From: Asterionella formosa
Lineage: Eukaryota
NCBI GenBank assembly: GCA_002256025.1
Contig: NKIB01013918.1
Location: 1-49,913 of the forward strand
Reading direction: 5' to 3'
DNA length: 49,913 bases
The notes under the pieces are model-generated. The model was not told the DNA's origin and searched no databases. It worked only from the letters and a program-made list of their open reading frames with translations. Shown here piece by piece: positions 1 through 49,913 of the stretch (its first letter is position 1; the number at the start of each line of letters is the position of its first letter). The position numbers were made by a program, and so were the translations under genes.

Positions 1-127
1 AAGAAATTTACTTAAGTCCATTATAAGGGAAATCTCTTCATTGTCCTGGGCCCCCCTTAAGTAAAATCAGTCAAATTCAGTCACGGCAGTGTACATTGGG
101 GGGTCCAGGACAATGAAGTATACGGTA
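1..127 (-). mobile_element. Terminus of a pogo/Tc1-mariner-family DNA transposon (element continues beyond window start)
   Basis: Near-copy of 3171-3290, which is the 5' end of the pogo transposase remnant. Ends ...GGGGGGTCCAGGACAATGAAGTATACGG followed by TA (126-127). Internal inverted copy at 36-56 pairs with 98-118 (20/21 match). Confidence 0.65.
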
Positions 128-229
128 TACCAGTAGGAGTCATGTATGCATGCATGCTGCGATAATTCTTACAAGACATAAAAATTTGGTAGCTTGGGGG
201 TTATCACTTCCGTACTGTGGTATACAGGG

Positions 230-2210
230 GGGGGAAGGGGTTGCATGCATGAGCAACTACTCCGTTATAAACTATGATCTTTAATCAATGAATTTAGATT
301 CGTTTATCCTATACCTTTGATCATAACATATTGATCAAATGATAAACGGTGTCGTTGATGAGAAAATGAACGATCAACATTTATTTTCAAGAATCAGGAT
401 AAATTGATCTTTAAAATATGATCAAATGATCCTAAACACATGAGCATATTCAGTTTTCCGCTGCACTATTGTGGTATTTCCATGATAGAAATAATTCCCA
501 GCAAGTATGCAGTACTACCGGTAGGCCATATGAATTTTGGTCAATATGTCTACATACATAAATGTATGATTTCGACCATTTGAAAAATTGCTGATGACTC
601 CCATTTATTAAGGGGCTTAATTAAATCAGCCACTGACTTGTAGGTACAAGAATTGACACAAAAAAATTAAAAAACTCAACAGGTCGTGGAAAACTATGAA
701 CTCAGCATGCATTGTATATATTTGAATTATGTATAATCAAAATTGATATTAGTATACACAGGATGTGCCGTATAATGAGCGTGTTTAAATCTAAGCAAAT
801 GTTCAAATATTTATACATTTAAAATTCTTACAAATCTTTATATATATGTATTCATGGCTGAAACATTTGAAATCATGTTTTCATGTGGTTCCTTGTCATG
901 CATACATTTTGCTCCTGAATTGAAGAATTAACACAGATGATGACGCGGAAAACGAAAGTGATAATAAAACACAATGAGCGATACTTGCGGCTTAGAAGAG
1001 AAGGGCGGAATCAATTGATGGTAAGTCAAGAGCAAATGCCTTTCATGTTCCTTGTCATGCTGCATCCACTTCCTGAAATGAAGGATCTCAAGCAACACAT
1101 TATGCGAAAAACTGAAGTGACAATACAGCACGATAAGAATGAGTGAATATGATGGAGAATGGCGGAATCAACAAGCTGTGCATAGTATCACGGTTTGTCA
1201 AGAGCAAATGCCAAGATGATCAATTGCTGGGATTACAAATACGGAATGACTCGTCCCCTTTCAGTGATTCAATAGCTCCTTTTCGATTTGGTGGCTGGTC
1301 AATCATCAATGTGGACAAAAGAAATCGGTAAGTGCTGCCTATCAGCCATCTTTGGATCAATCCATAACTGTTAGAAAAACTGACACATAGTATGTGTTGC
1401 TTCTTTCAGGATAATGGTAGACAAACAGTATTTGTAAGTTACAAAGAGCAGTGTTGGAGCCCATTTATTGATCGATACCTTGCTTCTCATTCAATCTTCG
1501 ACTGACACATTCTTCTACAGAAATATGCATCAGTTACTTCCTCAATTTGTCGTAAGTGTTTAACAAGATAGAAGCGAAATGAATGTTGTTGTTTAAGCAA
1601 AACATGAACAGCTAACAATGAATTGCTTCTCTTTGTTAGTATGGCTGATTGGAACAACGAAACGGATGCAATAGTAATAGGAAAATGCGTGAATGCAAAC
1701 TCAGAACAACAGTCAGGAGTAAATGGAACAAAGCAAGCAGGGGAAGAAGGGCAAACAAGGCAACCAGTACAACAACCTTCAGAATTTGATTGGGGGGAAG
1801 GTGGAAGTGAAAGCGGCACCAACAATCATTGCGATGAGAGCATTGTAGAACATTCTGTAGCCACTTAAGGTATGATAGAATCATAGAACCATTCTTAGCT
1901 AAATATAGTTTTAAATTTTGATCAATTTCATCCTATTTTAGACAGTGATATCGATGAGAATTACGATCATGCAAAGATAGATGTATGACAAAAGTATACA
2001 CATCATATGACCATGTATAATTAATTATATGATGGAATGGTATTATAACTATGATAGTCTCATCATACTTCAAGCTCGGTAAAAGTTTACTGCATCATCA
2101 TAATTATATGATACATTGATCATATTTTTGATCGAAAAACTATCATATATTTGAAAATCCTGTGCCACTTAGCGTACGATACCCTTGATCATATTTTCAT
2201 GATTTTTTTT
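230..2210. mobile_element. Possible decayed non-autonomous DNA transposon with TGATCA-rich subterminal regions
   Basis: AAAATATGATCAA (413-425) has inverted copies at 2116-2128 and 2185-2197. AGGATAAATTGATC (~396-409) is inverted at 1920-1934 with a 1-nt indel. The interior has only broken ORFs, and exact termini are not identifiable. Confidence 0.3.
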
Positions 2211-2229
2211 AATTTACAGACAATGACTT

Positions 2230-3290
2230 GTTTGCAAATATCTGTGCACAGGTGTTACTGGAAATAGATTTACATCATCCAAACAACATGTCTGTGTAGA
2301 ACTTCTGATTGAACATCCTGTCAGTCCTATACCTTCGACTCTGCTTAGGGGCAATATCGCTGATCTCACGCCTCGCTGAGTTCTTTGAAAACAACAAAAG
2401 GAGCAAGCTTCTCTCCAGACATGGTAACACCCAACAACACTGTGAAACGCATGCTGCTGCTGTCATTGGTGCGTAAACTGATGGTTTTCGCACCTTTATC
2501 AGCTAGCGTGAGCCCGCCTGCCATGTCGAAATAAATGTTTGTCTCATCTATTTTTACGATACTAGGACGATGATATGACCCTTCAAGAAACTGTGCGTTT
2601 ATGTACTGGAGATACTCCTGCATGACACTCAGTATATAGCGCGTGTTTTGTGCCTTGTGGGTGATACGACAATACATGATGTTTTGTTGAGATGTGCTCC
2701 ACCAATGAGCTACATGCTGTTGAATAACACTCAAGCTAACAACATGTCCCGACAAGCGCTTCAGCTCAGCATCAAGCAACATGATCAAACAAGCGCAATC
2801 ATCACCACAAAACTGATCATACAAGAGACGAATCACCGCAATTTCAGCTGCACTATTGCTACACAACTTCTTGCCTAAATGAAAAGTTTGTTTTTCAGTA
2901 GAAGACGACCCTCATCTGACAATAAACCTTTTACTACGGAACAACAATTGTCGAAATCAAGAAAGTTAGCTTTCCAGTGCCAAATGTTGCTGGCACCAAT
3001 GCTATACTTACATACAACAGCCTTGATGATGCCGGGGAGTTCCCATACTTCACCCACTAGCTATGTCGCGCTTTTCTTGCAAGGTGAAGAACTTTCTCAT
3101 TTTTCACTTTTCGGAAACAGTGATCATATTAATAAATATTAGAAAAATGCGCGCCATCCTGTAGAACTAATTAAATTAACTTAAGACTAGTATAAGAGAA
3201 ATCTCTTTATTGTCCTGGAAAATCAGTCAAATTCAGTGATGGCCAGCAGTGTACATTGGGGGGTCCAGGACAATGAAGTACTGTATACGG
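2230..3290 (-). mobile_element. Degenerate pogo/Tigger-like DNA transposon (CENP-B HTH + DDE_1 transposase fragments)
   Basis: ORF 2366-2866 has 'IVKIDETNIYFDM' (first catalytic D) and 'RFTVLLGVTMSGEKLAPFVVFK', typical of pogo/CENP-B DDE_1 transposases. The upstream fragment 2875-3057 is HTH-like ('YSIGASNIWHWK'). Stops and frameshifts are present; the terminal repeat is at ~3171-3290. Confidence 0.8.
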
Positions 3291-3729
3291 TTGTCAAATA
3301 CACCTACCACCGGTATCTCGTACAGTGTCATGATACACCGATGACCGATGACCGATGTACCCTGGTACCTGGTACCTGGTACCAGCAACAGATAGGAGTA
3401 CCTGCTACACCACGAGGTACCAGGGTACCAGGTTCCTTGTACCAGCAACAGATAGCCTGCTGTCATGTACGAGTACTGCCCTAGTATAAGATTTAAATAA
3501 TTCACAGGTCTGCTTCTTAAAAAATATCATGCCTCTTAGCACAAAGCAAGGATATATACCGGTATATATCAGGTATTTCCTTTTTTTATGCTATTCATGT
3601 ATGCATAAGATAGTCCTTAGCAATAGCGACACTACTGCTGTTGCTTCTCATAGAAAAAGGTTCTTCTACTGTGGACAAGGAGGGGTTCACTCTATATGGC
3701 AATCACCGATGCACATTTAAGGTTGTACC

Positions 3730-5043
3730 ATGAGCGCAGCTCATAGGTCACTCGCTCGTCTACCTCTTGAAGTCTTTGCTGATCTCTCGCTTGATCATAA
3801 AGATGCTGCTGGTCTACGAGCAGAATGTTGTCTGAAGCTGAAACAGGCTAATCTTGGCCTACAAGTGCGAGGTGTCACGTTGGTGGGTCCGTTCTGTCAG
3901 CTCTCCTCCCCCACTCTTGTACGCATTTTGGATCCTCTCCTAACATTTGAAGAATGCGAAGAAATGAAGCGACGGGTATATCTCAATTGTGCACCAAAAC
4001 CAATGAGCGCTCTGTCCCTACTCGGTGCCACTTCAGATTCGTGCGAAAAGGCAGACTCGGAGAACCTCTTGAGGCATGTTTCAACGGGTATGCCATCGCT
4101 CGACCTGTGCTTGCGGGGAGGATTTCGCGTCGGTACCATATCTGAGATTGTTGGACGTGCTGGTACAGGAAAATCCCAGCTTGCGATGCAACTCTGCGTG
4201 GTTGCTGCTAGTTTCAATCAAGGAACAGTCTTTATAGATACAGAAAGAAAATTGAGCCTTCGAAGATTGTATGAGATTGCTGAAGCCAGGGTGGTCGCTA
4301 ATGCAGAAAGTGCACGGCATTCCATAGATATTGACGTTGGTGACGATTTCATGTACGATGTCGTAAATGACAACCAGACTATCGAGTCAGTTCAAGCTCC
4401 ACTCGATTCAAAATATCAATATAAGGCTTCCAGAGTGGTTTTGGAGAATACTTCAGTGCATTCTCCAGGCTCTACAATCGAACTCTTATCTGTCATCGAC
4501 GGAATTGAAGAGGAAATCTTGCATCGAAACCAAGAAGCACAGGAATCAGTGTCGAAATTTCCAGTTCGCCTTATTGTCCTTGACAGCATTGCTGCTCCGG
4601 CTCGACGCGACTTTGGGTCCGAATCGGCTCCTCAGAGAGTTTCGGCGGTGATGAAGGCTGCGCAGACTCTCAAACGCCTCGCTGACCAGCTGCAGTGTGC
4701 AGTTGTGGTTATCAACCAAGTTGGTTTAGATGATGGTGGTGGTGAGAGCTCCGATCGGGCTGAAGGGAGTGACTATGTTGCGGTTCGCGCCGCACTTGGA
4801 ACATCATGGCATCACTGCCTAACCACTCGTCTTTTGATGGAACATGAACGTGACCCGCACCGACTTAACAATACGAGTGACAATGCCCATACCAGCGATG
4901 TTCCTCTCGGGGTTGACCACGCTTTGCAGTTCAACCGAGGACATGTCCGCCGTGCGACTGTTGTGAAAAGCAATGTTGCAGGACTAGGGAATATGAACTA
5001 CGAAATCGCAAATATGGGAGTGGTTGAAATGCGAGATAATTGA
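3730..5043 (+). CDS. RAD51B: RAD51 paralog (RecA/Rad51 ATPase), most similar to RAD51B
   Basis: 437-aa single-exon ORF with 'STGMPSLDLCLRGG', Walker A 'GRAGTGKS', 'FIDTE', Walker B 'LIVLDSIAA..RRDF', 'VVVINQV' and 'AALGTSWHHCLTTRL'. The exact paralog is less certain than the family. Confidence 0.85.
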   Translation: MSAAHRSLARLPLEVFADLSLDHKDAAGLRAECCLKLKQANLGLQVRGVTLVGPFCQLSSPTLVRILDPLLTFEECEEMKRRVYLNCAPKPMSALSLLGATSDSCEKADSENLLRHVSTGMPSLDLCLRGGFRVGTISEIVGRAGTGKSQLAMQLCVVAASFNQGTVFIDTERKLSLRRLYEIAEARVVANAESARHSIDIDVGDDFMYDVVNDNQTIESVQAPLDSKYQYKASRVVLENTSVHSPGSTIELLSVIDGIEEEILHRNQEAQESVSKFPVRLIVLDSIAAPARRDFGSESAPQRVSAVMKAAQTLKRLADQLQCAVVVINQVGLDDGGGESSDRAEGSDYVAVRAALGTSWHHCLTTRLLMEHERDPHRLNNTSDNAHTSDVPLGVDHALQFNRGHVRRATVVKSNVAGLGNMNYEIANMGVVEMRDN

Positions 5044-5951
5044 ACACTTTAGTCGGTTGCGAACCTTTATGATGGAATGGTAGAAATCATGTTATCCACC
5101 ACCAGCCCCAACGACAGACAGTATAATCCTTTCCACCACGAACACGTAGGAGTTTCCTCCATTGGAACAGTATTGCCGATACACTAAGCAACCATTGCAG
5201 CATAACACAAATGATGTGCGTGGTTATCCTTCCTTTCCTCACATTGATGAATACCGGTAATATCCAATACTGCTGGCCTTGGTGATTCGCTCAGAGTTTC
5301 GACGACTTTCGAAGATATAAAAGGCTACTATCGGTCGTGTCACATGATCTACCAACATATTGTTCGGAAATCGATAGGTCACCTTAGTATTGTTCTCTCT
5401 CAGCCAAACTTCGCATTCAGTATTACTTACACATCATCGCATCAACAACGCACAACCAGGTACTGGAGTCTTCGAGAGTGTGTCGGAACACTAAAGGACG
5501 TGTCGTCTCAAGATTTCATTTATTTACATATATAAAATATATAGCAAGAATAGTATATGTAGTGCAAGCGTACAACATGATACACATATAGCGATCCTCT
5601 GTATTTTCTAACACTACATATCACATGGCACACGATGTGGACATAACATCATACAAGCAAGTTGAACATAATGTGTGCAGTAGAGTAGCCAGTAGACTGT
5701 GCAGCAGTACCAGGCAGGTCCCACGGGAATTCTCCCGAATATCATTTGTACTAGATATGCGCGCATTTGATGAATACTATAGCATAAATAGGGCTCCTAC
5801 AAATGGTGTCAACTTGCGGTTCCGAAATCTATCGAAGAATGCCCTTGCCTGTTCTTTTCGGAAGCCGTCCATCAAACCCTGCACGGTTCGGATTCACGAC
5901 CTGGCTCACAATTTTAGATCATAATTTTTTGACACCCTACAGTCTCACAAA

Positions 5952-6449
5952 ATGCAACTTTCCAGAAAGCTTACCCCGAACGCACTTCGATTCTACCATC
6001 GCCCCATGCTAGCCTCCTTTGATGATTTCTGGGGACCATTCAACAATGTTCCCGACTTCACGCATCCGAATTTAACCCTCCATCGCACTCCACAAAACTA
6101 TCATGTTACAGAGGACGACAAGGAGTTCAAACTTGCTTTCGACGTTCCAGGGGTCAAGGCTGATAATATCAAGATTGAACTCAAAGATGATGGAAGGGTT
6201 CTCCACTTAAGCGGAGGCCGCACCGTTCAAACGGAAAACGAGTTCTCCGAGATTAAGTTCAGCAAGTCCTTCACACTTGGTAGCAACATTGACTCATCCC
6301 ACCTCACGGCCAGTCTTGCGGATGGCGTTTTGACAGTTTCCGCTCCAAAGAAGAAGGAGGTTGTTCAGAAAATCAGCATTACTGTTGGTGACAGTGCTGC
6401 CGATAAGGAGATGATCGATGTTGCCCGTCCTGAAGAGAAGAAGGAATAG
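5952..6449 (+). CDS. HSP20: Small heat shock protein (HSP20/alpha-crystallin domain)
   Basis: 'FDVPGVKADNIKIEL', 'FSKSFTL', 'ASLADGVLTVSAPK'. An alternative start at 6006 is possible. Confidence 0.92.
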   Translation: MQLSRKLTPNALRFYHRPMLASFDDFWGPFNNVPDFTHPNLTLHRTPQNYHVTEDDKEFKLAFDVPGVKADNIKIELKDDGRVLHLSGGRTVQTENEFSEIKFSKSFTLGSNIDSSHLTASLADGVLTVSAPKKKEVVQKISITVGDSAADKEMIDVARPEEKKE

Positions 6450-6643
6450 GAGGGCAAGTTGAAGCAAAAGTAAGAGCATGCGTGCTACTTAGGACCTGCA
6501 GATTAGGATGCATCGAAAGCAAACAAAGAATGATGAGACCCTATGAAAACGGGAAATAGATTTGAATAAATATGGAATAGGTAACAAAAAATTTAATTAT
6601 AGGCCAAGAAGTATTCATGCTGCCCAGACTCCACCCTGCCACT

Positions 6644-8833
6644 TTAGGTGACAACCTCTAGAGTCAACCAAAGAAATAAACCACAGGCTAGAAACAATTC
6701 CTGGCAACCAAAAAGGAAGAAGAACAGTGACAAATAGATGCAAAACTTCAAAAGCATATATTGGGACCGATGTTGGTTATCTTTCGCGACTTCCGTGGCA
6801 GCCAGCTTTCGTTGGAGTTTTTGCACCCTGCCGACTAAGTTCACGTTCTTAAAGACAAGCTGTCGAATACACAAGCGGGCGCTTTCAACGTCATGAACGA
6901 GGGATTCGATCAGATCTTCGGCATTTTCCAGACGGGAATGCAGAAATACAGTTCTTCGATTTAACTCCTCATTGATCTGAGTACGCGAATTGAATTCTTC
7001 GATGTCTTTGGTAGAGGGGCTTTCCATCATTATGACCACTTCACTAGGAGGACCATGAGAAATACCCACTGCCGCCAAATGGTCTGGGTGCTCCGATCTC
7101 TTCCCAAGTGTGACCCGGCGGAACTTTCCTGTGTCCAGCTTAAACGTGGAGGTCGACTGTTCATCAAAGCGATGTAGAATTGGTGAACAATTGTGATAGG
7201 TTCCTTTCGCAAGACTCATATTTGCTTTGACATGATCTATTTGCGAATCATGTCGAAAACGTGATTCGTCACGCCTGAATGTCGTTGATGCTTGGCTACT
7301 GTCTTCTCCGGTTTTCTTTGTGTGGTTTGTGTGCGTCACGTACTGAGTAGCGTTCTCAAATTTCGGTAGTTCCCCCTCCCCAAATATCATTTCCTTGATC
7401 TTCTTGAGTTCATCGCGAGCTTCAACCAAATCGTTCTCGGCAGAAATCTCTCGTTCCTTCATGGCCCCCAATACATTTCTGGTTTCTATTAGTTCGCCCT
7501 GCAATTTTCGAATCATTGCAGTATCGTCAATGACTTCATTTACTGTAGCCTCGGTCTGTACCAACTTGGCTCGAGAAGCAAACCGCAACGTAGACCTAGT
7601 TTCTTCGATGAAAAGCTCAGATGGACTAACGCAGCAAAGAATGGCCATCAATGCATTGCCAGACAATTGAGGCTGAAGGAGGCGAGTAAGTTTCGAATCA
7701 CGGAAGTTGATGAAAGCAGGCCTCTTCTTGGGAGGAAGACTCAAAGCTTGAATCACCTGAGACAAGGACAAAAGTGATTGATTAATGTTTCCACTTTCTC
7801 GCTGCAAGCTTGAACTTGTTTTCGTAAGCTTTCCGTTCTTTCCATTTTCAGACCCTGCCAAATCCACTAAGTTTAGATTGGACACACGAACAACTTGAGC
7901 ACACATTCCCTCTGCCTCGGCTTTCTCACGGCTCTCTATTTTAATTCGAAACATGGAGTGTGATCGCGATGATCGCTCGTTCAGCTGGGTTGCTGCCGTG
8001 GCTCTGTTCTTATTTCCAAGATGTAATAGCTCCAACAAGGCAACAGAATTCTCTACAACAGCCTCTTTGGCATCAACCCAAACCCCCATTTTGGGATCTT
8101 CTCGTACGGGCAATTCATTGCAATTTCCAAGCAAGTCTCGCACGCGTTCATTGTAAAGTTCAATGAAACTGACACGAACCGAGAAGTCACGGGAACTGCC
8201 TTGGATCCACTGAAACAAATCAACGCCCGCCATTTGAACAATTCCGGTAGCTTCCTCAACATTCTGATCATTTCCTTGCATAGTGTAGGTCTTGCCTGAA
8301 CCTGTTTGTCCGTAGCAAAATACTGTGCCATGTCTGCCTCGAAAGGATTCCTTTACGATGGGTCTAACCAACGTTTCATATACTTGTGATGTCGTCTTAT
8401 CCTCGCCAAAGATTTTATCAAAGGTATAGACAGATTTGCTTTCAAACTTGCGCACGTGCGATTGCATAATCATATCAGTGTTGCCATTTGATTTAATGGT
8501 CCAGACTAAAGGATCCATCTCGACAGCACTTGAGGGTGACTTCTTCCGAAACGCGACATTTCGAGCATGATTTGATGAACGCAATCTTGCTTCCTGTTCA
8601 TTGAGGGGTCGGATTCGAATAGCCACTGTTTCGTGTTAAAGCGGAGAAAGTGTGTTAGCTCGATTGTCATCATCAGCAACAAAAGGAAAAGTGTGCGGAA
8701 GTGTTCATCATCAGATCTCACCTTTCGTATGCTGGTCTGCGTTAGCCCCCTGCGAATCTTCCGATGACATCGAATTATGGGTTATGGTGGTCGGCAGATC
8801 AGCAGAACAATGGACATTTTTCGCAGGATCCAT
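6644..8833 (-). CDS. Kinesin motor protein, kinesin-7/CENP-E-like, with C-terminal hydrophobic tail; exons 8833-8722 and 8625-6644
   Basis: P-loop GQTGSGKT, switch I NERSSRSH, switch II DLAGSE, 'FRDSKLTRLLQPQLSGN', 'ETRSTLRFASRAK' and coiled coils. Intron 8721-8626 (GTGAGA...ACAG, 96 nt) restores MDPAK...DQHTK-VAIRIRP in frame. Confidence 0.9.
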
Positions 8834-9221
8834 CGAGTAGGGAACAGTCTCAAAGCTGCGATGGCGTCGTTCCTTTGATCATTGGGTGTACTACCGGTAG
8901 TTGAGTACCGGTACCAGTATGGTACCAGATAATACCGGGTAATACCGGGTAATACATACACATCTCACTCATTTAAAAAATATTAACAAGATACCGGTTA
9001 CCATCCGGAGGCACAGCAGCACAGCACCACCAAATACATCACGGTAGTAGGAGCGTGGCGCTACGCCATGCATACCGGTAGGTAAGCCTCATCATTACCG
9101 GTAGGCAGCCCCATCATACCCGGATATAAACCATAAAAAGAGGTTCTTCTTTATATATGGTTGAAACAGATAAAGTAAAACAAATCTTGTTTGTATCTCC
9201 AAAATCAGCCCAGTCATGACC

Positions 9222-9312
9222 TTCTGAGTCTTGTCATGAACATGAATCAATCTTTACTCATGTATGAATCAATCTTTGAGTCTTGTCATGCACATGAGTC
9301 AATTTATTCACA
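9222..9312. repeat. Short degenerate tandem repeat
   Basis: TGAGTCTTGTCATG(A/C)ACATGA(A/G)TCAAT occurs twice, with an intermediate partial copy (ATGAATCAATCTTT). Confidence 0.6.
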
Positions 9313-9556
9313 TAGCTAGTATGACTTAGTTTTGTTTGAGCTCACTTTATTTGGAAATACCAATAGAGTCGAATCTATCCACCAACATGCTCCTAAATTC
9401 ACCATGATCCTTCGATCCACTGCCTAGCACAAGTGCTGAGTATGTATATCAAGATATATTTACTAATTTTCAGTAAGTCGAACTCCTTTCAAGTTAATCT
9501 ACAACTTCTCTTTCAAGTTATATATACCAATTAACGTGGCTGAACTTCATCTAAAG

Positions 9557-9640
9557 TAATCATACAGGTAGACCTCTATTTTTCCCGTTCACTTATTTAA
9601 TCATACAGATAGATTCTATTTATCCCGTTCACTTATTTAT
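9557..9640. repeat. ~41-bp tandem duplication
   Basis: AATCATACAG(G/A)TAGA..CTATTT(T/A)TCCCGTTCACTTATTT, twice in tandem. Confidence 0.8.
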
Positions 9641-11223
9641 AGATGTGTGATAATAGTCTGTCTTTTGTTTGCTTAATTGTGCAAGAGCGAGGTTGACACA
9701 TGCACCTATGCCACTACATGTGTTTGCATTCACACAATGAGAAATGAAGCTGTATAGCCTGCTGGACATGGTGGGTGCTATTAATATTTTGAAATTATAA
9801 AAGTTCTTGATGCCTGCTGGCATACCTGACTGGCAACCACTTCCAAGAACAAGCCTCCCCAGCCATTCAGTTGTGGTGTACAAGTGCCAGTACCAGGTAA
9901 CCTAGTACTTGTCAATACCTGGTATGACTGGTACCAAACAAGGTATTCACCATGGACATAATTTCAGCACACATATCAAAAGGACTTTTGTTACCAGTAT
10001 GTCAACTGAAGTGCTGAATATTTTAAAAAGTGCTGAACTGATAAACAGAAATAAGCAGATAATGAGAACTTGCTGAAAAATCGAAAACTGGCTGATGAAT
10101 TGCTGAAAAGTTAATACAATATTTTATGCCATATCATGAGAGCTGGTGGTTCCAATTTCAATTCAGAATATTGAAATATACCTGTTAGGGGAAGCTGCAC
10201 ATATGTTTCAAATGATATCCTTGCCAGCCAGACTACTCTATTGCTGTCTCTAGATTGACATTGACAGTAAAAGTGCTAGGCGCTCCAGTAGTACAAACAC
10301 ATTTTTACAAAGGTTGCTTTGTTGATTGGCATGATGATATAATTCAACATGATCTGTGTTGCTTGCTTGTACTGCTGCACATGCATAATTTGTTATCAGT
10401 TGTTCACACAGCCAGTTGTTCACACCTCCCATCCATCCAGCAGCAAGGACCATGATGGTGGCAAGCATCAAATCATACCTTGTCCAGAGTGTAATATTTT
10501 GTCCTATGCTGCTGTATCAGTTTAAATTAATTATGCTACTACTAGCAAGTTTTCAATCATCAGTGATTCATGGACTGATGGAGAAATACGAAAGAAGTTC
10601 ATAAACAAGATGGTGATTCCCTGACAAATAAAGAAATCATCGACGCAATGAAGGGTTTTGGAATTATTTTTTTCTATTGCATTAGTCAGTGTTCTATATC
10701 TTGACTTGAATAATTTTGGAGCACAATGCAATGTGCAGGATAGTGTGTACCGGCCGTTTTTTACGACATCAGGGGACAGGGCCAGACTTACCAGTACTAA
10801 AGTAGCACATAGGGTTTGCGCGCCATTTTGAATCCTCCTTTCCTCCACATATATTATGTACGAGGAACCATATTTTCGTGCACCTATTAAATGATGAAAA
10901 AAATATTAATTTGCTTTATTATGTATGGATGTACTGAATCTATCATATGTAGTGATCTGTATTGTTGCTTACCGGGTATGTGATGCATCCTTGAAAATAG
11001 CAGGGATCGTTTGGAGTTGAATGCAAAGGACGTTGACTTTGGCTGACCGATGACTATATGCATAAAGATTTTGTGATTGCCGTTGCTATCATATTCTCTA
11101 CCTGGCCAATTCTTGTCTCTGTCTTCTTATGTTCTATTCGTGGGGATACCTCCATGACAAACTAAAACATACAACGACTCCTCTGCAAAGGTAAATTGAT
11201 TTCACGCAAAACGTCCTTCCGTC

Positions 11224-14200
11224 ATGTCTGGCGACAACGACGACGAATCATTTGATAGAGGCATTGCCATGACTCAAGACGTTGTTGAATGGGATGACAG
11301 CCAAGAAGTTGACCTTCGGACACTCGCAACTCGATCGCCCACTTTGGCACTCGCCACTCCGACTTCTGCGAAAGCACTCAGATGGAAGCCTAGTGCCGTT
11401 TCAGTGGTGAGGGCACAACCGTCAAGCTCCAAGCGGAAAACCCGAACGAAGGACAAGAATTACAGTCCTGGGCAAGAAGTTGAAGGAATTTTGAAGACAT
11501 TGCTAATACATTCCAAAGGACTGAATGCTTCCGATCCAAACCTTGACGTTACCACAAAAGCACATGCCAATCTAGTTCGATCAACGACCTATCCGCCTGC
11601 TTCAACCGCAGTAGGTTTACGACATCGAAGAAAGCGACGTGTGGAACAAGATCAGCATTATCGAAAGAGAATACTGCAAGTTAAGGGTGGAATAAGTACA
11701 CGACCTGAGAGTGCAGATTCTTCGCAACTTCCTTCTCTCGATGGTTCGTCAACGATGGATCACTTGCTAGGATTTCACGACTTGTTGAAGCAATTGGATC
11801 AGTCCAAAGCTCGAAGAATTAGGCCGACATCGTTTTTGAAGAAAGGATCAAATTCTCAAATTCCGAATCATGAGAGTCAGTCGAGGCAGTATTTGCATCA
11901 GGAGACAGGCACTCTTCATCCCGCAATGAATCGGCAGCAACATGCCACGAAACCACTACCTGGCAAAGAGAACACTTTCCCTATAAACCAGTCTGCTTTT
12001 GCTACAAACCAAAATAAGGCGTTAAATCATGAGGTCGTATGTGGTCGATTGCATTCTCCTTCCCCGTTGAAAGGGGGGAACACTCCAATTGCCCCACCAT
12101 TACAGCCTCAAAATTCTCTGCGTCTAGAACTTGAAACCGACGCTGTTGCCCCACATAAGAATGACAAGTATCCACGATCCACGCCAAGAAATCATTATCC
12201 AACCCAAAAGGTTCAACCCAAAAATTCCCACATCGGTCCTACCGCAACTGTGACAACGTTACCACTCACGAACAAATTGTCCACATTACATACAAAGAAA
12301 CCGGCCCAAATAATGACAGCTCAGGTCCAACCTATGCAACCTGACTTTGAACAAACGCTTGCATCGCTGGTTCCAACTACGGCATCCCAGCATGTTGTAA
12401 ATCGTAAATCTCAAAAGGTGGTAGCCACGATTACCTCGTCATTGAAGTTTGACGATGATTTAGAATTCAGTGCAGAAGACTTGCTGGCTCTGGATGCTGC
12501 GATGTTTGAGGCTACCCGAGCAAGAGAAACAAGCAACGCAGCAATACACAATAATTTTAATTCAGGGAAGCATTCTCATTTGTTGCAACCTGTTCCAGCG
12601 GTTTCGAAGGTTGAAAGTCCAATTCATGACCCATTCGACGATCCGTATTGTGATGATTTATTTACAGAAATGGACTTCGATGCAATAGACAAAAAGATTG
12701 AAGAAAGAAATTCTCTTGATTCTGATGTTGCCATCGAAATTCGGCCACTTCACGCTGCTCAAACACCTAGAACTAAAGTCTTGGCTCCCCCACCAGTTAA
12801 CGTCCCCGTCAGAAATAAAGTGTCGACTGACTATGATGCTAGTAATGACTTCATTACTTTCTCGAGGTACCGAATTATCGCCGTTATTGATGATATGACA
12901 AGCTACACTAAAACAGTCGTGGTGAAAGCCTGGAGCTCCGATATGTTGAATGACCTTTGTGACAAAAGCATTCATCGATTTTCAACTTCGTTGGCACACA
13001 AGAAAAAAGAATTTGGAATAGAAGATGCAGACGGCAGCATATTTCTTCGTGGAGAATGGTATCATACTCATTTGGATTCTGGCGATATCGTCCACCTCTG
13101 CTCGCTAAGCGGCAAATACGAAACCAAACCGGCTGGTCTCCCTGTAATTCTTCACACTGCAGCGCCAGTTGGAAGCGACTCAACGGATGATTTGGTTCTT
13201 GTGGTGAACCCTGATTTGCTGGTGCCTCCAACAATCATAAGTGAAACTGTAAGTTGTTCACGGAGAGCAGTGTTGAAATCACGCGTAGGGTCTACTGGTC
13301 TCACTTCAAAGGCTGCATTACTCGGAACGATGCGACATGAATTGTTCGAACGGTCCATGCGATCGCAAGATTTTTCGGTTCAAGCGGCTGGAAAATTCGT
13401 TCACGCTATTTCCAGAGAGTTCGCAGGGTCCCTCGTTGCTCTCGGAATTACAAACGCAGAAGCTCAAAAGGAAGTGATCCGTGTTTTGCCACAACTTCAA
13501 CAATTTGCTCTTAATTATACTAGTTTTGGAATGTTGCCGGCAACTCGAACACCCGCTAATGTTAAGGGTTCCATTCTTGAAGGAAACGGAATACAACCAG
13601 ATCTTCACTTTCTCGCTGGGCAAGTGCACGCTACAGAAGAATCCCATCTTTCCCCGGAGCTGGGCATGAAAGGAAACATTGATTGTACAATTCAAGCCAA
13701 GACGCACGAACTGCATTTTTCTGGACGTCCAGAAGGTGCGCCTCAACATTTTCTTTACAGCATTGAATTAAAAACCGGGCATAACCAAACAACTCAGAAC
13801 GCTCACATGGCACAACTAGCTCTGTACACCTTAATGTTGAAAATTCGGTACGGCAGCGGTGCAGGTAAGGCTGCGGATAGCGGGGTATTATTGTACCTCA
13901 ACAATGAAGGTTGCAGAGCTGTGCGAGTCAAGCCTATGTTAAATGAGTTGAAAAGTCTCATCGGACAACGAAATGTCGTCGCTAGTGAGATGAAAAAATC
14001 GAGCCGGCCTCGAGGGGTCGTGTTAAATTTCGATGACGAGTCCACGGAGACTGGTCTTGGTACAGATTTGTTGCCAGCACCGCCAACTGATTTACCCGAA
14101 GTCCTCTCAAATGTTCATGCTTGTAAACTGTGTTATTCCAATCGGGAATGTATGATGTATTTAGCATCAGATACAAACAATGCCAAACATGTCGTCCCTT

Positions 14201-16502
14201 CCAACAATCTTCAAAAGTCACATGGCCAACTTTTGAACCACTTCACGGGGCATTTGAAGCCCGACGACTTGAACTATTTTAGAGACTGGGACAGACTAAT
14301 TGATCTAGAGGCAGATGCAACAACTCATTCGACAACAATATCCTGGCTCATTCCTTCACCCGAGTGCGAAGCAGAATTGGGAACAACTGTGTCATCGTTG
14401 GTTCTTGACCTCAGCAATCCACACGAGCAAGCTAGCATCGAAAACAATAATGACGTGGATGTAAATGCCCGCAGATCTAAAGAATCTCCCTTAGTTGCGG
14501 ATTTCACCAGTTTGAACATTGAACCTGGAAATCATGTGATACTCAGCACAGATGCAACTTCGCTGAGCGAGCAGAGGGACAAAGTCATAGTTAAAGGCAT
14601 TCAATCTCCTCGTAGGCAAATGCAGATTGCACGTGGGTCACTTGCAACGGTCGAGAAAGATCGAATTGTCATTCGTTTCTCTGTACAAGAATACAGCCAA
14701 ATCACCTTGTATGTCAGTAATCTCGGACGTATCAGAAATATTGAACACATCACCTTCCGACTCGACAAAGATGAGGTGTCCACTGGTTTCGGTACCCTGC
14801 GACAGAACTTGATAAATTTGTTTACGACAGATATCACGCCGTTTGGAAGCAAAGAATCAGATCCACGTCTTACCCAGGGAACTCTTGTGCGCAACCGATT
14901 CTCGTGGCTAAGAGACGTTGTAGTTCGCCTGCGCTCGCCTGTGTTTGGTGATCTTCCTCGAAATAAAATGTTTGCTAGGCCCACGGGGGTATTTGAAACT
15001 TTGCCGGGGTGCAGTTTAGAACTCCTAAGATTAGACTTTGAAAAATTGAATGACGACCAACAGCGAGCTGTTGAAAAGGTGTTCAATGCAAATGACTATT
15101 CGTTGATTCAAGGAATGCCTGGAACCGGCAAGTAAGTGGCCCACCAATCATGTCGCAATTCTCCAACAAGGAATCTTGACATCGTCCTCACCGCTATGCT
15201 TCCATCCTCTCCATCATCAGAACTTCCGTCACTGCCTTCGTTGCTCGACTACTGGCAGCACATGGTAAACGTGTGCTAATCACAAGCTATACCCATGCTG
15301 CCGTTGACAATCTTATGATGAAGCTAATCGAAGGAGGGCTCACAAAAACCGGGACGGGGAGACCAATATCTGGATTGGTCAGAATTGGCTCTAAGTCTGC
15401 TTGTCATCCTTCCGTCCATTCAATTTTAGTCCCAGAGATCGCATTATCGCGTGATTCATGGGGGGACGAATTGGACCTATTGCCTTCGGCGGATTCGCTT
15501 CTTTCGGTGATATCTTCTGCACGGATTGTCGGCGTTACTGCGCTATCCGTTCCGAGATCGCCTTTGCTGGTAGGACAAAATTTTGATGTTGTTATTGTCG
15601 ATGAAGCGGGTCAGATCAGCCAACCTGCTATCCTTGGGGCACTTGCAGCTGCCGATTCCTTTGTTCTGGTTGGCGATCACATGCAACTGCCTCCTCTGGT
15701 TAATAGCGAAATCGCCGAAAAGGGAGGGCTTGGTATCTCAATGCTCCGACGGCTTGCTGACAAGTACCCAAGAGCAGTTTCACAACTTACAATTCAGTAT
15801 CGTATGCATGAGCAAATATGTAATTTATGCAACGAGATTGTTTATAAGGGGAAGTTACGATGCGGCAATGAAGAAGTGAAGGAACAACGGTTGTCACTGG
15901 CACTCTTTCCAGCTGCAATTCCAATTTCGGATAGATGGCTTACGAACGTAGTGAATCCAAGTCGACCAGTAGTCTTCATTGATACTGATCCTAATACAAG
16001 AACTATGACTGGGGTTCAGATAGCACCAATTGTTGGACTTGAAACATCCTTGGGTAAGCAAGGCAGGGGAAGTACTGTTAATCACGCTGAAGCAAGAATT
16101 GTTGGCAAAATTGTGAACGGTCTTTTGGCGTGTGGCACCCCTGTTTCCTCGATAGGAATTATCTCTCCGTTCCGCGCGCAGCTTCGGATGTTTGAGGATA
16201 TTCCAAATATGGCAAAGTGGCGACAGGCCGGCCTGGAGGCAAGCACTATTGATCGGTACCAAGGTCGTGATAAGGATGTGATTATTATTTCTTTTGTTCG
16301 AAGCAATCCAAAAGGAAAAGCAGGCCGCCTTCTGGAGGATGCTCGTCGTCTCAATGTCGCCGTCTCGAGAGCAAAAGCTAAGCTCATCTTGGTCGGGTCA
16401 TATTCCACTCTTCATCGAGGAAGTGAAGTCTTACGTCCTGTCTTGGAAGGTCTTCGGAAGCGAAACCAAGTTCAACACTTCTCGGAACAGTGTATTGCAT
16501 GA
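11224..16502 (+). CDS. DNA2: DNA2 ATP-dependent helicase/nuclease; exons 11224-15131 and 15221-16502
   Basis: Fe-S cysteines ('TVSCSRRAVL', 'CKLCYSNREC'), nuclease motifs 'KGNID', 'IELKTG' and 'HMAQLALY'. SF1 helicase motifs 'SYTHAAVDNL', 'DEAGQ', 'GDHMQLPP', 'QYRM', 'TIDRYQG' and 'RRLNVAVSRAK'. Intron 15132-15220 (GTAAGT...TCAG, 89 nt) splits Walker A and restores GMPGTGKTS. The N-terminal ~500 aa is low complexity. Confidence 0.95.
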
Positions 16503-16785
16503 TTATAACAATTCTCAGTAAACCCCTCCTAATTAGCTGGACGCACTCAAGAAGTGATTTCATAAGTAGTTCGTCTTAGCAATGATTTCGCAATAGGATT
16601 CTGATGTTTGACGTAAGATGACCATGAAAATTGGTTTATTCTTCGAACCAATCACAATAAGCTAGCTAATGTATCGAGATAGAGGTAGCAGCGGAGACTT
16701 GGACTGATACGGGATTTGCGTAACTCTTTAGATTCGTATTGTCGCTAACTCTCGGTAAAGAACGAACTTAAATCAACGCGCTTAC

Positions 16786-18696
16786 TTACGAATTCTGCAT
16801 GCTATTGTTTGCTTGCTGAAAATAATCTTCTCGCTCGGTTTCACCTTGGTAGACAACATGGCGGATTGCACGAGACAAGGGCCCAAGTCCTTGGCCTGTT
16901 ACACCAGCACTGATTCCGAATACGTGTCCATCGAAACGAATGCCTAATTCTTCTGCAATGCACCCTAGCTCTAATGTGAATTCGTCTGATTCTTCCTCGG
17001 ACAGCAAGTCCAACTTGTTGGCAACAACAAGAGCAGGTCGTGTAAGCATGTCTCCGTCGCCGTAAGCAGTTAGTTCTTCCACGAGAACTCGTAGATCATC
17101 GTATGGATTTCGGCCATCAGTGCCAGCAGAGTCTACCATGTAGAGAAGGGCTTTCGTTCGCTCCAAATGCCGAAGGAAGTCGTGGCCTTTCCCTCTTCCA
17201 AGTGAAGCTCCTGCGATTAAACCAGGAACGTCTGCTGCCAAAACTTTGAATCCATCGCGATATTCAATACTTCCTATCAGCGGATGAAGTGTAGTAAATG
17301 GATATGGAGCGATCTCCGGCATTGCCTTGCTCATTGCGGCTAGCAGGCTGGACTTTCCAGCATTGGGAAAACCGACAAGTCCAATGTCCGCAATCATTTT
17401 CAGCTCCAATTCCAAAAATGCTACTTCACCCTCACGAGGCTTTGATTTTTTTACCATCAAAGTGGGGGACGTAGGACCATGTCGCGAGGCAAAAGCTGAG
17501 TTACCGACACCTCCTCTGCCACCTCGTGCAACAACCACATAAGAACCCGGTGTGTCGAGGTCAGCAAGAGTCACCAATTTTCGCTCAGGAATACCTAGAA
17601 GTTCATCGTCGCTGCCAGTGTCGTAATCCTCCGAATCATAAGGCTCTGGGTTTATGTCTCCACAAATTCGATGCCCAGCAGCATCTACCCTCAACACCTT
17701 AACATCTTCCCATTCATCGTCGGTATCGCTATCTGTCTCGTCAGTTTCGCTATCTGTCTCTTCGAATTCTTCAGCGTCATGATTTTTGGGGGTTATCTCA
17801 CCAAGAATTCGATGACCATCACGGTCGATTCCTAGAACGGGAAAGTCTTCCCAATCATCATCAGCGTCGCTATCCGTGTCCTCATCGGAATCAGATTCTC
17901 CTTCGGAAATATATTTTCCCGTGTTAATATCTCCTATAAATTGATGACCATTTGAGTAAACCATCAAGCCGTCAGAATCGCCGATGTCGTCGTCAGAATC
18001 ATCAGATTCTTCGGCATCTGTCTCGCCATCAAGTCTAGAGTCGTTGGTGTTTATTCCACCAAGCACAGCAGCGTCATTTTCTCTTTTGCTATTTCTTCCA
18101 TCTGGAAAAATTTCAATGTCTTCGAACTCGTCATCATACTCATGAACGTATTCAACGCCTCCCTGATCGTCAAACACAAACTTCCCACCAGTGGGAGCAC
18201 TTTCACTTCCAGGCAACCGTCGGACAACCCAATTCTGCTCGTCCCATTCTTCGTACTCGTTCAATACTCTTTTCACTATTGTACCACATGGAACCTTAAG
18301 TATCAGATTCTTCCCCGTACGTCCAACCATTACCTGGCTAGCACCTCTGGACCCGTCTTCCGCGGCTTGGTGATTCTTGGACCATCTCAACGTTTGTTCT
18401 TTCTTGTCAGCGACTATGATTACACTACCTCCACTTCCCCCATGACCGCCATCGGGTTTTTTCTTGAAGCTTTTTCCGACATGAGTGAAACTCAGAGATC
18501 CATGGCCTCCTGCGCCACCTTGAACTTGAACACGTGTCCTATCGATAAACCGATAGGCTGGTGTGGTGTTGCGACTTTTCTTCTTGTATTTCTTTGGCTT
18601 CGCCTGTGCAAATGGGTTCACATGGCCCAGCTCTACGTAGGAACGAATAGAGGTGCCTCTCTGAAGAGTACGTCGTAGACAGTGGAAGCGTAACAT
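16786..18696 (-). CDS. Obg/CgtA-family GTPase, probably mitochondrial (MTG2/GTPBP5-like), with large acidic insertion
   Basis: Obg fold 'FIDRTRV..GGAGGHG', 'PDGGHGGSGG', 'ARGGRGGVGN'; G1 GFPNAGKS, G2 PFTT, G3 DVPG, G4 NKLD. The first ATG (18696) gives an Arg-rich, acid-free presequence MLRFHCLRRTLQRG. Confidence 0.92.
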   Translation of the reverse strand: MLRFHCLRRTLQRGTSIRSYVELGHVNPFAQAKPKKYKKKSRNTTPAYRFIDRTRVQVQGGAGGHGSLSFTHVGKSFKKKPDGGHGGSGGSVIIVADKKEQTLRWSKNHQAAEDGSRGASQVMVGRTGKNLILKVPCGTIVKRVLNEYEEWDEQNWVVRRLPGSESAPTGGKFVFDDQGGVEYVHEYDDEFEDIEIFPDGRNSKRENDAAVLGGINTNDSRLDGETDAEESDDSDDDIGDSDGLMVYSNGHQFIGDINTGKYISEGESDSDEDTDSDADDDWEDFPVLGIDRDGHRILGEITPKNHDAEEFEETDSETDETDSDTDDEWEDVKVLRVDAAGHRICGDINPEPYDSEDYDTGSDDELLGIPERKLVTLADLDTPGSYVVVARGGRGGVGNSAFASRHGPTSPTLMVKKSKPREGEVAFLELELKMIADIGLVGFPNAGKSSLLAAMSKAMPEIAPYPFTTLHPLIGSIEYRDGFKVLAADVPGLIAGASLGRGKGHDFLRHLERTKALLYMVDSAGTDGRNPYDDLRVLVEELTAYGDGDMLTRPALVVANKLDLLSEEESDEFTLELGCIAEELGIRFDGHVFGISAGVTGQGLGPLSRAIRHVVYQGETEREDYFQQANNSMQNS

Positions 18697-21600
18697 ATGA
18701 TTCAAGGATGGGGAAATGCTCAAAGTGCAAATGGATTTGATGAGCGATGGTTGATGTGTTCAACGCGAAAATTGCAGTGAAAGTTGTTTTCTTTTGTTGG
18801 ACTACCGGTATACCTAAACCTGTATTCCATATTCCATATTCCGGTAAATAAGAAATGGCGGTCAAAGAAACAACGAACAAAATATACAGAGTTTCATTAT
18901 GTCGGCTCATCAACTTCTTTCTTTCCACCAATATATGGATGGCTGGGGATGATATTTTTAGCTTTTGCTTCGGTTGGGTGAACATATTCATTCTATCACG
19001 TCTTTACATTTGCTTCATTCCCTCCATGGTGGTGAATATCTCATGATCTACTTTGTCTCCTGTGTTTATTGATAGCTGCATCTGACCATTTTGACCATCA
19101 TAAGCCAAATCAATATTGTTGTGCACATGCCAAACAAGGAAACTAGATGTTTACATTTTGACTACCTGTTTCAAGGCTGCCAAAATCGAACTTGTGTTTC
19201 ACGGTCAATGGATACTAGCAGACCAATTGCGGCTATCCATGCACCAGAAATACTCAATTGAGGATGCAGCACAGTTTAATTTGGCATCAATGATGAAGGG
19301 GGGGGGTCAACAAAGTGCTTCCACTCTTGAGTTCTGCACCCAACATTCTGGAGATTCCATGTAGCCACCAACAAGTGCAGATTTACAGGCATTCCTTCCA
19401 AAATCGGAAATCTCTCTATTTCTTTTTTGTTACAGCAGAGCCAAAGTATTCCTAGGTTGTGTAACTTCTTTCTTGACAAACTTGGTGAAATGGAAACATT
19501 CTTCAAATCTTATGGAACCCAGACTTTAGAAGATTTGCGGGTTTAATTAATGCATGATTTGTTTGTGGATTGACTGTTTCCGTAAATGGAAGCATTCAAG
19601 CCTCATGGAACCCAGATTTAAAAAATTTGCTTGTTGAATTCATGAGTTTGCTTGTTGTGGAATGAGGCTTAAGATTGAAGTTGACAATGGGGTAACTACA
19701 ACTTTGACAAATGAAGATATAGCTGCCTTTGTATCTTCATATAGTCGAACAACTCTTAGAATTACTTATATATCTAAATTTTGTTGTTCTTACTTGTTGA
19801 TCAAATTTCTGGTCACTCCAAGCAATAAATGGATGGCATTAGTAAGCAGCTCCAAATGAATAAATTAATTCAAAAGGCAGGGAGTAGGGATTTTTGGGAC
19901 CATTTCCTCGTACACTGAATGTTTGAAAAACACAGCAACTTAATTTCGAAAATGGCGATGTTGGTCTATCCTGAAAACAATCATCACAGTTCAAAGAATA
20001 CAAAAGCTCGCATGGCATGCCAATCAGTACCTAATGGTTTACCATCCCATTGATTCTGGTCAAGTTGACCAGCAGAATCAACAAGACTGTTCCAAATAGC
20101 ATGGCCAAGTTGCCTTGTTATTTAAGCTCATCAATGAGTTCAAGTCACATCGATTTGACTTGGACTTCGAATACAAGCTTATTAGGAGTTTGATGAATGA
20201 AGATTGATGATCGTGTGTTTTCTATTGCATTAATCCTGATACCTACTACATAGCTGCATATTTTTATATTAAAATGAATCTGCGGTGGCTAGCCAATTGA
20301 GTCCAAGCATGTACCTGGCCATAAACAAATTGAAAAAGCTACTTGGCGAGTAGTAGTATAAGAACAGAGTACAATTTAAGCAATAACATTTCTTGACAAA
20401 CTTAGTTTCACTGCTTCTTTGTTTTCTGAATGTATGCGGGTAAACTAATTGTAAATTGAAATTTAGTTTCGATAGAAACATGTAATCGCCAACATGTTTT
20501 TTCTGAAATGAATTGTTCTTTGTTGCAAACTAAGATGACATTCTCTTTCCTTATCCCATATATTGTTAAAAATTGTTGTATCTGTCACCTGATTATTATA
20601 TCACTTTATTAGACTGTCTGCCACTTACTAACCCGCCTTTATATCCATATTCCATCTACCACTATCTATAGTCTATAATATCCTATAATCTCAGTCTTTT
20701 AATGTACCCCCTTCCAAACTCCTACTGAGCTTGCTTGTTAGGTTCGTTCATTGAATCACACTACTCTCCTCCTCCTTCTTCCTCCTTGTTGTTCGTTATC
20801 GTTCCCTCTTTCACAATATATATATATATACATCCACCTAGCCTACTGGTAGATAGATCCTACTAGGACATAGATTAATTCGATTGCTCCTCAAGCCCAT
20901 GGAAATAACCGATTAGCCTCTTCAATTACTCTCAGTTTAAGGTCAGGTTAACATCTTTGGTAAGCATAGTAGGTTCGAACCTTTCACTGTCTTGAGAATT
21001 ATTTTCAGTGAACTCTCATTCCTGCATGGAGTTCACCCGCCTTCAATATTGTTCTTCACTAAATTTCTGAGGGTTCATTGTCTTTGTACATTATAGTGCA
21101 TTGTAACACTAGGGAAATACTATATTCACACAGATGAAACCTAATTTGGAAATCAGGAATCGAGAATTTTTCTGTGTTTCAACTACTTACAGTTATCCTT
21201 TATGTACAAAACGAATACAAGTATATCCATGATGTTATGTAGAAATAATCCTCTTAATGATGGCTAGTAATAATATCAGTACGATGAAATAAATCAACAA
21301 ACATTAGACGAGCTCCTTATTGAATGTTGCCAATTAGTCGCTAGGTCAACAAAATCATATTATGTGACAGGGTATGCAGAGAAAGACAGCTCTCAGACGA
21401 CCTGGGGCCATCGTTAATGGCTAAACAATGATTTTTTCTTTGGATAATGTATTCGATGAGCATAGTTTTCCAATAAAATATGAATTATTGTTCAGATGTA
21501 GCTTTGGAATTTATTTCCATATTTAATAATTTAATGGGTACAGCGAAGGCAGGTATCATAACTCACTTCCTGTCACGAGCTTGGTCTACAGACAGGACCA

Positions 21601-21763
21601 GGTAATTGCTACAGAATTACCTTCTCAAAGTTGCTTGAATGGTTTATGATAGTACAGAGGTTCAAAGCCCAAAATTATGTAGGAGTATAATCAGCTTGGA
21701 AAGAAATGGGTAATGTGGTCAGGAACAAACTACTTGCACTAAACTCAGATTATGGTGATCATG

Positions 21764-24571
21764 TTATATACAAGCTCCTGGGAAGTCTACTTCATCTTCA
21801 AAATTGCCATTTTCATCCTCAACGATGCCGCTAAGGACAAGTTTTGTCTTGGCGGTGTCTCCGCCTAATGAGTTGAAAAGCAAAAGATAATTCAACTTTC
21901 CGTTGGAATAGAGAAATTCATGTGGTAAGAAGTAGTATTGTTGCGAGTATTTTGTCGTGTCCCCTTTTGTGATGTTCCAAAAGCGACCAAGGTCATGCCC
22001 GTTCAACCAGATTCGCCCTCTTCCCGAACTGATATCCAGAAATAGGGATAGATCGGTATCATCAAAGCTAGGAGTGTCGAAGAGTGCTCGAGACCACGCA
22101 CAAGGGGCTGAAGAAAAATCTTCACCTTGGAGCCCACGTTCATGGCGAAGACCCAGTTTGGGTATTCCGTCTTTGTATTCACCGTGGAGACCAGGGAACG
22201 ATAACCATTCTCGGCCATCAACTAGTGCCCTGCTGAAAATTTGACCAGATTTTTCCCTTCCGACAATGAATACATTCCCAGTTATTCCCTTGGTCTTCGC
22301 TGTTGTACTGGCTCCCCACCTGCCGATCAAATTCCCATAGCCGAGGGATTCGGACAATAGTGACAGTGTGTGTTGACCATGAGAAAAATATTGCCTGATA
22401 TCCATTGTTAGATTAACATTGCCTTCGTTATGCAGGTGATGATCTACTGTGCCAAAGTAGTTTCCATTAATGAAAAACGACATGGCGCTTGCCATTTGGC
22501 ATTCCACAGAAATGTATAGGACTTGCGATGCTTCTGGTAGAAAGAAGTCGGTTGTGAACCATGCGAAATCGCTTGACATGCGGGATCGATGCATCAGTTC
22601 TGTTTGCTCTATCGGATGGTCTGCTAATACGCTGCGATTATCGTCGCGCGATGTGCCCACCAATTCAATCCAAGATGACCAATCGAGTAACAGGACCGGA
22701 TCCAGGAAAATGTCACGCTTGAAGGCCTTTGTTCGCGGGTCAACCGCTTGCGAATCAAAGAGGATCATGCCATCCATGAGCACCATTCCAGAGGAGGCTG
22801 CCATGACAAAGGTAGTCGAAGTATTTTTGACAATTATCCTGACAACCACAGATGAGTTGGCATCATTTTCAATAAAGGTGACCTCTTTTTTATTCTGAAG
22901 TTCCATATTAGTGGCTTTATTCGGCGTGACGTCATATGTAAACATTCGCTGATCTGTGCCCATTGCCCATTTCTTATCAACACCCAAGACTTCGATAGAC
23001 TTGCTACTACCCAAAGCAGTGGGTGCGGCCAGAAGAATGGGAGCAATGTCAATGATGGTCTGGTGAAAGGACTGCAAATGCCCAAATGTTGGCTGGCGTC
23101 TCTGACCCGACGAGCACAAACCACTTGCATCACTTGCGTACATGTTTGTAATGCCTGCAGCAGCTGAACGGCCACGATTGTAGAATCCCGCCCACATGTA
23201 GTAGTTCAAATGAGATCCTCCTCGAGCGAACCATTTTAGAGCATCACGCGTAACACTCCGGGCCGTGCGGCCCCAAAAATAGTCGGTTGGGTTTTCAGCA
23301 GATTCTCCCCAGATTTGGAAGCCAGCCTCGTCTTCTGTCCACAGCGCTGGCTGGTCTATTTGAATTCTTCCCGATTGTCCATGGGATTCGAGCCACTCAT
23401 CGCTGCAGCTTGCTTCGCCAAAACCATTGCAGGTATTGATAGTGTTGGGTGCTGTCAATCCATTGCACATTGTCCAAAGCACCTTTGGCGCATATTTAGC
23501 TGCTATTGTACCGGACCAATCAGCGTAGTCTTGCAGCGTCGAATTCCTCATTTGATTTACTGCTTGTTTGGTTTCTCTATTTCTGGAAGGAGGAATATCA
23601 TCCGACTCGTATCCGTCACTTGACTCTATCACAACTAGATGTTCTGTATCAGGGTTAGCATTTCCACCCAACTCATTTTCTATTTGTCCCATAAGTATTG
23701 GACCTCCCTGATGGGCCCACAGGTTATTTTCAGTCAGGTATTGAATTGCTGATTTGGTATAGGTCTCCATTACATCCATCCAGGGTTGATTGGGCCTCCT
23801 CATATTCATGTCAGGCTTGTTCAGAGGAATCCATTCTGGAATACCTCCATAACTATATTCTGCGCAAATGTAAGGTCCTATTCTGGCGTGAACAAAAAGC
23901 CCTCGATTTGCGGCTGCACGAATTGCACTTGCTAAAGTCCAACCACAAGGAGTCTCCATGACTTCGTTGCATGATCTAGGGCTTCCAGGAAGAGACCAAT
24001 CCATTTCCATGTCAGAAAAGGGTTGATGTACGGCCCAAACGACATATAAAGTTATCATGTTGAGCCCTTGTCGCACTGCTTCATCCAATGCGTTCTCCCA
24101 ACTTGATGGCGTGGCTCGTGCAGGGTGCATACTTCCAGACAGGAAAAGAACTCTAGTCCCATTCAAAAGAAGGGCACGTTCGTCGTATGTCACAGAAATT
24201 GGTCCATGCGGAGCATAGTTCCAAAACGATGGAAATGCGGGTCGGTCCTCTGCCACTCGGATCATTTCCCGCTCAAAACAGGGCTGGTTATTACAAAGTA
24301 GTTCCCATTCGTCACTGGAGGTTTGAGGCCTGCGAACGTGTTTAGTGCTCCATTGTATGCTCAAAGTGGGATGCTCCACGAGAAGGATGATGCCAAGTAA
24401 TAGCGCAAGGGATAAAACACAGAATTTACATCTGATTCGCGGGGCCTCCTCTTCGGCCACTACTTCAATTCTTCCGCCGGGTCCGATCGAGCCTTTGAGC
24501 CTTCGTCCAGTGAAAAGAAGGGGTAGGCCCTCATGGACAAGCATTGGTGACAATCGTGGGCGTGGGGTCAT
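21764..24571 (-). CDS. Glycoside hydrolase family 35 beta-galactosidase with N-terminal membrane anchor
   Basis: 'FLSGSMHPAR', 'RIGPYICAEYSYGGIPEW', 'QGGPILMGQIENE' (acid/base), 'PALWTED' (nucleophile), 'NYYMW' and 'GRIWLNGHDLGRFW'. Hydrophobic segment at aa ~50-65. Confidence 0.93.
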   Translation of the reverse strand: MTPRPRLSPMLVHEGLPLLFTGRRLKGSIGPGGRIEVVAEEEAPRIRCKFCVLSLALLLGIILLVEHPTLSIQWSTKHVRRPQTSSDEWELLCNNQPCFEREMIRVAEDRPAFPSFWNYAPHGPISVTYDERALLLNGTRVLFLSGSMHPARATPSSWENALDEAVRQGLNMITLYVVWAVHQPFSDMEMDWSLPGSPRSCNEVMETPCGWTLASAIRAAANRGLFVHARIGPYICAEYSYGGIPEWIPLNKPDMNMRRPNQPWMDVMETYTKSAIQYLTENNLWAHQGGPILMGQIENELGGNANPDTEHLVVIESSDGYESDDIPPSRNRETKQAVNQMRNSTLQDYADWSGTIAAKYAPKVLWTMCNGLTAPNTINTCNGFGEASCSDEWLESHGQSGRIQIDQPALWTEDEAGFQIWGESAENPTDYFWGRTARSVTRDALKWFARGGSHLNYYMWAGFYNRGRSAAAGITNMYASDASGLCSSGQRRQPTFGHLQSFHQTIIDIAPILLAAPTALGSSKSIEVLGVDKKWAMGTDQRMFTYDVTPNKATNMELQNKKEVTFIENDANSSVVVRIIVKNTSTTFVMAASSGMVLMDGMILFDSQAVDPRTKAFKRDIFLDPVLLLDWSSWIELVGTSRDDNRSVLADHPIEQTELMHRSRMSSDFAWFTTDFFLPEASQVLYISVECQMASAMSFFINGNYFGTVDHHLHNEGNVNLTMDIRQYFSHGQHTLSLLSESLGYGNLIGRWGASTTAKTKGITGNVFIVGREKSGQIFSRALVDGREWLSFPGLHGEYKDGIPKLGLRHERGLQGEDFSSAPCAWSRALFDTPSFDDTDLSLFLDISSGRGRIWLNGHDLGRFWNITKGDTTKYSQQYYFLPHEFLYSNGKLNYLLLFNSLGGDTAKTKLVLSGIVEDENGNFEDEVDFPGACI

Positions 24572-25780
24572 CTTTGGACTCCCAAAATGAGAAAATCCAA
24601 GTATGAATGTTGATTATGCAACCGGTAGGAGAATAGAATCCATTTTTGCATAGAACAAAATGCTGCACTGAAAAGTCTATAGAAGCCTTGTGAGTTTGTC
24701 GAGTCATCACACATCGACCTGTTGCTGTCACTGAACCCATAGCGGTCGACGAGGAGGGAATACCGTATGATGTGTCTCTCGGCCCGCCGGTATTCTTGTT
24801 GACACCTCTGACACCTTTACCCGGTATTGGCTATGATTGGCTGATTGGCCGCAGCGTCAAATATGTACTGTCGTTACTTACAAACTTGTTATTTAACCAA
24901 TGTGTGGTATACATGAACGTACCGCCCCCCCCCGTGGAACGAGCGGTAAAAGAAGGTTTTGTTCTGAAAGGAATATAATGCATGCTCACTAACGCTACAT
25001 ATCTATCGGTACATGATGTGTAGCAGGCGGGACGAGACTTTCGGGATCATGCCTGATGGTTATACTATTTACACCCGTGCTTGGGACCTTCTTTATACAT
25101 TGTCTATATTCTATAAAGCAATACATACCGGTATTTTCTTTCCTATTCTTTGTCTCAATTTGAAATTCCTTACCCTATAAAGCTATCCACAAATGTAATA
25201 GCAGTACTGGGATTATACATACTTTGTATACCAGTTCGAACAAAATACAACTGTCTTTCTACATGGGCAACTGTCAAATGTAGATGCTAAGTTGTGGCTC
25301 CCTCATTTGCTATGAGCTGCTAATTGAACTAGAAATTGACCTACAATCAATTCAACTACAATTATTTCAGATCAGTTTGATCTTGGATCTTGGTCTAGAC
25401 TTTCATATAGATAATCAAGTAATGCCTAAGCTGAGTATTACATGAAGATGCTTCACATAAATAAGCCTAGTTAATTTTGAATGAATCACAAATTATTTGA
25501 AAACATCAAAATGTATAATTGAATGTATCAATAATTATCTGTATACATCAAGTTAATTTTTTGATCAGAGTATCACACATGCAATTCCTGATCATCACTA
25601 TTTTATATGATCACCTTCATATAATATTTGAAATGCTTCACGTAATTCTAAATTTTGTTCACGTAATTTTCATAAAATACTTCATGTAGTTTTTTGAAGG
25701 ACATTAAACTAATTTTCTGAATGGAGTTCGACTTATTTAAGAATTCTATCAAATACTGTAGTAGTTGACTAATTCAATTT

Positions 25781-26233
25781 TAGAATTTTACATTGACAAT
25801 GAGCATGTGATGGTTTACACTGTTGCGTCAATTTGGTGCATGAGGATGGCCAAATCTCCTTTCTGTGTAACTTAGTCATTTCCTGGGAGATTCATACATC
25901 ATATCTTGGCATATGTTATGAACAACAACAGAAGAAACTTGGAACATGTTGGTTAATTGGTGAGGGATGACGAATGAATAATATTTACAAAAATTAGATT
26001 TAAGAATTTTACATTGACAATCAGCATTTCTTTAAGCCGAGCAATGATGTATGCAGTTGCGTCAATTTGGTGCATGAGTATGGCCTAATCTTCTCTCTAT
26101 GTCTCTTTGTCATTTCCCGGGCGATTCATATATTTCTTGGTAAATGTTAGAGATAACAGGAGAAAGTTGGAACACACAGTTTTTCTGGTGAGGGATGACA
26201 AATGAATGATATTTGCGAAAATTAAATTTAGAA
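25781..26233. repeat. Diverged tandem duplication, two units of ~220-230 bp
   Basis: Shared blocks AGAATTTTACATTGACAAT, GTTGCGTCAATTTGGTGCATGAG and TGGTGAGGGATGAC recur in the same order at 25781-26000 and 26001-26233. Confidence 0.85.
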
Positions 26234-26827
26234 CTCGTCTAGGTTTGATTGCCCAGATATCATACTAGAGCAATTCCTCCACTATAAAAAATGCATAAAA
26301 TAAAAATAATTTACTTAGCTACATCACTGGCAACTCCAATGAAAATGATGTTCTGTGAATAGTTCATCACATAGAACATTCTCCTTCAAAATGTTTCAAC
26401 CCATTTTTTCCTCAATAAGATCAAATATTTTTTCACCAGAAATTGTGTCTCTCCAGTTAGATACCATTTTATAATATTGACGACCATTGGCAAATTGATA
26501 GAATGTGTATGTAGACTTTGTATACAACATGTATGTAATACATACAGGTATTTTGCATCCTCAATTAAACAAGATTAATGAGTGCGAAAGGCCAATTTTA
26601 TGGCGGGGACTAAGGGATGATGCTGAAGTACATATGCGGTATTGAAGGAATGACTAATACATTGTCAAATTTGATGTGCAAGTCTCCATGAAACAAAGGC
26701 AATCCAGAAAAACTTCTCCAGAAATCTATAGCCTTATCTACCAGTCTAACTATTGTGGTTATTCATTCCATGCACAAATCGTACCATGATGTATTCGAAT
26801 AACTGCGATTGAAATAACCCAGCACGC

Positions 26828-27663
26828 CTAAAAGGAAACGGCAACCATGGCTGCTCTGATCAGTTTGTCCTCAAATTTGTATCCTTTTTGCAATTCCTCG
26901 CAAACGATGCCCTCCCCAAAATCAGATGGCTTTTGCAGCACAGCTTGGTGAACTTCATAATCGAATTCGGTACCAACTGTTTCAATCTCTTTGATCCCTA
27001 GCTCTTCAAAGGTTGCCAAGATATGGGCATACGCCTTCTTGAAATCAGCTTCAATTTCCTTCTCCCCATCAGTCTCAGGAACGACATTTGAAAATGCTCG
27101 ATTGCAATTATCAATAACTTCTAGCATTCTTCTTGCAACCTGAATTGTAGCATCAGCGTTTCCCTGAGAACTCTTCGTCTTGAATCGATCTTGCATGGTT
27201 CCATACTGTTGGATTAGTAGGTGAAAAAGGATAACGATGTAAGCGCTGGTTGAATAGCAATATTCAGAGTATCATGCTTACAGTTCCCCGGCCATAGTGG
27301 ATGCTCCAATCGATTCACATCACTTGATTGCCGCTAACGTACCTCCTTTTCGAGATCATCCAACTGTTTACCCCATTCGGCTTTTCCTTCTTCGAGACTA
27401 GCAATGGCCGCTGCCAACTCTTCCTCTGCCTTCGCCATATCCGACTTGATGACTTCCAGCTTTCGGTTCAAGAAAGCTGGAGAATTCAGGATATCATCGG
27501 CGCCAGCAGCGGTGCTTTCTTTAGCGTCGTCTGCGAAGAGACACGTGGAAGTTGATCTTGCCACCACGGGTCGGAACGCGATGGAAGACCTCCCCACGGA
27601 GAAACCATGTACAGCAACTCCAATGCAAAAGGGAAGAGCAACAATCAAGCGTGGAGTAATCAT
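26828..27663 (-). CDS. grpE: GrpE nucleotide exchange factor, plastid-targeted; exons 27663-27343 and 27205-26828
   Basis: 'LEVIDNCNRA', 'GTEFDYEVHQAV', 'ELQKGY..DKLIRAAMVAVS'. Phase-0 intron 27342-27206 (GTACGT...ACAG, 137 nt). Signal peptide ends VHG|FSV and is followed by a Ser/Arg-rich transit peptide. Confidence 0.92.
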
Positions 27664-28748
27664 GGTAAAGGGAATGTAAGGATTGTGTTGTCTCCTGAAC
27701 TATAAAATCGGTATGATAGAGCAATATGAATGATTCGGATGCAACCACCAAGAAGTGAACTCACCCCAATCCAATGGAGCTGGATGATGGTGATGCTGTT
27801 GCGAGCTGCGGAATCAAGAAGTAAAAAGAGATTCGAAAGAGTGCTGACGTCAGATTTGCAGTCCGCTAATGGTTCACAGCTCAGATACCGGTTTGTGAAT
27901 ATTCCGGGCGTATGTACCGGTATATAAAAAGGACCATCCAGGTATTGGTGTACTGAACAGTTTACCGGGTGGAGCACCATGGTTGTTAACATTGATAAAG
28001 AATATGGAATCCAACGAGTCAAGGATCGTCATTTTTAGTGATTTGAAACCAAGATATGCAATACTCATTGTCAAATGAATTGGAATGCTTACTTAAAAAA
28101 ATGTCAATTAAATTTTATAGCACGTTAAAGATATCCAATAATTGCACTCATGCCCACTTGAATGGAAATAATTAGTACCTTTTGTCAAATGAATATACTC
28201 ACTTATTGTCAAAGTAAACAAAATCATATTGATGTGATCAAGGAAAGTGTGATGTCTTGTTCAGGATTACTTGAGTAATCAGGCAAGAACAAAACTAGAT
28301 AGACTATTAGCAGATAGCTCACAATAATACAAAGTGCAAAGTGAAAATAAATTTTCAGCTTTAGTGATCTTAAAAGTAAGATCAGTGATTTTTCAACAAG
28401 ACAATTTAACATACCATCACCTTCCCTTAGTTCTTCAACATAATGTAGATTTTCATGTATGATATGGAGTATTAGTTTGCAATGCAACAAAAAGATACAA
28501 TGGGGGTTGTGATGTTGACCGCTGATAAACTAGACTGCCCCTCCCTGTCCACCAGATAGACAGGTACCAGAAGTGCACTTCTAGTCTACCAGGTGGTCAA
28601 GACTTCAACTATCATCTACCTGTACTGGTATACAATAGAGGAGAGTCAAAGGCCAGTTTGCTTTTTTAAACCAATAGCGAAATTTAGTCTTTAATTTTGC
28701 ATCACACACAGGTGCATCACTACTGATATATGTGTTACCATGAACACT

Positions 28749-29783
28749 TTAGAAAGGCAGAGCCTTTCCAGCCCAGTCATAAAGTCCTCCAGAGTGCTCC
28801 TCCTGCATTGAGTCAATCACATCCAACAATCTGTTCACTGTAAAATTGACTGGGAAAAGCCTACCTTCCTGTACATTACCCTGAAATGGCTTGCTCAGAT
28901 CTGTATCTGTCGTTCCAGGGTGAAGTGCCACAGTCCATGTTCCCTGACGCTTTAACTCGTGTGCCATGGTCCGTGTTGCCTGGTTTAGTGCAGATTTAGA
29001 CATCCGATAAGATATCCAACCTCCAAGTTCATTGTCGGCTATGCTTCCCACACGCGCGCTGAGACTAGCAATAATTGCGATTGGACGTTGAGCTTGCCCT
29101 TCGTTTACTTTTCCGCGTATCTTGCTCTTCATTAAGGGTGCAAGCTCCTTGCTAAGCATTAACGGGCCTATGACATTTACAGCCATAGTTTCTTCGACCC
29201 AGCTACGATCCAACTTGGAGATGGATCTCTCCGGCCCTGGTGTAGTTAAACCATCACCAAGAATGCCAGCCACGTTGAACAAGATATCAACTCTGTGAAA
29301 CTTGTCTCTGATTGTGGCAGCTGCAGATTCGATGGTATCTTGTTTCTCCAAATCCAAGACAACTTTACAAATCCGTTTCGCATCGATCTCTGGCAAAGAA
29401 ACGATGTATTCATTAAGTCCTATGGCAGAGTCAGGCAATCGACAGCAAGCCACGATCGTTCCTTTTGTCCGTTCCATCAGACTCCTGACAAATTGGACCC
29501 CGATGCCCCGAGATGCGCCACTTACGACGTAAACAGCATTCGAGTCGCCATTTCGTTTGGTTGCTTCCGAGCCCGGGTCGTTACCTTTGGCAAAGTCAAT
29601 GTTGGGATAGACCGGGATTCCTTTGGAAGCTGGTGGGTCCGGAGGGTTGAACGACAGCGAGGCCAAGAGCCTGGTCGATGACGAAACTGCATGTGGAATA
29701 CTCGGGATCTGATGTTGACCGCCACACCATGGCACTACAAGAGCCACGCAGTATTTATTTACAACACTTCTTATGAAGATCAT
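28749..29783 (-). CDS. Short-chain dehydrogenase/reductase, C-factor (CsgA)-like
   Basis: 'VSGASRGIG', 'NVAGIL', 'SARVGSIADNELGGWISYRMSK' (YxxxK) and 'LHPGTTDTDLSKPF'. The N-terminal extension may be a targeting peptide. Confidence 0.9.
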   Translation of the reverse strand: MIFIRSVVNKYCVALVVPWCGGQHQIPSIPHAVSSSTRLLASLSFNPPDPPASKGIPVYPNIDFAKGNDPGSEATKRNGDSNAVYVVSGASRGIGVQFVRSLMERTKGTIVACCRLPDSAIGLNEYIVSLPEIDAKRICKVVLDLEKQDTIESAAATIRDKFHRVDILFNVAGILGDGLTTPGPERSISKLDRSWVEETMAVNVIGPLMLSKELAPLMKSKIRGKVNEGQAQRPIAIIASLSARVGSIADNELGGWISYRMSKSALNQATRTMAHELKRQGTWTVALHPGTTDTDLSKPFQGNVQEGRLFPVNFTVNRLLDVIDSMQEEHSGGLYDWAGKALPF

Positions 29784-30794
29784 GGCTGTACGCGATCACA
29801 ATCGCTGTAACGATGTATCTGTGATTAGGAACGCAATCTTCGCTGTACTACAAGGATTCATTGGTAAGCGCAGCAGGAGGAATGTTAGCAATTCTCGTCG
29901 CTCGCTCCTCGTTTATTACAAAAAAATTCTTCGCTTTTTGGGCGCCTGGCTTCACAAGACGCACACCAGCACAAACCAACGTCAGCGCCATCATCATCAG
30001 TGAGGCAAAATATCAGCGACATTTACCCGGTAGTCATCACTCCGATCGACGAAGAATGAAAAGGGCGACGAAGACTCCCACTCCACAGCAAAGCCAATTG
30101 AACTCCTCTGCATGAGTAACAATGTTGTCATGCATGTACGCAAAGCGAGGAATTGGCCAACTACGACCGTACACCCTGCTGGGACGACCTAGAGTTTATG
30201 TCGAACGAGTCGAGTGTAGCTGGCACTCCCTGTGTTCCAGTATTGTTGCAAGTGAACCTTTGGTCACTGATGCCTCTCATGAAGAACAACCCCAATGGTT
30301 CTCTGGCTATAATAACAGCCCCTCCTATTATTATTCTGAACCGAATGGAGTATACAATTTATGTTCTAAGTAGTCCAGAATTAGGTGGTGAACATGACCT
30401 CAATTTTTTGGCGAATTTTTTGTAAAATTGTGCCCCGATTGGAATGTTTGCTCTGGACCCCCTGTTTTTCATTGACCCTTTGTCAGTCAATAGAATTTAA
30501 CACCAGAACAGCAACAATACATCGTCAATTGCTTTCTTCGCAACCTCTAAAGGGATGATGATGGAAATGATGAAATGGACGGCCAGCTCACAGTAAATCT
30601 GGGTATTCACCTTTGTTTAGCTAAAAAAAATCAATTTCAGTAGAATCACAATTTATTGTTTCTGGAAGCTCGCGCACAAATCGTTCACAAATGGAGATAG
30701 TGAATCCTACCAGTCACTGTCCCAGAAATATAAGAGTGGGAGAGGTAAAAAATACTCACCCACTGATACTACTACTATTATAACAGCCATTAAG

Positions 30795-31255
30795 TTGATA
30801 CCTCACCATCAGCAACAAACTTACTGTGCATTGAGAAAGCAGCTTGGAAGACTCCTTGTTACTATTACATTCTTCTGTTACATCGATTCAAATGAGATAA
30901 AGGTAATCCAGCCTCACACTAATGCAAGAATCAAACCATCACTAAAACCTCACAATGCTTTGAATCATGTGTTTATGCTCTCAATTGTTTGCAATTGAAC
31001 CACCCTGATCAGGTGAATCATGAACCGTTCAATCCCGGAAAATTTGGTTTCTATGATCACTTCTATCGCAATATCCATACAGACATGAAATAATTCTTTG
31101 TATCAAAGGCTTCTCAGAAGATATATCCAGGAGCTCAACAAGACAAGGTGCCACCAGAAAGGAATGTTCGTTACAAGAGTCTCATATTTAAAAAGTCATG
31201 TTTCTAAGTGCTGTGGCAAGACCAAGATACCACGCTTCTACCGGGGAGATGATAT
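30795..31255 (+). mobile_element. Mariner-like (DD39D, plant/oomycete-type) transposase remnant
   Basis: Broken frames give 'PHTNARIKPSLKPHN', 'FYRNIHTDMK*FFVSK' (cf. VHIDEKWF) and 'KVMFLSAVARPRY' (cf. KVMFLxAVARPR). Contains a stop and frameshifts, and is truncated by the downstream satellite. Confidence 0.75.
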
Positions 31256-31258
31256 TGT

Positions 31259-32214
31259 GTAAGGCTTTTGATGATTTCCACGCATCCCAATCAGATCCAA
31301 ACAGACCGTTTCCATCCCACCATCATACCGTCATAGTACAACGCACTAAACAACAAGCAGATGAAATAACCACAGGAACTGACTAGAAACTCATGGAGAT
31401 AGACCAAAATGACTGAAATCCACCTAGCTAACAGCATCATTAAATTGAGTACGGTTTCTGATGATTTCCACACATCCAAATCAGATCCAAACAGACCGTT
31501 TCCATCCCACTGCCCCTACACAGTACATACTGACGAACAACAAGCATATGAGGAAATAACCACAACAGCTAACAAGAAACTCATGAAGATTGACCAAAAT
31601 GACAGGGGGCGGCGGCGCAAACTCCATCCAACAACATGATCATTTAATTGAGTAAGGCTTTTGACAATGTCCCTGCAATCAAATCAGATCCATAAGACTA
31701 TTTCCGTCACACCGTACTTAACCAGAATGCAGAGAAAGACAAGCAGATGAAAAACCACAAGAAGTGAAAAGGAACTCATGGAGATTAAACCAAATGACCG
31801 AAATTCATCAATGAGCATCATTAGAATGAGTAAGGCTTTTGACAATGTCCTCGCATCCTAATCAGATCTGAAAAGATCATTTCCATCCCAAATTGCCTAC
31901 ACAGTATATATATTTAAATGAAATTTTATAGGACGTTAAATTTAAACATCTAATCGCACTTGGGCCTGTGAGACACGAGATGAGACTTTAGTCCCGCCTG
32001 GTTCTGAACCACACCCGAGGCCGACAGCCCTCAAGTCTTTCAATCTGATATGCTAGGCGGAGCCGAGCTCCGTCTCCCAGGGTAATTCCACCTTCCCGAA
32101 AATTGCCTACACAGTATATACTGAAGAACAAATAGATGAGGAAAGAACCACAAGAATTGACAAGAAACTCACGGGGCTTCATCAAAATCCATCAAGCAGC
32201 ATTATTCAGTTGAG
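31259..32214. repeat. Diverged tandem array, four units of ~175-205 bp
   Basis: Units start at 31259, 31449, 31652 and 31830 (GTAAGGCTTTTGA...AATCAGATC...TTTCC...AACCACA...AACTCA). The fourth unit is interrupted by an insertion. Confidence 0.85.
31890..32120 (-). mobile_element. 189-bp insertion with 21-bp target-site duplication; probable 5'-truncated non-LTR retroelement
   Basis: AAATTGCCTACACAGTATATA occurs at 31890-31910 and 32100-32120. On the minus strand the insert has an ORF end (...RPRVWFRTRRD*), a ~80-nt trailer and an AT-rich tail. Confidence 0.7.
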
Positions 32215-32890
32215 AAGTGCACAAAAAGTTTTTAGGAAAGACACAATGAAACAGAAAAAATCCAGAGTCTTGGCCTACCTGCAACACAAGAGTTATACAT
32301 GGACTTGACTACAAACACTGATGGCAAACCATTTTTTACAAATTCCTGCATGAGGGAGTGACCTCATCTATGAAAAAATCCTGTAGCTAAGCTAGTACTA
32401 ATACACTATAGAAATTAATGATGTATAGATGTAGATTAAAAGCTTTTTGGATGGCACACATTAGGGCAATAGAGCTGGAGAAAATTGTAGGAGTCAAAAT
32501 TGCCCTGCAGAAATTTTTGCACAATTGTTTTAGACCAGTAGGAGTACCAGAACTATCTGTTATTACCTGTAGTCTATGTCAGGATTGTTTAATAATAAAT
32601 ATGCAGAACAGGAAATCAGGAAGTTTTGACATTACTCTTAAACAAGACCATGGCCATCATTCCACGTAAAAATGCCATGACCTTGTCACACATCTCCTGA
32701 TTTAACAATGCTGACACTTGGAGCCACAATGCAAATGTAGACAATTTTACCCATTTGTTAAGAAACAGTTGATGGATTGCCCTTGTGGCTTGCATCAACT
32801 GTCATACCTTACCCTTCCCCCTCTACACATACCATCCTGCATGGAAACACCCTGAAATGTAGTTTCCTGCGAAGAAAAACAACACAAAAC

Positions 32891-33844
32891 TTATACTAAC
32901 TCATAATTTGCTTGGGGTTCCCTGGTCAATGCCTGAGGTTGATCTTGGTTCCCGCACTGGGCTAATGGACTGACTTGAATTCCACTGGATGAGGGAATAG
33001 TGGTTATTGCGACAAGATCCTGTTTGGATAGAAAGGCCTTTGATTTGAATCGATCAAAACACAATAATCCCAAAATGAGGTACGTGATTGCGCAACCAGC
33101 TCTATGAGGACATGGCAACAAGAATGTGTCAGAGCGGAGATGACAGGTAAATCCATGGAAATGCATGAGTGTATTCGGGTTCGGCAAGTATACGTACAGT
33201 ACAACAGAGGTGACCATTTGAAACACGACAGTACTGTCTGGAATTTCCTGGGATACTTGAGCATCGTAGCTGTAGTTGTCATCGACGTTAGAATAGTTGC
33301 TACTGCTTCGGTTTCTTCCATTGTGGCTCTCATGCAGAGGGTGCGAGTTCGTTACGGCGGCAATAAAAAACAGCAAAAATGCTCGTGGAATAAAGCCCTT
33401 GAACCCAGGGAATAGCTTAACTACGTTCGCCATATCCAGCTCAATCGCAAGTGCCATGGCCGCCAATACCAAACCGTATATTCGAATAATGGTATCCCTG
33501 GTTCCTCCGATTTTGGTAGAAACCTCGCTTGACACAAAGAATTCAACAAAGAAAATGTACATGAGGTCTGCGATCAGGGTAAAAACCAGGAATGCAAAGG
33601 TCAATGCCTTCAAAATTCTCAGAATAATAAGTATTTGTCTCGGAGTGATCGTTCTCCCTACACATGCTGCAATTGATCGGGTCTGGTTTGCGAGAAAAGA
33701 GGTATCGCCCTCGTTAACGTCAATGTAGGCAGTATTTAGACGATCATTCAGCCCATGGCTCATTCTATGCGTCGTTGGAAGCGTCTGGGTTAAAGGCTGT
33801 GGTCTCTCGCTTTCCAGCGACGTATTTAGTGATGAAGAGTCCAT
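32891..33844 (-). CDS. Multi-pass membrane protein, COPI-associated/TVP15-like; exons 33844-33198 and 33101-32891
   Basis: About four hydrophobic helices; pattern 'IIRIYGLVLAAMALAIELD...FKGFIPRAFLLFFIA'. Probable stop-free 96-nt intron at 33197-33102 (GTACGT...ATAG). The family call is tentative. Confidence 0.65.
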   Translation of the reverse strand: MDSSSLNTSLESERPQPLTQTLPTTHRMSHGLNDRLNTAYIDVNEGDTSFLANQTRSIAACVGRTITPRQILIILRILKALTFAFLVFTLIADLMYIFFVEFFVSSEVSTKIGGTRDTIIRIYGLVLAAMALAIELDMANVVKLFPGFKGFIPRAFLLFFIAAVTNSHPLHESHNGRNRSSSNYSNVDDNYSYDAQVSQEIPDSTVVFQMVTSVVLYVYLPNPNTLMHFHGFTCHLRSDTFLLPCPHRAGCAITYLILGLLCFDRFKSKAFLSKQDLVAITTIPSSSGIQVSPLAQCGNQDQPQALTREPQANYELV

Positions 33845-35299
33845 CGCCGTCGATTAGATTTTGCTTATCAGGAAAGAGAAACTCTGCGAAACACAAGTTG
33901 ATGAGCGAAGGAAAGTTTTCGCGAAGGAAAGTTTTCAGGTTTATCAAGAGAAAAAAGTGTATTGAAACAAGTGCGTGAAGGATAGTTAATTGTCAGGTGC
34001 ACGGAGTAAAAAAAGTACAACCGCTACCAGTACATAGTCTACGAGTACAAAACACACTATCAGGCTGGTAAAATATTATTGGTTTCCGGGGTATTGTATA
34101 CCAGGTATGTACAGAACAGAGGGGTGTACATTGCCAGTGATCAGGTCAATCCGAAGTACTAACGGTACCAGGTACCTGGGAGACACCTACCGGTATATTG
34201 CAGGATCTACGGCAGTATATATGGTACTTATCCAAATACAGGTAAAATAGACGTTTCTGAATATTTAGATTGAAAAATATTTACACTGGCTGGGGGTATG
34301 AAAATTATATTTTTATGTCTGATGATTATAAATACCGTATGTATACATCGGAGAGGAACATTGCAAACAGCACCGGTTTCAAATTTGCATTGGCTCATTC
34401 CATGCATAACCGAATATTCAACAATGCATCTACATATATTCATATTTGTATGATAGATACCAAAGATGTATCCATAGGTAAAGATAAGATCCGGTAATAT
34501 ATTATTAATATCATGAGCCTGTTTGTATGCATGTACTGGTGGCCGTATTTTTGCATTTTGATATTGCAGAGAAGGACGGACACCATGTGGCCAAGCCATC
34601 ACTCACGCAAGCACTTTACGAAACAAATAGCTATCGAAGGAATCCTAAAGCTGAGATATAAATATATAGCGACAATGCGACTATTAAGTTCTAGCTATAA
34701 GAGTTGAATCGAACAACCAAGAGTTGGCAGCTTGCGCAAGGGAGGAAGATAGCAACCATGCGAGGAGGTTATCATGATATCAGTGAGAATAAAAATTTAG
34801 TATGTTTCTATAGTAGCTTCTTATTCGTATTCCCCTATTTCTCTAGGCAAGTTTTTCATTGTGCTACCTGCTGCCAAGACCAGGTGCTTCCCTATTTTTA
34901 TTAGTGTAGGTGATGCCCCAACCACATTTCATGAAAGGTGATCGTCTTAGCCACAGCATTAGGAGAAACTCCGACCACCAAGGCGGCACAAGCTGCTTAT
35001 AGGGGGGCAACCCAGCATTTTTGCACACCAGGCAAGACCATGAGCGGGACAGGAAGGAGTGTGGGAGTCGAACTCAACAATTGCTTCTCGAAAAATTGCG
35101 GGCATTGAACAACACAACCTCAGATCAAAGGCAATGTGCTAAACCACTAAGCAATTCCCTCATCAGTGAGAATAGTACATGGGTGAAGTGCACAATTCTT
35201 TGAAGCCCATTTCAGAGAAGCAGTCTAAAGCATCGCTAAGCATTTCGCAATTTATAGTCTAAATCACACACCCTAAGTCCTTCCCATGGCAAAGAACAT

Positions 35300-35745
35300 C
35301 TCGACTGCTGAAGGCAATACATGCCCAAGGTGGTCTCTTGCCTGTGAGTAAACATGTGCTTGAGGCTGGGTGGTGCAAGCAGGTTGACCGTACGAGTGGC
35401 GCCCCTGGCACTGCGAGAAGGTCACCCTACGAATGCCATCCCAGCCGATTACACATGTGTAGTACGAGATGGCAGCATGATGCAGCCACCGAGAAGGGTA
35501 TTGTTGAGGCAATTCACACACTAGTAGCTAGTATCGTTGCGCCATTTGCTTACCTACTGCCCACTCATTGAGTGTAAATGTAAATTTTAGCTCGCTATAG
35601 CCCATCAAATATAATATATATCGTATATTTCCTATCTTCACATCGAAATTTGCAATGGGTCCGATATTGCTCATCAATAAAATATATTTGAATATTTCAT
35701 ATGTTAGCATTTTGGCAATACAATTTACGCCAATTGCCCCTCACT
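35300..35745. repeat. Dispersed repeat, copy 1 (probable transposon end)
   Basis: Colinear with 42390-42717: GGGTATTGTTGAGGCAATTCACA, CCTACTGCCCACTCATTGAGT, GCATTTTGGCAATACAATTT and CAATTGCCCCTC. Confidence 0.85.
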
Positions 35746-37396
35746 CGGTTTTTCATGCCTGGGATTGCCGAAATTGGCACGAGGTCTACTTAAGGAAACT
35801 ATTTTATATACTCTACAGATTTGATTAAGATATACCTAGTATTCACCTCGTTTTTGTTTGTCTCATGAAAAGTGACTCCGGTTATTCAGCTTTCACAATG
35901 CCGATCAAATTTGTAGTCAAACGGATGTGGTTGGATGTTGGATTGCTCGCATTCTCGTGGGATTCATTTAGTCGCATCATACATATTTCTTCAGTCGAAT
36001 GATGATTCTGATACATCTGATGTTGGCAGCAAGTTTTTGCTTCAGTCATGATGTGCTTAACTGATATTCTAGTCATCATGTAACCTACAAACATAAATGG
36101 TACTAAAACAACTATGCAAGGTTTGTTAAGCTAAAATTTAATGCTTAATTTGAACACGTTTTCGTATTTATGCTGTATACTTGGTATTATTGTTTTAACG
36201 AGACCAGTATCATGTTAAATTATATACTTCACTGAGTAACTAACGTATGCCCGATTTCGTTCTCACAGTTATAATTCTCACTTTATCCTGTCTGCTGTTG
36301 CTCATTCCGGGTCCCATAATTCGATTTTCGATTGATCCAATCGTATCCTGCTTGTTGTGCTAGTTCCAGCAGATCGGTGAGTTTAGTACTGAAACACATA
36401 ATGTGGTATGTTGATGCCATTTTTACTATTTGTGATTTGGTTGCTTCTATTCTCCATTATGATTGCCTCCATCGTTTATTTCGTTCCATACTGTAGTTTT
36501 GGTTCGATTATATCTATATATATATATATATATATAAGAACTGATGTATGTATCAATGACTAGTTGTTAAAGATACATTGTTGCTGATCTTTTTTGTTGA
36601 TTTGTATTGCTAGTCGTTGACCATGGTGATTCAATATTGCCACTCAGCAATGCTTTTCTTGTAGTAACTCGGTTTGCTATATTTCTACTCAGAGTTTGTA
36701 TCGCAAGAAACATTAAATATTAAACAATAATGGCTTATTCAATGTGGGGAGTTGAAACAGGAGTGGCCTGGCTATCAATCAAAGAATCATTTGATCAGGT
36801 TGCGTTGTTGGGTTGGGGCAGCTGAAGGACACGACTGCTACTTGGATTCTATTATCAGGCTGCAGCTATGTGAATGGTTCCAAAGACCAAATCATCTACT
36901 CTATATGACAATACAGATCTAAATTGGGTTCAGGGTTCCTATTTCTTTTCTATGATGAAAGTCAATGCTGCCTGTGTAGTAAGTACTAGCAAAATGCAAA
37001 TATCTCCAGCATGGAAACTGATTCTTTTACTTCATTTCTAACCCAAAACAATTTTTTTATTTCTCACATGACGCTACTTATTACATTGCATATCATACTC
37101 TTGTTGCTCCAAAAATCATTTTCATTGATATTGTATGTTACAATAATTCTGGTGTGTTAGATGCTCGTTCTATCACGCAAAATAAGTATTTCTCTATATA
37201 TCATATTTATTTGGTACTACCTGCTACCATCATTCTTGCTTTCATCCTAAAATCTGCAATTTTATTGCCAAAAAATTCGATGTGCCCCATATTGCCCTAA
37301 ATAAAAATTACGGGTTATATTACTTCGAGCCTAAAAATTACCTGGTAGTATCTGGTACCCAAATGGCAAGACTAGGTCGACTGGTACTAGATAGCT

Positions 37397-37998
37397 GGAA
37401 GGTCCGTTAGCGCACGTTTAATGCGCATCTCTTCAGTTACAATTTACTCCAAATGATTCGTCCCATGCCTGGTGCCCGACAGGTCGGCTTTCGATTAAAA
37501 TAACATTCCTTAATTAATTTAAGAGACATAACTCTTATTCACCGATTACGATTTGCAGAATCAAACTCTGAACACGACTCGGATTTGCTGCCTGATCAAC
37601 CTTTTCAGCAAACCGTCGCTCTTCTTGCTTCGGAACACAAATAGGAATCATTTTACGTTTAGAACTTGCTGAAAACGACTAGAACTTGCTGACTACGAAT
37701 AGAATTTGCTGACTACGAATAGAGTTTGCTGAAAATGACTAGAATTTGCTGACTACGAATAGAATTTGCTGACTATGACTAGAACTTGAGGGCGAATACA
37801 AATAGATTTCCTGAATGACCCGTTCAGAGACTGATTCTGCAAATTGTCATCGGTCAATAAAAGTAACATTTTCCTAAATTACTTGATGGTTATTTCTATC
37901 GAAAGCTGGCCTATCTCGTCTGGTAGGCATGAGACGAATCATTGAGAGTGGGTCGAAACTGGAAAGGTGCGCATAAAATGTGCGCTACCAGACCTTCC
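37397..37998. mobile_element. Foldback/MITE-like element with ~175-bp imperfect inverted arms and a central 20-bp tandem array
   Basis: Left arm 37397-37573 (GGAAGGTC..TAGCGCAC..ATGCGCA..AATGATTCGTC..GCTTTCGAT..ATTTGCAGAATCA..CTCTGAAC) is mirrored in reverse complement at 37822-37998. No clear TSD. Confidence 0.75.
37661..37788. repeat. Minisatellite, ~6.4 copies of a 20-bp unit
   Basis: AGAA(C/T)TTGCTGA(CT/AA)A(C/T)GA(A/C)T repeated head to tail without spacers. Confidence 0.95.
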
Positions 37999-39387
37999 TG
38001 GAGCGGGAATTGCTGTAACAGCTCCATCAGATTAAACCATTGCTTACCAGACCAGAAAATAACTCGTGACTCAAATTGTTTTCCGAAAACAATTCTTGGC
38101 CGTTCCATGCTGCGTCGGAAACTTGTGTTTTCCTGGTTTCGATTTCCCAAAACTCAATTTTTTCGTCACGTTAGGAAGTTCGTCGATCTTCCTGATGCAA
38201 AAGATTTTCTTTGGAAACTTTAGTCACGTTTGGGAAATTGATTTCACACCCAAGGCACTAGATAGAATAACGTTAAAATGAGAATTAGACTAGACCGACT
38301 CCTCAAATGCCAGTACAATTGCAATCAACAATCGCTCACTTATTTGCCATGGCATCTTTGTCCTCCTTCTTGCTGTTCTCTCAGAGAGATTTTAATGATG
38401 ATCCTTGGCAAGATATTGTCTACGATGTCATAGTCAATGAGGTGTTGGACTTGATTGCCGAGGATAGCTCAAAAGATAAAAGAAAGACATTGGTGCTGAA
38501 GAAACAAGCATCAAGACCTTCTAAACTTAAGTGACGACCAGCAGACCAGATATTGTCGCACATGTTTGTCCACCAGAATCTCACTCAGTTGTCCATTTTC
38601 ATCCTTTCTCTTTCTCGCGAAAGCAGCTATAACAATAAATTATAACAATGATTTGAGGAATGGGTTAATTTGTAAGAAAACTGGTGAAATGATAGTCAAA
38701 GAAATATTTGTCAAGGCGGACATTGGCAACCAGTAAAGCAAGCAATTGGCAGGTTTCAACAAGAATGCTACAATCAACAGATCAGCAGGGGCAAGAGAAG
38801 CATCAACTGGGTAGTTCTATGAACATGCTTATGATGATTGAGGAGTGTTGAAATGCTATTCTCAGATGGATTATTGGGAGCTCAAATTTTGGAATTACCA
38901 TTGCTTTTGAATCGCCTAGCAAATGGTCTACAGATCCATCAGATCATCAAAGTGCCTAAAACATATAATGATATTATCATATCATTAACTCCTACAATTT
39001 GCTATCATTTATCCTGTTTGTTAGGTCCTCACCAATGCTACTAAAAGCACCACCATTTTTAATAAGCTGATTGATTTAACATTGCTAAGTGTTTTTCTCA
39101 TGTTATTGGGCTCAAGGGGTATTTCTATGGTCGATTTTTCCAAAATAAACAAGGAGTGATGGAATTCTGGTGCAGTAAGTAACAGCTTTTTCCAAAAAAA
39201 CTCTCTCTAATAGTCCCCAAAATGGAATTCCTATGTGGTAGGAAACAGCATTTTTTGGCGTTGGAGAATCACTGCCGGCCAGGTTCAAATTCCTTCGAAA
39301 TTGAAAAATTTAGTAAATTTCCCGACTGCGATTTCCGACCGGTAAGCAAGGGCCTTGTACTCTGTGTATATTTTTGACAGCCCGGTA

Positions 39388-39390
<3 letters not shown>

Positions 39391-39435
<45 letters not shown>
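39391..39435. repeat. (AT)n microsatellite
   Basis: About 22 uninterrupted AT units. Shorter tracts occur near 20815-20830 and 36515-36536. Confidence 0.95.
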
Positions 39436-39439
<4 letters not shown>

Positions 39440-39579
39440 TACCGGCACAGCGGTATTTGATGTGGAGTTAGTACATTGTAATACTTACATAAAGCATACA
39501 TTTGTATATACAAGGGTAATCAATCGCATATTGTACTGATAGCCCAAACTTTCAGTCTAATCATGCATAATAAGTATAG

Positions 39580-41376
39580 ATGACATCAATGCCATCATCA
39601 ACCCTCGCTCGACGAACTCCTCGTCCGCACACACCTCAAGCAAGGGTGTGCACAGCTAGACAAACCGAGACAACGGAGCTTCCCACTTTCCAAACCACAA
39701 CGAAATGGGTGATGCAACCTATTGGATTAAGTCACAGACCAAGAGGATTTCCACATGATGCTGAGTCTATATCGCCGGTTACCGGTAGTACGGTGCCACC
39801 TAACAGAAATCCGAGGAGGAAGAACGATTGGAACCTCATGAAGCAAGTTCATGATTCGAAGAAAGGCATAGACCCGTCTGTCTGGAAAAAACCTCGAATG
39901 GTGTTTCTAGTTCATGCGATTCTATTTTTGTTGTTTGCTCTTTTCCTCTATTTGGGTGTGAAAGGGATAGCAAATCTACTTTCAATCCCCAATGATTTAT
40001 CGTCGCCATGGCTCATGCGCCCAAACTTGGTGAGAATAAGGAAATCGATATTCTCCTATTATGTCGAGACAATAATACTACAAAGGCAAACAGCATCAGT
40101 TGATCGTCCAATTGTGATAGGACAGCATAAGCTTGCAGAAGGTGCTTTCCACAGGAAAAATGAGGCAAGCACCGATTTTCTTGCAGAAGCATCTTTGATG
40201 GACAATGGAGGCCTCAAAATGAGTATTTTGCAAGAAGATGGATTTGCAAGAAAAATTCATGACGACTCCTGGCTAGGTGAAGGACACGGCAGTGACAAAA
40301 ACAAGAAAAAGGATTACACGGTTGACCAATACCATGCATATGATGATGACTACCTAAGGAGTCCCTATGTAGCATACGACGACGACACAATAAAGGATAT
40401 CAAGCGCTGTCGACGAGTAAGTTGGCATCGCTATCAATTTCCCAATTGCAATGCATTTCATGAAATGGACTTGAAAGTTGATATTCCTGTCCACTTGAAT
40501 GACGGAGCATACCTTGGAGTATTTATATACATGCACAAATTTCTTGGTCGAGAACAGAAGCTGATTTGGAAGCATATTCAGTTTGGGGACGAATTCGATT
40601 TTGCATATGACAACTATGAGTTTGTCCGTATGGATGCCCTTATAAGTGAACGGCTGACGTTTAGCTCTAGAATTGTTGATATGTATGGGCACTGTGGATT
40701 ATCAATACTGTCAGAATGGCTTCCTGGAGGGGATTTGGAGAGCATGGCAGTGCCAACATCAGGTTTTATCAAGCAAGAAGATCTTCATGATGAAATGGAT
40801 GTGAACCCACAAAACAACTTAACCGCCATCGAAAAACTGGTCATTGCCAAGGAAATGGCAGAGGCTCTAGCTGTCCTTCATGGCTTCAGCGAAGGCATTA
40901 TTATTCATGATGATATACAGCCCACCCAGTTCCTCCATGACGAACGAGGCCACATCAAGCTGAATGACTTTAATCGTGGAGAAGTGATGCTCTATAATGA
41001 AGAAGAGCAGCAATGGTGTCAATATCGCAATGGAATAGGCAGTGGCAACCTGAGAGCACCAGAAGAATACATGGACAAGCCACTGAATGAAAAGATTGAC
41101 ATATACTCATTTGGTAATGTTGTTTATACCCTATTGACTGGCCTTTGGCCGCTCTATGGCATTGAAGATGAGGGAGAATTTGCCAAGAAGTTAATTAAAG
41201 GAGAGAAGCCATATGTCGACCCAAGGTACAAGACTCGGAGCTTTGCCGAAGGCAAGTTGGTTGAGGTTCTTGAAAAATGTTTGGCTTTCAACCCAGGTGA
41301 CCGACCCACAATTTTCGCCATTCTTGAAATGCTGACCACTTCAATTGAGAAATGGAATGCTTCGCATCATGAATAG
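39580..41376 (+). CDS. Protein kinase-fold protein with single N-proximal transmembrane helix (atypical motifs)
   Basis: Hydrophobic helix 'VFLVHAILFLLFALFLYLGV'. Catalytic loop 'IIHDDIQPTQFL', 'KLNDFN' (DFG equivalent), 'LRAPEE', 'EKIDIYSFGNVVYTLLTGLWP' and 'CLAFNPGDRPT'. Confidence 0.88.
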   Translation: MTSMPSSTLARRTPRPHTPQARVCTARQTETTELPTFQTTTKWVMQPIGLSHRPRGFPHDAESISPVTGSTVPPNRNPRRKNDWNLMKQVHDSKKGIDPSVWKKPRMVFLVHAILFLLFALFLYLGVKGIANLLSIPNDLSSPWLMRPNLVRIRKSIFSYYVETIILQRQTASVDRPIVIGQHKLAEGAFHRKNEASTDFLAEASLMDNGGLKMSILQEDGFARKIHDDSWLGEGHGSDKNKKKDYTVDQYHAYDDDYLRSPYVAYDDDTIKDIKRCRRVSWHRYQFPNCNAFHEMDLKVDIPVHLNDGAYLGVFIYMHKFLGREQKLIWKHIQFGDEFDFAYDNYEFVRMDALISERLTFSSRIVDMYGHCGLSILSEWLPGGDLESMAVPTSGFIKQEDLHDEMDVNPQNNLTAIEKLVIAKEMAEALAVLHGFSEGIIIHDDIQPTQFLHDERGHIKLNDFNRGEVMLYNEEEQQWCQYRNGIGSGNLRAPEEYMDKPLNEKIDIYSFGNVVYTLLTGLWPLYGIEDEGEFAKKLIKGEKPYVDPRYKTRSFAEGKLVEVLEKCLAFNPGDRPTIFAILEMLTTSIEKWNASHHE

Positions 41377-42389
41377 GGTGAAGAATTATCATGAAAATAT
41401 TCATAAGCGAAACCTCGCTAGTATGCTTGTGAAAATATTAACTAATATTTATTGAAAACAGCCATTTCATATTGGCTCGAATTAATTATGTTCCTCATGA
41501 TCCTACCTATTCGCTCGAATTAAATATATTCCTCATGATCCAAAATCTATAATTTCCCAAAGCTCCATGCTGCTGTTACAAATATCATTATTTGACCTGA
41601 TTTTCATACTAGGCCGCCCATGAGTGGAATGTGACTAAAGCTGATCCCAATCATAAAATATCATTTCGAAAAGGCTAAAGCTTCACATGTGATCAAGAAT
41701 ACTACATGCCATGGCCAGTGTTGATTATTTTTCCTATAAAGTTTGAGAATGTAGATGGAAAGGCTACTAGGATACTGATTATGATTGCTTGTGGAAGCCC
41801 ATTGGAAATATATTGAAAGCACTTTTGGTATTAAAAAAATCACTTCAGAATTCATCCTAACAACTGTCGTGACTTTTAGAGTTGGACATGTGGGAATTGT
41901 GACAAATCCAATAGTGAATCCTTTTGCTTTGTGATGAAGGAAGGATGCTCCTTCTCTGTAACGTAAGTATTCTTCATTTGGTGCAGGAATAGCTATCCTA
42001 AATTTCGGAAGAGTAAAAAAATAGTGATGTTAGCATGATAGCAATGAACAATAGATATATCATAGTATGTATATAGGATTATCTGCAATTCTGAATGAAA
42101 TTTTGATGTGATGTCATTTCTTATGGCAGGTCATTCGATGTTTGTTCCTCTGATGCACCATTTGAATCATTAGGACCATTAGGTGGGGATTGAATTTCAC
42201 AAATATGAAATAGAAAGTGCAATGCTTAACACTTTTATTAGTTGCTTAGATAGAATACACATGTCGCTAGCAATTAATGACAGAAACGTTTTTTTACATA
42301 GCTTTGATATTAATTGCAAAATAGCTAAACTAGAAAATCGGCGGAAGCAAAATGGCGCTCGACCGCAATGACAATATCTCCATGATTTC

Positions 42390-42717
42390 TTACTGAAGGC
42401 AAGAATACACGCCCGAGGTGGTCTCATATCTGCGAGTACAAATGTGTACGAGAAGGCATGCAGCCACCAAGGAGGGTATTGTTGAGGCAATTCACAAACT
42501 AGCTATCGTCGTGCCATTCGCTTTCCTACTGCCCACTCATTGAGTATACATATAAATTTTAGCTCGTTATAGCCCATCATGTAAAATATATTTCGTATTC
42601 TCCTATCTTCATATCAAAATTTGCAAAGAGTCCGATATTGCCTATCATTAAAATATATTTTGTATATTTCCTATTTTCGCATTTTGGCAATACAATTTGT
42701 AGCAATTGCCCCTCGGT
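42390..42717. repeat. Dispersed repeat, copy 2 (internally deleted relative to copy 1)
   Basis: Same orientation as 35300-35745 and lacks ~110 bp of it. Confidence 0.85.
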
Positions 42718-43262
42718 TCTGAATCTTGTGCCAGGCAATGCTTAATGCCTTGTTTCTTTCCCTGCTATCAGTATCACTCTGAACTCGCCCACTATTCCGT
42801 TGTTTGATTGGTTCTATTGTACTATGCAGTTTTACACTAACAATGCGAAGGAATGACTGGTTAGCTACGGTCATGTTACACTGAAAAAACACCACGCAAT
42901 TCCATCGTATCCTTTTGCTTCACTTACCACAAATCAAATCAATTGATGCCTATGTCTGTAATAGTAAATTGTCAGTGAGTTCTTGAATAAATAAATATCA
43001 GGTATCCAATGTTGTCGAATAAACTTAACGATTCGTTTTGCTTAGCTTAATTTTGAAAGAAGAAAAATGCGTGTGTCAGAGCTAGCCATTGAATCAATTG
43101 AGAAGATAGGAATCATTTAGTTAACTCCTCTTTGATGTTGTCATCCCAAAAATTGCCATCCACGTACCACATTGATCAAACAAGCGGCATGTGCCAAATA
43201 CTGCCGGTATAGAACAACGCAAGTACCAAAAATGCGTTCGCAAAGAATATGCAAATCTGTGA

Positions 43263-44700
43263 TTATCCAAAGGAACCCAACTGGCGACAGGGAGTTAGTG
43301 GTACTACCCCATTGTCCACAGGAACACCATCAACTACACAGGATCCCCTCATATACTGAAAGCGATGATGACGATTCTTCTTAAGTTGCTGCTGCGAGAA
43401 AAATTGTTCGATGATGCAATACTTACAGGCAAGGTGAAATCCTTGATCATAATGTTCAGCCACAATTGCATTTTGTCCTCCTGGATCACGGACTTGACAT
43501 AATCCATCATTTATAGCAAAAAGATAATGTTCAAAATGGTTGTTCTCCTCCTCATCTGATATTTTTCAATAAACAATTAGCACATACTTACTGTCATGAT
43601 GAAGTGGATGACAATCACCTTGGTATATATACTGATTGTTATTAACTGTGTCTGGGTTCTCATCCAGATCAAATATAACCTTTACATTAGTTGGATGAAT
43701 TTCATAAATTATATAATGGATCATGGAGGTAATTGTTTCAAGGTCCCAATATGCAAGATCTTTAAAATCTGAAGATGATTTTTTGACACCTTTGACTCCA
43801 TACGCAAATCGGCGTAATTGCATATTTCTTGTGTGGTACATGTGTACAGTTCTTTCCACAATTTGAGTTGTCCATGTGTTTTCAGCAAAATCAAGGAAAA
43901 TGCCATTTGCTTTGGCAAAATAATTCTACAAATTTCACATGCCGACTCTTCACAAAAATAAGTACCTTCGGAATTGTTCCCGATGATTTTACACAGAAAT
44001 TCTTTTATTTTCATGTATGATTTGGAATTTTTTTTAATTTGCTGTTTAATACTTCGTTTCCGACTCAGTGCATCAACTGCCTTAGCCAGAATCACATATC
44101 TTTCTGAATTTATGTTCTTGATTTCGAGGTCTTGATTCAGTGCAGATTTCTTCTTTCTTTCTTTGTAGAAATGCAGAAATTGCTCTGCTTTCATGGTGAT
44201 CATTTTGATGTTCTGGACAAAAAGTGAGATATATTTCTTGGTTGTGCAACTTTTCAACCATTTCTACTTCAGAAGTGATGTCTCCCACATTTCCGGTAAT
44301 TTAATTCATAGAATGAACTTGTTCATCAAATGAATGAGAATCACTGAGTTCTTCCTTGCTATCAGCGATGTCAGGAAAACGAGCAATATACGACAACATA
44401 TGTGACTCTTTAGGAATAGATTCTTCATCTGCGAAGAACAACTATTTGGGTTTTCCCTTCGAAAGGAATCTTTCCTTCTTTTCAATTTCTGCCACTATTG
44501 AATCAGCACACTTCATTTTTCTGGAGTTTTATGAATATGTTCAAATTAACCTGATCTTTGGGTGAATTCAAAGGAAAATTCGATTGATTTAATTAGTCTC
44601 TTCATTTTCTTTTCTGAAAACATTAATGTGTAGCGGAAACGACGGAAGTAAGTCACGTTTCTTGTTTGACTGATACTTTCCATGAAATCCATGAAATGCC
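43263..44700 (-). pseudogene. Fragmented AT-rich coding remnant of unknown origin
   Basis: Chain of overlapping minus-strand ORFs (44546-44893, 44082-44288, 43721-44257, 43566-43859, 43263-43463) with protein-like composition, separated by single stops or frameshifts. No family recognised. Confidence 0.35.
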
Positions 44701-46909
44701 ACTTGGGAAGTTGTCTAAGCAAGGGCCAAAAGACAATGATGGAAGGGGAACTCGGAGCTTTTTGCTGCGCTTGTGGTGGTGCAACTGGTGTGATCGTAGC
44801 CAAATGTAATAAATTCTGAACAGCAGCACAGGGGAATGGCTTAGTGGTTAGCACACCCACTGTGGTGGCGGGTTTGATTCCACCATTTTGCACCTGTCTT
44901 TTTCATTTAGTCATTAGCAGGCTTCCTGGGGATGCAGCTGACGAAAAGACAGGTCCTGTTGTACCGTACAGACGAATAAAACCGTTACTAATTGTGTCCA
45001 TCTATTTGATGGGCCCGAGCAAGAGCAATTATTGGATAGCTTTTATGTACTATAAAATTTAATTAACATTTTTGTAGTTGAACAGCAGCACAGTGTATAT
45101 GTACCAGTAGTGTACCAGTAGGCAAATTGTGAATGTACATATATTATGGTTCTGCGTCAGCGAGAGCTACAGTGTGAACACAATAATATATATAGAAATA
45201 ACAATGAAAGCCACATGAGGATGCATGTGATGACTGTCTACTACACAATACTGGACAGGAATACCGGTATGTGATATGCATCAATCCACATCACAGATGA
45301 TATTTTGATGATGTATACTTCAACGCATCCGTATACTTAGATCATATTCGCGATATGATACTTTCATATCAATTATTTGCTTTTACTATTTGCACTTAAA
45401 GTAGAACAAATAAATAAATATAAATAATGCTGTTCCGGTCTATTTGCTAGATTATTGTTTCTCACACTGCTGTTTTATTTGCATTACATGTAAACTTGTG
45501 TCAAAGTGGACGATGCAGTAGTGGTTGCTCTGGTTCCAAAGGTAAGGGTACAGCTAGATTCAATTCTTTCTGCCAGGGAACAATCCAATAGCACTATAGA
45601 ATTTCAACCCCCACTACTAGAACTTTCCTGTCGTTATTCAATTTCTTCAGAGGGTAATTTTTCTGCTACTAATCTAGCTAACAATAGCACCATTTGGTAA
45701 AAAAGCTCCTCCATTTTTAGCCTTGTTTGTAGCTTCTAATTCTCTGACATTGTTGTTTAGAACAAGCTTCACTAAATCCTTTTCCAGAGTCTTACAAGTA
45801 ACTCGCTCCTTGCTCGAGGTTTGGTACTTCTTCGGTTCATTATACTAACCGGTAAGTTCTAAGATATGAAGATACAAAGCAAAATATGGTATATTGTGAT
45901 GGTAACCAGAGCATTTCAGGATGTCAGTACTACAACATCACTTAATTGCTATGGTGCAAACTACATAGTGTGCATGTTTAAATTGGGATGTTGTTGCACA
46001 CAGCCATTCACGCCATAATACTATAAAAACCAAAGGAAAGCGTTAAAGGAATAATTTGGAGTATATAATATTAGTCAACATTGTATATGAAGATAATATG
46101 CTCACCAAGGTAATTTTATTTTCTTCCGATGTGCCTCACTCAACATTTTCAAAGTCATTTATTTCACCAACTGGGACACAACATTGATCAGGCGTGAAGG
46201 CATCCTATATGTAGATGCGTGAAACAAATGACTTGTTCATGGTAAATATTGTCATATCGCTAAAATTGAAAAGGTTTGTAGTACAGTAGTACAAAATGTA
46301 AGATTACCCCGTTATGGGGGTCTGAGCAGTTCATAGTGGTCTAAGCAGTTTGTGAATGATACCGCACCTGTACACTCTATGTAAATTCGTAAGAATGCAT
46401 GTGTGCTGGTTGCTGACCAGTCGAGGCAGGATTTCGGAATTTTCGTAGCGATCATGTGATATTACATATTGCTTCAACCGTGTGTACAACAGATCCAACA
46501 TCGCTCCATTGTTGAAAAACCGGTATTAAATACCGGTAAATAGGTTATAACCAGCAAGTTGCGGTCATTTGCTTAAATAAACAATTTAATATGGGATAAA
46601 GACAGCTACATATTTAGCTTCAGCACAATTGCCGGAACTTGCATGTACCTCGTACAGGTCCCATTACGTACTTTACATACCGGTTTGGGACAGACATGCA
46701 CTCCGAGGACGGTAACGGTACATAGAGATTTCTATAGGACACTGCATTGATGTATACAGGAGATACAAGATGCAATGTGTCTCTCACGTGGTCGTTTCCC
46801 ATTCTGTATTGTTCCTACTGCAGAGTTGAGAACAATAAATACGTTGTATCATAAGTACGACTTGTGATGTGCTGCCGCCAAGGCTTCGGCACAAAACGCG
46901 ACCGAACAA

Positions 46910-48037
46910 ATGGGTCCTCGGAAACAAAAAGACGAAATGCCTGTTGTGAATCTTCGAAAGCGGAAAGTAATTGGTGAAGTTACTAGCTCTATTGCCACCA
47001 CGAACACCAATACAATGGAGTTGTATATCAACGAGGAGGAAGGGAAGGTCAAAGAAAATATTAAAGTGACAACATGCATCCTTGCTAGTCATATTTCGAC
47101 GAAGAATCTGCCAATTCTGAACAAAGCGAGCCGAGATTCCATTAACGCATCACCTTCTGGTGAAGAAATGATGAACATAGTTCCCCCAAGTTCGGATTTG
47201 GAATCGCATGATACAACCGCGTTCACAAAGAAGACCACGAAGATAATTGAAAAAAGGAAGGACAAAAGTTCCGACTTCAATTCCAATCTTTCGACCGATC
47301 ATACGTCGTTACCATCAAAATTGACCATAGTACCAAGAATACCAAATTCAAGTTCTGACAATAGTTGCTTCTTGTCACACTTCTTGCTGCCCTTAACTCC
47401 TGAAGCAGTCGTACAAAGTGCAACATTCAAGACAACGCTGCCTGTCAAAACCTGGGTTGCAGAGTTAGATATCATTGACTATTTTCTACGTCCACATGAG
47501 CTAGCGGCCAAGGAGAAATACCTGTTCGTCAAGAAGCCCTCATCGACAAGGGATTCAGTGGAGATTCCATTAGTGCTCCCTTCAGGACAAAATGCCAAAA
47601 CAAGGAACATAGTCATACAGCCTCGCAAGTTGACCGACATAGCACAGCAGGGTCACGAAAAATTTGAAACCCTTACCACGTGGACAGTGACCGCAGATTC
47701 TTCACCCCGACTCGTGCAGAAGCACTCGGCTAGTCTTAACCTTTCACCCTCCAAGCTCTCTAGGGCCGACGCTCAAGACTGGGCTTTCGTGTCGGAAGCT
47801 TGCTCCGTTGAATCCAACAACTCTGAGCTTCGGCCAGCTCAGCTCGTCAAGGCCGCCAAGCAGAACAGCACTGTTCAAGAAGCAAACGACGATTTGCAAA
47901 TTGACACGCCTCATCACCTAGTTGCAAGCAATTCATCGGCAGCGCAGTCTACGATTGCAGGGTCTGACAGGGCTGTCCTGAAGTTGGACGAGGACGACAT
48001 GTCGCTCTCGCCATCGGATCTGTTGGCACTTACTTGA
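46910..48037 (+). CDS. Hypothetical Ser/Thr-rich protein, possibly nuclear
   Basis: 375-aa ATG-initiated ORF with gene-like GC content. Basic cluster 'LRKRK' near the N-terminus; mostly low complexity. Confidence 0.65.
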   Translation: MGPRKQKDEMPVVNLRKRKVIGEVTSSIATTNTNTMELYINEEEGKVKENIKVTTCILASHISTKNLPILNKASRDSINASPSGEEMMNIVPPSSDLESHDTTAFTKKTTKIIEKRKDKSSDFNSNLSTDHTSLPSKLTIVPRIPNSSSDNSCFLSHFLLPLTPEAVVQSATFKTTLPVKTWVAELDIIDYFLRPHELAAKEKYLFVKKPSSTRDSVEIPLVLPSGQNAKTRNIVIQPRKLTDIAQQGHEKFETLTTWTVTADSSPRLVQKHSASLNLSPSKLSRADAQDWAFVSEACSVESNNSELRPAQLVKAAKQNSTVQEANDDLQIDTPHHLVASNSSAAQSTIAGSDRAVLKLDEDDMSLSPSDLLALT

Positions 48038-48254
48038 TTGGGATGAAGCTGGAATGTGATTTTATTGACCCGCTTTCCGGAAAGAAGCACGCACACTGTT
48101 GGGAGCAATATATGCATATATTCAATACATATCTTGGCGCTTGTGTAAAAAAAAACTCGGACGCCCAGGGCTGCGCAATATCGATAATCAATTGTATAAA
48201 GAAAAAATAAGGAATGTACATGCACATTATGGCAGTAAAAATACCGAAAAAGTA

Positions 48255-48755
48255 TCACTCGAGGGCAACCCACATGGAATCATCCACCGGAAGGAGAGAG
48301 CGTCCTCGCTGGCCATCCCACACCACGGGCAATTTTGCCACTAGCTGATCAGGCCCGAATTGTACATCTTGCAATGGATCCGTCAAACACAACTGCTGGC
48401 CGTTGTTCGTCAGTAGTAAGCCCCTCAATACCCCATGTTCGCAATTATGAGTCCACACGAGTTGAATCGCCTCGACCTTGGCATATTTAAATTCAGGAAG
48501 GGAGCCGTCGCCGACTGTGACACCATCCACAGCCCAAGTTCCAGTCCGATAGACAACAACGTCGCCTTCCACCAAGGATGCTGACAAGTGGTATTCCCCA
48601 CGACCAAATTGCGATGTATCGGCTTGTAGTTCAATTCTGGGTGATACGAAGAGGATACTTATACTTTCGTAGCGGGTAGGCCTTGGCTGGAATCCATGTG
48701 TGATGACGAACATGCAAGAACTGACAAACAGCACGCGTGATTTTCTGATCCTCAT
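48255..48755 (-). CDS. Small protein of unknown function, predicted plastid-targeted
   Basis: 166 aa. Signal peptide ends THG|FQP (ASAFAP-like), followed by a transit-like segment and a globular beta-rich domain ('GDVVVYRTGTWAVDG', 'QLVWTHNCEHG'). Confidence 0.75.
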   Translation of the reverse strand: MRIRKSRVLFVSSCMFVITHGFQPRPTRYESISILFVSPRIELQADTSQFGRGEYHLSASLVEGDVVVYRTGTWAVDGVTVGDGSLPEFKYAKVEAIQLVWTHNCEHGVLRGLLLTNNGQQLCLTDPLQDVQFGPDQLVAKLPVVWDGQRGRSLLPVDDSMWVALE

Positions 48756-49913
48756 TTACGGTATTGGTGAGTGAATGGAATGTTGCACAAATGCGGCCGT
48801 CGATGTATGACAATATTGGTTGAACAAACTCTTTTATTATCAAAGCATGCACAGGGCTAAAAATGATCTGAATAGTGGTGCTGATCGATTGCGAGACGAC
48901 CAATTCGAACCAACTGTACTACAGGTGTACGAACATACTTCTGTAAGTCGACCGAATGTCCGGAGTCGTGATCGAGCATTGCTGGAGCAATAGCTCAGGT
49001 CGGCTTCTTTGGCCGAAGACGCCAGTCGAAATTATGCACATCCAGTGCCCACTTTCTTGTCATGCGCTCGCGAATTTATAGTTATCAGGTTGCAATGATC
49101 CCATTGCGGTCCTGACGTTTCTTTGTGGTTCCTCAAACTCGTTTCTTTCTTTTGGCTTTCTCAACTACACTCCACTTGTGTATGAAGGCTTCCAAGTCCA
49201 AGGAAACACGCAAAACGACAGGGACAATGATATGGTCGAAAAAACCCAAAAAAGCGACCATGTGACAAAATGACTCAAGGAAGATACTGCAGGGAGAACC
49301 CACCCAGCAATCAACCAATAAATGTGCATCAACCAAGCACATAACAACTACAACTACAATAGCAGACCCCAAGGAATAAGTGCAAACAGCACCAACTTTC
49401 CAGGCAATGCAACAAAAACCAACAGTCGGAAGTACAACAACAAACCAATGACCACTCTTGGTTTTACTTTCAACCCAACTGATGCGGCTTAACCCCATCA
49501 CAAACTACATGAGACCATGCCACCATGGACTCAATACAATCGACACCAATGTCTTTCCTTGCATATTGTTCACGCAACAATCAAAACATATTACGAAAGT
49601 CCAACAAACCAAAACCAACAACAATTGTTGTTTTCACTTTCAATCACAAAACTGCGGCCAACACCAGTGGCCACACACACAATCGGAGCAGCCAACACGC
49701 ACTCACTCCAATCTGAATGCCTGCCATGCTATACAACTGATTAGTTTTCAAAACACAACAACCAACCAACAGCAAACAATCGAACAAAAATGTTTTTGCT
49801 ATCAATACACCGTTTTTTCTCCAAAACCGGAGAGAGGAACCTATTTACAGATCAGATAGTACGATCTACATCACACATATGGGCATGCACAAATGCCACT
49901 CAACTTAGCTTGG

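Follow-up and report, generated by a model that had tools for sequence, protein, structure and literature searches.

The window analysed here, 49,913 nucleotides of DNA from the diatom Asterionella formosa, carries a kinesin gene on the minus strand at 8833..6644, with a single intron of 96 nt and a product of 697 amino acids (aa). An earlier description of this DNA made from its letters alone (the 'sequence-only reading') left the strand unmentioned. Exon 1 (8722..8833, minus strand) begins at an ATG at 8833-8831, or at an in-frame alternative at 8770-8768, and ends with the first base of a split Val codon; it was placed by means of the RNA joint and of P0002, a near-identical database protein of 697 aa that differs at one residue. 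The intron (8626..8721, minus strand) is of the GT..AG kind, and its joint is seen in RNA from runs X1 and X6, where it reads CT..AC on the plus strand. Exon 2 (6644..8625, minus strand) includes the TAA stop at 6646-6644 and was delimited from the sequence and from an X1 contig that is unbroken over 6300-8625. The stop-to-stop open reading frame (ORF) is 8635..6644 (minus strand). Residues are numbered here according to P0001, the 659-aa translation from 8623, which opens with AIRIRPLN and closes with ...SQYMLLKFCIYLSLFFFLFGCQELFLACGLFLWLTLEVVT just before the TAA at 6646..6644. Splicing yields the N-terminus ...QHTK/VAIRIRPLN (the slash marks the joint), and this is exactly the N-terminus of P0002, which starts MDPAKN. 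Translated from the ATG at 8833, the protein has the length of P0002 and so agrees with the ~700 aa of the sequence-only reading; from the ATG at 8770 it would have 675 aa.

The same reading had voiced a caveat, that a pyrimidine tract and CAG in the tail (...ttcttcttcctttttggttgccag/, at ~6701) resemble a splice acceptor, and had called for RNA across 6644-7000 to look for an intron. Contigs from four RNA runs were aligned to 6300-8950; the spliced contigs come from two studies. An X1 contig of 3043 nt skips 8626-8721 and then continues from 8625 to 6300 without a further joint. Because it lacks the 5' intron, it derives from processed RNA, with the caveat that it also bridges a convergent HSP20 gene and is thus a merger of two transcripts. 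X6, a polyA library, has the same intron joint, and a separate X6 contig is unbroken across 6616-7045. X7 is unbroken over 6648-8113, and one X7 contig (record 10) retains the intron. The joint at 8626-8721 is the only one that the RNA contigs show in this gene. Since contigs cross the tail without a joint, the suspected acceptor is unused and the tail is translated as read, neither spliced out nor frameshifted. The tail is present in the mature mRNA. Two candidate introns in this region, a 126-nt in-frame one from GTGCAA (~6827) to the CAG at ~6701, and one that joins the donor GAG/GTTGTC to an acceptor-like ...ttttcatag (~6541), were rejected, no RNA joint being seen for either.

Residues 3-354 (7562..8617, minus strand) form a complete kinesin motor, matching Pfam PF00225 over profile positions 1-326 of 327 (E 1.9e-94), and the motor domain is intact, as had been reported. 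The translation contains GQTGSGKT, SSRSH and DLAGSE, which we take to be the P-loop, switch I and switch II motifs of kinesins; a motor with these three elements is what marks the kinesin superfamily, and it is found here. The best solved relative of the motor is human CENP-E (1t5c; 222.6 bits, E 1e-64), followed by KIF11 (201.7 bits), and the 60 best solved matches listed include no kinesin-13. Relatives are labelled 'centromeric protein E' in the source databases. By these best matches (CENP-E ahead of KIF11) and by this label, the protein may belong to kinesin-7. CENP-E has a very long stalk and a kinetochore-binding C-terminal tail, whereas the diatom protein has neither, is 697 aa in total and ends in a hydrophobic hairpin. 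The motor is probably plus-end directed, because this is the general rule for kinesins whose motor is N-terminal.

Beyond the motor ~300 residues remain, made up of two helices with a disordered linker and a hydrophobic tail. An AlphaFold2 model (28-sequence alignment, mean pLDDT 74.9) predicts the motor, a helix at 367-414, a low-confidence stretch at 417-542, and then the C-terminal helices: 546-637, a break at 638-640, and 641-658, with a pLDDT of 83-86 in the tail. The two coiled-coil regions of the sequence-only reading fit the helices at 367-414 and 546-637. The former, comprising the neck and first long helix, lies at 7382..7525 (minus strand), and mean identity to the query across residues 355-425 is 0.35. 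The linker (6998..7375, minus strand) has a pLDDT below 50 and is poorly conserved (mean identity 0.16 over residues 426-520), and alignment column counts reveal a conserved short box, GPPSEVVI, at residues 524-531 (7031..7054, minus strand): P525 19/28, P526 18/28, E528 26/28, V529 25/28 and I531 18/27. The second coiled coil (residues 546-620; 6764..6988, minus strand; identity 0.38 over 556-610) is continuous with the first of two hydrophobic arms. Arm 1 (Y622-F638; 6710..6760, minus strand), delimited by hydropathy, conservation and AlphaFold2, contains a conserved lysine, K626. It ends at a polar turn, G639-C-Q-E642 (6698..6709, minus strand), where the helix breaks, and arm 2 (L643-V658; 6650..6697, minus strand) follows with conserved F650, W652, L653, L655 and E656. 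In the model, the second coiled coil is thus predicted to continue into arm 1, and arm 2 to fold back after a turn of three residues.

Residues Y622-T659 occupy 6760..6647, and it is here that the ORF ends in a hydrophobic tail, as the sequence-only reading had said: the gene encodes a kinesin with a hydrophobic C-terminus. The tail (residues 621-658) is the sole stretch in which the 19-residue Kyte-Doolittle mean exceeds 1.6, with a maximum of 2.03. No N-terminal signal-like segment appears in P0001 or P0002 on the same scale. The apolar runs are 12 residues between K626 and G639 and 13 between E642 and E656, or 16-17 per arm with their flanks. Flanking residues must be counted in each arm for it to cross a bilayer.

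The tail is widely kept in relatives. With residues 360-659 as the query, nine proteins were found among 2178 candidates, at 32-100% identity, and all nine have it. An exhaustive phmmer search gave 51,040 kinesins; of the best 150 representatives, which were kept, 20 carry the tail. Hidden Markov models (HMMs) of the coiled coil and of the tail were built from the family alignment A2, and 28 of the proteins counted below went into building them. The preceding coiled coil is present in 78 of the 214 proteins of the collected set and the tail in 74 of the 214, all 74 being among those 78, and in every HMM match 0-11 residues lie between the module and the C-terminus. Orthologues therefore keep the tail, which the sequence-only reading had proposed as a check. 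The tail-bearing proteins represent 33 distinct clusters at 90% identity. Four proteins have the coiled coil without a tail match: P0160 is a truncated model, P0039 has a divergent tail that falls below threshold, and P0022 and P0202 stop after the coiled coil with no tail; these two could be isoforms that lack it, or models that are incomplete.

Against the query, mean identity is 0.53 in the motor and 0.51 in the tail; residues 611-620, just before the tail, reach 0.19. Arm 2 is the best-conserved part (0.55). Kept in nine of nine relatives and, in these alignments, conserved as well as the motor, the tail is more than a product of chance. Conserved columns include K626 (20/28), G639 (21/28), E/D642 (27/28) and F650 (24/28), and, further along arm 2, W652 (26/28), L653 (26/28) and E656 (21/28; another 5 have Q). 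The tail consensus reads QYxLLKxSxYxxLFFFxFGxxELFLAxVxFLWLSLExxT, and that of a second subgroup is ...GWYFxxCIxLYAFGxxDLFxxSxIxFWLSxQ.... Many members have threonine as the final residue. Five members come with organism names, and all five are pennate diatoms (Bacillariophyta, classes Fragilariophyceae or Bacillariophyceae): Fragilaria crotonensis, Licmophora paradoxa, Cylindrotheca closterium, Grammatophora oceanica (orthologue P0007, from a transcriptome) and an Entomoneis/Amphiprora strain. Two of the five are transcriptome proteins.

Searches with the tail itself return kinesins. With a profile made from 24 tails, 16 proteins matched at E ≤0.01; 15 of them carry PF00225, and the remaining one is a C-terminal fragment of 197 aa. 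All 18 proteins matched by a profile of the C-terminal 140 residues have PF00225. Both searches scored just the 8000 candidates sharing most words, and give a weak indication that the module occurs on kinesins only. Two scans of JGI metagenome contigs for orthologous DNA, one with profile A3 and one with the 140-aa C-terminus, found no relative, and a search of the ESM Atlas with residues 540-659 gave a best score of 0.86 and none at or above 0.9.

Residues 545-659 were also modelled as a homodimer. The model has an ipSAE of 0.38, and the highest of the three controls has 0.00; for scale, the ipSAE mark is reached by 21/30 same-chain pairs versus 0/23 single chains and, among eukaryotes, by 17/29 versus 0/30. 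At least 96% of contacts are shared between runs, and the pLDDT of the partner is 81. Contacts are in register (e.g. 593-593 and 575-575), are spaced in a heptad-like way, and extend into arm 1 (624-639); arm 2 is not among the confident contacts. The model is of a parallel, in-register homodimer and supports, rather than demonstrates, binding of the two chains; its passing the mark may reflect a generic coiled coil that resembles solved structures.

Textbook kinesins reach membranes by way of adaptors or lipid-binding domains. The sequence-only reading proposed instead a directly anchored kinesin, on the nuclear envelope/ER, the plastid ER or the silica deposition vesicle, and none of the sequence-level outcomes that it had named as speaking against this was seen. 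Because the tail is in the mRNA, is kept by orthologues, and is a predicted helix-turn-helix of a hydrophobicity sufficient for a membrane segment, direct anchoring is the best reading of the protein. We consider it probable that the C-terminus of this CENP-E-like, N-terminal motor is an integral membrane hairpin, with its insertion, topology and target membrane proposed as follows. Motor and neck would be followed by a floppy linker and then by the second coiled coil, which would dimerise the chains in parallel. The coil would pass unbroken into the hydrophobic helix Y622-F638, and, after a polar turn of the form G-x-x-E/D, the return helix L643-V658 would follow. The final 38 residues would thus form a membrane-embedded helical hairpin with both ends in the cytosol. 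A motor pair on a short stalk would then pull the membrane, or hold it, on microtubules without an adaptor.

Insertion would be post-translational, as in tail-anchored proteins, because the hairpin is at the extreme C-terminus and is the last part to leave the ribosome. Tail-anchored proteins are clients of the GET/TRC40 pathway (e.g. SNAREs and cytochrome b5), and the classical class has one transmembrane (TM) helix. The diatom protein resembles them in its cytosolic N-terminal domain, in having no signal peptide, and in the position of the anchor, which falls within the last ~40 residues (621-658 of 659). It differs in the anchor itself: rather than one TM helix, the tail is predicted to have two helices, separated at 638-640 by a polar turn of 3-4 residues with a conserved acidic position, and it is conserved residue by residue. 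The default target would be an ER-derived membrane: the ER, the outer nuclear envelope or the chloroplast ER, the last of which, in diatoms, is continuous with the other two. In the sorting of tail anchors, an acidic or neutral end points to the ER over mitochondria or peroxisomes. The end of this tail is acidic or neutral, not basic, and the ER is therefore favoured.

The conservation is residue-specific, beyond what a plain anchor would need, and the tail may have an additional or a different role. K626 and E656 would be neighbours in a hairpin. Of 34 cluster representatives, 25 have a basic and an acidic residue at these positions, seven have neither and two are mixed; this hints at co-variation, through few independent events. 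A bolder version of the membrane hairpin, which we hold only as a tentative possibility, makes it a sequence-specific module within the membrane. In the dimer it would be a four-helix unit, clasped by K626-E656 and with an acidic turn that does not vary, and it would permanently hold a plus-end motor in the continuum of outer nuclear envelope and chloroplast ER of pennate diatoms.

The short apolar arms would suit a thin membrane of the ER type. They would equally suit a monotopic wedge, in which two short arms dip into the cytosolic leaflet only, in the style of reticulons and lipid-droplet proteins. With a wedge, the motor's destination would be lipid droplets or ER tubules of high curvature. 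It is compatible with the helix-turn-helix prediction and with strictly apolar runs of just 12-13 residues, and the K626-E656 unit, at 31 residues, is of a size with reticulon-type hairpins. The turn tells against it: its acidic residue (27/28), joined in one subgroup by H, R or Q, would be costly to bury, and a turn that is always polar argues for its reaching the far side of the membrane. Nor does a family profile link the tail to reticulon-homology or other described hairpin domains, since Pfam at E ≤0.1 returns just Kinesin, Microtub_bd and a sub-threshold AAA_16, none of which covers the tail. We regard the wedge as unlikely, though likelier than the other rivals.

A second alternative concerns the topology, and has arm 1 alone crossing the outer nuclear membrane, leaving arm 2 and the ...WLxLEVVT end in the perinuclear space to bind SUN, as in an adaptor-free LINC-kinesin of KASH type. 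KASH proteins end in PPPX motifs (animals, fungi) or VPT-type motifs (plants) at a fixed C-terminus, and their luminal peptides are not mostly apolar. The diatom family has the high conservation of arm 2 and the frequent terminal threonine in favour of such an arrangement, and a pairing of Dictyostelium Kif9 with Sun1, proposed but not demonstrated (PMC11816917), is a further point for it. Its ends (LEVVT, LETYTA, LEALTECKLI, LQSLNHSNDEDEA and others) are free of prolines and of either motif, however, and vary, with 0-11 extra and often charged residues after the module. Arm 2, in contrast to luminal KASH peptides, is ~90% apolar, and a helix is predicted to resume after the three-residue break. 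We judge this topology improbable. The known KASH systems that recruit kinesin-1, for which nesprin-4, UNC-83 and Klarsicht are named in the accessible portion of one review (PMC4284225), do resemble the proposed anchor in linking a membrane, in their case the outer nuclear envelope, with a plus-end motor. In them, motor and anchor are separate proteins and the luminal motif binds SUN, whereas the diatom protein is one chain with no KASH motif.

The hydrophobic helices might, thirdly, lie outside membranes altogether, packed in a protein core as a four-helix bundle of the dimer or docked on a partner. Strong residue-specific conservation would suit such packing, as would the dimer model, in which the coiled-coil interface extends into arm 1; the arms, however, are almost uniformly apolar rather than amphipathic, with that Kyte-Doolittle mean of 2.03 over 19 residues, and arm 2 stays outside the confident contacts. 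This makes the protein-core explanation quite improbable. That the tail is an annotation artefact, intron or 3'-UTR sequence read through by chance, has the acceptor-like tract at ~6701 to recommend it and next to no likelihood, given that contigs with the 5' intron spliced out cross 6644-6770 unspliced (X1, and likewise polyA X6) and that relatives with as little as 32% identity keep the tail peptide, transcriptome-derived proteins included.

The membrane hairpin thus remains the preferred reading, and its closest known parallel is Kif9 of Dictyostelium discoideum, reportedly the subject of a study by Tikhonenko et al. 2013. In the literature that we found, as far as the available parts of these papers go, Kif9 is the sole kinesin described with a TM anchor of its own; it is thought to act as a depolymerase, and its C-terminal TM domain lies in the nuclear envelope (PMC11816917, PMC12539209, PMC4284225). 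The accessible text of one of them describes a kinesin-13 with an internal motor and a C-terminal TM domain of ~23 residues, 'a rather unique feature', which anchors the motor at the nuclear envelope and whose loss detaches centrosomes (PMC11816917). Kif9 is also listed, in the available part of another, among microtubule-linked KASH-type proteins (PMC4284225). Direct anchoring as such was thus already described before the diatom case, and in this respect the earlier suggestion is not the first. Kif9 and the diatom protein are alike in having their own C-terminal membrane anchor in place of an adaptor. They differ in that Kif9 has an internal kinesin-13 motor and one TM helix, while the diatom protein has a CENP-E-like motor at the N-terminus (residues 3-354) and a two-armed anchor with a conserved sequence of its own. 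The diatom family, then, shares the principle of Kif9, but not its motor class, motor position or anchor design, and the two anchors, compared by description rather than through the sequence of Kif9, show no sign of common descent.

No publication on a membrane-anchored kinesin of diatoms turned up in a search of the literature. In a survey of kinesins in photosynthetic eukaryotes by Richardson et al. 2006, as far as its accessible part shows, 'TM' labels a domain in certain kinesins from other species, and the visible rows for T. pseudonana have no TM, with models called short, poor or truncated; predicted TM kinesins of other protists may appear in the supplementary tables of that survey (PMC1434745). 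Direct membrane anchoring of kinesins is known but very rare, and the proposed two-helix version with an N-terminal motor, found in diatoms, is new.

If the membrane hairpin is real, it offers a handle on how diatoms hold or move the nucleus, the plastid-ER or the silica deposition vesicle on microtubules. A conserved family of such motors would also give simple, genetically tractable access to what being fixed in a fluid bilayer gains a motor or costs it, and the 38-residue hairpin, being compact and conserved, could serve as a targeting tag for diatom cell biology. Should the more tentative intramembrane module prove correct, it would provide for adaptor-free positioning of the nucleus, plastids or silica deposition machinery along microtubules, and would be a functional counterpart of KASH-kinesin bridges that evolved independently of the Dictyostelium case.

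The kinesin gene (minus strand, 6644-8833) converges on an HSP20/alpha-crystallin gene lying on the plus strand at 5952-6449 (PF00011, E = 1.5e-18), and the two stop codons are 194 nt apart. RNA contigs from the HSP20 side and from the kinesin side touch or overlap at approximately 6616-6646, and a single contig from one RNA run, X1, spans both genes. Also on the plus strand, an ORF without introns (3730-5040, about 437 aa) encodes a protein with a Rad51/RecA-type ATPase domain (PF08423, E = 2.3e-20). The match to the profile falls into two stretches, the better of which covers residues 116-189, and the protein is a possible Rad51 paralogue.

The window contains 14 copies of the palindromic octamer TACCGGTA, where 0.26 would be expected, and none of 100 shuffled windows contained at least 14; the hexamer ACCGGT occurs 23 times (5.3 expected). 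Four copies of the octamer are clustered at 8892-9103, immediately 5' of the kinesin gene. The others are dispersed, at 516, 3557, 5252, 18803, 25126, 27915, 34188, 39780, 45262 and 46531; the copy at 3557 is upstream of the Rad51-like ORF, and that at 5252 is between this ORF and the HSP20 gene. TACCGGTA is a candidate promoter or cis-regulatory motif. Also upstream of the kinesin is a 10-nt tandem duplicate (two copies of ACCCGGTATT; minus strand, 8931-8955). Contigs from X1 and from a second RNA run, X7, diverge from the window sequence here, at 8945 and 8935, respectively, and resume with sequence about 10 nt beyond, tentatively consistent with one copy fewer of the duplicate in these samples, since the compared stretch ended at 8950.

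Within the kinesin itself, the linker is largely unconserved and of low confidence, except for an island, GPPSEVVI (residues 524-531, numbered as in P0001, the 659-aa translation of this gene from 8623; minus strand, 7031-7054; consensus PPxEVxI). E528 is present in 26, and V529 in 25, of the 28 aligned family sequences, and the box could be a docking motif. Two relatives, P0022 and P0202, conserve the second coiled coil and then end ...MPSERIGI, with no hydrophobic tail; they may represent soluble isoforms that lack the tail, the effect of retained introns, or gene models that are truncated.

Among the 150 best kinesin representatives, 11 further CENP-E-like kinesins (P0013, P0040, P0056, P0081, P0083, P0106, P0107, P0109, P0112, P0129 and P0136) are hydrophobic over part of their last 50 residues (Kyte-Doolittle mean >1.5 over 19 residues) and do not match the HMM built from the diatom tail. 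Some of these ends may be artefacts of the gene models; several resemble single tail anchors, and putative intrinsic anchors may be a recurring feature of protist kinesins.
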